64,000 nucleotides of DNA, taken from an uncultured delta proteobacterium (GTDB lineage Bacteria > Myxococcota_A > Polyangia > Fen-1088). A model generated the notes under the pieces. It did not search any database and was not told the origin of the DNA. It saw only the letters and a list, made by a program, of their open reading frames with translations. Location of the stretch: NCBI GenBank assembly GCA_963737265.1, contig CAVTRY010000012.1, positions 352,001 to 416,000 of the forward strand, read 5' to 3'. The translations under genes were made by a program, and so were the position numbers. This document shows, in pieces, positions 1-64,000 of this stretch (positions within the stretch are counted from its first letter, which is position 1; every line of letters begins with the position of its first letter).

Positions 1-209
1 GTGGGCATCATGTCCTTCGGGCACGACTATGATCGGTGGCGGGTGCAGATCGCAGACCTCAGCAATCCAGGTCTTCGACATGTTCATGAGTCAATCTGAG
101 AACCGCTACTACTGTTCCTTCCAAAACAACCTCGGCGCTGCAAATCCTCTTCCCCACGTCTTTGCCTATTGCCTTGGCACACAGTAGGTCTGAGCCTTCG
201 CCCGACAGG

Positions 210-1922
210 ATGAAAGCTCTACACGACGGCGGCACTTTCTCTCCCAAGACAGCGGGCGGCTGGCTCCAGGCCGGCCTTTTCCTGACAGTCCTTGCGGTCT
301 ATTTGCTTGGTGAAGGCCGGACCCCGCCGTACAACGATTCCAAGCTCATCTACACGGTGGCCGAGTCGATAGTGTACCGTCACTCCTTGGCTATCCCAGT
401 CCCGGGTGGCGAGATGCACGCTCCTCACCCCATTCTCTCGTCCGCCATCCATGTTCCGGGGGTCCTTCTTCGCCGGGAGCTCACCAAGTTGGCGCCCAAG
501 GCAGACCGACTCATCAAGCCGATAACCAGTCATCTTGGCAACCAGGTGGTCGCTGCCTTGGGATGCCTGGTGTTCTTTCGACTTCTCGTTCACCTGGGAC
601 TCTCGCTCGGGGCAGCTAGCTTGGGCACGCTTCTCCTCGCTTTTGCGACGATGTTGCCGATTTACGCCAGGACGGCCTGGTCTGAAACGCTTCAGGCTAC
701 CTGCTATATAGGCTTTTTCTCGGCGCTGGTGCGCCTAAAGGATCATCCGGCGCGCAAGACGGGCCTTTGGTTTGGCGTCTGGACGGGGCTGCTAATCAAC
801 TCGAAGTATGCGTTCGCGCTGGTATTGCCGGGAGCTTTGCTTTTTCTTGGTCTTTACGCTTGGAAAGCCAAGCGCATCCGCGCGCTCCTCGGTGCTTGTC
901 TTTGGCCGGTCGTGCCGGGCGTGTGTCTTCTTGCCGTAATGCTTTGGTATAACTGGGCACGAAGCGGCGCGGCCACGAACAGCGGCTATCCTACCATCGC
1001 GGGACTCTCCGAAAGCGTCCTTCGCGAAGATCTCTTTGTGGGCCTTTGGTCCTATCTGTTCTCGTTCGGGAAGAGCATCTTTCTCTATAGTCCGCCTCTG
1101 TTGTTGAGTGTCTGGGCACTTCCTCTTGTGGCAAGGCGATACGCCTCGGTCCTGTGGGCCTTCACGCTGACCGCCGGACCCGTGATCTGTCTCTACAGTA
1201 AATTTGTTCACTGGAGTGGCGATTGGTGCTGGGGGCCGCGCTACCTTCTATTCTTGGTTCCGGCTGCGCTGATTCCCGCTGCCTATCTCATCGACGATTG
1301 TCTCGGCAGCCGCCGACGAATGGCTCTTGCAGCTTGCGCCGTGCTTTTTGTGATAGGCGTTTGGGTGCAGGTTGTCGGTGCGAGCCAATACTGGGACATC
1401 TATATTCGAGTTAGCAAAGCTGCCCAGGCGCAATGGCTCGGGTCTCCCAATCGAGCCGGCGCCTCCACACCGGATCACGGTGGCGCATGCGATCCCTGCT
1501 TCGAGGATTTCTACGCCAGGAACTATGCGCCCCCGTTTCAGCCGATCGGCGTGCAGTCGTGGTATCTGAAGCACCACCTCTGGTCCGATCCGTGGGCCGT
1601 CGCAGTCAAAGACGTTCCGTTCAGACGCTACACTACCCTGGAATTTCCCGCTGTTCGCCAGTGGTACGAGAAGCCCCCCTGGGATTGGTGGAAGCTCGAC
1701 TTTGTCGGCCCCTATCGCCGGGCCGGCAATTGTCTGTTGGCGGCCTTCTTGACCGGGATCTTGGCGGGTTCCGTGCTGTGGATTCGCGGGTTGCGAACCG
1801 CCACGGCACCTTCATCAACAGCTTGCCCATCTGGCTCGACGCCCCTTTGGCCGCGTCTTCGGGGGCTTCTTGGAAGACAGTATGGCCGTCTCCGGGACCG
1901 CCTTTTGGGCCGAGGTCGATGA
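210..1922 (+). CDS. Polytopic membrane glycosyltransferase (GT-C/ArnT-PMT-like)
   Basis: Long ORF with many hydrophobic helices and WSGDWCWGPRYL motif typical of GT-C-like membrane proteins; ATG 210 chosen as start. Confidence 0.6.
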   Translation: MKALHDGGTFSPKTAGGWLQAGLFLTVLAVYLLGEGRTPPYNDSKLIYTVAESIVYRHSLAIPVPGGEMHAPHPILSSAIHVPGVLLRRELTKLAPKADRLIKPITSHLGNQVVAALGCLVFFRLLVHLGLSLGAASLGTLLLAFATMLPIYARTAWSETLQATCYIGFFSALVRLKDHPARKTGLWFGVWTGLLINSKYAFALVLPGALLFLGLYAWKAKRIRALLGACLWPVVPGVCLLAVMLWYNWARSGAATNSGYPTIAGLSESVLREDLFVGLWSYLFSFGKSIFLYSPPLLLSVWALPLVARRYASVLWAFTLTAGPVICLYSKFVHWSGDWCWGPRYLLFLVPAALIPAAYLIDDCLGSRRRMALAACAVLFVIGVWVQVVGASQYWDIYIRVSKAAQAQWLGSPNRAGASTPDHGGACDPCFEDFYARNYAPPFQPIGVQSWYLKHHLWSDPWAVAVKDVPFRRYTTLEFPAVRQWYEKPPWDWWKLDFVGPYRRAGNCLLAAFLTGILAGSVLWIRGLRTATAPSSTACPSGSTPLWPRLRGLLGRQYGRLRDRLLGRGR

Positions 1923-2083
1923 TGTAGATCACGTTCGCGCAAGAAACCAGACCGCAGGACAGACGGCGGGCTTTTCCTCGCGGCGTAGTGCGCTCTGTCG
2001 CATCGAGCCTGGCGGCGGGCTGGGGTTGGGGGAGACGACCCGATTCCAGCTGCCGGCGCCGCGTGGTACGTTCGCCGCACGCG

Positions 2084-2188
2084 ATGACGGTGGATCTCTT
2101 CAACTACGACAACCGGGGCTACCACCCTGGGGGTGGCGCGGTCGTGCGCCTGCGCCTGTTCGGCGCGCGCGTCGGCGCCGGCGTTTAG
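2084..2188 (+). pseudogene. Internally deleted relic of a WcaF-like acetyltransferase
   Basis: MTVDLFNYDNRGYHPGGGAVVRL|RLFGARVGAGV* matches two separated blocks of the 19576-20136 protein (MTVNLSNYDNRGYHPGRGLFVRL...LRLFGARIGAGV). Confidence 0.8.
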
Positions 2189-2194
2189 CGATCC

Positions 2195-3425
2195 ATGCCG
2201 CGCCTGATCTTCGTCAATCGCTTCTTTCATCCCGATCACTCGGCCACCAGCCAGCTTCTTGGCGATCTGGCCTTTCATCTCGCCCGGGCCGGGTTCGACG
2301 TCCACGTCGTCGCCAGCCGGCAGATCTACGACGATGCTTCGCGCGACCTGGAGAAGCACGAAAGCGTCCGCGGCGTGCAAGTGCACCGGGTGTGGGCGAC
2401 GCGTTTCGGCCGCGGCCGGCTGCTTCTGCGCGCCATCGACTATCTCAGCTTTTACCTCGGCGCCACGGCGAAGCTCGCGGCCCTTGCAAGTTCCGGCACG
2501 GTGGTGATCGCCGAAACCGATCCGCCGCTGCTATCGGTGCCATCCGCCGCCATCGCCCGCCTGAGGCGCGCCATCTCGATCAACTGGACCCAGGATCTCT
2601 TCCCCGAGATCGCCGAGAGCCTCGGCGTTCCCGGCATCGCGCTGGTCGCCCCGCTGCTGCGCCGGCTACGCAATTTCTCGCTCAGCTCGGCGCACGCCAA
2701 CGTCGTGCTCAGCGACGGCATGAGCCTGCGCCTGCGCGCAGAAGGCGTTGCCCAAGACAAGATCGACGTCATTCACAACTGGTCGCCAGTCGAGACCGCA
2801 TCGCCGTCGGCGCAGATTTCCGCCAACCCGCTGCGCGCGGAATGGGGGCTTGGCCAGAAATTCGTGGTCGGGTATTCCGGCAACTTCGGCCGCGCGCACG
2901 ACTTCGCCACCGTGCTCGATGCCGCGGCGGCGCTGCGCGACCTGCCCCACGTCCATTTCCTGTTGGTTGGCGCCGGCGCCCAGCTCGCGTGGGTGCAAGA
3001 ACGGGTGGCCACCCTGGCTTTGCGCAACGTCAGCTTTCAGCCCTACCAGCCGCTCAACCGTCTGGCGCTCAGTCTCGCCGTGCCCGATCTGCACCTCGTT
3101 TCCCTCAAGCCCGAGCTCGAAGGGCTGATCGTACCGAGCAAATTCTACGCCGTGCTGGCGGCCGGCCGACCCGTGCTTTTCGTCGGCGATGCCAAGGGCG
3201 AGATGGCCAGGCAAATCGAGGCAGCCGATTGCGGGCGAGCATTTCCGGTCGGCGCGCACGTTCGAGCTCGCAGCCGCGATTCGCGACCTCGACGGGCGGC
3301 CCAGCGAGGTCGCCGAAATGGGCCAACGCGCGCGCGGACTGTGGGCCGCGCGTTTCCAACGCAAGCACGCGCTGGCGGCGTGGCAGGCGCTCTTGACCCG
3401 AGTGTCCGCCAGCGCGAAGGGATGA
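2195..3425 (+). CDS. Glycosyltransferase family 4 (WcaI-like), apparent frameshift near 3258
   Basis: NRFFHPDHSATSQL, YSGNFGRAH and PSKFY motifs; the natural C-terminus (ELAAAIRDL...EMGQRARGL) continues in the 3189-3425 frame. Confidence 0.8.
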
Positions 3426-3487
3426 CCGGCAGCGATGTTACTTTGTCTGATTCCGAACACTCCTCCTTTTTCTGCTAGGCTAGGGAC

Positions 3488-4105
3488 ATGCCCCGGCCCA
3501 CTGCAGAGCAGTTTGAAGATCGTTTTGCGGTCGGGCTGACCCTCGACCACCTCTGGAGCGAAACCATGGGGTTGCCCGTAGACGACAAGGAGAAGGTATT
3601 GGCCAGCCTTGTGGAGGTACTGCAATCCACGGGAACCCCCTACGCGGTTGTCGGTGGGGTTGCCGCGCAGCTCTACACAGAGGAGCCACGCACCACGGCC
3701 GATCTCGACGTTGCCCTTCGCTCGCACGACGATCTTCCAAGGGAAAGGCTTGAGGCGGCCGGTTTCAGTCCCGACGGCGTCTACCAATGGTCGGAAAACT
3801 GGAGAGGCCCGGCCCCGGCGGGAGCTCCCCGCAAGCGACGGGTGGCAGTCCGGTTTTCGAGCGGCCATCTCATGATCGCGGCGGTAGCGCATGCCGAGAA
3901 GGCGAGCGTGGGGCGCATTTCATTTCAGCTCGTGACGATGCCCGATCTGATTCTGTTGAAGCTGGAGGCAGCGGAAGAGCCCAAGAGGCGGATGAGCAAG
4001 AAGATCCACGATGTAGGCGACGTGGTCCGTCTTCTCGAAGATCATCCCGAACTGGACTCACCAGAGATCCGGGCGCGTCTGAGTCGGCTCAGATCTGCTT
4101 TTTAG
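3488..4105 (+). CDS. Nucleotidyltransferase-fold protein (AbiEii/DUF6036-like)
   Basis: YAVVGGVA...PRTTADLDV and DLILLKL motifs. Confidence 0.65.
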   Translation: MPRPTAEQFEDRFAVGLTLDHLWSETMGLPVDDKEKVLASLVEVLQSTGTPYAVVGGVAAQLYTEEPRTTADLDVALRSHDDLPRERLEAAGFSPDGVYQWSENWRGPAPAGAPRKRRVAVRFSSGHLMIAAVAHAEKASVGRISFQLVTMPDLILLKLEAAEEPKRRMSKKIHDVGDVVRLLEDHPELDSPEIRARLSRLRSAF

Positions 4106-4177
4106 TATTTGCGCCGCCGGAGAGCCGGGTGCCAGCGCTCTTGCCATTTCTAAGGTTGCACTTTAGATTTGTCCACC

Positions 4178-5353
4178 ATGGGCAAGCTCATCCCGAGACG
4201 GCTGATCGCCGTTGCCAATGCCGCCAGTCGCGGTTTTCCGGCCGTGCTGCTCACGGGACCGCGGCGAAGCGGCAAGACCACGCTGCTACGTCTGATGCGG
4301 CCGAAGGCCGACTATCGCTTGCTGGAGGATCCCGACACCCTGGCCCAAGTACGCGACGACCCACGCGGCTTCCTCGACGGTTTGCGCTTTCCCGTCATCC
4401 TCGACGAGATCCAGAATGCGCCAGAGCTTCTGCCCTACATCCGCAGTCGCATTGATGAGACGCCGGAACGCAAGGGACGCTGGCTTTTGACCGGTTCCCA
4501 GGAGGCGCCTTTGATGAAAGGTGTTACCGAGAGCATGGCGGGGCGTGTGGCTGTGTTCCAGTTGCTGCCGTTCTCTCACCAGGAAAACGCGAAGGTTTCG
4601 CCCTTCCTGGGCGGGTTTCCCGAGGTTTTGGCCCGTCCCTCGTTGGCCGAAGCCTGGTTTCGTTCCTACGTGCAGACGTATTTGGAACGGGACGTGCGTG
4701 CCGTAAGCGGCATCCGCGATCTCGCCATCTTCCGTCGCTTCCTCGGTTTGCTCGCCACGCGCGCGGGACAAGTGCTCAACAAGACGGATCTGGCCGGGCC
4801 GCTCGGCGTGTCGGTTCCAACCGTGGACACATGGATTGGGATCCTGGAAGTTACGGGCCTGCTACTTCTGGCCCAACCGTTCACTGAAAACTTTGGCAAG
4901 CGACTGACCAAGTCGCCCAAGATCTACTTCAGCGACACGGGGCTGGTCTGCCACTTGCTGGGGCTGCGTAGCGCGGCCGAATTGGCGCGCTCGCCATTTC
5001 GAGGGCCCATGTTCGAGAACCACGTGGCGTGCGAAATCGTCAAGGCCCAGCAGCACCACGGGCGGCGGCGCGAACTCTACTTTCTGCGCGACAAGACCGG
5101 CGTCGAGGTGGATTTCGCCGTGCCCACCGGCGCGCGCCGTTTGGCGCTGGTCGAGGCGAAGACCACTCGCACGATCTTGCCAAAGATGGGCCGCCCGATG
5201 CGCCTGTTCATGGAGGCGGCCAATGCCTACGAGTGTCACGGGTGGATCGTTCACCCAGGGCCAGACCTGCCTGGGTTCAGCGGCGCTGGCGAAGGCGTGC
5301 GCACCTGCTCGGCCGACTCCATCGCCAGCACGATTCTTGGGCTACGGGCGTAG
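4178..5353 (+). CDS. AAA_14 ATPase with DUF4143 domain (ATPase 1)
   Basis: Walker A GPRRSGKT, ILDEIQ, TGS, ESMAGR, TYLERD, KSPKIY, EVDF...VEAK. Confidence 0.9.
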   Translation: MGKLIPRRLIAVANAASRGFPAVLLTGPRRSGKTTLLRLMRPKADYRLLEDPDTLAQVRDDPRGFLDGLRFPVILDEIQNAPELLPYIRSRIDETPERKGRWLLTGSQEAPLMKGVTESMAGRVAVFQLLPFSHQENAKVSPFLGGFPEVLARPSLAEAWFRSYVQTYLERDVRAVSGIRDLAIFRRFLGLLATRAGQVLNKTDLAGPLGVSVPTVDTWIGILEVTGLLLLAQPFTENFGKRLTKSPKIYFSDTGLVCHLLGLRSAAELARSPFRGPMFENHVACEIVKAQQHHGRRRELYFLRDKTGVEVDFAVPTGARRLALVEAKTTRTILPKMGRPMRLFMEAANAYECHGWIVHPGPDLPGFSGAGEGVRTCSADSIASTILGLRA

Positions 5354-5605
5354 CGAGGGGAGGGACGTGGGTTCCTGCTTTCGTCGACTGCGAATCACGT
5401 TCGCGCCAGGAACCAGGCGGCGGGATAGACGGCGGGCGTGCCCCGGACCGCAGCGAGGGGATTGGGCAAATTCCGCACGAGCTGGATTGAATGCGCCGGG
5501 CGGAGGCGCTCGTCGAAGTCTACACAACCATGGAATAGGGTCTAGACTATTTTTCAGCCATATGAACAACGGGGCGAGGATGCGAGTTCACGGTCGATAT
5601 CCTTG

Positions 5606-5656
5606 CCTCTCCCCGACGGGGCGAGGCCGCCGACGTCCGCGTCGGCGGGTGAGGGG
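5606..5656 (-). repeat. REP-like double hairpin, divergent relative of the 44.8-57.6 kb repeat family
   Basis: Reverse complement reads cccctcacc-hairpin-cctcgcccc-hairpin-ggggagagg, the same architecture as the other copies. Confidence 0.55.
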
Positions 5657-5876
5657 CCGCCGTTAGCTATCCCAGAAGGGGCCCGGAGTCGGCGCTGGTT
5701 GCCGGCTGCTGTCCCGCGCGTCGACGGGAGAGGCTCTCGACGACTTGGCAGCGGTCCGCGGCGATCGAGGATAGCCTGCGACACGCCTGGTTGATTATCT
5801 ATATATAGTGAGATATTTATCTCTGTAGCGACTCGAGCAGGAACGAAGGTTTCTTCAGGTATTGGCCGGTTCGGTC

Positions 5877-6004
5877 GGTACGACCGTGTCGATCTAGACA
5901 TCGTGTGGTCCGTGGTCGTTGCAGACCTTCCGCCCCTGGTGGCGCGGCTGGCGGAAATCGCGGCCCGGCGCTGAGCGACGGCTTTCACGTCAGCGCCATG
6001 GACG
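5877..6004 (+). repeat. Duplicated 3' end and downstream sequence of the HepT gene at 22807-22934
   Basis: Near-identical nucleotide match with a few substitutions. Confidence 0.9.
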
Positions 6005-6009
6005 GTAGT

Positions 6010-6067
6010 GCGCGCCTGACGAGCAAGCGGTAGACGCCGCGGAGCCTGGTCCCCGCCCTGGGCTCAC
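6010..6067 (+). repeat. Duplicated 3' end of the GT4 gene (21282-21341)
   Basis: gcgcgcctgacgagcaagcggtag...ccccgccctgggctcac occurs at both sites. Confidence 0.9.
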
Positions 6068-6107
6068 AGGCTTGCATTTTGACCATAGGGTGCTCAGAAT
6101 GCAGACC

Positions 6108-7301
6108 ATGGCCGCTGCTCGGACGATCCGTCGCAGGACCCTGCTTGCCGAGGTTCGCTCGCGGCTGCAACACAATCCCATCGTCACCATCCTGGGGCCC
6201 CGGCAGTGCGGGAAAACGACCGTGGCGCGCTGGCTTGCCAAGGAAAGCCGCGCCCATTTCTTCGACCTCGAAGACCCCGCGGACCGCCGCGCGCTCGCCG
6301 AACCCAAGACCGTGCTTGCCCCCCTGTCCGGCCTGGTGGTCATCGATGAGGCCCATCTGCGTCCCGATCTCTTCCCCGTCCTCCGCGTCCTGGCGGACAG
6401 ACGCCCAAATCCGTCGCGATTCCTGCTGACCGGCAGCGCCTCTCCCCATCTCGTGCGCGGCACATCGGAATCGCTTGCCGGACGCGTGGGGTTCGTCGAG
6501 ATGGGTGGCTTCGATCTGGATGAAGTGGGCAATCGATCCATGAGGACGCTTTGGGCGCGCGGCGGTTTTCCCCGCTCCTTCCTCGCGGGCACCGATGCGG
6601 AGAGTTGGCGTTGGCGGGACGGTTTTATCCAGACCTTCCTCGAGAGGGATCTGCGCCAGTACGGCGTCGAAGTGCCGCCGGTCAGGCTCAGCCGCTTGTG
6701 GCAGATGCTGGCGCACTGCCACGGCCAGATTTGGAATGCCTCGGAGATCGGCCGCTCCCTTGGCGAAGCCCACACCACGGTTAAGCGTCACCTCGATATC
6801 CTGACCGGAGCCCTCGTCGTGCGGCAATTGCAGCCCTGGTTTCAGAATCTCGGCAAGCGCCTGGTGAAGTCGCCCAAAGTATTCGTGCGCGACTCGGGTC
6901 TGCTGCACGCACTGCTTGGCCTGGCCGACGTGCGCGCGGTGGAAGGCCACCCCAAGCTGGGCGCCTCGTGGGAAGGGTTTGTCATCGAGGAAATCCTTCG
7001 CATCACCGGCGACCGCGCGGCCTGGTTCTGGGGCACGCAAGGACTGAGCGAGCTCGATCTCCTCGTGCGCTGGCAGGGCAAGTTGCTCGGCTTTGAAATG
7101 AAGTACGGCGACGCGCCTACCATGACCAAGTCGCTTCACGTTGCCATGCAAGACCTCGACTTGGAACACGCCTTCATTGTGTATCCCGGCACCAAGATCT
7201 ATCCCGTCGCCGACCGAGTCACCGCCATTCCCCTGCCCGATCTGCGCCTCCGTTTGCGGTCGCCGGGCCGCAATTGGGCTAGACTGCGATCGCCATGGTG
7301 A
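6108..7301 (+). CDS. AAA_14 ATPase with DUF4143 domain (ATPase 2)
   Basis: GPRQCGKT, VIDEAH, ESLAGR, TFLERD, KSPKVF, ELDL...FEMK. Confidence 0.9.
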   Translation: MAAARTIRRRTLLAEVRSRLQHNPIVTILGPRQCGKTTVARWLAKESRAHFFDLEDPADRRALAEPKTVLAPLSGLVVIDEAHLRPDLFPVLRVLADRRPNPSRFLLTGSASPHLVRGTSESLAGRVGFVEMGGFDLDEVGNRSMRTLWARGGFPRSFLAGTDAESWRWRDGFIQTFLERDLRQYGVEVPPVRLSRLWQMLAHCHGQIWNASEIGRSLGEAHTTVKRHLDILTGALVVRQLQPWFQNLGKRLVKSPKVFVRDSGLLHALLGLADVRAVEGHPKLGASWEGFVIEEILRITGDRAAWFWGTQGLSELDLLVRWQGKLLGFEMKYGDAPTMTKSLHVAMQDLDLEHAFIVYPGTKIYPVADRVTAIPLPDLRLRLRSPGRNWARLRSPW

Positions 7302-7645
7302 CAGCAAGCGAGTTGGCCCGTACCTTGCGCGCGCGTTCGGCGGAACGACACGCGAAGGCCGAGGCTCGCGCCAAGCGACTGCGCGGAAAGCTTCCCCTAG
7401 CGGCGAGCCTGCTCGTCGAGCGGTACCGGGCAAGCCGGGTGATCCTCTTCGGCTCGCTTGCGACCGGCACCCACGACGAGCACAGCGATGTCGATCTGGC
7501 GGTCGAGGGCCTGCCGTCCGCCGTCTACTTTCACGCCTTGGCCGATCTGATGGGTCTGTTTGCCGGACCGGTGGATTTGGTGCGCATCGAGGAAGCCTTG
7601 CCCAGCCTGCTCGATCGCATCCGAGAAGAAGGGCAAGCGCTATGA
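7295..7645 (+). CDS. Minimal nucleotidyltransferase (MNT) antitoxin
   Basis: GSLATGTHDEHSDVDL = GSX10DXD; ATGA coupling to the downstream HEPN gene. Confidence 0.85.
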   Translation: MVTASELARTLRARSAERHAKAEARAKRLRGKLPLAASLLVERYRASRVILFGSLATGTHDEHSDVDLAVEGLPSAVYFHALADLMGLFAGPVDLVRIEEALPSLLDRIREEGQAL

Positions 7646-8115
7646 GCCCACGCCTACAGCGGCTGCGTGCCGAGGTCGCCAGCGACCTGCGGGTGTTCGC
7701 GAGCAGGGTGGAAATACTCGCCTCGCTGCCCCAGCTTGCAGTTGCCGATCGGCCCACGCTCGCCGAAGCCGCCGTGGCACTCCACCATGCCTACGGCGCC
7801 ATCGAATCCGCGCTGTCTCGCATCGCCCGAATCGTCGACGACGGCCTTCCCGAAGGTTCCGACTGGCATCAGGCGCTGCTGCACACCATGGCCCTCGCCA
7901 TCGATGAGGTTCGGCCGGCTGTCTTGCGGCCCAAGACACGCTCCCTTTTGCAGCGTCTTCTCGGTTTTCGACACTTCTTCCGTCACGCCTACGCCATCGA
8001 TCTGGATGGCGCCCGCCTGGATGACCTGCGCTCTTGCGCGGTCGCGGTTCTGCCGCTGCTCAGCGAAGACCTTCGGCAATTCGACGAGTTCCTTGCCGAG
8101 GTAGGCAAGGGGTAG
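7642..8115 (+). CDS. HEPN (HepT-like) RNase toxin
   Basis: RHFFRHAY = RX4HXY motif; follows an MNT gene. Confidence 0.85.
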   Translation: MSPRLQRLRAEVASDLRVFASRVEILASLPQLAVADRPTLAEAAVALHHAYGAIESALSRIARIVDDGLPEGSDWHQALLHTMALAIDEVRPAVLRPKTRSLLQRLLGFRHFFRHAYAIDLDGARLDDLRSCAVAVLPLLSEDLRQFDEFLAEVGKG

Positions 8116-8119
8116 CGCC

Positions 8120-8897
8120 CCGGTCGTGGTGGTGACGGGAGCGCGGCAGACCGGCAAGAGCACGCTGGTGCGCCACCTGGCGCCCAAGGCCGACTACCTG
8201 ACGCTTGACTTGACGATGTCGATGTCATGGAGCGGGCGCGGCACGAGCCAGACGCACTATTGCGCCAGCCTGGGCCTATCATTCTGGACGAAGTGCAGCG
8301 CTCGCCGGATCTCCTGCTCGCCGTCAAGCGAGCGGTGGATGCTCGCCGTCGCCCAGGCCGCTTCATCCTCACCGGCTCTGCCAGCCTGCTGCTCATGAGA
8401 TCGGTTTCCGAGTCTTTGGCCGGTCGTGCACTCCATCTCACCCTGTGGCCGATGACCCGCCGGGAACAGCTGGGCCTTGGTACGGCTGGCCTGTGGGGGA
8501 GCCTGTTTCGCACGCCAGATAAGGATTGGCCGGATCTCCTCCGCGCCAGCACGGCTCCGCGCGAGGATTGGCGCGAGCTGGCACGGCGGGGCGGCTACCC
8601 GACTCCGGCGCACACCCTCACCGATCTGGATTCGCGACGGCAATGGTTTGCCGGCTACACACAGACCTACCTTGAAAGGGATCTGCGCGATCTGTCGGTG
8701 GTTGCCTCGCTGGTGGACTTTCGCCGGCTGATGCGGGCTGCGTGCCTGCGTCTGGGCAACCTGGCCAACCAAACCGAGCTAGGACGGGACGTGGGGCTTC
8801 CGCAACCTACGGTTCACAGGCATCTCGCGTTGATGGAAGTATCGCACCAACTTGTCCGCGTTTCTGCCTATGCGGTGAACCGGACCAAGCGTCTCAT
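8120..8897 (+). pseudogene. Truncated near-identical copy of ATPase 3 (12944-13716)
   Basis: About 780-bp direct repeat lacking both ends, with a ttgac duplication causing a frameshift near 8205. Confidence 0.9.
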
Positions 8898-9192
8898 GGA
8901 TGTCTGTGGCACCGACCGCGCCTGTTCGATCGCCTTCCACGGAGATCGGTCTTGATCTCGCGCTATCTGCACCATTTCCGCAATCACCCCGGGTCGACTG
9001 GTGTCCTTCCTCTTGATGAAGATACGGCTTTGCGTGCCGGCCTGTCCGGTTTGCACGCCTTCAAGGGCGGCAAAGGATCTCCGATGCCAGCGACCAACTG
9101 GGGCGAGTCTCGCTGGCATCCACCCCCTGGATGCCATGGGCGTCGTATTTCCCTCGCCCATGGCATCCAGGACAAGGTGGATGGAATGAAGA

Positions 9193-9705
9193 TCAGGGCC
9201 GTATTTTTTCGGGCGGTGCTGGCGACTCACTGGCGGGTGGCGTTGGCGGCGGGGGCACAACGCCGGGTGGCCACGGCGGTGGCCCGCCGCCGGGCAGAAG
9301 CATGAATCCAGGTCCTCCTGGTGACGGCCCGCCGCCTGGAGGCATGGGCGGGCGATGGGCCTTCATTTCGTCGAGAATCTTGATCTGCTCCGGGGTCAAG
9401 ATTTCGCGCAACTCCCTCTCCATTTGCTCGTTGATGGCCTGCACCTTGGGAAAGTTCGCTCGCAAGATGGCTTCAAGTTGTGGACGATACCGTTCGGTGA
9501 TGGCGTACGCCTTCGTCTCCTGTTCAGGCGTGAGCTTGAGGGCACCGGGTGGCCCGGGCAAAAAGGGCACCGGTCGTGGTGGGGGCAGCGGCATCCGGTT
9601 CCAGTGCGAGAGCCCGGTGCCCGCAACCGCTCCGAACAGAAAGGTTCCGAAGACAAGAAGCGCCGTGAGCAGCCGGACTTGGCGTGGAGAGCGTTCGGTG
9701 GTCAC
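9193..9705 (-). CDS. Membrane-anchored Spy/CpxP-like periplasmic protein, Pro/Gly-rich tail
   Basis: N-terminal TM helix, LKLTPEQ and ILTPEQ motifs; downstream of an anti-sigma gene. Confidence 0.6.
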   Translation of the reverse strand: MTTERSPRQVRLLTALLVFGTFLFGAVAGTGLSHWNRMPLPPPRPVPFLPGPPGALKLTPEQETKAYAITERYRPQLEAILRANFPKVQAINEQMERELREILTPEQIKILDEMKAHRPPMPPGGGPSPGGPGFMLLPGGGPPPWPPGVVPPPPTPPASESPAPPEKIRP

Positions 9706-10037
9706 TGGTCACCTCCTAAAGTTCCGAAGAGGTCGCTGGGTTCAGGGATGCGGTTGTTCGCGGCCCAATTGGCCAAGGTCAGCGCCGGGGGATGCTGCAC
9801 GGATGCAACCGTCTTGGATCGGTTCGCGGCTAGGAAGCCTGCCGTCCACGCCACGATGCTTAGTCCCGCTGCCACGACCAGAACTGGGCGCGCCCAGCGC
9901 AGCAGTTGCTGTTCGATGGACAGGCGCTTGCGACGTTCAGCCAGGGCCTTGACCACCAATGCGTCGATGGTTCTCGACCAGCGCAGTTCGTTGCGGCTCG
10001 GATCGATCACCGAGAAGTCAATGCGTCTATCCTCCAT
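9702..10037 (-). CDS. Putative membrane anti-sigma factor
   Basis: Small single-TM protein overlapping the ECF sigma gene end. Confidence 0.55.
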   Translation of the reverse strand: MEDRRIDFSVIDPSRNELRWSRTIDALVVKALAERRKRLSIEQQLLRWARPVLVVAAGLSIVAWTAGFLAANRSKTVASVQHPPALTLANWAANNRIPEPSDLFGTLGGDQ

Positions 10038-10593
10038 GGTTTTCCTCATGTTCCCCGTCGGGCAAGTCGTCACCGAGTTTCTCTCGCAGAATCTGGCGGG
10101 CTTTGAAAAGGTGTTGGCGCGAATTGACCTCGGATATGTCGAGGACTTCCGCGATTTCCTTGTGCGTCCAGTCTTCCAGGTCGTGCAGAAGTACCACTAC
10201 GCGGTTTTCTTCGTCGAGAGCTGCCAAAGCTGAAAGCAATGCCTCGCGCATGCCCACCGATTCGGGCGGGCCAGTGAAGAATTCAAGAACTCTCGCGCTT
10301 TCCGGGGCGACATCGCGCAGCCGCCGACTGTCGAGGAAATTGCGCGCGCGGTTGCGCACGATTTGGAACAGCCAGGCGGCAAAACGCTGGGGCTCGCGAC
10401 ATGTGTCAAGAGACTGGAACGCTTTCAAGAATGCTTCCTGGGCCACGTCTTCTGCGTCCGCGGGTCGACCCACGACCGACAGCGCAATCGCATATCCCGG
10501 CCGCAGATAGGCTCGCACCAATTCCGCGAACGCCACTGCCTCGCCTTGCTGGGCGCGGCGAACGACGTCCGCGGTTGCATCATGGGTCAGCAC
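10027..10593 (-). CDS. ECF RNA polymerase sigma-70 factor
   Basis: AEDVAQEAFLKA, FAAWLFQIVRN and KEIAEVLDIS (regions 2 and 4). Confidence 0.92.
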   Translation of the reverse strand: MLTHDATADVVRRAQQGEAVAFAELVRAYLRPGYAIALSVVGRPADAEDVAQEAFLKAFQSLDTCREPQRFAAWLFQIVRNRARNFLDSRRLRDVAPESARVLEFFTGPPESVGMREALLSALAALDEENRVVVLLHDLEDWTHKEIAEVLDISEVNSRQHLFKARQILREKLGDDLPDGEHEENHGG

Positions 10594-10727
10594 GATCGAT
10601 GGACTCTGTAGCAGAAGACAGCCAACGAGTCATGATCGTTACAAAGACGAAGTCGGAACGTGACGGAGAAATCGCTCCTGGCCAAGGCGCCTGTTTGGCC
10701 TGTCAGGAGCGATTCTTCCGGTACTGG

Positions 10728-11138
10728 CTATGGATGTGGTGGAAAGGCAGGGGCGCAGGCCAGCGGGCCGCTTCCACTTGGCGAATTCCGGCACGTGCCC
10801 TTCATGTCGCGTCCGTGGTGCGAGACGGTGCAGGCCACGCCCTCGCTCAAGTTGGCGCAAGCCTCGATCGCCTCGGGTGGCGGCGGGGGCATGCAGGCCA
10901 GGGTTTCGCTTCCGCCCGGACCCTTGCCGCAGATGCTTTGGACAGATTGTCCGTGAAACGAGAACGTACAGGACGCGCCTTCTTTCTGGCTGGCGCAGGC
11001 GTCAATGGCCTCTTGCGGTGGTTGCGGGGGAGGTGGCGCGTTGTCGTTGTCATTCGCCGCACGCGCTTGATGGGCGGGAAGGCCAGTCAAGGCGGCCAAC
11101 GCGATGCTAGCGAGAAGTCCCAAGGGTCTTGTGGTCAT
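10728..11138 (-). CDS. Secreted Cys-rich protein with two internal repeats
   Basis: Signal peptide; duplicated PPPEAIxAC..EGxxCT...GxC..GP...LAC unit; ggag RBS. Confidence 0.7.
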   Translation of the reverse strand: MTTRPLGLLASIALAALTGLPAHQARAANDNDNAPPPPQPPQEAIDACASQKEGASCTFSFHGQSVQSICGKGPGGSETLACMPPPPPEAIEACANLSEGVACTVSHHGRDMKGTCRNSPSGSGPLACAPAFPPHP

Positions 11139-11242
11139 CTGTGTCTCCTTTGTGGATGGTTGCTATGGCAGGACAGCCCATCAAGCGCCGTCGTTAGGCC
11201 AATAACGAAGTTGACTGCTCAACTGTCTTCTTCGGCACAGGC

Positions 11243-11995
11243 ATGCGCCCACGTGATTCGCAAGGCAGGGTCGGACCTTCGTCTCGGTGTCCCTGGACCG
11301 TCATCGTGCTCGGCGAGGATCTCAGCCTTTGTCGGCGTCTTGCGCAAGCGCTCGTTCATCGCGACTTTCGTTTCGCTTGCGCGCGTCCAGAGGAAATCGC
11401 CAGGTTCGCGGGCGGCCTTACGACCTTCGACATGATTCTGCTTCACGTCGGTCGCGAGCGCGCTGACGACCTGCTGTTACCAGAAATTCTGCGCCAAGGG
11501 GGAAGTTGCGTGGCGGTCTTGCCTCACGCCTCAACGGGCGTGGAACGAGCCCAGTGGCTTGAACATGGTGCCGACGATTGCTTGAGCCGTCCCTGCGACA
11601 GCCAGGAGTTGCTGGCCCGCCTGCGCGCTTCTATCCGACGACGCCAGCGCGGCTGCGCGCACGCTTCGACGCTCAAGGTGGGTGCACTGGTTCTCTCGCC
11701 AGACGAAAGGAAGGCTGAACTCAATGGGCAGCCGCTCGCGCTCACGACCTACGAGTTCTCCTTGCTAGCGGCGTTCGCACAACGGCCAGGCCAAGTTGTC
11801 GGCCGCGAGCAACTCATGGAGATCACCAAGGGCTCTGCGGAGTTCGCATTCGAGCGGTCGGTGGATGTGCAGGTGTCCCGTTTGCGCGCGAAGCTACACG
11901 ACAATCCGCGCCGGCCGGAGATTCTCAAGACCGTGCGGGGGGCCGGCTATGTGCTGGTGGCCGGCGGCGCAAGTTCGCACAAACCAGAGCGCTAA
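11243..11995 (+). CDS. OmpR-family response regulator with atypical receiver
   Basis: GADDCL, RSVDVQVSRLRAKL, KTVRGAGY; start codon uncertain. Confidence 0.85.
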   Translation: MRPRDSQGRVGPSSRCPWTVIVLGEDLSLCRRLAQALVHRDFRFACARPEEIARFAGGLTTFDMILLHVGRERADDLLLPEILRQGGSCVAVLPHASTGVERAQWLEHGADDCLSRPCDSQELLARLRASIRRRQRGCAHASTLKVGALVLSPDERKAELNGQPLALTTYEFSLLAAFAQRPGQVVGREQLMEITKGSAEFAFERSVDVQVSRLRAKLHDNPRRPEILKTVRGAGYVLVAGGASSHKPER

Positions 11996-12121
11996 TCCTT
12001 GCCAACGGGCAAGCAAAACTCTCGCCGGCATCGTTTGTTTCGGAATGTTTCAGTCGCGAAAGTTTGCGCGGACGAGTGACGATACCCGAGGTGACCGTCT
12101 CAACTTCCAAAGGAGGATTCC

Positions 12122-12715
12122 ATGTCAGTTTCGAGCATCAGCAGCGCTACGAGTTCCGTGGACTTTACGGAATTGCGCAAGAAGATGGCCGGGCAAATGG
12201 CCGAGAAGATGTTCAAGGCTCTCGACACCGACGGTGACGGTGCCATTTCCAAGAGCGAGCTCGAGAAGGCGAGTGCAGCGGCGGCCAACACTTCCTCGTC
12301 CATCAGCACATCGTCCTCGAGCAGTTCGTCCGTGGACGACCTCTTCAAGGCCATGGACACCAACGGCGATGGCTCCGTTTCGCAGTCCGAATTGACGGCG
12401 TTCATGAAGAAGGCCAGCGCATCCATGGGCCCGCCTCCCGGTGCGCCGTCCGCGGGTGGCCCGCCTCCCGGCCCACCACCGGACATGGGCGGGGTTGATG
12501 GCACTGACTCGTCGAGTTCGACCAGCTCGAGTAGCACCACCTCGACAACCTCGGCCGCTTCAACTTCCGACGCGGCGGACGCAAATGGCGACGGGACGGT
12601 GACCCCCGAGGAACACATGGCATTCGCCTACAAGCAGCTCATGGCGGCCCTGCAGAGTCTTAGCGACTCTACCGGTGCGAACGGCGCGACCAGTACCACG
12701 AGTGTCACCTCGTAA
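12122..12715 (+). CDS. EF-hand calcium-binding protein, Ser-rich
   Basis: DTDGDGAISKSE, DTNGDGSVSQSE and DANGDGTVTPEE loops; aaggagg RBS. Confidence 0.85.
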   Translation: MSVSSISSATSSVDFTELRKKMAGQMAEKMFKALDTDGDGAISKSELEKASAAAANTSSSISTSSSSSSSVDDLFKAMDTNGDGSVSQSELTAFMKKASASMGPPPGAPSAGGPPPGPPPDMGGVDGTDSSSSTSSSSTTSTTSAASTSDAADANGDGTVTPEEHMAFAYKQLMAALQSLSDSTGANGATSTTSVTS

Positions 12716-12859
12716 GCGGCGCGGCTGGTGAGGGCCTACCCCATCATCAGATCGCGTCGACTTCTTTGCGGTGGCCAATCTTGACGATGAGCTCTACGTC
12801 GGGTGGCTCGATCGTGTAGACGGTCCGCACCGCCGCTCTTGCAATCATCCGTGATATGA

Positions 12860-14101
12860 ATGATAATCATTCACGCTATGGATGACCTGGCATATCTGCC
12901 CCGGCTGATCGAGCCGCTGGTGAAGAAAGTGGCAAAGACCTCGCCGGTCGTGGTGGTGACGGGAGCGCGGCAGACCGGCAAGAGCACGCTGGTGCGCCAC
13001 GTGGCGCCCAAGGCCGACTACCTGACGCTTGACGACGTCGATGTCATGGAGCGGGCGCGGCACGAGCCAGACGCACTATTGCGCCAGCCTGGGCCTATCA
13101 TTCTGGACGAAGTGCAGCGCTCGCCGGATCTCCTGCTCGCCGTCAAGCGAGCGGTGGATGCTCGCCGTCGCCCAGGCCGCTTCATCCTCACCGGCTCTGC
13201 CAGCCTGCTGCTCATGAGATCGGTTTCCGAGTCTTTGGCCGGTCGTGCACTCCATTTCACCCTGTGGCCGATGACCCGCCGGGAACAGCTGGGCCTTGGT
13301 ACGGCTGGCCTGTGGGGGAGCCTGTTTCGCACGCCAGATAAGGATTGGCCGGATCTCCTCCGCGCAAGCACGGCTCCGCGCGAGGATTGGCGCGAGCTGG
13401 CACGGCGGGGCGGCTACCCGACTCCGGCGCACACCCTCACCGATCTGGATTCGCGACGGCAATGGTTTGCCGGCTACACACAGACCTACCTTGAAAGGGA
13501 TCTGCGCGATCTGTCGGTGGTTGCCTCGCTGGTGGACTTTCGCCGGCTGATGCGGGCTGCGTGCCTGCGTCTGGGCAACCTGGCCAACCAAACCGAGCTA
13601 GGACGGGACGTGGGGCTTCCGCAACCTACGGTTCACAGGCATCTCGCGCTGATGGAAGTATCGCACCAACTTGTCCGCGTTTCTGCCTATGCGGTGAACC
13701 GGACCAAGCGTCTCATTAAGACGCCCAAATTCTACTGGTCGGACGCGGGACTAGGCTTCTTTCTATCCGGCGAGAGCGAGTTGCGCGGGGCGCATCTGGA
13801 GAACGTCGTGCTGTCCGATCTCGCAGCTTGGCGGGCGAGCGAATTGGATGTGCCCGAGATCCTCTACTGGCGGACTACCACGGGCAATGAGGTCGACTTC
13901 GTCATCGAATGGCAGGGACGACTGTTGCCTGTTGAGGTCAAGAGCGCGGATCGCGCACGACTGGCGGATGCCGCGCACTTGAGAATCTTCCGCGAGGAAT
14001 ACGGGAATGCATCGCTGCCTGGCCTCGTTCTGCATGGCGGGACCGACGTCAGTTGGTTGGCCGATGGCATCCTGGCTGCCCCATGGTGGCGGGTCTTATA
14101 G
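12860..14101 (+). CDS. AAA_14 ATPase with DUF4143 domain (ATPase 3)
   Basis: GARQTGKS, ILDEVQ, ESLAGR, TYLERD, EVDF...VEVK; may start at 12878. Confidence 0.9.
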   Translation: MIIIHAMDDLAYLPRLIEPLVKKVAKTSPVVVVTGARQTGKSTLVRHVAPKADYLTLDDVDVMERARHEPDALLRQPGPIILDEVQRSPDLLLAVKRAVDARRRPGRFILTGSASLLLMRSVSESLAGRALHFTLWPMTRREQLGLGTAGLWGSLFRTPDKDWPDLLRASTAPREDWRELARRGGYPTPAHTLTDLDSRRQWFAGYTQTYLERDLRDLSVVASLVDFRRLMRAACLRLGNLANQTELGRDVGLPQPTVHRHLALMEVSHQLVRVSAYAVNRTKRLIKTPKFYWSDAGLGFFLSGESELRGAHLENVVLSDLAAWRASELDVPEILYWRTTTGNEVDFVIEWQGRLLPVEVKSADRARLADAAHLRIFREEYGNASLPGLVLHGGTDVSWLADGILAAPWWRVL

Positions 14102-14219
14102 GGCGAGCGAGGAGAGGGTCAAAGCCCATAGGCATTAACCGGATGGGCAGCGAAGGATCGAGCATATGCCGCTAGCCCCGCGAAGCGGCTCATCATTACC
14201 CAAATCTTTCTCGCGCGAC

Positions 14220-14745
14220 CAAGAAGGACGGCGACTGCACGAAGCGCCTCGGCAGCGAGACAGTCCGGTTTGAGCCGCGGGCGTAGGCCGCACAAGACCG
14301 TTAACTGCAAAGGCGTGAGAACCCGATCGGCGCGCACGGGTTCGGGCCGGCGGGCGACGTCGCGCAGGCACAACATCTGCCACGCGACCACCGTGGCAAA
14401 GGCGAGAAAGTTCTGCAAAGCATGTGCGGTCTCGAGCTGTCGCTGTTCCGTCGCGCACCCGGTCTTCATGCCCATGTGCAGCTCCTCGATGAGCCACCGC
14501 GCCTCATATCCCCGCACCACCGCCAGTGCGATGGGCTCACGGGTCAGCAAGTACCAGACCAGAGCCTCCACGCCCTCTGGCGGCTGGTTCTCGATGGCCG
14601 CTACGACGTTGAGCTGCACGGAATCGCCGAGACGCCCGCGATTCCTCGGCGGACAGATCGCCAAGCTCGTGGCTCGAATTTCCAGCTGCGCCACGCGCGC
14701 CGCTCGGCCTGGCCGCGCTGGCAATGCAAGCTCGGCTCTCATGGT
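14220..14745 (-). mobile_element. IS4-family (IS50/Tn5-like) transposase C-terminal fragment
   Basis: AIENQPPEGVEALVWYLLT, YEARWLIEELHMGMKTGC (YREK-type); both ends missing. Confidence 0.75.
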
Positions 14746-14894
14746 TAAACCTCGTGGGGATCTTGGCCCGATCCCGCTACGGGCATTTTGCCTCAGTTCA
14801 ACCAAACGAACGTGGCTCTTGTTCTGGTTGCAGCGTGCGGTTGGGCTTGCGTCCCGGCTCCCTCGGGATAGAAATGGGATGAACGGGAGCCGCC

Positions 14895-15501
14895 ATGCCG
14901 CGAATCGATCCGATACACACCGCAAGGCTCGTCATCCGCGAGTTCCAACCGAGCGACCGCGAGGCACTGCTCGCCATCGTGCGAGAGCCTGGGCAAATCC
15001 AGCACATGCTGCTCTTTCTCGACACCGAGGATCAGCTCGAACGCTTTTCTGGCGATGGTCGTCCAAGAGGCCAGCGTCGAAACGCGGCAGCAGTGGCATT
15101 TCGCGGTCGAGGACGCGACGACGGGCAGCTATCTCGGCAGTTGTTGCCTGACGGTCGAGCCTGATTCCCCGAGCTCGGCTGAACTCGGGTATTGGTTCCT
15201 GCGCCCGGCGTGGGGCAAAGGCTACGCGACCGAATCAGCCGCGGCCCTGCTCAACCTCGGCTTCCGCCGCCTCGGCCTTCATCGAGTGTGGGGCAAGTGT
15301 CACACGCGAAATCCCGTTTCGGCCCGGGTCATGGAGAAGCTGGGCATGACCTACGAAGGAACCTTGCGCGAGCACGTGTGGCTGTGCGACCACTTCCGCA
15401 GCTCGCGCATCTACGGCATGTTGCAAGACGAGTACGAGGCAGCAAAGAGTGGGCTGGGCGGTTCGCCGGCGAATCCCTCGTCCCGCGGGGGATTTGGCTA
15501 G
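14895..15501 (+). CDS. GNAT N-acetyltransferase (RimJ/RimL type), frameshift near 15048
   Basis: IHTARLVIREF N-terminus in one frame; AELGYW...WGKGYATE, NPVSARVMEKLGM in the next. Confidence 0.8.
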
Positions 15502-15926
15502 CCCGTGACCGCGGTCAGGCCGAGGGCGGTGGCCGCGAGGATTTGGTGGGCGTCGAAAGTAAGGAACTTGGTGAAGTTGTGGTGTAATGCAGTCACCAGG
15601 TGCATACAGTCCGACGAGCGAAGGAAGATCGTCGAAGGCAGCGTTGCAAAGGTCTCGGCGGCCGCTCTCATAATGAAGCCGTCGACAGGCAGCCAGGTCC
15701 AGAAGCCGGCCAGATCGTCGTGCTGGAACTGACGAGCCGCCGCCAAGAAATCCCGTCGGCTCCATGTTCCCTCGCGTAGGCGGCGATGAAACACCGCCAT
15801 GATTTCCGGCCGCACCAGCTCGGAAACACAAACTTGGTCCGCCCGCTCGATCAACCGGCGGATAGCACGCGATTCTCTCTCGGGGACGTAGAACTTGGCT
15901 ACCGCCGAGGTGTCACAGGCGATCAA
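15498..15926 (-). CDS. PIN-domain (VapC-like) toxin
   Basis: IACDTSAVAK, LRSSDCMHL, FLTFD; TTG start overlapping the antitoxin stop. Confidence 0.85.
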   Translation of the reverse strand: MIACDTSAVAKFYVPERESRAIRRLIERADQVCVSELVRPEIMAVFHRRLREGTWSRRDFLAAARQFQHDDLAGFWTWLPVDGFIMRAAAETFATLPSTIFLRSSDCMHLVTALHHNFTKFLTFDAHQILAATALGLTAVTG

Positions 15927-16171
15927 CGGTCGCCCCGAACCGCGTCTAGATCGCCGAGGATCTTGCCCGATGACTTGCGCGCAAGCAGGGCCTTGTATTC
16001 GCTCAGCAAAATGCGCCGTCGAGGTTTCGTCACGAGTAGGGCGGGCCGGGCCAGCACGGCAACAGGTTTGCCCCGGTCGGTGACCTCGATGGGAGACTTG
16101 GACCTGGCGGCCAGTCGCACATGCTCGCCTGTCGTCTGATGGAGCTGCTTGATGCTGATGCTGGCCGCCAT
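15923..16171 (-). CDS. Phd/YefM-like antitoxin
   Basis: SISIKQLH...IEVTDRGKPVAVL. Confidence 0.85.
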   Translation of the reverse strand: MAASISIKQLHQTTGEHVRLAARSKSPIEVTDRGKPVAVLARPALLVTKPRRRILLSEYKALLARKSSGKILGDLDAVRGDR

Positions 16172-16499
16172 GGTGTAACAGTGACACCCGCACGCGGCGC
16201 AGTCAAGGCACCGGCGGCGACGTGGCCTACGGTATCGTCCGATCCCATGCCTTCCAATTCAAGCTATCCGGGAGCCTGTCCATCGCGCGAAGTTCGCAGC
16301 CATTGACCTGGGCATGGGACGTGGGTGCGCGAACCAAGATTCTGTTGGCCGACGTCGTAGCCCTGGAAATGGAACTCGAACTCAACCGTCGCATCGATCC
16401 GGGCACATCGCAGACCGACACTTCCATCCGTGGCGCGGCCGTCTTGGAGTTGAACGTCCGAGCCACCCACCACTTGAATATCTTCGCCGATATCAATCC

Positions 16500-16669
16500 G
16501 CACACCCTCACCGATCTGGATTCGCGACGGCAATGGTTTGCCGGCTACACACAGACCTACCTTGAAAGGGATCTGCGCGATCTGTCGGTGGTTGCCTCGC
16601 TGGTGGACTTTCGCCGGCTGATGCGGGCTGCGTGCCTGCGTCTGGGCAACCTGGCCAACCAAACCGAGC
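16500..16669 (+). repeat. Internal 170-bp fragment of the ATPase 3 gene (13429-13598)
   Basis: Apparently identical sequence, fused in frame to an unrelated beta-barrel-like fragment (16222-16499). Confidence 0.9.
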
Positions 16670-16698
16670 AACATCCGCCATCGCTACCGTCGTAGCAG

Positions 16699-17115
16699 TC
16701 ACGCCAGAACCGTGAGACCAAGCGCGCGAAAGTCTCGGTCGAAGGCCAGGCAGGCCACGTCTCCCAGCCGTTGCCTCACGATGACGAACGAGACCGCATC
16801 GCAGTAGGAGAGGCGTCGCCTGGGGGCCAGACGTCGAAAGACCTCCAGCGCGGCAGCATGGTCGGTCGAATCTGGAACTACCATTTCGACAGTCGGCACG
16901 ATATCCCGGGCAAACAGCAGAGCCGAACGCGCCCCATCGCGATAGCGAAGAAGGGTGAGGGTTTCGCTCATCACCTCGCGCGTGGTGTGGAACCGACTGG
17001 CCGCAACGGCCGCCTCTTCGAGCAAATCACCCGCGCGTTCATGATTCACGTCCTTGGCTACCATGGCCGCGAACCAAAACGATGTATCGACGAACAAATC
17101 CGTCGGGAGTGGCAT
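16699..17115 (-). CDS. PIN-domain (VapC-like) toxin
   Basis: LFVDTSFW, LSYCDAVSF, AFDRDF. Confidence 0.88.
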   Translation of the reverse strand: MPLPTDLFVDTSFWFAAMVAKDVNHERAGDLLEEAAVAASRFHTTREVMSETLTLLRYRDGARSALLFARDIVPTVEMVVPDSTDHAAALEVFRRLAPRRRLSYCDAVSFVIVRQRLGDVACLAFDRDFRALGLTVLA

Positions 17116-17369
17116 TAGTCGTGGCGTCTCGTCAGGTAGTCGGTTTTGTGCACCGACACGTCTGCGCGCTGCCCACGGCGGCGCGGTAGCGCTTGTCGCA
17201 GGGAGAGAAGTGCCCTTGCTGTTCCGGCCTCCTCAACCAGAGGCCCAATCAATCGCGCAACGGTGACGCCACGATTCGTAATTTCCACGGTTGTTCCGGC
17301 TCTCTGAATCTCCTTCAAAAGAGATGGCAGGGCTTTCCTGACTTCGCTGATGGCCATTTGTCGCGACAT
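17115..17369 (-). CDS. Phd/YefM-like antitoxin
   Basis: MAISEVRKAL...VEITNRGVTVARL. Confidence 0.85.
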   Translation of the reverse strand: MSRQMAISEVRKALPSLLKEIQRAGTTVEITNRGVTVARLIGPLVEEAGTARALLSLRQALPRRRGQRADVSVHKTDYLTRRHD

Positions 17370-17385
17370 GTACAAATTGTACATG
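17367..17385. promoter_or_regulatory. Antitoxin operator palindrome CATGTACAA-A-TTGTACATG
   Basis: Perfect palindrome over the antitoxin start; TGTAC core as in yefM-type operators. Confidence 0.7.
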
Positions 17386-17535
17386 ACCGAGTTTTCAAAA
17401 ACCAGAGACATCGTTCGCTTCCCGAATCAACTGGGCAAGCGAAGCTGTGATCGGTACCTGGTTCGATGGAGCACGTCTTCGCCTCGCCCCGCGTGTTCGC
17501 CTCGCCCCGCTTGCGCGGGGCAAGGTGTTTTCAGG

Positions 17536-17838
17536 TCAGCCCGCCGCCGCGACTGGCTTCGGAAGGCGTCGGAGGTGGGCCCGCGCTTGATGGAGGTCGA
17601 CCGCCTGCTGAGCGTTGAGCCAGAAGTCGGGCGACGTCTGGAAGCTGGCGCCGAGCCTGAGCGCCATCTCGGCGGTCACGGACGTGCGTCCGTTGACGAT
17701 CCGGTTGACGACCTTCACGTCACAGCCGAGGTGAAGGGCGAGCTCCTTCTGGCTCATGCCCAAGGGCTTGAGGAACTCCTCGTGCAGGATCTCACCAGGG
17801 GTCGTCGGTTTGCGCGTCATTTCTCGGTGTGCATCCAT
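17536..17838 (-). CDS. higA: HigA-family antitoxin
   Basis: TPGEILHEEFLKPLGMSQ...VTAEMALRLG...FWLNAQ. Confidence 0.9.
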   Translation of the reverse strand: MDAHREMTRKPTTPGEILHEEFLKPLGMSQKELALHLGCDVKVVNRIVNGRTSVTAEMALRLGASFQTSPDFWLNAQQAVDLHQARAHLRRLPKPVAAAG

Positions 17839-17851
17839 CTGAATGTCTCCT

Positions 17852-18145
17852 TCACCCGTGGTAGTCGACGATGTCGACATCCTCCGGGCCACTTCTCGTC
17901 CAGCGAAAGATCACTCGCCGCTGGTCATTGACCCGGATGCTGAAGGAACCCTTCAGGTCGCCCTTGAGAGCCTCCAGCCGGTTCGCGGGCGGTGATCTCA
18001 GGTCATCCACCGTTTGTGCGTAGTGCAAGATATCCAGCTTGCGGGTCACGGTCTTGGCGACGCCAATCCAGCCGGCTCGTCGGTCCGTCGTGCCGTCGAG
18101 GAAGAAATCCGCAAGCGCGGGCCGGCGAAAGCTGCGGATTGCCAT
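17852..18145 (-). CDS. higB: HigB-family (RelE) toxin
   Basis: [26 protein letters not shown]; toxin-first gene order. Confidence 0.9.
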
Positions 18146-18189
18146 CGACGTGTCCAATATACCTGATCACGGTATATCTGCAAGAGGTA

Positions 18190-18615
18190 TCCAATACCTG
18201 ATGCTGCACAATATCGATACGCTGGGAGCCAACCTGGATGCACGCTGGCTGGGGCGCCACATCACCAGCGGAGTCACGCTCAGCTTCGAGGTCACGGCAC
18301 GCCGCTTCGAAGACCGCGGCGGGGGCCTGGCGCGCGTGGCTGACCGCTTGCGGATTGTCGAGGGGCTCGCACTACCGCGCGAGGAGGACGAATCCAAGTT
18401 GACCTACTACAACGCGCTTACGACCTGGATCTCCGTGGACCCACTCCTGGCCTTGTTTGGGCTTTCTCGCCGCACTCTGAACGATCCGCAGAGCGTGCTT
18501 GAGGCGGTGCGCACGCTCGCCGCTCGGTTGCCGACATACATCACCATCAAGGAAGTCAAGCGGCGCTGGGGGCACGCGCAGGAGGATATCTTCCCCGTCA
18601 CCCAGTTCGAGAAGA
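18190..18615 (+). pseudogene. Internal fragment of UTP-glucose-1-phosphate uridylyltransferase (UDPGP family)
   Basis: [37 protein letters not shown]; no start and no natural end. Confidence 0.7.
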
Positions 18616-18776
18616 CTGCGTGCCACGGCCAACCCGCCCGTCGGGCCCCGGCAAGGGTCATAGGCATTAACCGGATGGGCAGCGAAGGATCGAGAGAGGG
18701 CGCGGCGAAGCCGCGGGGGTTGGAGGAGGGTGTGGTGGTCCCGAAGTGCCCCGGGCGGAGATGTCGCCTCGCGCAG

Positions 18777-18927
18777 CCGAGTCACCGCCATTCCCCTGCC
18801 CGAACTGCGCCTTCGTTTGCGGTCGCCGGGCCGCAATTGGGCTAGACTATGAGGGGAAGCCTTGCCGATCCTGCTCGATCGCATCCGGGAAGAAGGGCAG
18901 GCGCTATGGGGCCACGCCTACAGCGGC
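18777..18927 (+). pseudogene. Collapsed relic of the ATPase2-MNT-HEPN block
   Basis: Matches 7214-7285 joined to 7591-7663. Confidence 0.88.
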
Positions 18928-19022
18928 CGCGCGGCAATTCAGCCAGACAGTGCAATACCTATGGCTGCGGCCGGATCAAACGCCTACTTGTTGGGCGGCG
19001 GCCATGGGGTTAGAATTGCCCC

Positions 19023-19262
19023 ATGGCTCAAGCAAGCCCATCTGATCTTCTGCAGCGGGCGCTGCAACTGCCGGCTGACGACCGGCTTGCGCTCGCGACG
19101 GAGATCCTTGAGAGCGTGGAAGGCCCCGAGGATCCCAAATGGGCAACCGCGTGGGCGGCGGAACTTGACCGCAGGGTAGGAGAGCTGGACGCTGGCACTG
19201 CAAAGACGATCCCCTGGGAACAGGTTAGGTCTGAGACCCTCGGACGCTTGCGTTCGAAATGA
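19023..19262 (+). CDS. Addiction-module antitoxin (TIGR02574-like)
   Basis: ALQLPADDRLALA...AWAAELDRR...IPWEQV. Confidence 0.85.
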   Translation: MAQASPSDLLQRALQLPADDRLALATEILESVEGPEDPKWATAWAAELDRRVGELDAGTAKTIPWEQVRSETLGRLRSK

Positions 19263-19470
19263 AGCCAACGATTTTCGCGCCTTCCGCTCGCACGGAGTTC
19301 GAGGCGGCGGCGGAATGGTACAGTCTGGGATGGAGATCGTCGTTTCAGGAGGGCCGTCGCTCAGCGATTCCCGTACGTCGTTTTCTTTCGCGAGCTGCCG
19401 GACTGCATTGAGGTAACCGCAGTTGCGCACGCGGCGCGGGATCCGGAATACTGGCTCAAGCGCAGATAGT
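19259..19470 (+). pseudogene. ParE/RelE toxin with internal deletion and frameshift
   Basis: MKPTIFAPSARTEFEAAAEWY joined out of frame to RRAVAQRFPYVVFFRE...AVAHAARDPEYWLKRR*. Confidence 0.8.
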
Positions 19471-19575
19471 CCGCCCAACTAGTCCTACGCCTTGACTAGC
19501 ACCCGACGATAGGTTTTGTCCCATCCCGCCTCGTGCTACGGTGTGGCCCCTGGATGATCCGATGAGCGAACACGG

Positions 19576-20136
19576 ATGACCGTCAACCTGTCGAACTACG
19601 ACAACCGGGGCTACCATCCCGGACGCGGACTTTTCGTTCGCTTGCTCTGGTACATCTGCAACGCGACCTTGTTCACCACCTGGCTGCTGCCGCTGTCGGG
19701 AGCCAAACGAAAACTGCTCCGTCTCTTTGGCGCGCGCATCGGCGCGGGCGTCGTCATCAAGCCGAGGGTGAATATCAAGTACCCCTGGCATCTGAGCATC
19801 GGGAAGCACTGCTGGATCGGCGAAGGCTGTTGGATCGACAACCTCGTCGACGTGACCATTGGCGACAACGTCTGCATCTCGCAGGGGGCGTATCTGCTCA
19901 CCGGCAACCACGACTACAAGGATCCCAGGTTCGGCTTCATGGGCGTGCCCATCACGCTCGCGGACGGCAGCTGGGTAGGTGCCTTCGCCATCGTGTGCCC
20001 GGGCGCCCACCTTGCCCAAAACTCTATCGTCACCGTGGGCAGCGTCCTGCGCGGCGAAACCGCGCCCGACGGCATCTATTCTGGCAATCCGGCCACCAGG
20101 GTTCGCGAACGCGAAATAGCAGGTCCGCCAGGCTAG
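19576..20136 (+). CDS. wcaF: WcaF-like polysaccharide O-acetyltransferase
   Basis: LRLFGARIG, PRVNIKYPW, hexapeptide repeats, TGNHD. Confidence 0.88.
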   Translation: MTVNLSNYDNRGYHPGRGLFVRLLWYICNATLFTTWLLPLSGAKRKLLRLFGARIGAGVVIKPRVNIKYPWHLSIGKHCWIGEGCWIDNLVDVTIGDNVCISQGAYLLTGNHDYKDPRFGFMGVPITLADGSWVGAFAIVCPGAHLAQNSIVTVGSVLRGETAPDGIYSGNPATRVREREIAGPPG

Positions 20137-20138
20137 CC

Positions 20139-21305
20139 ATGCGGATTCTCCAGGTCGTCGACTCGCTCGACCCGATCTACGGCGGTCCGCCCGCGGTTGT
20201 TCTTCGTCTCTCGGCCGCTCTCGCACGCGAAGGCGCGCAGGTGACCCTCTACAGTCAAGAACGCTCGGGGCGTGAAACCGATATCGCATCAACCCTGCGA
20301 GGCATTCCCGGCATCGAATCGGTTCGCCGAGTTTCCGAAGTCTGCGACCGCCGCGGCGCTAGACTGACAGGACGTCCCGCGCGGGATTTTCTGCGCAGGT
20401 CGGGCAGCGAATTCGACGTCGTGCATGTCCACGGGCTTTGGCGCCCGGGTCTGGCGGCCATTCTGCGCGAATCGTTCATGCGGTCGTGCCCCTACGTCAT
20501 CACCCCGCACGGAATGCTGGCGCGCTGGAGCTTGGCCCAGAAACCCCTGCGCAAGAAGATCGCCCTGGCCGCTACCTGGCGAAAGCTGATTCGACGAGCG
20601 TCGTTCGTGCAGGCCCTGACCCAGGCCGAGGCGCGGGACTTTGCCGCCCTTGGCATCGAGTGCCCGGTGGACATCGTCCCAAACGGCTTCTTCCTGGAAG
20701 AGATGGGCGAACTGCCGGCGCCAGGATCGTTTCACTCGACCCATCCCGAGCTTGGCGGCCAACCCTTCATCCTCTTCTTGGGCCGGCTTCACTACGTCAA
20801 GCGCGTGGACTGGCTCGTTCGCGCCTTCGCCAAGCTGGCCGCGAACGACGCGGACGTGCGCCTGGTTCTGGCGGGACCCGACTGCGGAACGCGTCCCGAT
20901 ATCGAACGCGAAGCGAAGTTCCTTGGGCTTGACGGCCGGATTCACCTTGTTGGTCCGCTGTACGGCCAGCAGAAATATGCCGCGTTCGTGGACGCCCGCT
21001 GCTTCTGCCAGCCCAGCGTGTACGAAACCTTCAGCATGTCGATCCTGGAAGCCATGGCCTGCGGCCTGCCGCCCGTCATCACCCGCGGCTGCAACTTCGA
21101 CGAAGTGGAAACCTCTGGCTCCGGACTCGTTGTCGAGAGCGAGGCCGAGCTGGCGGATGCCCTTGGCAAGCTGTGCAGCGACGCCGACGCACGCGCCACC
21201 GCCGCCAAGAAAGCGCGCGACCTGGTCGTCGCCAAATACACCTGGCCCGTCGTCGCCCGGCAAATGCTCGCCCGATACCAAGCGCGCCTGACGAGCAAGC
21301 GGTAG
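20139..21305 (+). CDS. Glycosyltransferase family 4
   Basis: VHVHGLW, TPHGML, FLGRLH, ETFSMSILEAMACG. Confidence 0.9.
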   Translation: MRILQVVDSLDPIYGGPPAVVLRLSAALAREGAQVTLYSQERSGRETDIASTLRGIPGIESVRRVSEVCDRRGARLTGRPARDFLRRSGSEFDVVHVHGLWRPGLAAILRESFMRSCPYVITPHGMLARWSLAQKPLRKKIALAATWRKLIRRASFVQALTQAEARDFAALGIECPVDIVPNGFFLEEMGELPAPGSFHSTHPELGGQPFILFLGRLHYVKRVDWLVRAFAKLAANDADVRLVLAGPDCGTRPDIEREAKFLGLDGRIHLVGPLYGQQKYAAFVDARCFCQPSVYETFSMSILEAMACGLPPVITRGCNFDEVETSGSGLVVESEAELADALGKLCSDADARATAAKKARDLVVAKYTWPVVARQMLARYQARLTSKR

Positions 21306-21351
21306 GCGACGCCGCGGAGCTTGTCCCCGCCCTGGGCTCACGGACTGACGG

Positions 21352-21434
21352 AGACGCGCTCCCTTTTGCAGCGTCTTCTCGGTTTTCGACACATCTTCCG
21401 TCACGCCTACGCCATCGACCTGGACGGCGCCCGC
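21352..21434 (+). pseudogene. Internal fragment of the HEPN toxin gene (about 7934-8016)
   Basis: Near-identical nucleotide match with a small indel. Confidence 0.85.
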
Positions 21435-21485
21435 GCGCAATAGCCCGCGCAACAAACCGCGCGCAACAAACCGCGCGCAACATGC
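21433..21485. repeat. Short tandem repeat (gcgcgcaacaaacc, about 4 units)
   Basis: Direct inspection. Confidence 0.75.
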
Positions 21486-21490
21486 GGCCG

Positions 21491-21949
21491 CACATGGCGG
21501 ACCTGCCAGCCCATGCGGCGAGTCCTTCGCCAGATGGGGCGATCCCTGTGAGCCCGTGCCATGGCTCCGACCGTGGGTGTAGCGGCCATGTCGGCAGACA
21601 CGGCGGCCACTTCGGCAGACACGGCGGTCGTGTCGGCGGGTGGGGCGGATCTGCACGCGCATACTGCGGACCCGCAGGCACACGCGGCGAACCTGCACGC
21701 GTATACGGCGGATCTGCCAGCGCATGTGGTGAGTCCGTCGCCAGATGTGGCGATCTCGCGAGCCTGCGCCATGGCCACGTCCGCGGATGTGGCGGCCATA
21801 TCGGCAGACACGGTGGACCTGCAGGCGCACACGGCGGCCATGTCGGCAGATGGGGCGGACCTGCACGCGCATACGGCGGATCCGCAGGCGCACACGGTGG
21901 TCATGTCGGCGCATACGGCGGGCAAGTCGACAGATACGGCGGGCCGCAC
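21491..21949. repeat. Degenerate 21-bp tandem array (about 22 units)
   Basis: Units such as gacacggcggccacttcggca, catacggcggatccgcaggcg, gatggggcggacctgcacgcg. Confidence 0.85.
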
Positions 21950-21951
21950 CC

Positions 21952-22176
21952 CCGCGCAGCCGCGACGTCGAGTACGCCCATTCAGGTTACCGATCATGGC
22001 AAACCTGTTGCCGTGCTGACAAAGCCCGCCCTGCTTCTGCGCAAGCGACGGCGGCGCACACTGCTGCCCGAGTACAAGGCCCTGCTGTCCCGTGCGTCGA
22101 CAGGAGACATTCTCGACGACCTGGCAGCGGTCCGGGGCGATCGATGATCGCCTGCGACACGTCCGCGGTGGCCTAG
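21952..22176 (+). pseudogene. Headless Phd antitoxin plus 10-codon PIN stub, paralog of 15498-16171
   Basis: PIQVTDHGKPVAVL...DDLAAVRGDR* then MIACDTSAVA*. Confidence 0.85.
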
Positions 22177-22276
22177 GCAATCCGGCTGGGGATAGTTGGA
22201 AAGAACCGTCGCACATCGCCATCATAACTGTGCCTCGCCGATTGGGTTGGGCCAGTGTAGGATTTGAGTTAGCTCA

Positions 22277-22576
22277 ATGAGCCCGCACCTGCACTTCAAG
22301 GGCGAGGTGATCGCTGCCTTTTGCCGCCGGAACCACATCCGAAAGCTCGCATTTTTCGGTTCGGTGCTGCGTGCCGATTTTCGTGACGACAGCGACATCG
22401 ACGTGCTGGTGGAGTTCGAACCGGGCCAGGTCCCGGGCTTCGCCTTCTTCGGTCTGGAGGACGAGCTTGGTCTCCTCCTGGGACACAAGGTCGACTTGCA
22501 TACGCCCGCCTCTCTCAGCGACCACTTCCGCGATCGGGTCCTTCGCGAAGCCGAGCCCGCCTATGTCGCTGCATGA
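22277..22576 (+). CDS. mntA: MntA-like nucleotidyltransferase antitoxin
   Basis: FGSVLRADFRDDSDIDVLVEF (GSX10DXD). Confidence 0.88.
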   Translation: MSPHLHFKGEVIAAFCRRNHIRKLAFFGSVLRADFRDDSDIDVLVEFEPGQVPGFAFFGLEDELGLLLGHKVDLHTPASLSDHFRDRVLREAEPAYVAA

Positions 22577-22904
22577 TCCCCTCATCGCGCTCGCTCAGAT
22601 GCGCGACCATGCGCAGGAGGCAATGGCCCTTCTGGCGGGCAAGAGCCGGACGAATCTGGAAGCCGACCGTGTTCTGTGCCTCGCCATCGTTCGGCTAATT
22701 GAAATCCTCGGCGAGGCGGCAAGAAGAGTTCCCAGCGAGATGCAACAAGTGTACCCGAGCATTCCCTGGTCCCACATCATTGGGATGCGCAATCGTTTGA
22801 TTCATGGGTACGACCGTGTCGATCTAGACATTGTGTGGTCCGTGGTCGTTGCAGACCTTCCGCCCCTGGTGGCGCGGCTCGCGGAAATCACGGCCCGGCG
22901 CTGA
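22563..22904 (+). CDS. hepT: HepT-like (DUF86) RNase toxin
   Basis: EILGEAA, IPW, MRNRLIHGYD (RX4HXY). Confidence 0.88.
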   Translation: MSLHDPLIALAQMRDHAQEAMALLAGKSRTNLEADRVLCLAIVRLIEILGEAARRVPSEMQQVYPSIPWSHIIGMRNRLIHGYDRVDLDIVWSVVVADLPPLVARLAEITARR

Positions 22905-23049
22905 TCGACGGCCTTCACGTCGGCGCCATGGACGTGCATCCGACGAGGCGGCCGACGTTTTGGCGGTCGCGACCCAAAGAAAACGCCGGGCTCCGGGCGG
23001 CATGAAGCCAGCGCGAGGAACCCGGCGTCGCGAATGCCAGGGCACAGGC

Positions 23050-23656
23050 CTACGGGGTCGGAGGCGTTGGCTCCGGCGGCGTCGGCGCGGGCGCCGGGTT
23101 CCCGGCAGCGCGCTGACGGTACAGGATGGACAAGTTGAACCTGCCCGAGGCCTGCGGGTCGTGAGAATAGAGCTCGTGGCCAGCATCGTTGATGATCTGC
23201 AGCCCGATGTAGAGCTGGGCCTTCTTGATGTAGAAGTCGGCAAGCGCCACGGGCAGAGCCGGCGCGCGGCTCAGCTCCTGCGCACTATCGGCCGCCTCCA
23301 AGGCGTCGCACACCTTGCGTCCCTCGTCGATCAGCGGCTGGGTCGGCGCCCCCACCGCATCCATCGCCGCGGCGTGCTCGGTGAGCAAGCTCAGAAGCTG
23401 CCTCCCCTGCGCGAGCACCTCGGGCACCATACTTCCAGTCAGCGCATGGGTCATGTCGTCGGGCAGCTTCACACCCGCGCGAATCGCGGCGCTGGAGCGT
23501 GCCGCGCCCTTGCGACCCCACGATTTCACCGCGCGCGTCGCCGTGTGCTGCGTTCCCGTCGCCAGCTTGGCATCTGCCGAGGCGATGGTCTTGCTGTTCC
23601 CAGCCGCGGCAACGGCGTCACGGCAGCGACGTCACCTGGTCCCAATCTGACGCCAT
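23050..23656 (-). pseudogene. Helical hypothetical protein disrupted near its N-terminus
   Basis: GGAGGAG RBS then MASDWDQVTSLP*; coding continues in another frame (RDAVAAAG...FNLSILYR...Pro-rich tail). Confidence 0.55.
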
Positions 23657-23855
23657 GTACTCCTCCTTTTTCTCACGAGTTAAGTACTTCACCACGCCCA
23701 ATACTGCGGCGGAACGTATTTAATGACGCCGTCGGAAGTTGTCAGGCACGACGAAAAGAGGCTCCGCTTGTTAGCGTGATTCTTGTCACAGCGAGAAACG
23801 GGCTTGTCCGGGCAACGTCTCCTTCTTCACGCGGGACGATTGGCAGCTCGAACGG

Positions 23856-24572
23856 TCAGGTCGAGTGAGCCTTTAGGGGGCCACGTCGCAGGTTCCATAC
23901 GCCCAGGTGTTTGCCCGGGTCGAAGGCACCCTCATCAATCGATCCGTCGGGGGGACGAAATCCGAAAGGCTCCAGCGTGAAGTTCAAAGGACGGAATCGG
24001 AAACTCGAAACCTGGTCGGAATTTTGCCGGACGCTGGGATGGTGCGTGACCACCAGCAAATGCCCTGCCGCGCGTTCCAGGTGTGGCAGAGCCAGCGCGA
24101 TATCAGTAAAGGAAAGGTGGTTCAGGCACTCGCGACATAGTACCAAATCGCACTGGGGTAGTTCGTCCTGACAGATGTCGAGGCGGCGGAACGATCGTTG
24201 CTGGCTTCCGAAAATCCGCTGGTTCTGCGCTATCAAATCCTCGACGATGTCGCACCCGACGTATCGCCCGTCGAATGTGATCTGCCGCATCCAGTTGAAG
24301 TCGCCACACGGTGCATCCAGCAAGGAGGCAATACCGTGATCCCGAATCAACGACTCGAGCCCAGCCCGCGTGCCCGTCGTCGCCTGAAGCGTGCTTCCAA
24401 AGCCAGAGGCGCTCTCTGGGTTGCCCCACATGCGCTCGCGGTAGATGGCTGCGAACCGCGCCGACTGGGTCGGATTCTGGAACAAGAACCAGCGCTCCTT
24501 GACGGTGAACCATGCCTTCCTTGCCAAGGGTAGGAGAAACCTGTGGAAAGCGGCGGATGTTGGTCGGTTCAT
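23856..24572 (-). CDS. Class I SAM-dependent methyltransferase
   Basis: SASGFGS, LLDAPCGDFNW, DLVLCRECLNHL. Confidence 0.8.
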   Translation of the reverse strand: MNRPTSAAFHRFLLPLARKAWFTVKERWFLFQNPTQSARFAAIYRERMWGNPESASGFGSTLQATTGTRAGLESLIRDHGIASLLDAPCGDFNWMRQITFDGRYVGCDIVEDLIAQNQRIFGSQQRSFRRLDICQDELPQCDLVLCRECLNHLSFTDIALALPHLERAAGHLLVVTHHPSVRQNSDQVSSFRFRPLNFTLEPFGFRPPDGSIDEGAFDPGKHLGVWNLRRGPLKAHST

Positions 24573-24659
24573 CTGAACTCGGTGTTTGGACGGCGAGAAT
24601 AGGTCACTGCTACTTCCTGCGCACGGGAAAACTGGCGGGAATGATAGGGCCGCGCCCTG

Positions 24660-25275
24660 TCAGCCTTTCTTCCGAAATGCCATGATCATACCGTTCCAGA
24701 TGAACGGAATTGGGCGACCAGCCCCGATGAACTGCACATTTGATGTGGCCGCCGTCCCAGAGTGCGGTAAGCGAACGATCAATTCTGTTGGTTACGGCGA
24801 GCAAGATGTTCTTCACGTAGCCCCAGTACGGCGTCGTGACAATCACGAGTCCCCCTGGGACCAACGCTTCCTTGGAACGCTGAACGAAGGTTCTCGGGCT
24901 GTACAGGTGTTCGATCACTTCCACCGAAACGACGGCGTCGAAGGACTGGACGCTGGGGAATGCTGCTCGGTAGTCGTCGTAGACCGACCAATTTGCAAAA
25001 TGGCAGGACGGGTAGCGCTCCTTCGCCCGCAGGATTCCGCCGTCGGAAAGATCGAGTCCGTACATCTCGAAGCCGGCTTCAAGGAGGCTTTGAGTGAAAT
25101 TCCCATCGCCGCAGCCCGCATCGAGCACTCGGTGGATCCTCGGTTCTTGCCGAAGGAGGTTGACGATGTTCCGTAGATACATCGCCTGATGAGGCGGATC
25201 GGGCGATGCGTAGTCGGAATAGGTGTAGTTCGCTTCGGTCATCCGGGTATTCCTTCGCGGCGTTTGCGTCGCCAT
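24660..25275 (-). pseudogene. Class I SAM methyltransferase with short deletion and frameshift near 24738
   Basis: VLDAGCGDG, EVIEHLYSP, WDGGHIK; natural tail VQFIGAGRPIPFIWNGMIMAFRKKG* is out of frame. Confidence 0.75.
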
Positions 25276-25566
25276 TTCGTTCTAACCCGCTCGCGCGTCG
25301 ATTGACTACCTTGCCGGCGGCGCCCGCGACGAGGGTATTCGTAAGCTCGTCGCGTCGTGGTTCATCGACTTTTCCCCCACCCGGCAAGCCCGGCCTAAAG
25401 GAACGGCCAGGTCCGAAACGGCTTGATACAAGTTGACGTTCACCCTAGAAGAAGCCAGCTAACCCATCTATGGGACGGGGAATCATGGAAACAAAGTGCG
25501 GCGGCAGAGCATTCAGAGGCACGGCTGGAGTCTGTCTACCCGAGTCCGGCCCCAGGAGCCAATGAG

Positions 25567-26490
25567 ATGAGGTTTCTAGGCAGCTTGCGCGAGTTCGAAT
25601 CTAGCTTGAAGCTGGTGGTCCGCGGTTATGCCACCCATCCCATGTCCCGCTGGGCACCCTTGCGCGTCGCGCTTAACATGATTAGCTGGCAATTCCGAGC
25701 GCGTATCGACCCAGGCGACCACGAGGTGAAATGGATCGACGGGACCCGCCTGCTCGTTCGCCGCGGGATGACAGGGGCCACCGGCAACGTCTACTACGGT
25801 CTGGCCGAATTTCATGACATGGCGTTTATGCTGCACCTGCTCCGGCCCGAGGATCTGTTCGTTGATGTAGGGGCAAATATTGGGGCCTATTCGGTCCTGG
25901 CCGCGGGAATATGCGGATCGCATGTCGTAGCAATAGAGCCCATTCACGCCACCTGGGTGAGGTTGAACGTGAATCTAGACTTGAATGATCTCCGCTCGCG
26001 GGTGGAGGTCATTGAGGCCTGCATCGGCGATTGTATCGGCTCGGTTCGCATGACCAGAGACCTCGACACGATGAATCGCATCGTTTCGGACGGCGAGATC
26101 GACCCGCCTTACCATGTTGAGGTACCCATGCGGACTCTCGACCAGATTCTTGAGGGGAGGTCGCCCCTACTCATCAAGATCGACACCGAAGGATTCGAAG
26201 GGAATGTTCTGCTCGGCGCCAGACACACCCTGCTATCGCCGTCCCTGCTTGCAGTGAGCGTCGAAGGTGACGCATCGAAGAGCTATCCAAGCCTGGATGG
26301 CCTTACGATTGCCGGTTGGATGAGCAATTTCAATTTCGTTCCCGTCTCATATGACGGCGCCACACGTACCGTCTCGACAGATCCGTTGGCCTTCCCCATG
26401 CGGAACTTGTTGTTCGCCCGGAATCTTGAGGAATGCAAACGTCGACTGGCGTCGGCGCGATCGGTCCGGGTCCTGGGTACGCCGGTGTGA
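25567..26490 (+). CDS. FkbM-family methyltransferase
   Basis: FVDVGANIG, IEP, IKIDTEGFE. Confidence 0.88.
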   Translation: MRFLGSLREFESSLKLVVRGYATHPMSRWAPLRVALNMISWQFRARIDPGDHEVKWIDGTRLLVRRGMTGATGNVYYGLAEFHDMAFMLHLLRPEDLFVDVGANIGAYSVLAAGICGSHVVAIEPIHATWVRLNVNLDLNDLRSRVEVIEACIGDCIGSVRMTRDLDTMNRIVSDGEIDPPYHVEVPMRTLDQILEGRSPLLIKIDTEGFEGNVLLGARHTLLSPSLLAVSVEGDASKSYPSLDGLTIAGWMSNFNFVPVSYDGATRTVSTDPLAFPMRNLLFARNLEECKRRLASARSVRVLGTPV

Positions 26491-26530
26491 GCCCAACAAT
26501 TTGAAGGTTGTCTTGCCTAGCACAGGCCAG

Positions 26531-27670
26531 ATGCATCAGAAGAACGCACGCCAATGGCTCCTTCTCGGTGGCGCACTGTCAGGGTACACCTTTGAGCTTT
26601 TTGAGACCGTTGCCGAGTTGGGCGGCGTGGACGTCCGCTTTCTCTATTGCCCACTCGACAGCCTCCCATCGTTCCAGCACGAACAGACGGGCGGTCTTTC
26701 GGCTGGTCGACTTTGGTGGGATAGGGCGGGATGGTCCGAGATACGAAGATTCGTCCGTGAGCCAGCGCCAGATGCTGTCTTCGTGTACGGCAATCTCCCC
26801 CGCATCAAGATGGCCTACGCTCTTTCCCAGATCCCCGGAGGCGTGCCCGTGTACTACGCAGCAGACACCAATATCGCTTCCCTTGCTGCGTCCCGCTGGA
26901 AGACTCGGATCAGACGGCTGGCTTGTCTGCAAGTGGCGCGAAGAGCTGTTGCGGCGCTGAGCCTTGGAAAGAGCAATCGATCCGCTCTGCAGTTGCTCGG
27001 GTTCAGGCGCGTTATCGACCTGCCATCTTATGCCGTCGACTTCGAGGCCCTGGACCGCGCGTCCGCGGAAACGATTGCACGCGATATTCCGGATGATCGA
27101 CGAAAACTCACGCTCCTGATCATCGCTCGGCTTGTGCCTGCGAAGAACCTACCGGCACTAGCCGCCGCCCTGGCGGCAGATCCAGGGTTGGCGAGCAATG
27201 TTCGGCTCATCATCGCCGGAGAGGGCCCAGATCGGATTGCCTTGGAAACAATCAAGGCCCGTTACCCGAACCTGGATCTTGAGATCCTCGGGGCTGTACC
27301 ACATTCGCAGGTCGGCCGGCTCTTCGCTGCCGCTGATGTTTTTCTCCTGCCGTCGCGGGTTGAACCCTGGGGCATCGTGGTGGTCGAAGCTCTTGGCATG
27401 GGAGTACCGGTCATAGCGACTCCGGAGGTTGGGGCTGCGGTCAGCCTCGCAGACGAGACGCATGCAGTCCTTCTTTCAAAATCCGCCGATCCTGATGACC
27501 TGCTGGCGATGATCCGTGTCTTCAAAGAGCGTCGGGCGTCGATCTCACAACTTGCTCGATTGGCGGCTTCAGGAATTCGGTCGCACTACGGAAGACGCGC
27601 GGTCGCCGGTGCACACCTGCAACTCGTCTACGGGCCGTTCGAAAGATTCGGCAAGTCCACGCTCGGTTGA
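26531..27670 (+). CDS. Glycosyltransferase family 4
   Basis: ARLVPAKN, EPWGIVVVEALGMG. Confidence 0.85.
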   Translation: MHQKNARQWLLLGGALSGYTFELFETVAELGGVDVRFLYCPLDSLPSFQHEQTGGLSAGRLWWDRAGWSEIRRFVREPAPDAVFVYGNLPRIKMAYALSQIPGGVPVYYAADTNIASLAASRWKTRIRRLACLQVARRAVAALSLGKSNRSALQLLGFRRVIDLPSYAVDFEALDRASAETIARDIPDDRRKLTLLIIARLVPAKNLPALAAALAADPGLASNVRLIIAGEGPDRIALETIKARYPNLDLEILGAVPHSQVGRLFAAADVFLLPSRVEPWGIVVVEALGMGVPVIATPEVGAAVSLADETHAVLLSKSADPDDLLAMIRVFKERRASISQLARLAASGIRSHYGRRAVAGAHLQLVYGPFERFGKSTLG

Positions 27671-27680
27671 ATGGCGCCAC

Positions 27681-28916
27681 ATGCGCGTGCTTTTTCTCGC
27701 TACGTACTTTCCACGACCGAGCATTCCCCTCGCGGGAACATGGGCACTCGAACAGGCCAAGGCGTTGGCGGATGTCGTCGACCTCGAAGTGGCGTGCTGC
27801 ACGCCATGGGTACCAGCGGCGTTCGGGATGTTCAGGCGGGCTCGTCCTTGGATCCATGTGCCATCGGTGCACCGCTGGGATCGCGTTACGGCGCGATATT
27901 ACAAGACACTCTACTATCCAGTTCCGCCGTTCAACGCGTGGTCCTTCCCGGATCCTTCCCGCCAGATGTCGCTGGCGTGGCTGTCGGTGCGCGAGCGTCT
28001 GCTCGGGGCAATTGAGCGGTTTCACCCTGACGTCCTCTTCTGTCACCACACGGCCGTCAACGGCTATTTCGCGAGCCGCTTGCGCCCCCTCACTGGTCTG
28101 CCCTATGTGGTCACGGATCATGACTTCGATGAGATATCTCGGTGCATGGTCTTCCCCGGACGCCGGGCCTTCTTCGAGGCGATTCTTCGCGGGGCTTATC
28201 GCCACCTCAGTGTCTCGCGGCGCATGGAGGCGGACGTACGGCGCCTATTTCCCTTTGTTGCGGCCGAAACCCTGTTCAATGGAATCAACCTGCCGACGCA
28301 GGAAAGACCTCCGGTTCCGAGGCCGCCAGAAATACGCGACCGGCTTGTCGTGTTCAGCTCAGGCATGTTCACCGAGCGCAAGGGACTTGTCCTTCTCATC
28401 GAGGCCTTTGCTCGCGTGGCATCCAAACACCCAACGGCGGTTCTTCGCATTGCTGGCGACGGTCGCCTGCGCCAGACGATTGAGGCGACCATCTCGCGGT
28501 GCCGGCTGCAAGATCGCGTGACTCTGCTCGGACTTGTGCCCCACGAAGACATGTTCCGCGAATTCGGCTGGTGCGACCTGTTCGCCCTAGTGAGCTGGGA
28601 TGAGCCCTTTGGCGTCGTCTATGTGGAGGCGATGAGCTCAGGGAAATCCATCATCGCATGTACCGATTGTGGAATCGCCGACATCGTCCAAGATGGCGTC
28701 CACGGCCTGCTCGTTCCGCCCAAGGATGCGGAAGGCGCCGCCTCGGCACTCGACCGTTTGTTGACTTCCGAGTCGGACCGGCAACGCATGGGCAGCCAGG
28801 CCAAGACCTTGGCCCACGACCGCCTGACCTGGGCAGCCAACACCAGTCGCTTAGTCGCAACTTTCGAAGCTAGCCGCGCTCAAGGCTCGGCGACGGCCTT
28901 GCCCAGGTCCCGGTAG
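27681..28916 (+). CDS. Glycosyltransferase family 4 (TuaC-like)
   Basis: ERKG, EPFGVVYVEAMSSG. Confidence 0.88.
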   Translation: MRVLFLATYFPRPSIPLAGTWALEQAKALADVVDLEVACCTPWVPAAFGMFRRARPWIHVPSVHRWDRVTARYYKTLYYPVPPFNAWSFPDPSRQMSLAWLSVRERLLGAIERFHPDVLFCHHTAVNGYFASRLRPLTGLPYVVTDHDFDEISRCMVFPGRRAFFEAILRGAYRHLSVSRRMEADVRRLFPFVAAETLFNGINLPTQERPPVPRPPEIRDRLVVFSSGMFTERKGLVLLIEAFARVASKHPTAVLRIAGDGRLRQTIEATISRCRLQDRVTLLGLVPHEDMFREFGWCDLFALVSWDEPFGVVYVEAMSSGKSIIACTDCGIADIVQDGVHGLLVPPKDAEGAASALDRLLTSESDRQRMGSQAKTLAHDRLTWAANTSRLVATFEASRAQGSATALPRSR

Positions 28917-29962
28917 ACATCGTCCCGAACCTGTCGCGCCCGGTCGATGGCTTCGTGGCCATCCCGTTGTAGCCGCGCGTGGCCCGCGGCTGCGACACGC
29001 GCGCGCGCAGATTCGTTGTCGAGGTAATGGCGGATCTTTGTAAGCATCTCAGTGGGGCTGCGGAAGTACTCGGCTTCGACGCCCTCGGTGAACATTTCCG
29101 CCAGATCCGGAGTGTACTGCGCGAGCATGAACGTTCCAGCAGCCGGGATCTCGAAGCAGCGACGGGTGTAGGTATCGCGATTGAGTCCAGAAAAGAACGC
29201 CAACGCGATCTTCGTACCGTTGACGGCGAGATTGTAGTCTTCCTTGCCCAGGATTCCAACCCGGCCGAATCGTTGCTCGATTCGGGGAAAGAGTGGCGAG
29301 CGGTCCCAGAGCGGCCCCCAGAGGCGAAAGTCTACCTCCGGCACATCGAGCAGGACCGAGATGTAGTCGTCGCGGCCGTCCGACTCCCAGTGGCCGCAAA
29401 ATGAAACGTCGCTACAAGATTCCGCGGAAAGAGGTCGCTGGATGGGATGGTTCAACTCGCGGACAAAGAACGAACGAAGCTGACCGACACACTTGCAACC
29501 CGCGCGCGCGAAGTCCTCGACGTTGCTTCGCCGGTAGGCATAGAGTCGGTCATAAATGGGAATGGACCACCGAAAGTGCTGCCAGACGTACCAGGGGTAC
29601 GCCGATGAAAACGGATTGTCGTTGTGCCAGCCCACCAGATGAACCCCCCGCTGCCTGATTGCGGCCAGTGTGGAAGGCCAAGCCAGACCACCGCGGAACA
29701 GGAACAGGACATCGGGCCTCAATTCCTCCACTCTGCGCAGCAGCTCTAGGTTCAAACGCAGTACGCTGGGCCCCAGGAGCAGCCGAAATTGAGCGCGCAC
29801 CCATCGTCTTCTGTAGGCAGCCCAAGGGCCCCCTGAAACAGGCAGCTGGCAGAAATGGGACTCTTTGAAGGCAAATACTTCTTCGCCCAGCTGAGCCAGA
29901 CGGTTGTAGATGGGCTCGGCGTAGATATGCGTGCTCCAGTCCTCTGCGAGCAGCCACTTCAT
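28880..29962 (-). CDS. CgeB-like glycosyltransferase
   Basis: HNDNPF, DVSFCGHWE, RDTYTRRCFEIPAAG. Confidence 0.8.
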   Translation of the reverse strand: MKWLLAEDWSTHIYAEPIYNRLAQLGEEVFAFKESHFCQLPVSGGPWAAYRRRWVRAQFRLLLGPSVLRLNLELLRRVEELRPDVLFLFRGGLAWPSTLAAIRQRGVHLVGWHNDNPFSSAYPWYVWQHFRWSIPIYDRLYAYRRSNVEDFARAGCKCVGQLRSFFVRELNHPIQRPLSAESCSDVSFCGHWESDGRDDYISVLLDVPEVDFRLWGPLWDRSPLFPRIEQRFGRVGILGKEDYNLAVNGTKIALAFFSGLNRDTYTRRCFEIPAAGTFMLAQYTPDLAEMFTEGVEAEYFRSPTEMLTKIRHYLDNESARARVAAAGHARLQRDGHEAIDRARQVRDDVYRDLGKAVAEP

Positions 29963-30020
29963 TGGGTTCGACCCCTCTTCATGACCACGGAGAACAGAGT
30001 TCTATGATCCAAGGCGTCAC

Positions 30021-30890
30021 TCAAGAACTTCCACAGGTCACCACGGCATCTCCCACCTCGGAACCTCTGTTTATCGACTCTAGCAGGCACATGTGTCCCC
30101 GTTCTTTCCGGAAGAAAGTTACGTCGTGTGTGCCGTCATCGCGCGATCGACCTATCTGCAGAATTCCACCCTCGACGATCGAGTCGAGTATTGCCGTCAG
30201 GGCCTTCAATATCTGCTCATCAGAAAACCAGAGATTCCTGTTGAGTACATTCATGCAACGTACGTACGTGAACCGGTCGACTATTCTGCTTTGAAAGACA
30301 TCGTAGTCAATGCTCCTTAGCCGACCCTGTCGCAGATACTCAACCGTTCTCGGATCGAATAGGCAAATCTCCTTCAGCTGCTTGTCGAACGGCGGCATCC
30401 TCTCCAGAAGGCCATAGAGTATCTTTGCCACGGGGTAGCTCCTGCTCAATTCCTTGTCGGCGACCAGTGAAAAGAGATACCCATAGAGGAGCCTCCGATC
30501 AGCATCGAAGATTCGGACAACCTGCCTGCCGGTGTAGTAGTAGCGGGTATATTTGTCGGAGATGTAGTACTCGACATTCAGCTTCGAAAAGACGGCATCA
30601 TAGAAGTCGCACGAGGTGACGCCACTTGAGACGCCAATGTCGTGTACGATATTAGGCCCGTGAGCGCTAACGTACCGTGCGGCAACGCCATCGAGGTCCG
30701 CAAATCGCCCGGCTGCCGTTGTCTTACCGTGCCGCTCTTCGGTGGTCATGTTCGAAATGATTGCGTTTCGGAGTGCGGAGTCGTTTACGCAGCCGATATC
30801 CGAAATGTTGAAAACCAAAAGCTTCGACAGCCATCTGTTGGAGTAGGCAAGTCGAATCAGTTTTTGATTTCTGGTTGCAATCTTGAGCAT
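30021..30890 (-). CDS. Methyltransferase-fold hypothetical protein
   Basis: KTTAAGRF, HDIGVSSG, VRCMNVLN; in the polysaccharide operon. Confidence 0.55.
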   Translation of the reverse strand: MLKIATRNQKLIRLAYSNRWLSKLLVFNISDIGCVNDSALRNAIISNMTTEERHGKTTAAGRFADLDGVAARYVSAHGPNIVHDIGVSSGVTSCDFYDAVFSKLNVEYYISDKYTRYYYTGRQVVRIFDADRRLLYGYLFSLVADKELSRSYPVAKILYGLLERMPPFDKQLKEICLFDPRTVEYLRQGRLRSIDYDVFQSRIVDRFTYVRCMNVLNRNLWFSDEQILKALTAILDSIVEGGILQIGRSRDDGTHDVTFFRKERGHMCLLESINRGSEVGDAVVTCGSS

Positions 30891-30910
30891 TGGAAACGCC
30901 TTCTGTTCTG

Positions 30911-31804
30911 CTAGATTCTGATCCACTGGGGCGGGATCAAGTCGGATGAGTCGATTGCTGGGTCGCGGAACCAGTTTGTCGGGCATACAACTATCTTGTC
31001 TTCCGAGGAAGCCAACCACGCCGCCCACCAGGCAAACGTACTGTTGGGAATCAGGAAGTGCTTGCAGCGTGACATCAACGCAAGTTCCTCGCCGAACTTG
31101 TATCCCTTGTATTCCTGGCCCAAGATCGTTGTCGGGTAGTCGAACCGTAGGTTTTCCTTGCACCACTCTACGTCGTCGGATGTGATGAAGATGTGTGGAC
31201 GCTTCAGCTTTGGGGCTATCTGCTCAACGCCGCGCTCATAGTACTCTCTGCCCACGAAACCGTGCGTGTCAATCGCGGACTGAACGGTCACATAGTCCGT
31301 CCTCCGAACGTTCACGGAGAGACTGTCGGTGGCGTCCATGTGGGCCGCTAGCCGTTCTCCTGCAGGCGAAAGGGGGCGCTTGACCTGGAACTCCGTGCGT
31401 AGAATGGCCTCGGCGCCCGCAAAATACTTTGGGCTTTGCCAGTAGCCGTCGAGATAGACGTTGCCTTTCGCATCCAGTACTTCGGGAAGAAACGCGACGG
31501 GCCCAAGGATGCGTCGCCGGAATCCCACCGAATCTTGCAGCCAAGCCAAGGCCGAAGAACCTCGCATATACAGAAGTGGAACAGGCAGGTGGCGTGCGAG
31601 GTAGGACAGCAGGGTGAGGCGAGGTTGGATGCGGAAGATGTCGAGATTGTATTCCCTAAATACAGCGTTGTTTCGCGGGAACCGATCCAGAAGGCTGGTG
31701 AGGTCGAGGGCCAGCTCGCCTCCAGTGCGTCGCTGTAGCTCTCGTCCGGCGGCGTACTGGAACATTTGATTGCCGAGCCCACCCTGGAGTTTGACAACTA
31801 TCAT
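30911..31804 (-). CDS. Alpha-1,2-fucosyltransferase-like (GT11)
   Basis: GGLGNQMFQYA, GYWQS, VRRTDY, NSTFAWW. Confidence 0.9.
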   Translation of the reverse strand: MIVVKLQGGLGNQMFQYAAGRELQRRTGGELALDLTSLLDRFPRNNAVFREYNLDIFRIQPRLTLLSYLARHLPVPLLYMRGSSALAWLQDSVGFRRRILGPVAFLPEVLDAKGNVYLDGYWQSPKYFAGAEAILRTEFQVKRPLSPAGERLAAHMDATDSLSVNVRRTDYVTVQSAIDTHGFVGREYYERGVEQIAPKLKRPHIFITSDDVEWCKENLRFDYPTTILGQEYKGYKFGEELALMSRCKHFLIPNSTFAWWAAWLASSEDKIVVCPTNWFRDPAIDSSDLIPPQWIRI

Positions 31805-31847
31805 CTGTCGGTCCTTAGAGTCGCGTTCCCCGCTGACCGCCAGGGGG

Positions 31848-33830
31848 CTAGGGTGAGAGGCTGTTGAGAGTGGCTTGAAGCAACTCCCCTTCCACAGCGA
31901 GCCCCCTGCCCGCGAGGTTGACAGAGCCGCCAGGATCTCGCTCGATATTGCGGAGCATCCGGAAGTCATCGCGGAATTCGTATATAAGCTGCCAAGGATA
32001 TCGAGTTGCCCCTAGCTCGTAGACCTGCTGAGGTGCAGTGGCGACCACGTAGCTGTGGTACACGATGCGATTTCGATCTTCTGGTTCGTCTGCAATCAGG
32101 AGAAGGTCCTTGCCATAGCGTGAAGACCTCCCAAGTCCAGCTTGAGCGAGTATAGTCGCATGGATATCGTGAGTTCCAACGACGGTATAGACATCTCGCG
32201 GTGGGGTTCCAGGAATTCGTACAATCAGGGGGATGGATAGAACCGGGGCGCGGGCGATGGCATGGTAAAAGACCCCACCTTCTCCAAGCCCCTCGCCATG
32301 ATCGGCGGCGAGGATGAGCACCGTGTTTTGCCAGCGAGGTCCGCTAGCCACGGCCGCCAAAAACTTCCCGATCGCTTCATCCACTCGGCGAACCGACTCG
32401 TCGTAGTGAACGATGTTTACTCCATGACGGGTTGCGTGCCCATGCACCTCCATACAATGGGTCCAGACAAATAGCGGTCGGCCACCTTCGGAGTTCTGCA
32501 ACTCAACCGTCTTGTCGAATAATGTGGTGGTGTCGAGGTCCTGTGACGTTTTTGTATCCCGGGTCATCACACGGTTAAATCCCAATGCCAGAGAAGGGTA
32601 ATACGCAAGAACGTCCTGCTGGATGACTGCAACGGTCGAATAGCCTAGCTCGCCCAACCTGCTTGCCAAGGTTGAGGTTCCGGGGGCGATTTGGGCAGTG
32701 GCCCCCAAGAATGCAGGAAGATGTGGAATCTCGTGCCAAAGGACCCCAGTCATCAGCTGAGACATCGATTCGACCGTTGCCGGGGCGGCGGCGTAGGCGC
32801 GTCGGAAATTCAAGGAGGAAGCGGCTAGGCGGTCCAAATTGGGCGTTAGCGAGACGGCACCTGAGCGCGCACCGATCCGGTCAGCTCTCAGCGTATCAAT
32901 CGTGATGAGAAGAATGTTGGGATGCGTGGATGCGACGCTTGGTCTCTGGGTGTCCTGTGGGACTGTAGGATCAGATCGGGTCACTGGATGGGCGACGCGG
33001 TCTGCGATCGCAGACCGGATTTGCAGCACGGCGGGGCTTCGATTGTGGGCGGGGAGAAAACGAAGAACATAGCTGGGCAACGACCTACTCAGATAGACCA
33101 GCTCGAAGGCCGGGTCTTCAAGGCTCCATGGCAGTGACGCGGCTGCGAGGATCGACAGGGGGAGAACTCCGAAGCGAAGTCGCCAAATGCGCCACCGGGG
33201 TCGGAAGTACGCGGTCAACGCGACGACCAGCATCACCTCGGCGGCAATCACGAATCGAATCATCAGGAGGCCCCACACCCACCATGTGACGAGAAGCAAG
33301 AGAAGAAGAAACGCAACCACGAGGCGAAAGAGCCCACCTGTCCGGCGCACGATGGCGTAAATATAGAAACTGGCGACAAGCCAGACACATGCCAGCGCGA
33401 ACGTGGCGAGCGACAAGTAGATAAGGCGAACCATAGGCGTTGGGATCGGGGCCAGCAACCTGATGACGAAAAGCAGCGAGGCTGAAAACCCCAGAAGGGC
33501 CGTCAGGGCTGAGAGAAAGGGAAGTCGATACTCGTTGGGCGTCTTGAAACGGAGAGGCAGGGGCAAACCGGGCTGGGCGACCATCACGAGGTGCATCGCC
33601 AAAATGCCTAACAGCGAAAAGACCACGGCGAGAAAGGTCGAAAGCGTCAGGGCCACCGCGCATGCGGCGAGCGCGCTGGGCCATCGTTCGGCACTTCTGA
33701 TTGCCTGGGCGATTGCGAACTGAAAGTCCGGTAGGATCGCGGCAAACCCACCGAGAACGCCGGCGAAAAATGCCCGACGACAGTCGGCTCGGAAAGGATT
33801 TGGAAGGCGAATTTGGACCGAGGTGGTCAT
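31848..33830 (-). CDS. Membrane-anchored sulfatase/alkaline-phosphatase-superfamily enzyme
   Basis: N-terminal TM bundle; PNILLITIDTLRAD, APATVES, ADHGE. Confidence 0.75.
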   Translation of the reverse strand: MTTSVQIRLPNPFRADCRRAFFAGVLGGFAAILPDFQFAIAQAIRSAERWPSALAACAVALTLSTFLAVVFSLLGILAMHLVMVAQPGLPLPLRFKTPNEYRLPFLSALTALLGFSASLLFVIRLLAPIPTPMVRLIYLSLATFALACVWLVASFYIYAIVRRTGGLFRLVVAFLLLLLLVTWWVWGLLMIRFVIAAEVMLVVALTAYFRPRWRIWRLRFGVLPLSILAAASLPWSLEDPAFELVYLSRSLPSYVLRFLPAHNRSPAVLQIRSAIADRVAHPVTRSDPTVPQDTQRPSVASTHPNILLITIDTLRADRIGARSGAVSLTPNLDRLAASSLNFRRAYAAAPATVESMSQLMTGVLWHEIPHLPAFLGATAQIAPGTSTLASRLGELGYSTVAVIQQDVLAYYPSLALGFNRVMTRDTKTSQDLDTTTLFDKTVELQNSEGGRPLFVWTHCMEVHGHATRHGVNIVHYDESVRRVDEAIGKFLAAVASGPRWQNTVLILAADHGEGLGEGGVFYHAIARAPVLSIPLIVRIPGTPPRDVYTVVGTHDIHATILAQAGLGRSSRYGKDLLLIADEPEDRNRIVYHSYVVATAPQQVYELGATRYPWQLIYEFRDDFRMLRNIERDPGGSVNLAGRGLAVEGELLQATLNSLSP

Positions 33831-34169
33831 TGGTGATCCAGGTGTCGGAGTTTATCCAAGTTAGATGAACCGTTCCTCGGGCCACCACGGAAGACTTCGG
33901 GCGAGGATCGATCGGTGCTTGCAATGCGCCGTGAGAATGGCGAGGGAGCCAAAGTTGGACCCGTTGCAGCCCCTGACGGGCGCCAGCGTAGATGGGTTGC
34001 ATTGGGGAGTGGGGGCGATTTCAAGATGCACTAGTGTCGACCATACACCTTCACTCTGACAAGAAAAGATGTACGATCTGTCGCGAGATCAGCCTTTCGA
34101 AGAACCCATACCGCCCCATGGCAGTGGCAACCCCGAAGGTCCAGAATTCTGCTGTCGTCCCCGGGGCCG

Positions 34170-34725
34170 TCCAGGGTTCAGAGCGAGCCTCCCGTATCGT
34201 CGTCCGGGTGGACCAAGGTCGGCGTTTCGCGCGTACGACGGCCAGACCATGCTCGGCTGTCAACGCCTCGAGATCGACAATGGCCAGGTCGTCGAAGCGG
34301 CGCAGGTCGCGGTACATGGTGTTGACGTTGAGCACGATGCCGCCTGCGAGGTGCTCGAACGCCGGGTCGACCGACAGCGTCTCGATACCGAACACGCGGT
34401 GTTCACCAGTTGCGGCGGCGTCGATGAGCAAATTCGATCTGCGCCCCCATCGGGTAGATGACCAATGGGCCGGACTTCAGGTTGAAGAACAATTCGCGCA
34501 GAGCCGAAGCTTCGCCTATGTCGCGCACGAATCCGCCGAACTGCACGAGGCCACCATAGCCGGTCAGACCCGGGTCAGGTCGGCCGAAAAGAATCTTCCG
34601 TGGGTGGGGACGGTGGACACGGCAACTGCGCTGGTCCCCATTTCCGCGCTTGCCTCCAAGGGAATCTCGACGCATCTTCTTGGTGTCTGGCACGGGACGA
34701 AGCGTTTGCATCGTAACGAACACAG
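34170..34725 (-). mobile_element. IS1380-like transposase N-terminal relic (frameshifted)
   Basis: LTGYGGLVQF...IYPMGAQ / LIDAAATGEHRVFGIE...TMYRDLRRF; catalytic C-terminus absent. Confidence 0.55.
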
Positions 34726-34913
34726 ATGCCCACGCCGGGCCTTGTTTTCAAGTGTATTCCACTCGTCCACGACGCTTTTCCATCGGAGAGTTGCCCCGGA
34801 GTCAGCGAAACCCAGGATCAATTCGGAATCCCTGCCCAAGTCAGGTCGGTATACGCAGATTCGAAATTTGCAGTATATATGTGCCTATCGCCCTTTGTGA
34901 GGTGCGAATCGGT

Positions 34914-35699
34914 ATGGAAAATGCTGGTCTTGAACAAACGATGTTGCGACTAGGACGGCTTGTCGATCGAGCTTTGCGGCCCTTCGTGGACGTGAGAAAG
35001 GTGCTTACCTCTGCTCGGGAGATCCCTTGGTTTCTTCGATCCTTCTGGGAGTACAGGCGGCTCTCGGAAGGGCGATTGAGAATCTCTGACCTGTACCCTC
35101 AGCTAGGCGATAGGTGGGCGCCAGCAGGAACGGCAAGTGGCGACTACTTTCATCAGGATCTGTGGGCCGCGCGCAAGGTATTTGAGTCAGGAGTCCTTCA
35201 ACATGTCGACATTGCATCAAGGGTCGATGGCTTTGTTGCCCATTGCGCTGTATTTGCCAAAGTCGTATACGTCGACGTGCGACCATTGCCTTGCGATGTT
35301 GGAAACGTAGAAATGCGAACTGGGCATCTCGGACGGTTGCCGTTCGACGATGCGTCTGTCTTTTCACTTTCTTGTCTCCATGTTGTGGAACACGTGGGCC
35401 TCGGTCGCTATGGCGATCCCATCGACCCGCAGGGGACTTTGAAGGCAATAGCTGATCTCCGCCGTGTCCTTGCGCCACGGGGAAACCTCTATCTGGGGCT
35501 TCCTATCGGCCGCGAGCGTGTCTGTTTCAACGCCCACCGCATCACCAGTCCTGATGTTGTCATGACGGCGATGAGCGGACTTGAACTTGTAGAATTTGCA
35601 GCGGTGAATGACAAGGGAGAATTCGTCGAACACTGTCGGCCAGAGGCGTACCAAAACGTCGATTACTCTTGCGGCTTGTTCCACTTCCGCCAGGCTTGA
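34914..35699 (+). CDS. DUF268-like SAM-dependent methyltransferase
   Basis: YFHQDLWAAR, HVDIASRVDGF, EHVGLGRYGDP, FNAHR. Confidence 0.8.
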   Translation: MENAGLEQTMLRLGRLVDRALRPFVDVRKVLTSAREIPWFLRSFWEYRRLSEGRLRISDLYPQLGDRWAPAGTASGDYFHQDLWAARKVFESGVLQHVDIASRVDGFVAHCAVFAKVVYVDVRPLPCDVGNVEMRTGHLGRLPFDDASVFSLSCLHVVEHVGLGRYGDPIDPQGTLKAIADLRRVLAPRGNLYLGLPIGRERVCFNAHRITSPDVVMTAMSGLELVEFAAVNDKGEFVEHCRPEAYQNVDYSCGLFHFRQA

Positions 35700-35967
35700 C
35701 TCTGCTGGGCAATTGCATCCGTTCGACGATCCCTATCGTGACGTCGCCCCCGCAAGATGATTGCTTGGTCGCCGGATGTAGACCCCGTTACAGGCAGCGG
35801 TGATGCTCTCGGCTGGATCTAGGGCATATTGGGGGCATGGAGAGGCGCGAAAGTTTGGCGCTGTCGTCGGCGGGGTCCGCTACCCACTTCCCCGAGAGAA
35901 TATTGGATTAGGCGCGCGGCGTGATTCTGGACGGGAGCCGTGCTTCGGGGAGCGCCGCTCGCGCGTC

Positions 35968-37081
35968 TCAAAGGCGCTGAGCCACATGCGTCATAATCCG
36001 TTCAATTCGTGCCGCGAACGTATGCTCCTTGTGCGCCCTGACAAAGCCCGCATGGGCAATCCGCTCTCTCTCCGTATCATGCGATAGGAACCACGTTAGC
36101 TTCTCATGGAGTTCACTCGTGTCTCCGAAATGAAATGCGATCACTTCGTTTCCGACGTCAAACATTTCGTCCAATTCGGGATAGTAGTCAGTGACTACCA
36201 TGGCACCAGCCCCAGCACCCTGGAATAGCCTCCCTTTCGCCTGGTAGAACAGCCCGTCGTCGCATAGCGGGTAATCGGGGATGCTCCGCTTTAGCCCTTC
36301 TTCCCAGAACCCCCGCACACGGCTGATCCCAAGATGGATTCTGCTCTCCCCGATGATTCTGGCCTTCTCACGTTCGTCCGCAGGGTTCGCCCATGAACAA
36401 CGCCATATTGGCAGCTTCTGGAGAAACCGCCTTATCCCGAAACGCCGCGTCCTCAGGACACGCTCCAACTGGCTCGGCAACAGCGGGATACCGAGCGGTC
36501 GCTCAATGCAGACCATGGCGCCTTTTCCAAAGCGCTCCAACTCCCGCATGTAGGGCCAGTACATTTGGGTGCTCAAGCTGTGTCCGAGCTGGCCCACAAA
36601 CGATACATCGTACCGTTTGTTGAGATGCCCGTTACGAAAGGCACGCTCGTCAAAGGCAGGGGGAAGAAATACTGCGGTTGGTCCCCAAAACGGTAGCATC
36701 CTCTTGTCGATGGTAAACCACATGTCGAATGCACGTGCTGCACTTTGGAGGTCCGCAACACTGACTGCCGTGTTGAAAACTCCATTCGGATCTTCTTGAA
36801 ACCAGTTCACCACAGGAACTGCCATTCGCTCGAACCAATACTTTTGCAACGTTCACGATCACTTCAGGCGACTGAATGAACCCGATGACTATGTCCGCCC
36901 GACTATTCTCAATTGTCGAACGCAACTGCTGCGCGGTGACAACTGTTGCGTCCACCCGGACAATTCGAGCCCCTGCGGCTTCGGCGGCGTCCGCGATTCC
37001 TCCAAATGTATAGGAATGATATCCCTCGCCAAAGTGGGGAATATGGAGGTACACTATTGTTGAGTTTGACAGGGTCTTCAT
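35968..37081 (-). CDS. CgeB-like glycosyltransferase, frameshift near 36835
   Basis: Two consecutive ORFs (36650-37081, 35968-36849); NWFQEDP, YDVSFVG, KGRLFQ, EHTFAAR. Confidence 0.7.
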
Positions 37082-37953
37082 GCTTCCCGCTCCCGGGCTG
37101 GAGGTCGGGCGAACAGATGACCTTGATCCATGTTCAGTGGAACGTCAGCGAATGACTCGATCCTCTTTAAAGCGGTACCGCCAACAGAGAACATCTCGTA
37201 GCCGTGCTTGCTCAGTTGATCGTAGACCATTCGGGCAGGAATAGGCCCGTGGAGTTCACATAGAATCTGAGGGCGACATTGACTTAGGACGTGATCCCCA
37301 CCCGCGATCACCTCTCCCTCTGCACCCTCGACATCAATCTTTAAGAAAGTAGGCGGCTCGTGCCCCTGCGAAACAAACTCGTCCAATGTCACGGACTTGC
37401 ATTCCAGCAATTCTTGGTCCAATCCCATCGCGCCGCCCTCTTGGCGACCAGCCTGGTCGATCAGAATGCTGCGAGTAAGGCTAAGTTCGCCGGATTTGCT
37501 CGCCACAGCCTGATTAACAATCACAATATTCCGAAGATCATTGACGGCCGCGTTCTTTCTAAGAATTTCGCAGACCTCCGGGATCGGCTCAAATGCATAC
37601 ACCTTTCCAGCGGTGGCGCTTCTGGCCATGATAAGGGCGTGGTACCCGATGTTTGCTCCAATATCGTAGCATACGGAGTTGGCCACAACGACATCTCGGA
37701 TGAATTCGCAGGTGGTTGTCTCGTAGGTTCCCTTCCAGAACCAATGCGAGTAGTACACCCTCTTCCCAGCAACAAACCACAAGCCCGCCAACGGCCCACT
37801 CTCAATGCGTCGGCTAACGTAGCCCAGTCCAAGCACGCGAACTGACAGTGCTTGAGCTGCAACTCTAGCACGCAATACCAGACGCGCGGCGGCCTTGAGG
37901 TAGGGGTGGGCCTTGAGAAATCTGCGTATTTGTGGTTCGTACAACATGTTCAT
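37078..37953 (-). CDS. FkbM-family methyltransferase
   Basis: YDIGANIG, AFEP, KIDVEGAE. Confidence 0.88.
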   Translation of the reverse strand: MNMLYEPQIRRFLKAHPYLKAAARLVLRARVAAQALSVRVLGLGYVSRRIESGPLAGLWFVAGKRVYYSHWFWKGTYETTTCEFIRDVVVANSVCYDIGANIGYHALIMARSATAGKVYAFEPIPEVCEILRKNAAVNDLRNIVIVNQAVASKSGELSLTRSILIDQAGRQEGGAMGLDQELLECKSVTLDEFVSQGHEPPTFLKIDVEGAEGEVIAGGDHVLSQCRPQILCELHGPIPARMVYDQLSKHGYEMFSVGGTALKRIESFADVPLNMDQGHLFARPPAREREA

Positions 37954-38948
37954 TATCCTTCGCGAGGAACAATGTGTTCGTAGAGTCTTCGGAAATGGTC
38001 AATCATCTCACTAAGGCCTTGGTCAAGCGTGATCTGAGGAACGAAGCCATGCGTGACGGCCCGCAGTTTCGAGACATCGGCGGACTTTCGGGTCGCCCCT
38101 TCGGGCTTGGTCCTATCGAATACCAACTTACCATGCGTACCTGTAAGATTCACGACTCGCTCCGCAAGCTCTCGAATTGAGGTCTCACGATCATGCCCAA
38201 GGTTCACTGGGTCTGCAACGGCATAGTGCTCAGCAATAAGCATCAATCCAAGTGCAAAGTCTCTCCCGTGAACAAAACTTCGGGTCTGATCGCCGCTGCC
38301 CCAAACGGTGATGGGATCATCGCCGCGAAGTGCCTTGCATATGAGTGCGGGCATGACATGGGCCTTGTCTCCTTCAAGCGGTTCACGTGGACCATAGGCG
38401 TTGAAGGGTCGGGCTATAGCGATATCCATCGCATATTCTTTCGCGTAGTAACGGGCCTGAAGCTCCACCATGCGCTTCGCCCAACCGTAGCCCGCGTTGA
38501 TCGTTTCCGGTTCCCCCTCCCAGCCCTCGTCCTCCTTGGTTGGGATTTTTGCGTCATCTGGATATACACACGAGCTACTCACAACCAGGAAGCGGCGCAC
38601 ACCTTTGCGGCGAGCTGCTTCCAAGAGACTGAACCCGATCAGTGTCGTTTCGGTTAGCATCTCGCCATGATGAGCCATGCTGTACTCGACACCAAAGGCC
38701 GGTGCAGCAAGGTTCATTACGACATCCTGCCCAGCGCAGGCCTGCTCACAACCTTCCATGCTTTTCAGATCAACCTTCATCAAGCGAATCTTCGAAGCGA
38801 CTCCGTCGAGGTTGCGTTCGCTTCCTCGTGAGAGATTGTCAGCAACGGTTACTTTTGCCTTGGCCGCCACCATCAGTTCCGTGAGGTAGGAGCCAATGAA
38901 ACCCGCTCCCCCGGCAATGAGTACCTTCTTGTTTTCCCAAAATTCCAT
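37953..38948 (-). CDS. NAD-dependent nucleotide-sugar epimerase (GDP-mannose 3,5-epimerase/GDP-fucose synthase-like)
   Basis: GGAGFIG, SSSCVY, YGWAK, WGSGDQTRSF. Confidence 0.8.
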   Translation of the reverse strand: MEFWENKKVLIAGGAGFIGSYLTELMVAAKAKVTVADNLSRGSERNLDGVASKIRLMKVDLKSMEGCEQACAGQDVVMNLAAPAFGVEYSMAHHGEMLTETTLIGFSLLEAARRKGVRRFLVVSSSCVYPDDAKIPTKEDEGWEGEPETINAGYGWAKRMVELQARYYAKEYAMDIAIARPFNAYGPREPLEGDKAHVMPALICKALRGDDPITVWGSGDQTRSFVHGRDFALGLMLIAEHYAVADPVNLGHDRETSIRELAERVVNLTGTHGKLVFDRTKPEGATRKSADVSKLRAVTHGFVPQITLDQGLSEMIDHFRRLYEHIVPREG

Positions 38949-39018
38949 CTCTCACTCTCCGTTTTACTGGGTGGTTGTCGTTTCGCGCCTGCCGCAGGCT
39001 CTTTGGGCCTAAGCGCAC

Positions 39019-40521
39019 TCATCTAGAGCCCAGGGTGCGAGTAATGACGATGCCACGAATGAACCGACTCGATAGGCCGCATGCTGCGGATGCCAATGCC
39101 CAAATGAATCCTAACTGAATAACTATCGCGAACCTTGAACTGGGCATGTGGGTCACCCAGCGGCAGAATAACACCACAGACAGTGTGCATGCGACTGGCA
39201 GGCCCACATCGTTAAGGTACCATCCCGATAGTTCACCTAGTAACAATTTGCGGTGCATCAGGCGAACTAAAATGAGTACGTATCCTAGATTGAGAATCAG
39301 CCATACCGATGCCGCACCAACTGCGCCATAGAACTTTGTTAGGACGAGGAGCAATGGTGCAAGGAGCACCATTGCGACGAGATTTGTGTAGAATCCCAGT
39401 GAAGTCCACCCGTGGGCAATTTGAAGTGTATATGGGATTGTGGTCAGGGCATTGCAGATCGAGCCAATTACCAAGATGGACGTCACCATGTGGGCTTCCT
39501 GAGCGATCTCCGCGTTGTGTGTCCAGGCGACAAGCACTTCCCTCGAAAACACACTAACGACCAAGCCAACTGGTAGAACCAAAAGGGAGACAACCTGGCA
39601 CGACCTGTGGTACAGCTCCACCAAGGTTGAGGATTCTGGCTGCGCGGCGAGCTGGGAAAGCCTCGGGAAGATTGCCGTTTGCAGTGGACCCACGACAATG
39701 GTGATCCCGCTCGCCAACAAGCCTGCTAGGGTATAGTAGCCCATGGATTTGAGGGGCAGGACTTTGCTCAAAACGACCTTGTCGAGCTGTGAAATGATCG
39801 TTGCGGTGAAACTTGTCCCTGCCATTCCAAGACTGTAGCGTGCAAGACTGAGTAGAATTGGCTTTTGAAATCGAGGGCGCCTCGTGGACGACGGAAGGCT
39901 CCGCCAGAGCATGCTGCCGTAGACTACGACTTGAAGGATTCCAACGACAACCTGCCAAGCTAAGAATGACTGAATGTTGGGTGAATACCAAATCAGCACT
40001 GCGCATGAACCAAGAACGCGAACGGCAGATATGGTGCTGCGAACAACATTTTGAAATACTTGGCGCTGCAGCCCAATGAGGCCCCCTTGATAAAAGGCGG
40101 CGGCGAGTTCAAGCGGAAGAGTTGCACCAATCAAGATGAGAGATCTATGGACCGTTTCGACTGAGAGCTTCTGGGAAATCACCCAGCGTTGTGCAATCCA
40201 GGCCGAGGCGAGGAATGCGACCACACCAACCGTTAGACACAGCGACCAGTAAGCAACCTCAAGGGTCCTGAGGAGGTTGCGTTGCTCATTCGCGTCCCCG
40301 TGAGTTCCGGACAGCCGTGCGAATTCGCGTGTCAGCGTTGAAGACAATCCCAATGTCATGAGGAAAGCGATGGCTTGCATCGTTGCCGAAATGCCGACCA
40401 GCCCGTAGGATTCCGCATCCAGGAACTTGAGATAGATCGGGGTGAAAACGATGCTTGCGAATGCGCTGAATCCGCGGCCGACAAAATTCGCGATCGTGTT
40501 TCGTCTGAGCTGATTCATCAC
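39019..40521 (-). CDS. wzx: Wzx polysaccharide flippase
   Basis: 500 aa polytopic membrane protein; QLDKVVLSK, GYYTLA. Confidence 0.85.
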   Translation of the reverse strand: MMNQLRRNTIANFVGRGFSAFASIVFTPIYLKFLDAESYGLVGISATMQAIAFLMTLGLSSTLTREFARLSGTHGDANEQRNLLRTLEVAYWSLCLTVGVVAFLASAWIAQRWVISQKLSVETVHRSLILIGATLPLELAAAFYQGGLIGLQRQVFQNVVRSTISAVRVLGSCAVLIWYSPNIQSFLAWQVVVGILQVVVYGSMLWRSLPSSTRRPRFQKPILLSLARYSLGMAGTSFTATIISQLDKVVLSKVLPLKSMGYYTLAGLLASGITIVVGPLQTAIFPRLSQLAAQPESSTLVELYHRSCQVVSLLVLPVGLVVSVFSREVLVAWTHNAEIAQEAHMVTSILVIGSICNALTTIPYTLQIAHGWTSLGFYTNLVAMVLLAPLLLVLTKFYGAVGAASVWLILNLGYVLILVRLMHRKLLLGELSGWYLNDVGLPVACTLSVVLFCRWVTHMPSSRFAIVIQLGFIWALASAACGLSSRFIRGIVITRTLGSR

Positions 40522-40842
40522 GTGTAACGCCGCGGCACGAATGGCGACTTCGGAAATTCAGGCCGCCGCACCGAATCTAGTGCGTGGCTGCTATGGCGAT
40601 TGGGCTTCTCGTCCAAAAATTCCAACCTTTCGGAGATATAGGTACGACCAACGATACGATTTCTGCTCGGCTTCATAGCACGCCATTCCCGACCAATATG
40701 GAAAGGGGGCTGATGGTGTGAAGATATCATTAGCTTGGGAGGCGTGGAAAGTGCGACAGGGCTCATGATGATAGCGGTCGAGTTCTCCTGATGTTCCGTG
40801 GCAGTGGTGGCCTTTCGCGTATTTCTGCATAGCCGAACCTGG

Positions 40843-42171
40843 CTATGTCCAGGCTGATGTGGTCATTCCAGACGAGGCAGCTGTTGTCTGGAGTTGTTGG
40901 GCGCTCTCCGCGCCCGGACGCACCCGAGAGAACACCCAATAGATTCCAGCAACGAGCAGTCCATTGATCGCGCCACGTGCCACCTGGGCAAATCCATATC
41001 CGTAACCGCCCAGAAAGGACGGGGCGAACTGGCATAGCATCATGAGCCAGAATGGACTGGCCCGATATCGCCAATCGACGAGAGCGCAGAAGAAGGAAAG
41101 CGCAGCAGCCATGACAACGACGCAGAAGTATCCGCCATTCCAGTAAAACTCCCCCAAGACGTTGATACCACCGCCATGGATGAAGTTAGCGGCGAGCTCC
41201 CATGCTGCCTCGATGGACCGCCGCCAGCCGAACCAACGGACAAAGAACGAGGGAGTGAAGGTGTACTCGACGACATTGTAAATGGACCGCCACTCTCGAG
41301 AGTTGCCCCCATCATAGAGAGTGATGCACATCAACATGTGTGTAGCCTGCTGGCTGGCGTTGGCAACGGACTCGACCCCTTCTGAGCTTTCCTCCCGGGA
41401 GTTTTCCATTTCAAACGCGTTTTTGATCGACGTCGAGATGGCAGACGCGCCTTCTAGATAAAGTACGGCGCGAGTGGTGCGAACCACGAATGACAGGGCA
41501 AGAACAGCGGCTATTACCGCGCCAATTCGCGCAAGATTTGAGAGCCGCCTGGCCGCGCCGGTGCGCGGAAGGAGAAGGACTGCGGCCGCTGTTAGGTAGC
41601 CAGTAGTGAGGCCTGTACCGCCCCTTATGTAATGAGTGATTCCGATTGCAACAAACAGAACGAAGAATGCGCGGCGGGCTGTGATCAACCCCAGCAGGCG
41701 GCGGCGCACCATTTCGTAGAGAAGAAGAGAGCAGATAAGCGCATGGCCGCCGGCCAACTCCATGTCATAGCGGATTTGTTGATCGGATGCGTAGGCACCG
41801 GAAAAGATGGACTGAGCGCTACCTGTGTAGGCGATCAGATAGAGTGCAATGGCCACTAAGATCGACTTGGGTAGGACAGGGGCGTCAGGGCCGATCCGGA
41901 CGCGTCCTCTCTGAAGGAGCAGTGTGAAGAACACCATGGTGGCCAGCGAGAGGCAAAGAATAACCGCCGCGGTGGAGAGATTGTCTTCCGAAAACAAGTA
42001 GAATGGCTGGAACCGCTGTGAGGCCGGAGGTCCCCACCGTTCGATAGAGGCCAGTGAGCGCGCGACAAGCAGGTTGTTGGCGGCCAGAATAAGGGTGCAA
42101 AGGCGTAGCTGATAGAGAGCGACCACGGCCACAATCCCGCTGGCTACCATCAGAAGGTCAAAGACGTTCAA
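40843..42171 (-). CDS. Putative Wzy polymerase
   Basis: Polytopic protein with a large loop and GEFYWNGG; lies between wzc and wzx. Confidence 0.6.
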   Translation of the reverse strand: MNVFDLLMVASGIVAVVALYQLRLCTLILAANNLLVARSLASIERWGPPASQRFQPFYLFSEDNLSTAAVILCLSLATMVFFTLLLQRGRVRIGPDAPVLPKSILVAIALYLIAYTGSAQSIFSGAYASDQQIRYDMELAGGHALICSLLLYEMVRRRLLGLITARRAFFVLFVAIGITHYIRGGTGLTTGYLTAAAVLLLPRTGAARRLSNLARIGAVIAAVLALSFVVRTTRAVLYLEGASAISTSIKNAFEMENSREESSEGVESVANASQQATHMLMCITLYDGGNSREWRSIYNVVEYTFTPSFFVRWFGWRRSIEAAWELAANFIHGGGINVLGEFYWNGGYFCVVVMAAALSFFCALVDWRYRASPFWLMMLCQFAPSFLGGYGYGFAQVARGAINGLLVAGIYWVFSRVRPGAESAQQLQTTAASSGMTTSAWT

Positions 42172-42180
42172 GGGAATGGC

Positions 42181-44328
42181 CTAGCTGGTGGCGCGGTAAT
42201 AGCGACCATATGGTGCGTAGTAGCCATAGCCATAGCCGTAGCCCCCGCCTTTGCGATCCGTCTGGTTGATGACCAAACCCAAAATGCGTGCACCCGCGTC
42301 GCCAAGCTGGCGCCGCGCAAATTTCGCAGCGTCACGTGTTGTGTGCCCGGCGCGTAGAACCAAGACCACGCCGTCGGTGACGCTACCAATAATGGCAGGG
42401 TCTGTCACGGGAGCAATGGGTGGGGAATCGAGAACCACTCGGTCGTAGCTGGCGCGGCATTCCGCGAGGACCTGCCGGAAGCGCTCAGTATGCAGCAACT
42501 CGGCCGGGTTGGGCGGCATTGGGCCACAGGGGAGAACGTCGAGGTTGGGGATCTCCGACTTGCAGACAGCGCTTTTTAGTTGGGCGTCGCCCGTCATCAC
42601 TGTTGACAGTCCCCTATCGCTTTTTAGGCCGAACGACTTGTGAATGCGGGGTTTGCGCATGTCCGCATCGATCAGAAGGATGCGACCGCCGCCCTGGGCC
42701 ATGGTGGTGGCTAGGTTGATCGCCACGGTTGTCTTTCCGTCCTGGGGTCCGGGGCTAGTGACGGAGAAAACTTGGAAGTCCTTCTGGGCGGAGATGAACA
42801 TCAGATTCGTGCGAATTGATCGGCAGGCCTCCGCCGCGATGGAGGTGGGATCTCTGAATACGGCCAGATCACGTTCGGGCGCGTCGGCAATGAGGTGCTG
42901 CTTGGCCTGCGATAGCATGGGAATCATGCCAAGCAGGGGCGCACCCACAAGCTCTTCCGCGGCCTCAGGGGTCTTGACCGTTGTGTCCAGGGACTCGACA
43001 ACAAATGCCAGAAGAAGGCCGAAAAGGAGCCCGAGCACGAAACCAACCGTAAGGTTAAAAGTGAGGATCGGGCTGACCGCCAACCGCGGCGGTGTCGCGC
43101 GATCCAAGATGCGCACGTTGTTGGCCCGCAACATGCCGGTAAGGTTGATTTCTTTCTGGCGCTGATTGATCAAGGAGTAGACCTTGCCGTTGTTCTCGGC
43201 GTCGCGAGCCAAGGGACGGTACTCGGTCTCGATCTTCGCCAATTCTAGGGCTTGCTGCTTTTCGTGGCTCATCCACTTGACTAGGGAATTCTCCGTCTCG
43301 ACCAAGGCTTCATAGCGCTTGTCGAAGGCGCGCAGGACATCGTCCAGCTCTTTGCCATAGTCGCGCTGAACCGAAGCCAACTGATGCTGGATGGTATCTA
43401 TCTTGGGGTGCTTGTCACCGTAGTGGGATTCAAGATCGGCCTTGATCTTGAGCAGGTCCAAATAGTTTTCCCGCAGCTTCTGAACCACGGGGTTGTCGCG
43501 GATTTCGGGCAGGCTCTCGCGTTCGTTGATGTCGTTCTTGGCCGCGAGGATGAGCTTGCGGATGGATTCGATCTCGATTCGCCGGGCTTTGACGTCTGTA
43601 ATTTTGGCGTTGAGGCTCTGCAGGTTCTGGCGGGTCATGCCCATCTTGTCGTCCAGGCCTACGTCCAGCAGGTTGCGATCCTTACGGAATCTGTACAGCT
43701 CCATCTCCGAGGCCTCGAGCTGCTTTCGCAGGTCCACGGTCTGCTCGCCCAGCCAGGTGCCTGCCGAGCGGGCTCCCTCAAGCTTGAAGTCGAGGTTGCG
43801 TTCAATATAGGTGTCGGCAAAGGCATTGGCGATACGCGTGGCCCGCTCGGGATTCACGTCGCGAACCAGAATGTTGGCGATGCGCGATTCACGTACGCCG
43901 ACGACCTTCACTGCCTTGAGCAGACTTTCGATCATGACTTGACGGTCAGGGCGCTTGGCGCTACCGGCCGTTCCGCCATAACTGGGATCGCTGTCCAAAC
44001 CCAGACGGTCGATCACCCGCTGGGCAATCTCCTCGGACCGGATGATCCGATACTGCGTCGTATAGAACTCGTGCGAAGCCGATCCCATCTCGATCACCTC
44101 TTTCACGCCCTCGAGGACCTGGGGCGCGCTCGACTCAATGACCAGCGAGCACGTCGCTTCGTAGATCTTCGGCTGCCGGATGGTGTACACGAAGGCCACG
44201 GCCAGGCTGGCGACCAACACGCCGGAGACCACCCGCCAGCGCTTGCGCAAGACGTTAAGATAGTGCCGCAGCTCGCGGGCCGTGCCCGGGATCTTCGACG
44301 GTGACGCAGGGACGCTTACGCTTTCCAT
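42181..44328 (-). CDS. wzc: Wzc polysaccharide co-polymerase / BY-kinase
   Basis: Two TM segments, coiled coil, GPQDGKTT, DADMRKP, DSPP, C-terminal Tyr cluster YGYGYGYYAPYGRYY. Confidence 0.93.
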   Translation of the reverse strand: MESVSVPASPSKIPGTARELRHYLNVLRKRWRVVSGVLVASLAVAFVYTIRQPKIYEATCSLVIESSAPQVLEGVKEVIEMGSASHEFYTTQYRIIRSEEIAQRVIDRLGLDSDPSYGGTAGSAKRPDRQVMIESLLKAVKVVGVRESRIANILVRDVNPERATRIANAFADTYIERNLDFKLEGARSAGTWLGEQTVDLRKQLEASEMELYRFRKDRNLLDVGLDDKMGMTRQNLQSLNAKITDVKARRIEIESIRKLILAAKNDINERESLPEIRDNPVVQKLRENYLDLLKIKADLESHYGDKHPKIDTIQHQLASVQRDYGKELDDVLRAFDKRYEALVETENSLVKWMSHEKQQALELAKIETEYRPLARDAENNGKVYSLINQRQKEINLTGMLRANNVRILDRATPPRLAVSPILTFNLTVGFVLGLLFGLLLAFVVESLDTTVKTPEAAEELVGAPLLGMIPMLSQAKQHLIADAPERDLAVFRDPTSIAAEACRSIRTNLMFISAQKDFQVFSVTSPGPQDGKTTVAINLATTMAQGGGRILLIDADMRKPRIHKSFGLKSDRGLSTVMTGDAQLKSAVCKSEIPNLDVLPCGPMPPNPAELLHTERFRQVLAECRASYDRVVLDSPPIAPVTDPAIIGSVTDGVVLVLRAGHTTRDAAKFARRQLGDAGARILGLVINQTDRKGGGYGYGYGYYAPYGRYYRATS

Positions 44329-44409
44329 GAACCGGCCACGCTAGCCCTAAAATGGGCCCTGCGCAATGATGCGGGGTGGGCGGGGTGGGCTTCGCGTGGG
44401 CGGATAGAA

Positions 44410-44745
44410 ATGGTAGCGTCCGGTCTAGTGGACGAATCCATTGGTCGAAGCCGGCACCATCGGTGTCCGCGTTGTGGCGCAAGTCTGGCGCGCGATGAGC
44501 GCGCTGGGCTGGAGGGTTTTTTCGTCAGCTTGTTGTTCTTGCGCGGCTTTTGCTGCCCGGAATGCGGCTGGCGTGGTCTGCGCTTCTCGAAGAGCCGTTT
44601 TCGCCATCGCAAATCGCGTCTCCAGGTTGCTGCGATCGTCGTGTTCTTCATTCTGGCCGCTGCCGTGGCAGTCCACGTGGTGCTTTCGCGCGTGGGTTCG
44701 GGGCACAGCCCGGCGCACGACGAGGGGATACAGGAGGTCGAGTAG
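44410..44745 (+). CDS. Small Zn-ribbon membrane protein
   Basis: CPRC and CPEC pairs plus one TM helix. Confidence 0.55.
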   Translation: MVASGLVDESIGRSRHHRCPRCGASLARDERAGLEGFFVSLLFLRGFCCPECGWRGLRFSKSRFRHRKSRLQVAAIVVFFILAAAVAVHVVLSRVGSGHSPAHDEGIQEVE

Positions 44746-44816
44746 GGGATCTCGCCCGCCAAATCTGTGCTTTCCACGGACAAGAGCTTGGCGTCCGCAG
44801 TGGTAGAGGTACTCGG

Positions 44817-44888
44817 CCCTCACCGGCCGCGCTTCGCGCGTCCGCCTCTCCCGCTGCGCGGGCGAGGCAATGTGGCCGCTGCGCGGCC
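44817..44888 (+). repeat. Triple-hairpin REP-like element (other copies 45783, 46083/48605, 48882, 49979, 52640, 54118; stub 57608)
   Basis: ccctcac-cggccgcgc ttc gcgcgtccg-cctctcccgc tgc gcgggcgagg-caatgt-ggccgc tgc gcggcc. Confidence 0.88.
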
Positions 44889-45057
44889 GGGCGGTTCGTT
44901 CCAGTTTCCGTGGTGGGACTGGATCGGGTGAGAGTGGCGAGTGAAACCCTGGCGCACCGTGTGACGGGCGCGGTTGACAGACTGTACTCGTATCAGTACA
45001 GTCCTTGTGTGTCTAAGGACGAGCCGTCTGTCCTCGCCCGTCCGCCTCCGTGTGCGC

Positions 45058-45342
45058 TCACTTCGTGATGGGGCGTCGCGCTTGGTGGTAGACACGCATC
45101 ACCTCCAGGACGCCATCGCGTCGCCTATAGAAAAGCCGATATGGCGGAATGGGCCAGGACCGAACTTTGAGACCAGTCTTCAGCTGCTGCTCAGGACCCT
45201 CGAATTCCTCGCGTGCCAAACGCTCCGCCAAAGTGACGACCTCACCCAGAAGCGTAAATGGCACGCCTGGCCTTCTCTCCCTCCAGAAGGCGACGGCGCC
45301 CTCCACGTCCTTCGCTGCCTGTTTGGCGAATCGGATTCTCAA
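45058..45342 (-). CDS. ParE/RelE-family toxin
   Basis: MRIRFAKQAAKDV...PYRLFYR...EVMRVYHQAR. Confidence 0.8.
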   Translation of the reverse strand: MRIRFAKQAAKDVEGAVAFWRERRPGVPFTLLGEVVTLAERLAREEFEGPEQQLKTGLKVRSWPIPPYRLFYRRRDGVLEVMRVYHQARRPITK

Positions 45343-45554
45343 CGTCGCAAGGTTCCCTCAAGCGCGATGCGGAATTCCTCGGGCGTGAATCCCTCACCTC
45401 GATCCAACGAGCTGGCGGCCTCTTCAAGGCCGGCTTCCTCTTCAGCAGTTAGCGCCAGAACCTCGTCGACGGATTGCAGGATGTACCGTCCGGACGGCAG
45501 TGATCGCATCTCACGGGGAAGCTGTTTGCCATCGAAATTCAGGACGACCGTCAT
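45339..45554 (-). CDS. Putative antitoxin
   Basis: LTAEEEAGLEEA...LDRGEG; coupled to the toxin gene. Confidence 0.7.
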   Translation of the reverse strand: MTVVLNFDGKQLPREMRSLPSGRYILQSVDEVLALTAEEEAGLEEAASSLDRGEGFTPEEFRIALEGTLRR

Positions 45555-46146
45555 CCTGGAAGGATACACTCCTCTGCCCTGGTCCACCAGCAGTCGCCAC
45601 CGGCCCGGAGGGAAACCACTTCCATCAGAATCACCGGGGCCAGGTACCCACCCCCTATTGGCCCATTCGCCGCACGGGCGAGGGCTCGCCGAAGAGGTTC
45701 GTGGTCGCGCCTTCCAGGGCCTGCTTGAGCGAGTCGAGCTCGGCTTCGCTGACGCTGAGGCCGCGGTGGTAGAGGTACTCGGCCCTCACCGGCCGCGCTT
45801 CGCGCGTCCGCCTCTCCCGCTGCGCGGGCGAGGCAGTGTGGCCGCTGCCGCGGCCGGGCGGTTCGTCCCAGTTTCCGTGGTCGGACTGGATGGGGGTGAG
45901 AGTGGCGAGTGCAACCGTGGCTCACCGTATGCCCGGGTGCGTCCCTGCCAAGCCAACCATGACGATCGACTCGGTGTCTCGCGCAGCGGAGGCACTGGTG
46001 CGTCGGCCCCCCGCTGCGCGGTGGCTGCGCGGGGCGAGTTCGACTTCGCTGACGCTGAGGCCGCAGTGGTAGAGGTACTCGGCCCTCACCGGCCGCGCTT
46101 CGCGCGTCCGTGCTGGACGTCAACTACATTCACCCGGTGACGTCAA

Positions 46147-46996
46147 TTACATCGCCCCATTGTTGTCGGGGGTAGTTGTCGTTGGTTGATCGGTAGTTGT
46201 CGTAGTTGTCGCTGGGGTGGTGACGCCTCTCTTTCGTGCTTCTTCGCTGCGGTAGCTGGGGCCGGTCATCTCAAGGATGACCGCGTGGTGGACCAGTCGG
46301 TCGATGGCGGCGGCGGTGGTCATGGGATCCTTGAAAATGCGGATCCAATCGCTGAAGACCAGGTTGCTGGTGATGAGGACGCTCTTGCGTTCGTACCGCT
46401 CGGCCAGGAAGGTGAAAAGGACCTCCATTTCATCGCGGCTCTGCTGGACGTAGCCGATGTCGTCGAGGATCACGGCGTGATAGATGTTGAGCGCGGCCAG
46501 TTCTCGTTCCAGGCGAAGGTCGCGCTTGGCGGCCAGCAGCCTCTGGACAAGCGCGAAGGTCGGCGTGAAGAGGACCCGGTAGCCGCGCCGGATGAGTTCG
46601 TGGCCGATGGCAGCCACAACGTGACTTTTGCCTCGGCCGGGCAGTCCGAAGACGAGCAGGTTCTCCCCACGTTCGACAAAGCCACCCTCACACAGGCTCG
46701 CCATCTGCTTCATCACCTTGGGTGACAGCCGACCACGTTCCAGGGTGGCCAGGGTTTTCTCCGTGGGAAGGTCCGAATCGCGAAGCGCGCGATCGATGCG
46801 ACGGGTTCGGCGCTCTTCGATTTCCAGTTCGGCCAGGTGCTGGAGGTATTGGCTGAAGGTCCACCCCTCGCGGCTGGCCTTGATCGCGATCTCCTCGGCG
46901 TGCCGGGTGAAGGCAGGCAGCTTGAGCGCGCGCAGAAGCACCAGCAGAGCGTTCGAGCGCGCTCGGCTTGACCGTGTCTACGGAGACGTTGGTCAT
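46147..46996 (-). CDS. istB: IstB ATPase helper (1-nt frameshift near 46950)
   Basis: GLPGRGKSH, LDDIGY, AAAIDRLVHH; ATG overlaps the istA stop. Confidence 0.9.
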
Positions 46997-48492
46997 GATG
47001 CCACCTGTTCGAGGAGCAGGTCGTAGGACGCGAGATCGACCAGCGGTGCTTCGAGCGCGGGGACGCTCGGTGGATAGGTACTGTCCGTCGCCTGTGTGCA
47101 TCTCTTCTTGGTTGCATCCGCCGTCAAGATGGTCCCATCGGCAAGCAGAGTCGTGAGCGCTTGCTCGACATCGGCTTCCATCGTGCTGGCGGCCAGGTGA
47201 AGAATGCGCAGGTATTCAACGTCGCCTTTGATTCCAGGCTTGGTCGCCTGGATCGCGTCGTATGCCCGCCTGAAAGTCACGCTTGGAAACAGCTCTTCTC
47301 GGTAGACGTAGCGAGAAAACGCGCCCGGCTTGCGCACCAAAGACCAGATGACGTGCCGGTAGTCGATGCGCGCGGTCTTGCCTCGCAGCCTGTCGCAGGC
47401 CAATTCCAAGTTGTCGGCGTAGTACACCTCGATTCGGTGCTCGAACACGCGGACTCTCACCCGTGCGCCGATCAGCCTCGACGGCACCGAGTAGGCGCAC
47501 GACTTGACCCGGATGGTGCTCGTCGACGCCACAGGTGCCGTCATTTCTGCGTACTCCGGCAAACGCTCCACCACCAGCGGCCGCATGGCTTCGATCTCCT
47601 CGGCGACGCGCGGGCCTCGCGAAGCGTTGGCTTTGCGGACCACCTTGGCTACGAAGCGTTCGTAGTCGTCTTGGTCCGCGAAGTCGCGGCTGCCACGCAC
47701 CAGCAACGCTTGTTCAAGCCGACGCTTGAGCGCGCCGTTGCTGGCCTCCACATCGCCGTTTTGTTCCTTGGCCCCGACGGCTGTAGTTCGTGGCTCCATT
47801 CCGAGGTGCCGCATGACCGCCTTGTATTCATCGTTGAAAGTGCGATCTTCCGCATCGCGAGCGATCTGATGTGTCGCCGCCGTCGAGTGGTCGGTTTGGT
47901 GGTATCGCGGCACCCGCCCAAGCTGGAACAGCGCCGACTGGATCCCTCGCCGAAGCGCTGCCAGAGACTCCGACAGACACGCGGTCGCCCATTGCCAGTT
48001 CGAGTACGGCAGCACCGTCACGCACAAAAGGTGCACAAATAGCTGGCCCACGATCGTCACACCAAGCTCCGCCGTCGACGTGAAGTCGGTTTGCGCGGCT
48101 TCACCGGGCCGATGCGCCTGCGTGAACCAAATCTCACGCGCAGGACCATGCTCGGCCCGCCAGCGACGGATTCGCCGCTGCATTGTCCGAAGATGGCTCT
48201 CGTTGTACCGCCCTGGCTGCTTCGCCTCCAGCAGCTCCAGCACCGTCTGAGCCTCCAGCCCAGGCGTTTCCTCCAGCAACTTGGCCACGGCTGGCCAGTC
48301 CTCGGCGAACGCGTCAGGGCGCGTCCGCCACCACCGCGGCTGCCGTAGCTCCGACGGTAGCTTGCCCGCGGCGATGTATCGCCGCCCTGTCTTCCGGTCC
48401 ATGCCCGCCTTCATGGCGGCCTGGCCTACTTTTCCAATCTTGCTCATCTCTTCCATCAAACGCCTCACTTGGGCGTCGGTGACCGGCTTCAA
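46993..48492 (-). CDS. istA: IstA DDE transposase
   Basis: PGEAAQTDFT, TDHSTAA, NGDVE, YSVPSRLIG. Confidence 0.93.
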   Translation of the reverse strand: MKPVTDAQVRRLMEEMSKIGKVGQAAMKAGMDRKTGRRYIAAGKLPSELRQPRWWRTRPDAFAEDWPAVAKLLEETPGLEAQTVLELLEAKQPGRYNESHLRTMQRRIRRWRAEHGPAREIWFTQAHRPGEAAQTDFTSTAELGVTIVGQLFVHLLCVTVLPYSNWQWATACLSESLAALRRGIQSALFQLGRVPRYHQTDHSTAATHQIARDAEDRTFNDEYKAVMRHLGMEPRTTAVGAKEQNGDVEASNGALKRRLEQALLVRGSRDFADQDDYERFVAKVVRKANASRGPRVAEEIEAMRPLVVERLPEYAEMTAPVASTSTIRVKSCAYSVPSRLIGARVRVRVFEHRIEVYYADNLELACDRLRGKTARIDYRHVIWSLVRKPGAFSRYVYREELFPSVTFRRAYDAIQATKPGIKGDVEYLRILHLAASTMEADVEQALTTLLADGTILTADATKKRCTQATDSTYPPSVPALEAPLVDLASYDLLLEQVAS

Positions 48493-49229
48493 AGGTGCCT
48501 CCTGCCCGCTTGCGGGCTTGGAGGTCTACCTCACGGTCACCGTCGCGCCTCAAAGCGGGGCGACGTAGCTGTCGTCTTTGGGGAGATGTAATTGTCGCTC
48601 AGCACGTCCGCCTCTCCCGCTGCGCGGGCGAGGAAATGTGGCCGCTGCCGCGGCCGGGGGGGCGTCCCGGTTTCCGTGGTGGGACTGGACGGGGTGAGAG
48701 TGGCGAGTGCAACCGTGGCTCACCGTATGCCCGGGTGCGTCCCTGCCAAGCCAACCATGACGATCGACTCGGTGTCTCGCGCAGCGGAGGCACTGGTGCG
48801 TCGGCCTCCCCGCTGCGTGGTGGCTGCGCGAATCGAGCTCGGCTTCGCTGACCCTGAGGCCGCAGTGGTAGAGGTACTCGGCCCTCACCGGCCGCGCTTC
48901 GCGCGTCCGCCTCTCCCGCTGCGCGGGCGAGGCAATGTGGCCGCTGCGCGGCCGGGCGGTTCGTTCCAAGTTTCCGTGGTGGGACTGGGTGGGGTGAGAG
49001 TGGCGAGTGCAACCGTGGCTCACCGTATGGCCGGGTGCGCCCCTGCCAAGCCAACCATGACGATCGACTCGGTGTCTCGCGCAGAGAAAATCCGATTACG
49101 CGTCAGCAAGGGCGACGTAGCTTCAAACATCCTGCGGCCATTCTTCCGGGGACCTGTGAAGCACGGCCGACATCTCGGCAGTCTCTCCGAGCGGAAGTGC
49201 CGCGGCAGCGCCTTGGTCGGGCCGCGTTC

Positions 49230-49390
49230 TCACGAGAAGTCTGGGATTTCCCGCGACGAGCGAACGACCGTCACAAAGTCGAGCCGGTCCTCAAGAACTC
49301 CATAGACGATTCGGTACGGACGTAGAATGAACACTGCGCTAGCCTCCGATTCGCAAGACCTGTCCAGGCCCTACCGAACTGAGAGCTGCC
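49230..49390 (-). pseudogene. C-terminal relic of a ParE/RelE toxin
   Basis: VFILRPYRIVYGVLEDRLDFVTVVRSSREIPDFS*. Confidence 0.6.
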
Positions 49391-49424
49391 AGGATATCCG
49401 GAACGAGCGGGAGCAGGTCGCAAA

Positions 49425-49621
49425 GGCAACACACCAACCTTCTGCTGGTAGACCAGGTTGCTGTCGATCGTGATGAAGACATCAATGCCGCCTGCTGCGA
49501 CGCGGAGAAGCTCGCCGTTCTTCTTTCCCGCCCATCCGGCCTCGGGTACGGTCTTCACCTCATGGTTGCGAAGGTGCTTCTTCAATCCACGAGGAAGACA
49601 CTCGTCAAGCAATACGCGCAT
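49425..49621 (-). pseudogene. DUF5615 PIN-like toxin, C-terminally truncated
   Basis: MRVLLDECLP...GWAGKKNGELL...FITIDSNLVYQQ then unrelated sequence. Confidence 0.75.
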
Positions 49622-49829
49622 ATCGAGATACCGCTTCGCCGGCTACATCAAGCACGGCGGCGATCTGTTCCCGGCTAACCGTCGGAAAGTCGTCCAGGAA
49701 GTCGTCAACACAATCTCCGACCTTCAGGTAGTCCATCAGCGTCTGGACGGGTACGCGGGTTCCGTCGAAGACAGGCGTTCCCGAAAGGATCTCCAGGTCG
49801 ACACAAATTGAGGACTGGATCGACTTCAC
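49605..49829 (-). CDS. DUF433 antitoxin
   Basis: EILSGTPVFDGTRVPV...FLDDFPTV. Confidence 0.88.
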   Translation of the reverse strand: MKSIQSSICVDLEILSGTPVFDGTRVPVQTLMDYLKVGDCVDDFLDDFPTVSREQIAAVLDVAGEAVSRYARIA

Positions 49830-50071
49830 GCTGCAATCATAGCGCGGTTTCTGTGTGCCGGTACTGAGAGTGGGTTTCCTGTTTCTGCGGCGGAGCGATA
49901 CCTGGCGGCGCGGGCCGGGTTTCGTGGTTGGCCAGATCGCGCTGGCGGACGGCATTGCGCCACCGGGGCTGTACTCGGCCCTCACCGGCCGCGCTTCGCG
50001 CGTCCGCCTCTCCCGCTGCGCGGGCGAGGCAATGTGGCCGCTGCGCGGCCATGTTGTGCAACAAGCAGCTT

Positions 50072-50368
50072 CTACGTCCGCGCTTCAGCATGCAGCTTGA
50101 TGCCCAGAGCGCTGATGACCTTGAGAATCGTGTCGATCCCTGGGCTTCTCTCACCCGACAGGGCCTTGTAGACGCTCTCCCGGGACAAACCTGAATCTTT
50201 CGCGACCTGGCTCATCCCTCTTGCTCGAGCGATGTCGCCAATGGCCTTGGCGACCATCGACGCATCACCGTTTGATTCCTCGAGCACACATTCGAGGTAA
50301 GCCGCCATTTCTTTGGGCGTCCCCAGATGCTCCGCCACGTCATAGCGAGTGGTTTTGGTCTTTCTCAT
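50072..50368 (-). CDS. Addiction-module antidote (HI1420-like HTH)
   Basis: YDVAEHL...IARARGMSQVAKDSGLSRESVYKALSG. Confidence 0.88.
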   Translation of the reverse strand: MRKTKTTRYDVAEHLGTPKEMAAYLECVLEESNGDASMVAKAIGDIARARGMSQVAKDSGLSRESVYKALSGERSPGIDTILKVISALGIKLHAEART

Positions 50369-50377
50369 GACTTGCTC

Positions 50378-50614
50378 CTACAGATTCTTGGCCAGCCGGA
50401 CCGCGGTCTTGATGTCGGCCGCTTGGCCGGATTTGTCACCGCCGATAAGTAAGATGACAATCCATTGTCCTCGTCTTGTGAAGTACACACGGTATCCAGG
50501 ACCGTAGTCAATGCGCAGCTCTGATACGCCTTGTCCCACGGACTTGGAATCACCGAGATTGCCCGCTACGACACGTTCGATGCGAACGAGGACGCGCGCC
50601 CGCGCTCGCACGTC
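50378..50614 (-). pseudogene. Addiction-module killer (HI1419/RelE-like), N-terminus lost
   Basis: GNLGDSKSVGQGVSELRIDYGPGYRVY...GGDKS; no credible start. Confidence 0.78.
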
Positions 50615-50748
50615 GAAAGTCTTGGATGGTGACCCCACAGATGCGATCGGTCTCGAAGGGGGTCTGGCAGATCACAGTCAGCTTGGCCGTGGGGAAGGCG
50701 CGCGCGAACCATGCGAGCTTGATGGGTGAAACTGGACCACGCTTCACC
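50615..50748 (-). pseudogene. C-terminal scrap of another DUF4143-type ATPase
   Basis: VKRGPVSPIKLAWFARAFPTAKLTVICQTPF resembles the terminal nuclease-like strand region. Confidence 0.45.
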
Positions 50749-51116
50749 GAAACGGGGGCCCCAGCCGGGGGCTCGGTGAGGTAGCAACTTCTGGCGGAGT
50801 GCCGCCGAAAACGCAGATCTGGAACAGCGAGGAACGGAGAAACAGAGACAGGATGACTTTACTGGGCAAATTATCGCCGCCTGCATCGAAGTCCACCGTC
50901 ACCTCGGTCCCGGGCGGCAGAGCGGTTGCTTCCTGTCCACTTGGCACAGGTCATTACCTATCTCAAGCTCCTACGACTGCCGGTGGGCCTGCTCGTCAAT
51001 TTCCACGTCCCCGTACTTCGCGAGGGTCTCCGCCGCCTCGTCAACCCAACCCGTGATCCCTCTGGTCCTCCGTTCCTCCCTGTTTTTCCCTCCGATCCCA
51101 CGAGGTGAAGCCCCAG
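50749..51116 (+). pseudogene. Degenerate inverted copy of the GxxExxY element (start mutated, centre deleted, ends clipped)
   Basis: Reverse-complement match to 53462-54005 with a deletion at about 50913. Confidence 0.9.
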
Positions 51117-51261
51117 TGCTAAGCCAACCATGACGATCGACTCGGTGTCTCGCGCGGCGCAGGCACTTGGTGCTCGCCTTGAGATGAAGGTTGTGCCGAA
51201 CCCAACGCCAGTCCGCCCGCCATCGAAGCCCAGGCGCAAAGCAGCGTAAGACCTCGGCGTC

Positions 51262-51335
51262 CTACTTGGAATCGCGGGTGATGAGGATCTCCTCGCCCTC
51301 AGCCAGCGCCTTCTCGGCCTTGGGCCATGTTTCGC
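51262..51335 (-). pseudogene. Scrap of a Phd-like antitoxin
   Basis: WPKAEKALAEGEEILITRDSK*. Confidence 0.5.
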
Positions 51336-51344
51336 ACCGGACCC

Positions 51345-52499
51345 TCACCCGACGAAAGCATCTGACCACAGCCGTTCTAGGAATTCCTGCCAGGGCAAAA
51401 TGAGAATCGCGCCGACCTTTCTCGGTGTTGCCTCCTGGCAGACCAAGACCAGGTGCTTCATCATTTTTTCTTCGGCCAGCGCCTCAAGGCCCCGTAGGTC
51501 TCGTGGGGAAACGCTGCGTGTGGCCTTCACCTCTATGGCCGTGTGCTCACCAAGAATGAAGTCGACTTCGAACTGGGAGGTGCTGCGCCAGTAGTGCAGG
51601 TCCCAGCCAGGACGGCGCGTATCGATGTACGTTCTTAGTTCGTGAAATAGGAAGTGCTCAAGGGCGTCCCCGAGATCGGTCGACCTCTGCACGAGCGGAG
51701 GCAACCTGCGCAGGGTACGTGCGACACCAACATCGAACAGGTAAAACTTCGCGGTTTCGACGGCCTTGCGTTTCTTGCTTCGATTCCAGGCCGGCAGCTC
51801 ATGCCCGATGAGCGTGTCTTTCAGAATCTCGAAATACTCGATGACGGTGGTACGCGGGACCTGGGCGTCGCTGGCAACCGCGGTCTTGTTGAACATCTGA
51901 CCGCTGCACGCGGCGGCCACCTCCAGAAAGCGGGCGAAGGCTGGAATGTTTCGCGTCAGCGCCTCGGCGGTGATCTCCTCTTTGAGGTAGGTGCCCACGT
52001 AGGATCGCAGGTCTTCGCTGGCATCGTCGGAAAAGTACACCGACGGCAAAAGCCCGCGGTTCAGCGCCGTCATCAGATCGAAGCGTGGTCCCAGTTCCTT
52101 CCATGAGAAGGGATGGAGATAGCGGGATCGCGCCCGTCCGCCAAGAAGATTGACACCAGACTGGCGCAGCTTCCTGGCCGAGGATCCGGTGAGAAGAAAG
52201 CGAATTTTCCGGGTCTCGATGAGAAGTTGGATTTCGTCGAGCAGGATGGGCAGCTTCTGGATCTCGTCGACCACAACCAGCTTGTTGCGAAAATTCTTGG
52301 CCTCGATCTCTTGCCGCATGCGCGTTGGGTCGGCGCTGAGGTCCATCCAAAGGCGATGGTCGAGCAGCTCATAGATCGGCGTGCCCTCGGGCACGGTCTC
52401 TCGGATCAGCATCGACTTTCCGGTCTGGCGAGGACCGAAGAGAAAACACGACTTGTGGGCCGTTGCCTCCATGAGATCGAGCTGTCTCGGTATGAACAT
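51345..52499 (-). CDS. AAA_14 ATPase with DUF4143 domain (ATPase 4)
   Basis: GPRQTGKS, VVDEIQ, TGSSARKL, TYLKEE, EVDF...IEVK. Confidence 0.9.
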   Translation of the reverse strand: MFIPRQLDLMEATAHKSCFLFGPRQTGKSMLIRETVPEGTPIYELLDHRLWMDLSADPTRMRQEIEAKNFRNKLVVVDEIQKLPILLDEIQLLIETRKIRFLLTGSSARKLRQSGVNLLGGRARSRYLHPFSWKELGPRFDLMTALNRGLLPSVYFSDDASEDLRSYVGTYLKEEITAEALTRNIPAFARFLEVAAACSGQMFNKTAVASDAQVPRTTVIEYFEILKDTLIGHELPAWNRSKKRKAVETAKFYLFDVGVARTLRRLPPLVQRSTDLGDALEHFLFHELRTYIDTRRPGWDLHYWRSTSQFEVDFILGEHTAIEVKATRSVSPRDLRGLEALAEEKMMKHLVLVCQEATPRKVGAILILPWQEFLERLWSDAFVG

Positions 52500-52743
52500 G
52501 TGCGCTCCCGTCGGCAGATCCGACGTTTATCATGATAATCGTCGGGTCGCCCGTCAAGGCGGCAAGGAAATTGGCACACCTGGCAGGGTCATCGTTCTGC
52601 GGCCCTGGATGGCTCGCCGAAGTGCTGGCGTCCACCCTCCCCTCACCGGCCGCGCCTCGCGCGTCCGCCTCTCCCGCTGCGCGGGCGAGGCAATGTGGCC
52701 GCTGCCGCGGCCGGGGCTGGGGATTTTGATGGCGATTGCAAGC

Positions 52744-53160
52744 TCAAGCTTCGGTCAGCCAGGCGAGCGCGGCTGGGCAGTCGACGATTCGAACTGGCGA
52801 TTCGACGAATCCTTTGGGATCGCGGGTCACGATGGCGTCGCAACCGCAGAATTCGGCCGCGCATGCGCAGACGGCGTCCTCGAAGTCGGGCCAGCCAAGG
52901 GACAAGGCTCGCCGCAGAACCTTCTCGTCAACCGACGCCACCGCAAAGGTGCGCAAGATTCCGTCGGTCGCGCGTCGGGCGAAAGCGGCGCCCTGGGCGC
53001 GGGAAACCAAATAGAAGATGGTCGTGACTCCATGAGCTGGGATGTAGCCCCGGCCCTTGCCCCGCTCGAGGGCGGCCCACAGGCGCGCCGCGCTGGCCGC
53101 TTCGGCTCGGTCCAGAACAACGTCGAGCACGATGTTCAGGTTGAGCAGCAGTCGCTTCAC
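52744..53160 (-). CDS. PIN-domain toxin (first Asp replaced by Asn)
   Basis: LLLNLNIVLD, DFEDAV, IVTRD. Confidence 0.82.
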   Translation of the reverse strand: MKRLLLNLNIVLDVVLDRAEAASAARLWAALERGKGRGYIPAHGVTTIFYLVSRAQGAAFARRATDGILRTFAVASVDEKVLRRALSLGWPDFEDAVCACAAEFCGCDAIVTRDPKGFVESPVRIVDCPAALAWLTEA

Positions 53161-53387
53161 CGATATTTCCTTCGCAGGTGACGCCCGTATTCGTCGCGGG
53201 AGACACCCTTGGCCGCTCCGCGCAACATGCGCAGGACCGGGGGATCGTCCTCCCCAGAAGTGACTGGCGCGCCGACCAGGCCGAGATAGCGCTCGACCAT
53301 CTGCGAAACCGAGGTGTCATGGTGAGCAGCGTAGCGTTTGGCCTGCGCGGCGACCTTCGCGTCCACGTTGAGGGTCAGCTTGGGCAT
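53157..53387 (-). CDS. DUF6364-like RHH antitoxin
   Basis: MPKLTLNVD...AKRYA....SVSQMVE; tgtacgtat occurs twice upstream. Confidence 0.82.
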   Translation of the reverse strand: MPKLTLNVDAKVAAQAKRYAAHHDTSVSQMVERYLGLVGAPVTSGEDDPPVLRMLRGAAKGVSRDEYGRHLRRKYR

Positions 53388-53434
53388 GTACGTATACTAG
53401 TTCAAGATTTGTACGTATGCCAGAGCACCTGGGG

Positions 53435-53935
53435 CTAGGGGTGCTTCCCTGAAATGGGGGCTGGGGCTTCACCTCGCCCCGCGCAGGTGGGATCGGAGGG
53501 AAAAACAGGGAGGAACGGAGGACCAGAGGGATCACGGGTTGGGTTGACGAGGCGGCGGAGACCCTCGCGAAGTACGGGGACGTGGAAATTGACGAGCAGG
53601 CCCACCGGCAGTCGTAGGAGCTTGAGATAGGTAATGACCTGTGCCAAGTGGACAGGAAGCAACTGCTCTACCGCCTTGACTTCGACGACCAAACGGCCTT
53701 CCACCATGAGGTCGAGGCGATAGCCGCAGTCAAGGTCAAGTCCTTTGTACTGCAGAGAAATCGCGACCTGACGTTGCGTGCGAAATCCACGCAGGCCTAG
53801 CTCGCGCGCCAGGCAGTGCTCGTAGGCCGACTCAAGCAGCCCGGGACCGAGGTGACGGTGGACTTCGATGCAGGCGGCGATAATTTGCCCAGTAAAGTCA
53901 TGCTGTCTCTGTTTCTCCGTTCCTCCCTGTTCCAT
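53435..53935 (-). CDS. GxxExxY protein (PD-(D/E)XK nuclease fold)
   Basis: LGPGLLESAYE, YRLDLMVE...VEVKAV, AQVITYLK, GLLVNF. Confidence 0.92.
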   Translation of the reverse strand: MEQGGTEKQRQHDFTGQIIAACIEVHRHLGPGLLESAYEHCLARELGLRGFRTQRQVAISLQYKGLDLDCGYRLDLMVEGRLVVEVKAVEQLLPVHLAQVITYLKLLRLPVGLLVNFHVPVLREGLRRLVNPTRDPSGPPFLPVFPSDPTCAGRGEAPAPISGKHP

Positions 53936-54017
53936 ATCTGCGTTTTCGGCGGCACTCCGCCAGAAGTTGCTACCTCACCGAGCCCCCGGCTGGGGCCCCC
54001 GTTTCAGGGAGGCACCC
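53439..54017 (-). mobile_element. 579-bp TIR-bounded element carrying only a GxxExxY gene
   Basis: 23-bp TIRs (53439-53461, 53995-54017; 2 mismatches) and 9-bp direct repeat tggggctag (53430-53438, 54018-54026). Confidence 0.88.
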
Positions 54018-54316
54018 TGGGGCTAGGGACCACCTCCGGGCATGGGCGTTAAGCGGTCAACCGCGTGTCCGGATGGCCATTCGTGATTTTGAGGACACAA
54101 ATCTTCGAATCGGGTCGCTCACCGGCCGCGCTTCGCGCGTCCGCCTCTCCCACTTCGTGGGCGAGGCAATATGGCCGCTGCGCGGCCGGGGGGAATGGCT
54201 GGTAATTGGGTGGCTGCGCAAGGCTATGGACCGGACTGGGGGGTGCGCCGATTATCCGGCCCCGCTGACTCGCCATGTCTTGCTCCCACCCCCAGCCACC
54301 AGCTATCATTACCATT

Positions 54317-54574
54317 ATGCCATCAACAATTACCATTGATGCCGCGGGCCGGTTGGTGGTGCCCCTGCCGGTGCGCCGCCGTTTGCGTCTGGTCGCCGGC
54401 AGCCGATTGCGCATCACCGAGGGGCCCCAGAGCATTCTTCTTGAACCCGAGCACGAGGAGGCGCGGATTGAGGAGAAGGGCGGGATCTTGGTAGTCGGCG
54501 GCCGACTTCACGGCACGGTGCCAGACCATCGCGACGTTCGCCACGACAGACTCGAGAGGCTGGCGGGCTCGTGA
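54317..54574 (+). CDS. AbrB/MazE-family antitoxin
   Basis: ITIDAAGRLVVPLPVRRRLRL. Confidence 0.85.
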   Translation: MPSTITIDAAGRLVVPLPVRRRLRLVAGSRLRITEGPQSILLEPEHEEARIEEKGGILVVGGRLHGTVPDHRDVRHDRLERLAGS

Positions 54575-55029
54575 AGGTTTGCTTCGACACGTCCGTTCTC
54601 GTTCCCGCGCTTGTGTCACCCCATCCGTTCCACGCCCGAGCCTTACGCTGGGTGCAGGCGGCTGCCAGCGACGAAATCCAGGGGGTCATGGCCTGGCACG
54701 CAGTGGCCGAGACGTGGTCGGTACTTACGCGCCTTCCAGTTTCTCCTCCCGTCGGTGCGCGCGCGGCCGAGCAGATGGTCGAGCGGTTGACCGAGCATAT
54801 CCGGCCCCTGGCTATGACCGCGGTTCTGTACCGACAGGCCATGCGTCGCTGCGCCGAGCGCGGCGAGCGCTCCGGTGCCATCTTCGATGCACTTCATCTG
54901 GTCGCGGCCGAGGCGTCGCAGTCGGAAGCTCTCGTCACGCTGAACCCCGCGGATTTCGAGCGGCTAGCGGCCCAGCACGGTCCGCGCATCATCGTGCCTC
55001 CTGATCCGCCTCGGATCACGGCTGGGTGA
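54571..55029 (+). CDS. PIN-domain toxin
   Basis: CFDTSVLV, AETWSVLTR, IFDALH, TLNPADF. Confidence 0.88.
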   Translation: MKVCFDTSVLVPALVSPHPFHARALRWVQAAASDEIQGVMAWHAVAETWSVLTRLPVSPPVGARAAEQMVERLTEHIRPLAMTAVLYRQAMRRCAERGERSGAIFDALHLVAAEASQSEALVTLNPADFERLAAQHGPRIIVPPDPPRITAG

Positions 55030-55190
55030 ATCCGTTCGGCTCCGTAGAAGGGGCCGGATCTTCGGCGGACCGAGAAGAAGGGGCCCGGATTTCTTTGTCG
55101 TGCGTCGGTCAATGCCCATGGGAATCGCCCCCCTCAAGCGGCGCGGCGGTGTGGGCCGATGAGAATGTCGGCAGAGATGCCCAACTCCCC

Positions 55191-55503
55191 TTAGCCAAGG
55201 CGCTCGCCAAGCTCTTTCAATCCCGCACCGAGGGGGACGACGTCGATATCTCGGAAACGGTATCGCTGGTGGCCGCCGTAAAGCAACAAGCCGCGCGCCT
55301 GCGGGTAGTCGGCACAGAACAATCGCCAAGGCTTCCAGTCGGTCAGCGTGCCCAGCCAGCTCGACAAAGGTGGATTCCTTGAGCAGGTCGACGCGAAGGG
55401 CGGAGGGCAGCGCCGACCCGATCCAAGTGGACTTTCCAGTACCACGCGGGCCAAATAGAAACAGGCTCGCGGAGCCCGGGAGGCTCATCGTTCTGGCAAT
55501 CAC
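55191..55503 (-). pseudogene. Head-to-tail deleted DUF4143 ATPase
   Basis: LFLFGPRGTGKSTW N-terminus joined out of frame to LFCADYPQARGLLLYGG...DVVP C-terminus. Confidence 0.8.
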
Positions 55504-55760
55504 GTTGCCATTCTTACCATAAAAAAGGCATCAGCGATGCCGGAACATGGGCAGGGTTCCAAGACTCCTCAGCGCGATCGGCGCTGAACACGGGCTGGCG
55601 ATTGACTGCGCGCCGGAGCGTGTGCTGGTAGCGCACGAACGCACTTCGCGCAAGCCGCCGGCTGGGGTCGAGGTTGTCGATGCCTGGCGCTACCTGCTGG
55701 CAGCTCGGCCTCCGCGCGGCGGTCCTCACGGCTGAAAGTGAGGCTTGCCCCCTGTCGACT

Positions 55761-55904
55761 GTGCCAGACCATCGCGACGTTCGCCACGACAGACTCGAGA
55801 GGCTGGCGCGCTATTGAAAGTTTGCTTCGACACGTCCGTTCTCGTTCCCGCGCTTGTGTCACCCATCCGTTCCACGCCCGAGCCCTGCGCTGGGTGCAGG
55901 CGGC
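55761..55904 (+). repeat. Duplicated AbrB/PIN junction fragment (54518-54662)
   Basis: Near-identical nucleotide match with small indels. Confidence 0.88.
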
Positions 55905-55964
55905 CGTCAGCGGGTCAAGGTGGCTGCGCGGGGCGCGGCGATCCGGGCGCTGGCGCGGCCATGA

Positions 55965-57408
55965 CTACCCCGCCAGATCGGTGCTTTCCGCGGACAGGAC
56001 CTTGGCGCCGGAGGGCTCGCCGAAGAGGTTCGTGCTGGCGTCTTCCAGGGCTTGTTTGAGCGAATCGAGCTCGGCTTCGCTGACGCTGAGGCCGCAGTGG
56101 TAGGCGACATTGACCAGGGCCGTGCCGGCAGAGATTTCGATGCCGCCGTGGAAGCGCTCGGTTTCGCGCCATTCCCCGTGCGTGCGCTGGATGGTGACGG
56201 GATCGCCGTCTTCCTGGCAGTCGATGGACAGGCGAACGGAGGTCATCGACAGCGCTTCGGCCACGGCCTTCAGTTCGCGCCATAGGGTCCGTTCGTCGGC
56301 GCTGGCGGCCAGCCTTGCCAACCGCTTGCTGGCGTCGAAAGCGGCTTGCGCGGCGGCGGTGCGCTTGAAGTGGCCATAGCCGAGCTTGCGGATGGCGAAG
56401 AAGCCGGCGGTGCCCATGACGAGCAAGATCAGCGCGGACTGGAGGCCGCTGGCCACGGTGAGCAGCAGGGCCATGATGCCGAGCAGGATGCAGGTGCCGT
56501 AGAGCAGCAGGACGGCCTGTTTTTGGCTGAGGCCGAGATCGAGCAGCTTGTGGTGGATGTGGGCGCGGTCGGCGCTGAACATGGGTTGGTGGTTGATGGC
56601 GCGCCGGATCATGGCGAGCAAGGTGTCGGCGATGGGCAGGCCCAGCGCGACGATGGGGATCAGGATGGCGACGGCGGTGGACGACTTCTGGTTGGTCTGG
56701 ATCGCGCCGACAGCAAGGACGTAGCCGAGGAACATGGAGCCGGTGTCGCCCATGAAGATGGAGGCGGGATTGAAGTTGTAGATAAGGAAACCGACGGTCG
56801 CGCCGCCGAGCGCGGCCATGAACAGCATCATGACGGGGTCGGCGCGGGTGGCGGCGAGCACGAAGGTGGTGACCAGGCCGAACAGACCGACGCCGGCGGC
56901 CAGACCATCGAGGCCGTCGATGAGGTTCATGGCGTTGATGACGCCCACGATCCACAGCATGGTGAAGATGAGGCTGAGCGGGCCCAGGCTGAAGACGCCG
57001 ATGAAGGGCAGGGCGAGGACGTCGATGCGAAAGCCGACCCGTAAAGCGCGCCGGCGATGGCGAACTGGGCCAGGAATTTTACCTTCGCGCCCGAGCCGCT
57101 GAATGTCGTCGTACAGGCCGAGCGCGCAGATGGCGATGCCTCCGATAAGGAAGGCGAGGGCGCGGAGCGAGTTGGCGTAGAAGATTCCGCCCACGCTGCT
57201 GGCTTCGAGAAGCAAGGGCCAAAAGCGGGGTGTAAGAACCCGCGGCAATGGCGATGCCGCCCAGGCGCGGGATGGGGCGGCCATGGATCTTGCGGGCCGC
57301 GACGTGGTCGTCGAAGAGATGGTGTTTGAGGGCGAAGCGCCGCACGAAAGGCGTCAGCAGTCCTGACACCAGGCAAGCTAGGACGAAGGCAACACCGGCT
57401 GTTCGCAT
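55965..57408 (-). CDS. wecA: WecA/MraY-family polyprenyl-phosphate GlcNAc-1-phosphate transferase (several apparent frameshifts)
   Basis: RKIHGRPIPRLGGIA, GLYDD, NAMNLIDGLDGLA, FMGDTGS, DRAHIHH across three frames. Confidence 0.88.
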
Positions 57409-57621
57409 GATGACTGTATGTTTTCTCTAAAGAACGAATGGCACGACCGTCAAACGGTCTTCCCGACGAGTATGGGCAGGTAAGATACTGTTTACTTCAA
57501 TAACTTTCTCGTTGTCTTGGATTTTGGCCAGCACGGGCCGGACTTCGTGATCGGCCAGATCGCGCTAGCGGCCGGCATTATACGCGCCAGCGGGGGGCTG
57601 TGCGAGGCCCTCACCGGCCTC

Positions 57622-58136
57622 GGGTGCTTCCCTGAAATGGGGGCTGGGGCTTCACCTCGCCCCGCGCAGGTGGGATCGGAGGGAAAAACAGGGAGGAACG
57701 GAGGACCAGAGGAATCACGGGTTGGGTTGACGAGGCGGCGGAGACCCTCGCGAAGTACGGGGACGTGGAAATTGACGAGCAGGCCCACCGGCAGTCGTAG
57801 GAGCTTGAGATAGGTAATGACCTGTGCCAAGTGGACAGGAAGCAACTGCTCTACCGCCTTGACTTCGACGACCAAACGGCCTTCCACCATGAGGTCGAGG
57901 CGATAGCCGCAGTCGAGGTCAATGCCTTTGTACTGCAGAGAAATCGCGACCTGACGTTGCGTGCGAAATCCACGCAGGCCTAGCTCGCGCGCCAGGCAGT
58001 GCTCGGAGGCCGACTCAAGCAGCCCGGGACCGAGGTGACGGTGGACTTCGATGCAGGCGGCGATAATTTGCCCAGTAAAGTCATCCTGTCTCTGTTTCTC
58101 CGTTCCTCGCTGTTCCATATCTGCGTTTTCGGCGGC
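57622..58136 (-). mobile_element. Second copy of the GxxExxY element (ORF start 58118; motif Tyr changed to Ser; right end lost)
   Basis: Colinear with 53439-53953; begins exactly at the GGGTGCTTCCCTGAAA TIR inside a REP-like stub. Confidence 0.9.
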
Positions 58137-58673
58137 CCCTTCGTGGGAGCGGACGTCGCATTTCATCCGAGCCCCGTCGTCGCGCTGGGGCTCGACGCCG
58201 CCTGGTACGCGCCCTTCAACCGCTCGGCGGCCATGCCTCCGTCGTATCCACTCAACGAGACGAGAGACTCGGTCGATCTGGACGTGACCGTCGCCCCCTG
58301 GCCGGCGTACCGGCCTGGCGCGCTCGAGCCCTATCTCCTCGCCGGTCTCGGGGCGCTGCAGTCCCGTCCCATCGCCGTCGTAGACCCGGCGAACAGGTCG
58401 TTCTCGTACAACACGCTCGCGGATCTCACCTTTGGAGTCGGCGTCCGCGTCTTCGCGGGAGAGCGGGTCGCGATGACTCTCGAGCTCCGCAATCTCCTCT
58501 ACTTCGAGAAGACCGAGAACCACCAGGTCGCGAACGGACCAATCGCGGGGCCGGGCGCGTCCGGCTTCGCCGACAGCCCGCGCAACCCGGCCACCTGGTA
58601 CAATCCCCGCACTCACCTCACGAACGCCATCCAGCTCCGCCTCGGCGTGAGCTTCTTCGTTCTCGGAGGTTGA
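58137..58673 (+). pseudogene. 3' part of a myxobacterial-type outer-membrane beta-barrel protein, 5' end missing
   Basis: Alternating beta strands, EPYLLAGLG, C-terminal LRLGVSFF; upstream is GxxExxY element DNA. Confidence 0.65.
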
Positions 58674-58713
58674 CGGCTCCACTCAGCGAGAGAGGTTCTG
58701 ACGGTCTAGGCCT

Positions 58714-59895
58714 CTACGCGATCACTCGCACTCCTCGCACGACGCGAGCCGCCTTGACGCGCGCTTCTTCGAGGCTCACGCCGCGCGCCAGCGCCACCCC
58801 GAGGCGACGCGGCCCCCGGAGCTCCGGCTTGCCGAAGAGGCGCAGGTTCGTGTCGGGCTCGGCGAGCGCGTCGTCGTCGATCTCGTAGCGGGGGCCGTCG
58901 CTCTGCCCGTCGCCGAGGACGACGTACGACGCGCTCGGCCCGTGCTGGCGGATCGGGCCGATGGGAAGCCCCAGGATCGCCCGCACGTGGAGCGCGAACT
59001 GCGAGAGGTCCTGCGAGATCATCGTGACCATCCCCGTATCGTGCGGGCGCGGCGAGACCTCGCTGAAGAGCACCTCGTCGCCTTTCACGAAGAGCTCGAC
59101 CCCGAAGATGCCCCGTCCCCCGAGGTCGCCGGTGATGGCGCGGGCGATGCGCTCGGCCTCGCGAAAGGCCGCGTCGGACATCGGCTGCGGCTGCCAGCTC
59201 TCGTGGTAGTCGCCGCGCACCTGCCGGTGGCCGATCGGCTCGCACAGCGACGTGCCCGCCGCGTGCCTCACGGTGAGCATGGTGATCTCGTAGTCGAAGT
59301 CGACGAACCCTTCGACGATGACCTTGCCCCCGCCCGTGCGCCCATGCTCCTGCGCGTAGGTGTACGCGAGCTCACCCTCCTCGCGATCGCGCACCACGCT
59401 CTGGCCCTTCCCCGAGGAGCTCATGATGGGCTTGACCACGCAGGGAAGCCCCACCTTCGCGAGCGCCGCGCGATATTCGTCGCGGTCCGACGCGAACGCG
59501 TAGGGCGACGTCCGCAAACCGAGCTTCTCCGCCGCGAGCCGCCGGATGCCCTCGCGGTCCATCGTGAGCCGCGCCGCCCGCGCCGTCGGGATGACCGTGA
59601 CCCCTTCGGCTTCGAGATCGACCAGGGTCGGGGTGGCGATCGCCTCGAGCTCGGGCACGACGAAGTCGGGGCGTTCGGCCAGGATCACGCGCCGGAGCTC
59701 CCCCGCGTCGGTCATCGGGATGACGTGCGACCGGTGCGCGACCTGCATCGCCGGTGCCCCCGCGTACCGGTCGACCGCGATCACGGTGACGCCGAAGCGC
59801 GTGGCCTCGATCGCGACCTCTTTCCCCAGCTCTCCGGACCCGAGGAGCAGGAGCTTCGTCTCGACAGACGTGCCCGGCGTGCCGATACGAACCAT
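58714..59895 (-). CDS. purT: Formate-dependent phosphoribosylglycinamide formyltransferase
   Basis: [36 protein letters not shown]. Confidence 0.95.
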
Positions 59896-59945
59896 GGGGA
59901 CGCACCGTAGCGCCGGGCCGGCGGTTGTCGCTACTTCGCGAAGGT

Positions 59946-61268
59946 TCAGCGCTTGCTCTCGTTGGCCGCGAGGACCCGAAGCACGTTCTCGCCGAGGATC
60001 TTGCGGATGTCTCCGGCGCTGAAGCCGCGCCGCGAGAGCTCCTCGGTGATGAAGGGAAGCTTCGATACGTCGTCGAGCCCCGCCGGAGCGAGCGGGATGC
60101 CGTCGAAGTCGCTCCCGAGGCACACGTGATCGACACCCGCGACCTGCGCGATGTGTTCGATGTGGTCCACCGCGCGCGACGCGGGTACGCGCGGGAGCTG
60201 CGCCGCCAGGGCGCGGTACTTCGGGAGGAAGCCGAGCATCACCGCCTTCGGATCTCCCGGATGCTCCTTGACGAGGCCGCCGATCACTCCGCCGACGGAC
60301 TTCTGCAAGGCTTGCCACTGCTCGTGCCAGGCGGCGTCGAGGAACTCTTGACCGAAGTTGACGCAGACGGCGCCGCCGTTGTCGCGCACGGCGCGCAGCA
60401 TGTCGTCGGTCATGTTCCTCGGGTGGTCGCAGAGCGCGCGCGACGACGAGTGCGACGCGAGGACGGGTTTCGTCGACGCCTTCACCGCGTCGAAGAACGT
60501 CGCGTCGGAGACGTGCGAGATGTCGACCATCATCCCCAGCTCGTTCATCGTCTTGACCACGCGCACCCCGAACGGCGTCAGACCGCGTGTCTTGCCGGCG
60601 TCGCCCGAGCTTCCGCCGAGGCGGTTCGAGTTCGACCACGTGAGCGTCATGTAGCGCGCCCCTCAATCGTAGAACTCGTGGAGACGCGCGATGAGCTTGT
60701 CGTCGGGCGCGTCCCCCAGGCCGTGCGCGCCCTCGACCCCGATGAGAAACGCGATCTTGCCGTCGGCCGCGGCGCTTCGAACCTCCGCCGCCGAACGAGC
60801 CAGGACCGCGACGCCCGCGCTACGAGAGACCAGCCGGTCGATCGCGTCGAACTGCGCGAGCGAGTACGTGTACGCCTTGTCCCCGGGGTAGAGCTCGGGA
60901 GGCACCCACACGGAGAGGAACTCGGCGTCCAGGCCGCCCGCCTGCATGCGGGGGATGTCCGTCTGCGCGTCGGGAAACGGGCGCGTGATGTCGGCGTCCT
61001 CGAGTACCAGCCGCTGCGTGACGTCGTTGTGGGTGTCGATCACGATGGCCGAGCGATGCAGCTCGTCGGCGGCGAGCAGAGCCGCGGATGCCGAATCGGC
61101 CGGCGCGGGGCCGGCGCTCGCCGCAGCGGAGGCAGGTGCCGCCGGCGCGGGAGTCAGGGCCGTCGATGCCGCGGGCGCGCCGGTGAGGGGCGCCGGACCC
61201 TTCGCGGGGCCGCACGCCGTCGCGAGGATGACCGCGGAGATCCAGGCACGCCTCGTCGCCTTCACCAT
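59946..61268 (-). CDS. Membrane dipeptidase (M19) lipoprotein, frameshift near 60663
   Basis: DTHND, IGVEG, DISH, SHSS, HPRN, GSDFDG; lipobox LATAC. Confidence 0.88.
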
Positions 61269-61308
61269 GCCCCGGGGAGTACTTCGCCCCGTGCGCGATT
61301 GCAAAGCG

Positions 61309-62290
61309 TCACCAGCGGGGATGCACCTGCGCGCGCAGGAGCCGGTCGTAGACCTCGTGGGCGTGTGCCATCGCCGCCGGCGCGAGGGGAGGGAGCGACG
61401 ACGCGGTCGCGTTGGCGCGAGCCTGATCGGGCGTCTTGGCGCCCGGGATGGCGCACGTCACCGCCGGGAACATCAGGATCCAGCGGAGCGCGACCTGCGC
61501 CATGGGGGTCGCGCCCGCCAGCCCGCGCAGCTCCTCCACCGCGCGCATTCCCTCCTCGAGGGGCACGCCGGAGAACGTCTCGCCCACGTCGAACGACGCG
61601 CCGTCGCGGTTGAAGTTCCGGTGATCGTCGTCCGCGAACCGGGTCTCCGCCGTGAACTTGCCCGAGAGCAGCCCCGAGGCGAGAGGTACGCGCGCGATGA
61701 TCCCGACCTGCGCCGCCGCCGCCTCGCGGAAGAAGGTCTCCGCCGGTCGCGGCCGGAACATGTTGAAGATGATCTGCACGCTCTGGACGTTCGCGTGGGC
61801 GAGCGACGCTCGCGCCTCCTCGACCGTCTCGACGGACACGCCGTAAAAGCGGATCTTCCCTTCGTCGACGAGGGCGTCGAGCGCGCCGAAGACCTCCGGG
61901 CGCCCATACACCTCCGGCGGAGGGCAGTGGAGCTGGAGGAGATCGATCGCCTCGACCTGGAGGTTTCGCAGGCTACGCTCGACGAAGCCCCTGAGGTTGG
62001 GCAGGTCGTAGCCGTCCGCCGTGTGAGGGCTGAGCCTGCGGCCGGCCTTGGTCGCGATGTGGATCGTCTCCCGGCGCTCCCTTCGCAAGCGGCCCACGAG
62101 GCGCTCGCTCCGACCATCGCCATAGACGTCGGCCGTGTCGACGAAGTTCATGCCGGCGTCGACGGCGGCGTGGAGGGCGCGCATCGACTCGTCGTCGCGG
62201 ACGTCGCCCCAGGTCCCGCCGATGGCCCACGCGCCGAACGAGAATCTCCGAGATCGACAGGCCCGTCCGTCCGAGCACGCGGTAGTTCAT
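61309..62290 (-). CDS. Aldo/keto reductase, frameshift near 62240
   Basis: MNYRVLGRTGLSISE, DTADVYGDGRSE, DLLQLH, PLASGLL, IPGAK. Confidence 0.88.
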
Positions 62291-62384
62291 GCCGCTCTCG
62301 TGGCACGACGGGCCCGCGACGGCTCGTCCTTTTGCGACCCGCCCAGGTCGGCCGACCGCCGCCGCGCCTGTTCGGCGCGCAGGC

Positions 62385-63062
62385 CTAGGGCTGCGCCGCG
62401 CAGATTGCCCCTGGGCCGCCGCAGGTGATGATCGCCGGAGGGCACGTGCCGCTGTCGGTGGTGACGCAGACGAACGATGTGATGGGGACGACGTCCGTGT
62501 TCGAGAGGGGCTGCGCAACGACCCCCCCGGATCGGCAGCAGAGCTGACCCGCGCTGCAGCAGCTGCTGCCGCAGCACGTCTCGGTCGCCTGGCACGCCGA
62601 GGCGGACGCGCGCAGGCACACGTTCTTGCCGCCGTCGTCGCCGGAATCGGGCGCGCCGCCGTTCCCACCCGAGTCGATGCCGCTGTCCTGGGCGCCGCCG
62701 GAGCTCGAGCTCGAGGTCGCGTCGGTGCCGCCGCCGCCAGCCCCCGTGTCTCCTGCGACGGTGCTGTCGCTGCCGCCGCCTCCCGCCGCGTCGCTCGGGC
62801 CGCCGCCGGACCCGCCACCGGAGGCGCCGCTCGACCCGCGACTGGAGCCGCTGCTGCTGCTCGTGCTGCTGCTGGTGCCATCGTCTCCCGTGGCGCCGCT
62901 GCTGCTGCTGCCCGTGCCGCTGCTCCCCCCGCCCACGACGGTCGGAGGCCCGCCGGTGTTATTCGACTCCCCGAGCGTGGACGCGGTTCCGCTGCAGTTT
63001 GCCGTCGCAACGACGGCAAGCCCAAGGAGGCTCATCCGAGCCCAGTTCAACGCAAAGCGCAT
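62385..63062 (-). CDS. Gly/Ser-rich lipoprotein with Cys-rich C-terminus
   Basis: Lipobox-like ATANC, low-complexity linker, CC clusters. Confidence 0.6.
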   Translation of the reverse strand: MRFALNWARMSLLGLAVVATANCSGTASTLGESNNTGGPPTVVGGGSSGTGSSSSGATGDDGTSSSTSSSSGSSRGSSGASGGGSGGGPSDAAGGGGSDSTVAGDTGAGGGGTDATSSSSSGGAQDSGIDSGGNGGAPDSGDDGGKNVCLRASASACQATETCCGSSCCSAGQLCCRSGGVVAQPLSNTDVVPITSFVCVTTDSGTCPPAIITCGGPGAICAAQP

Positions 63063-63166
63063 GACCGCTCCTCCCGCACGCTTCCATCAGCATGGGACGA
63101 ACTGAGCCGGGACGTCGAGCCCTCATCGCCCTGTGCCGCCACGGAGGGGGAGGTCGACCTACACCT

Positions 63167-63203
63167 GTCGCGTCTGCGTCGCGTCTGCGTCGCGTCTGCG
63201 TCG
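63167..63203. repeat. 11-bp tandem repeat (gtcgcgtctgc, about 3 units)
   Basis: Direct inspection; intergenic. Confidence 0.7.
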
Positions 63204-63292
63204 AGCCCTGCACGAAGAGATTCGTCATGCTTTCTGCGATCTTTCGAGCGGCGGCCGCGGAGGCCGCGGGAGCGTGCGATAGCCTGGCTCCC

Positions 63293-64000
63293 GTGAGTCC
63301 AGTCCGGCTGCCGTTCACCGTCACTGCAAGCGACCCGGCGTCCCGGGCGCGCCGGGGAGTCGTCGTGACCGCGCACGGTCGCGTCGAGACGCCCGCGTTC
63401 ATGGCCGTCGGTACCCGGGCCACCGTGACGGGCCTCACGCCTGCGGATCTCGAGGAGGTCGGGACGCAGGTGGTGCTCGCCAACACCTACCACCTGATGC
63501 TGCGGCCGGGTCCCGAGCTGTTCCGACGCGTCGGCGGCATCCACCGGTTCATGCGCTGGAACGGTCCGGTGCTGACCGACTCCGGCGGCTACCAGATCTT
63601 CTCGCTCTCGGCGGACAGGACCATCAGCGAGAAGGGCGCGCAGTTTCGCTCGTACACCGACGGGCGGACGCAGCTCCTGTCGCCGGAGCGATCGATCGAG
63701 GTCCAGACGGCCATCGGCTCGGACATCATGATGGTGCTCGACGTCTGCCTCAACTCGACCACCGACCTCGCCGCGCTGCGAGACGCGATGGAGCGGACCC
63801 ACCGGTGGGCGCTGCGAAGCCTCGCCGCGCGGGCCGACTCGCCGCAGGCGCTCTTCGCGATCGTGCAGGGAGGGGTCAACGCGGAGCTCCGGCGGGAGTC
63901 GGCCGGCTTCCTGGTCGAACACCCCTTCGACGGCTTCGCGCTCGGTGGCCTCTCGGTCGGCGACACGCGAGCCGAGCGCGAGGACATCACGCGCTTCGCC
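63293..64000 (+). CDS. tgt: tRNA-guanine transglycosylase (runs off the window)
   Basis: ETPAFMAVGT, LANTYHL, LTDSGGYQIFSL, IVQGG. Confidence 0.93.
   Translation, partial: MSPVRLPFTVTASDPASRARRGVVVTAHGRVETPAFMAVGTRATVTGLTPADLEEVGTQVVLANTYHLMLRPGPELFRRVGGIHRFMRWNGPVLTDSGGYQIFSLSADRTISEKGAQFRSYTDGRTQLLSPERSIEVQTAIGSDIMMVLDVCLNSTTDLAALRDAMERTHRWALRSLAARADSPQALFAIVQGGVNAELRRESAGFLVEHPFDGFALGGLSVGDTRAEREDITRFA

Follow-up and report, generated by a model that had tools for sequence, protein, structure and literature searches.

A transposase-free 579-bp element bearing a GxxExxY nuclease gene is probably an ISKra4-type mobile insertion cassette moved in trans

Introduction

How an element devoid of a transposase gene comes to bear the marks of transposition is the question raised by a 579-bp unit in the genome of an uncultured myxobacterium. 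The window analysed here is a stretch of 64,000 bp (G000:C12:352001-416000) from an assembly of 6.55 Mb in 25 contigs. A profile search of the 579 bp, which occupy window positions 53439-54017, returned no transposase gene, and the sole long frame with a family match was that of a GxxExxY nuclease. A first-pass annotation, made from the sequence alone, had offered two readings of this unit. The first, a cassette mobilised in trans by an IS256/Mutator-like transposase, is supported by the finding of an ISKra4 element (Mutator superfamily) with related ends and a 9-bp duplication. The second, an element that spreads itself with the aid of its nuclease, is required by nothing that was tested: copies with frameshifted nuclease genes have spread, and the site preference is of the ISKra4 type. 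The element is very probably not self-mobile and most likely borrows the transposase of a known insertion-sequence family.

Results

Layout of the element

The features on which the analysis rests are the following, in window coordinates.

53439..54017, no strand assigned: the whole element, 579 bp, a mobile insertion cassette; the genome has 31 full-length copies, this one included
53430..53438, no strand assigned: left target duplication, 9 bp, tggggctag, containing the stop codon of the nuclease frame
54018..54026, no strand assigned: right target duplication, 9 bp, tggggctag, a direct repeat of the left one
53439..53461, plus strand: left terminal inverted repeat, 23 bp; element bases 1-54 resemble an end on metagenome contig L176 (92.7%)
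53995..54017, minus strand: right terminal inverted repeat, 23 bp, 19/23 identical to each end of an element on contig C20 described below
53435..53935, minus strand: GxxExxY gene (PF13366 / TIGR04256), PD-(D/E)XK fold, 166 aa, by profile match
53504..53528, plus strand: inner inverted arm on the downstream side of the gene, made of phased 8-9-nt words, pairing with 53907-53931 (25 nt, 92% complementary)
53907..53931, minus strand: inner inverted arm on the upstream side, overlapping codons 2-10 of the gene
57622..58136, no strand assigned: second window copy, left end perfect, right ~64 bp absent
50741..51116, no strand assigned: third window copy, in inverted orientation and decayed; it lacks element bases 247-406 and one of its ends, and its other end is degenerate

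The 23-bp inverted ends and the flanking 9-bp repeat that had been read from the window are both present, the outer ends being complementary at 21 of 23 positions (91%). The annotation had also described a nuclease frame that borrows its stop from the target duplication, and this was borne out: the frame has no stop codon of its own, runs through the left end of the element and terminates at a TAG (the complement of 53435-53437) inside the left duplication. Equally sound were its descriptions of a second copy starting on the same terminal base at 57622, which is cut at 58136 and lacks its right end, and of a decayed third copy in inverted orientation. A simple scan of window positions 53300-54150 revealed no internal promoter or terminator. 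Homology to relatives begins at element base 44-48 and homology to the transposon end found on contig L176 extends to element base 54, suggestive of a composite organization in which a GxxExxY cassette is enclosed between two transposon ends.

Copies across the genome

The count of three copies given in the annotation proved to be a large underestimate. When the 579-bp unit was searched with blastn against the whole 6.55-Mb assembly, 46 aligned pieces were found at 39 places. Full-length copies occupy 31 of these (564-580 bp, 93.6-100% identical), all with the same first and last bases, and identity among most copies is 98-99%. The other eight places hold copies that are truncated (three: window 57622-58136, C14:367410 and C11:916267), decayed (one: window 50741-51116) or interrupted (four). 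Gene-less deletion forms are represented by the decayed window copy and by one contig of sequencing run X3.

A perfect 9-bp duplication borders 29 of the 31 full-length copies, and the duplicated sequences are all different except in a tandem dimer. In the remaining two, the duplication is either 10 bp long or offset (C21:116013) or matches at 7 of 9 positions (C23:476702). The four interrupted copies, which keep both ends, comprise two with perfect duplications, one with a 7/9 match and one without a duplication. Two copies of different subtypes form the tandem dimer (C17:62354-63520), in which one 9-bp sequence is present three times, once on either side and once at the junction between them; the arrangement fits a second strike on one promoter-proximal target. 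A search of the whole genome for the end sequence, allowing up to 5 mismatches, returned 74 sites, of which 73 lie at ends of element copies. The agreement of copy ends and duplications is far beyond chance, and the mobility proposed in the annotation stands after a genome-wide search with the terminal repeat and a tabulation of the duplications.

Two 2-kb "long forms" (C23:162554-164571 and C20:14118-16133) were considered as autonomous versions of the element and rejected, since in both an unrelated IS4-family element, which has ends of its own and is bordered by 11-bp duplications, has inserted into a cassette. With regard to the assembly itself, no element end sequence was found at its contig ends in a search allowing up to 5 mismatches, and other repeats of 1.4-2.5 kb present in 10-24 copies were resolved. 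In two soil sequencing runs from one study, contigs break exactly at both ends of the element and run on into DNA that borders other copies; sequencing depth is roughly 20 times as high within the element as in the flanking DNA, as a repeat would give.

Empty sites and occurrence in other genomes

Empty sites were sought by comparing 15 kb around the copy at C22:99530-100108 with other species of the genus. This copy is absent at the matching site in five congeneric species, where the sites were read base by base. Its flanks lie 6 bp apart in G002 and G008, as predicted for a single target copy, and intergenic DNA is colinear across the site in G001, G010 and G005. The copy at C12:160720-161298 is likewise absent from G010 (37-bp gap) and G001 (308-bp gap), so that the empty-site comparison proposed with the first reading of the window has yielded empty matching sites in related species for two copies. 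For the copies at C22:87104 and C12:150784, the flanks of the relatives are on separate contigs. Among the sequencing-run contigs, none linked the two sides of the copy at 53439-54017 with high similarity; one contig of run X6 carries a joint from 53433 to 54159 that is only 22-nt-sided and too weak to count.

A search of 41 genomes gave no further genome with the complete unit, ends included. In the sister genome G009, ends that are 1-2 mismatches from those of the cassette occur at four contig ends and bound other interiors, indicating that the same ends accompany different contents.

Target-site preference

The motif TTGAC starts exactly at position 17 outward from the element in 7 of 62 flanks (6 left, 1 right), where about 0.04 would be expected. 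Of 31 insertions, 9 (29%) have a -35-like hexamer at positions 15-19 with a -10-like one after it, as against 94 of 20,000 random sites; the corresponding binomial P of about 2e-14 is exploratory, the motif having been defined after the flanks were inspected. The cassette thus shows a preference for insertion some 16 bp upstream of promoter -35 boxes. At position 17, the element on contig C20 has TCGACA and the metagenomic relative L060 has TTGACA.

In the account of Guerillot et al. (2014, PMC3942029), ISKra4 is a lineage of the prokaryotic Mutator superfamily (p-MULT 4 group). There, the inverted repeats are given as 18-39 bp long and the duplications as 8 or 9 bp, and at more than 20% of the sites used by ISKra4-group members a promoter is reported to lie 13-17 bp from the junction (PMC3942029). 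The cassette fits these end and target properties with its 23-bp repeats, its 9-bp duplications and its 29% of promoter sites as scored with a motif defined post hoc.

The nuclease gene

The 166-aa product of the element matches PF13366 (E 2.4e-40) and TIGR04256 (E 4.3e-41), and the GxxExxY profile scores are 139.9 bits (cut-off 35) and 138 bits (cut-off 22). In the literature available to us, the function of the family (PF13366 / PDDEXK_3 / TIGR04256) is listed as unknown, and a search for work on GxxExxY proteins found nothing on mobility. Residues E35, D75, E85 and K87, among others, are invariant in 37 relatives and present in the window protein; by analogy with other enzymes of the predicted fold, these four may be catalytic. 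The structure predicted from the 37-sequence alignment (pLDDT 92.6) has Cas4 and Hjc as its nearest solved folds, at weak TM scores of 0.4-0.5, and a sequence search at E values up to 0.1 retrieved no relative of solved structure.

The frame is intact (ATG start, 122 or more of the 130 domain residues kept) in 16 of the 31 full-length copies, the other 15 having frameshifts, an early stop or a lost start. One 1-bp deletion is common to at least 6 copies that lie at different sites, each with its own duplication, which argues that an intact nuclease gene in cis is not needed for spread. Of the coding variants that distinguish the copies, 22 alter the protein or introduce a stop and 14 are silent, the neutral ratio being about 2.9 to 1. 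We note that shared frameshifts could also reflect recurrent assembly errors or gene conversion and not inheritance, and that frameshifted copies could be served in trans by intact nuclease copies.

Comparison with the homologues of G005 and G009 gave dN/dS values of 0.12-0.29, which show that the protein is under selection in the genus. These homologues have their own stop codons and are without the outer ends of the cassette. The closest named relative of the nuclease gene (86%) belongs to an "uncultured Myxococcales" MAG. Five other genomes yielded 1-2 GxxExxY matches each, from which it appears that the gene is not generally multi-copy.

The inner inverted arms

The flanks of GxxExxY genes across genomes, whose survey had been suggested with the annotation, do often carry inverted repeats. 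The survey covered 74 loci from many phyla, namely those of 80 with at least 350 bp on both sides of the gene. An inverted repeat scoring at least 16 joins both flanks at 43 of the 74 loci with a mismatch penalty of -2 and at 48 with a penalty of -1; in two controls run at penalty -2, the maximum was 14 against the threshold of 16. Examples of the phased words that make up the arms are CACAGAG, CGCAGAG and CACGAAG, and the units have a median length of 478 bp. The genome under study also holds a canonical GxxExxY copy with CACAGAG-type arms, adjoining a recA-like gene, as well as a single hairpin formed by the arms without a gene. A reading of the arms as an RNA stem was rejected, there being no sense-strand excess of G-U-compatible mismatches (48 sense, 56 antisense, 100 other).

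Transposase-bearing elements with related ends

Self-comparison of the genome revealed many repeat families, two of them of ISKra4 type. One is represented by a single-copy, 2,120-bp ISKra4-family insertion sequence (C20:66979-69098) whose ends, each 19/23 identical to the right end of the cassette, are inverted and bordered by a perfect 9-bp duplication, ggaaagcgg. In the whole genome, these two ends are the only sites outside cassette copies that lie within 4 mismatches of the right end. The element encodes a 466-aa ISKra4 transposase (NF033572, 256.9 bits, cut-off 205) and a second gene of 141 aa with no Pfam match. Contig C20 also bears cassette copies and is thereby identified as part of the same genome. 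The C20 element surfaced only when the right-end variant was used as query with up to 7 mismatches; within 5 mismatches of the left end, no larger element with the same ends was found in this genome, nor did the assembly yield an element combining identical ends with a transposase gene. Against the C20 element as the driver of the cassette stand its less than fully identical ends and its single copy.

The second family, here called element A, is present in 11 copies of 1,782 bp that make 9-bp duplications and have the ends GGGTGGGTTGCACGGG.... The 588-aa transposase that it encodes falls short of the NF033572 cut-off (177.9 bits; cut-off 205) and is 31-33% identical to the C20 transposase over about 200 residues. 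Searches of G003, G004, G005, G009 and G018 gave no match to an ISKra4 transposase, these being fragmented assemblies (280-790 contigs) in which insertion sequences often fail to assemble. Among 12 congeners compared with the C20 protein, only G010 has a match, at ~30% identity; here too the assemblies are fragmented and the result says little.

Exact matches to the end pattern of the cassette were found on 11 metagenome contigs. On four of them the pattern occurs twice, in inverted orientation and at a spacing of 1,999-2,148 bp, and each of these four matches the C20 element at ~70% DNA identity. The two whose frames were read, L173 and L178, each encode a 463-aa ISKra4 transposase (241.7 and 244 bits, respectively). 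That of L173 is 73% identical to the C20 protein, and the second frame of L173 (142 aa) resembles, on visual inspection, the second gene of the C20 element (141 aa). The likeness of one L176 end to the cassette extends past the inverted repeat, over element bases 1-54 as listed above. L173 and L178, in which both flanks are present, show no 9-bp duplication, a result to be read in the knowledge that short-read contigs across repeats may be chimeric. Further afield, relatives of the C20 transposase in Acidobacteriota and Actinomycetota MAGs (61-66% identical) are accompanied by ends GGGTGCTTAACCGTTTTGGGG; an alignment of 12 ends, including the two of the cassette, has 10 invariant positions among the first 23, and perfect 9-bp duplications occur at three of the six loci of distant relatives with both end-like sites.

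According to the first-pass annotation, an autonomous insertion sequence with identical inverted repeats would reduce the element to an ordinary passenger cassette. The check that it proposed, a search for a same-ended element with a DDE transposase, succeeded on the metagenome contigs just described. Since pattern-identical ends are borne by elements with an ISKra4 transposase, the unit is, by that reckoning, an ordinary passenger cassette.

Discussion

Which transposase moves the element

Copy number, duplications and empty sites support real transposition of the 579-bp unit. It is very likely, in our view, a non-autonomous derivative of an ISKra4-family insertion sequence that is moved in trans; which transposase does the work, and that the nuclease travels as a passenger, we infer from the likeness of the ends, the target sites and the state of the nuclease genes. 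The derivative would have retained the 23-bp ends of its ISKra4 parent together with ~50 bp of one subterminal region, and the parent's transposase gene and second gene would have been replaced by the GxxExxY nuclease cassette. A transposase made elsewhere would then bind the ends, a staggered cut on insertion would duplicate 9 bp, and the preferred point of insertion would lie ~16 bp ahead of the -35 box in promoters of the sigma-70 type. The likeliest source of this transposase would be the C20 element or a lost relative with identical ends.

The second of these sources leads to an alternative that we consider rather unlikely, namely that the driver was an identical-ended relative now lost or unassembled, that the C20 element is only a cousin and that the 39 copies are a finished burst, immobile today. 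A driver other than the C20 element would accord with the metagenomic transposase elements, which fit the end pattern exactly, whereas the C20 ends differ at 4 of 23 positions; a burst that has ended would accord with the broken frames of about half of the copies and with the eight of 39 places at which copies are truncated or interrupted. However, the 98-99% identity of most copies points to a recent burst, and a driver missed by the assembly is hard to reconcile with contig ends free of the element's end sequence, where a collapsed repeat would be expected, and with the resolution of other 1.4-2.5-kb repeats in 10-24 copies. In miniature elements, moreover, cross-mobilisation at ~80% end identity is plausible, which counts against the need for a lost driver. 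Very unlikely, by comparison, is mobilisation of the cassette by element A instead of the C20 element. With 11 copies, element A is probably active, its ends start with GGGTG, it makes 9-bp duplications and 7 of 10 of its copies, judged by eye, carry a hexamer resembling a -35 box at position 17 of one flank; yet its ends match the 23 bp of the cassette only at the first five bases and a few scattered positions, and its transposase falls below the family cut-off and shares only 31-33% identity with that of C20.

The role of the nuclease deserves separate consideration. That the GxxExxY protein is itself the recombinase, or an essential helper, of a self-mobile minimal element is suggested by its being the element's only gene, by a predicted fold that may be that of DNA-cutting enzymes, by the occurrence of the gene between inverted arms across phyla and by dN/dS values of 0.12-0.29, which are those of a working protein. 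We nonetheless regard this reading as extremely improbable, given that a DDE family whose members have the same ends accounts for the outer ends, for the 9-bp duplications and for the targeting of promoters, that copies with a broken nuclease have spread, that the five other genomes have 1-2 GxxExxY matches each and that the GxxExxY genes of G005 and G009 are without the outer ends of the cassette. Alternatively, the element might be a chimera of two selfish systems, in which the nuclease would act on its own phased arms, present in every copy, or on transposition breaks and thereby raise copy number, or homogenise the copies by break-induced copying. Although speculative and quite unlikely in our judgement, this possibility has consequences of its own: an active nuclease would help to explain why the cassette occupies 39 places and its transposase-bearing parent one, and the genome would offer a natural system in which to read out the activity of GxxExxY plus arms.

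Under the preferred reading, that of a derivative moved in trans by an ISKra4-type transposase, a transposase-free nuclease element need not mean a new mechanism of transposition, every hallmark of the unit being traceable to a known DDE family. The element adds a high-copy, gene-carrying dependant to the little-studied ISKra4 family and indicates, in a myxobacterium, that a non-autonomous derivative shares the family's preference for sites immediately upstream of promoters. Given this promoter-proximal landing, about 39 insertions may influence how the genes beside them are expressed. Finally, a GxxExxY cassette that is carried and multiplied by another mobile element provides a handle on the function of such cassettes.

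Comparison with known systems

With the ISKra4 family the element shares 23-bp repeats of the form G...C, 9-bp duplications, a -35 box ~16 bp away (29% of sites) and the end signature; without a transposase gene, it is a dependant and not an autonomous member of that family. A literature search at the abstract level found no link between ISKra4 and a miniature or cassette derivative. The definition of a miniature inverted-repeat element in the strict sense does not cover it, as it codes for a 166-aa frame. REP/REPIN sequences and their RAYT genes offer a parallel in that short, repeated, hairpin-like DNA is tied to one small gene, but the protein here has a PD-(D/E)XK and not an HUH fold, REPINs are without 9-bp duplications, and the outer element is of the DDE type. 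With GxxExxY cassettes with phased arms, of which we found no published description, the inner part of the unit shares its build, a gene between 25-nt inverted arms of 8-9-nt words; in contrast to such cassettes elsewhere, it is enclosed by transposon ends, no longer has a stop codon of its own and probably owes its high copy number to a DDE transposase.

The known systems also include the mobile insertion cassettes, miniature inverted-repeat elements with a passenger gene, of which MIC231 of the Bacillus cereus group is one and which, as published, are usually low-copy. They have in common with the present element inverted ends derived from an insertion sequence, a duplication of family length, no transposase, one passenger gene and a presumed mobilisation in trans. 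The class, to which qnr-bearing cassettes of Aeromonas and Proteeae also belong, has already been described in print (PMC3913671, PMC5444012). The 579-bp element is most probably one such cassette, derived from the ISKra4 family: the class is known, and we found no paper on ISKra4 dependants or on the mobility of GxxExxY genes. It is set apart from other mobile insertion cassettes by its derivation from ISKra4, its presence at 39 places in one genome, its aim at promoters and a cargo that is itself a repeat-flanked nuclease unit.

Gene-less and diverged relatives of the cassette

A gene-less deletion form of the 579-bp GxxExxY nuclease cassette is found outside the assembly of the source genome, G000. 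In a peat metagenome from another study (run X3), a 628-nt contig joins window positions 53438-53622 to 53856 onwards, thereby skipping 233 bp of the nuclease gene; it has the left end of the element, with three letters different and an 11-nt gap. Internally deleted remnants of the same cassette are also held by repeats of approximately 300 bp, present in at least 11 copies (L022-L032) in the sister genomes G003 and G004. The ends of these repeats (GGGCACCCCTTTCAAGG...) differ from those of the cassette, and the repeats often lie inside or adjoin GGAACCCT...AGGGTTCC hairpins.

The inner arms, the 25-nt phased inverted arms that bracket the GxxExxY gene, occur in the source genome as a hairpin without the gene (C14:19270-19365), enclosed by an additional short inverted repeat (AATGCCGTTCG...); similar units were found in genomes G010 and G011 (L018, L019). 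A diverged second GxxExxY gene, 59% identical (C22:198320-198780), is bracketed by phased inverted arms of the CACAGAG type, without transposon ends, and is immediately followed downstream by a recA-like gene (read by eye). In the cassette itself, element bases 85 and 474, at 53523 and 53912 of the window, are partners in the inner arms. Both are unlike the majority in a four-copy subfamily, where a C/T mismatch has become a T-A pair; this one position pair only may hint that inner-arm pairing matters.

Other repeats and insertion sequences

One cassette copy hosts a 187-bp element without a gene (C13:548132-548318) whose ends are similar to those of a 1,294-bp element of the genome (CAGGG... 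ends, 10-bp duplications), which we take to be ISAs1-like. Miniature derivatives seem common in G000. Two further copies each contain a 1,428-bp IS4-family element, just internal to one of the cassette's inverted ends, at bases 25-35 and 546-556 of the cassette:

L001 536-1963 (C23:162589-164016), IS4-family insertion 1
L002 about 1055-2482 (C20), IS4-family insertion 2

This element, with ends CATAGGCATTAACCC, encodes a 438-aa DDE_Tnp_1 transposase and is present in 10 copies in G000, with 11-bp duplications.

On both sides of the window's element lies a GC-rich repeat of 51-75 nt, its copies 87-92% alike and adjoining toxin-antitoxin-like gene pairs:

50000-50050, GC-rich repeat copy
52642-52716, GC-rich repeat copy
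54118-54192, GC-rich repeat copy

Window positions 54097-54153 represent a widespread repeat, since their contig depth is very high in peat and rhizosphere runs from other studies.

Element 'A', a 1,782-bp ISKra4-like element with a 588-aa transposase, occupies 11 places in G000 (e.g. C7:274440-276221, L005). Inspection by eye showed that, in seven of 10 copies, position 17 of one flank carries a -35-like hexamer, and 'A' likewise generates 9-bp duplications.
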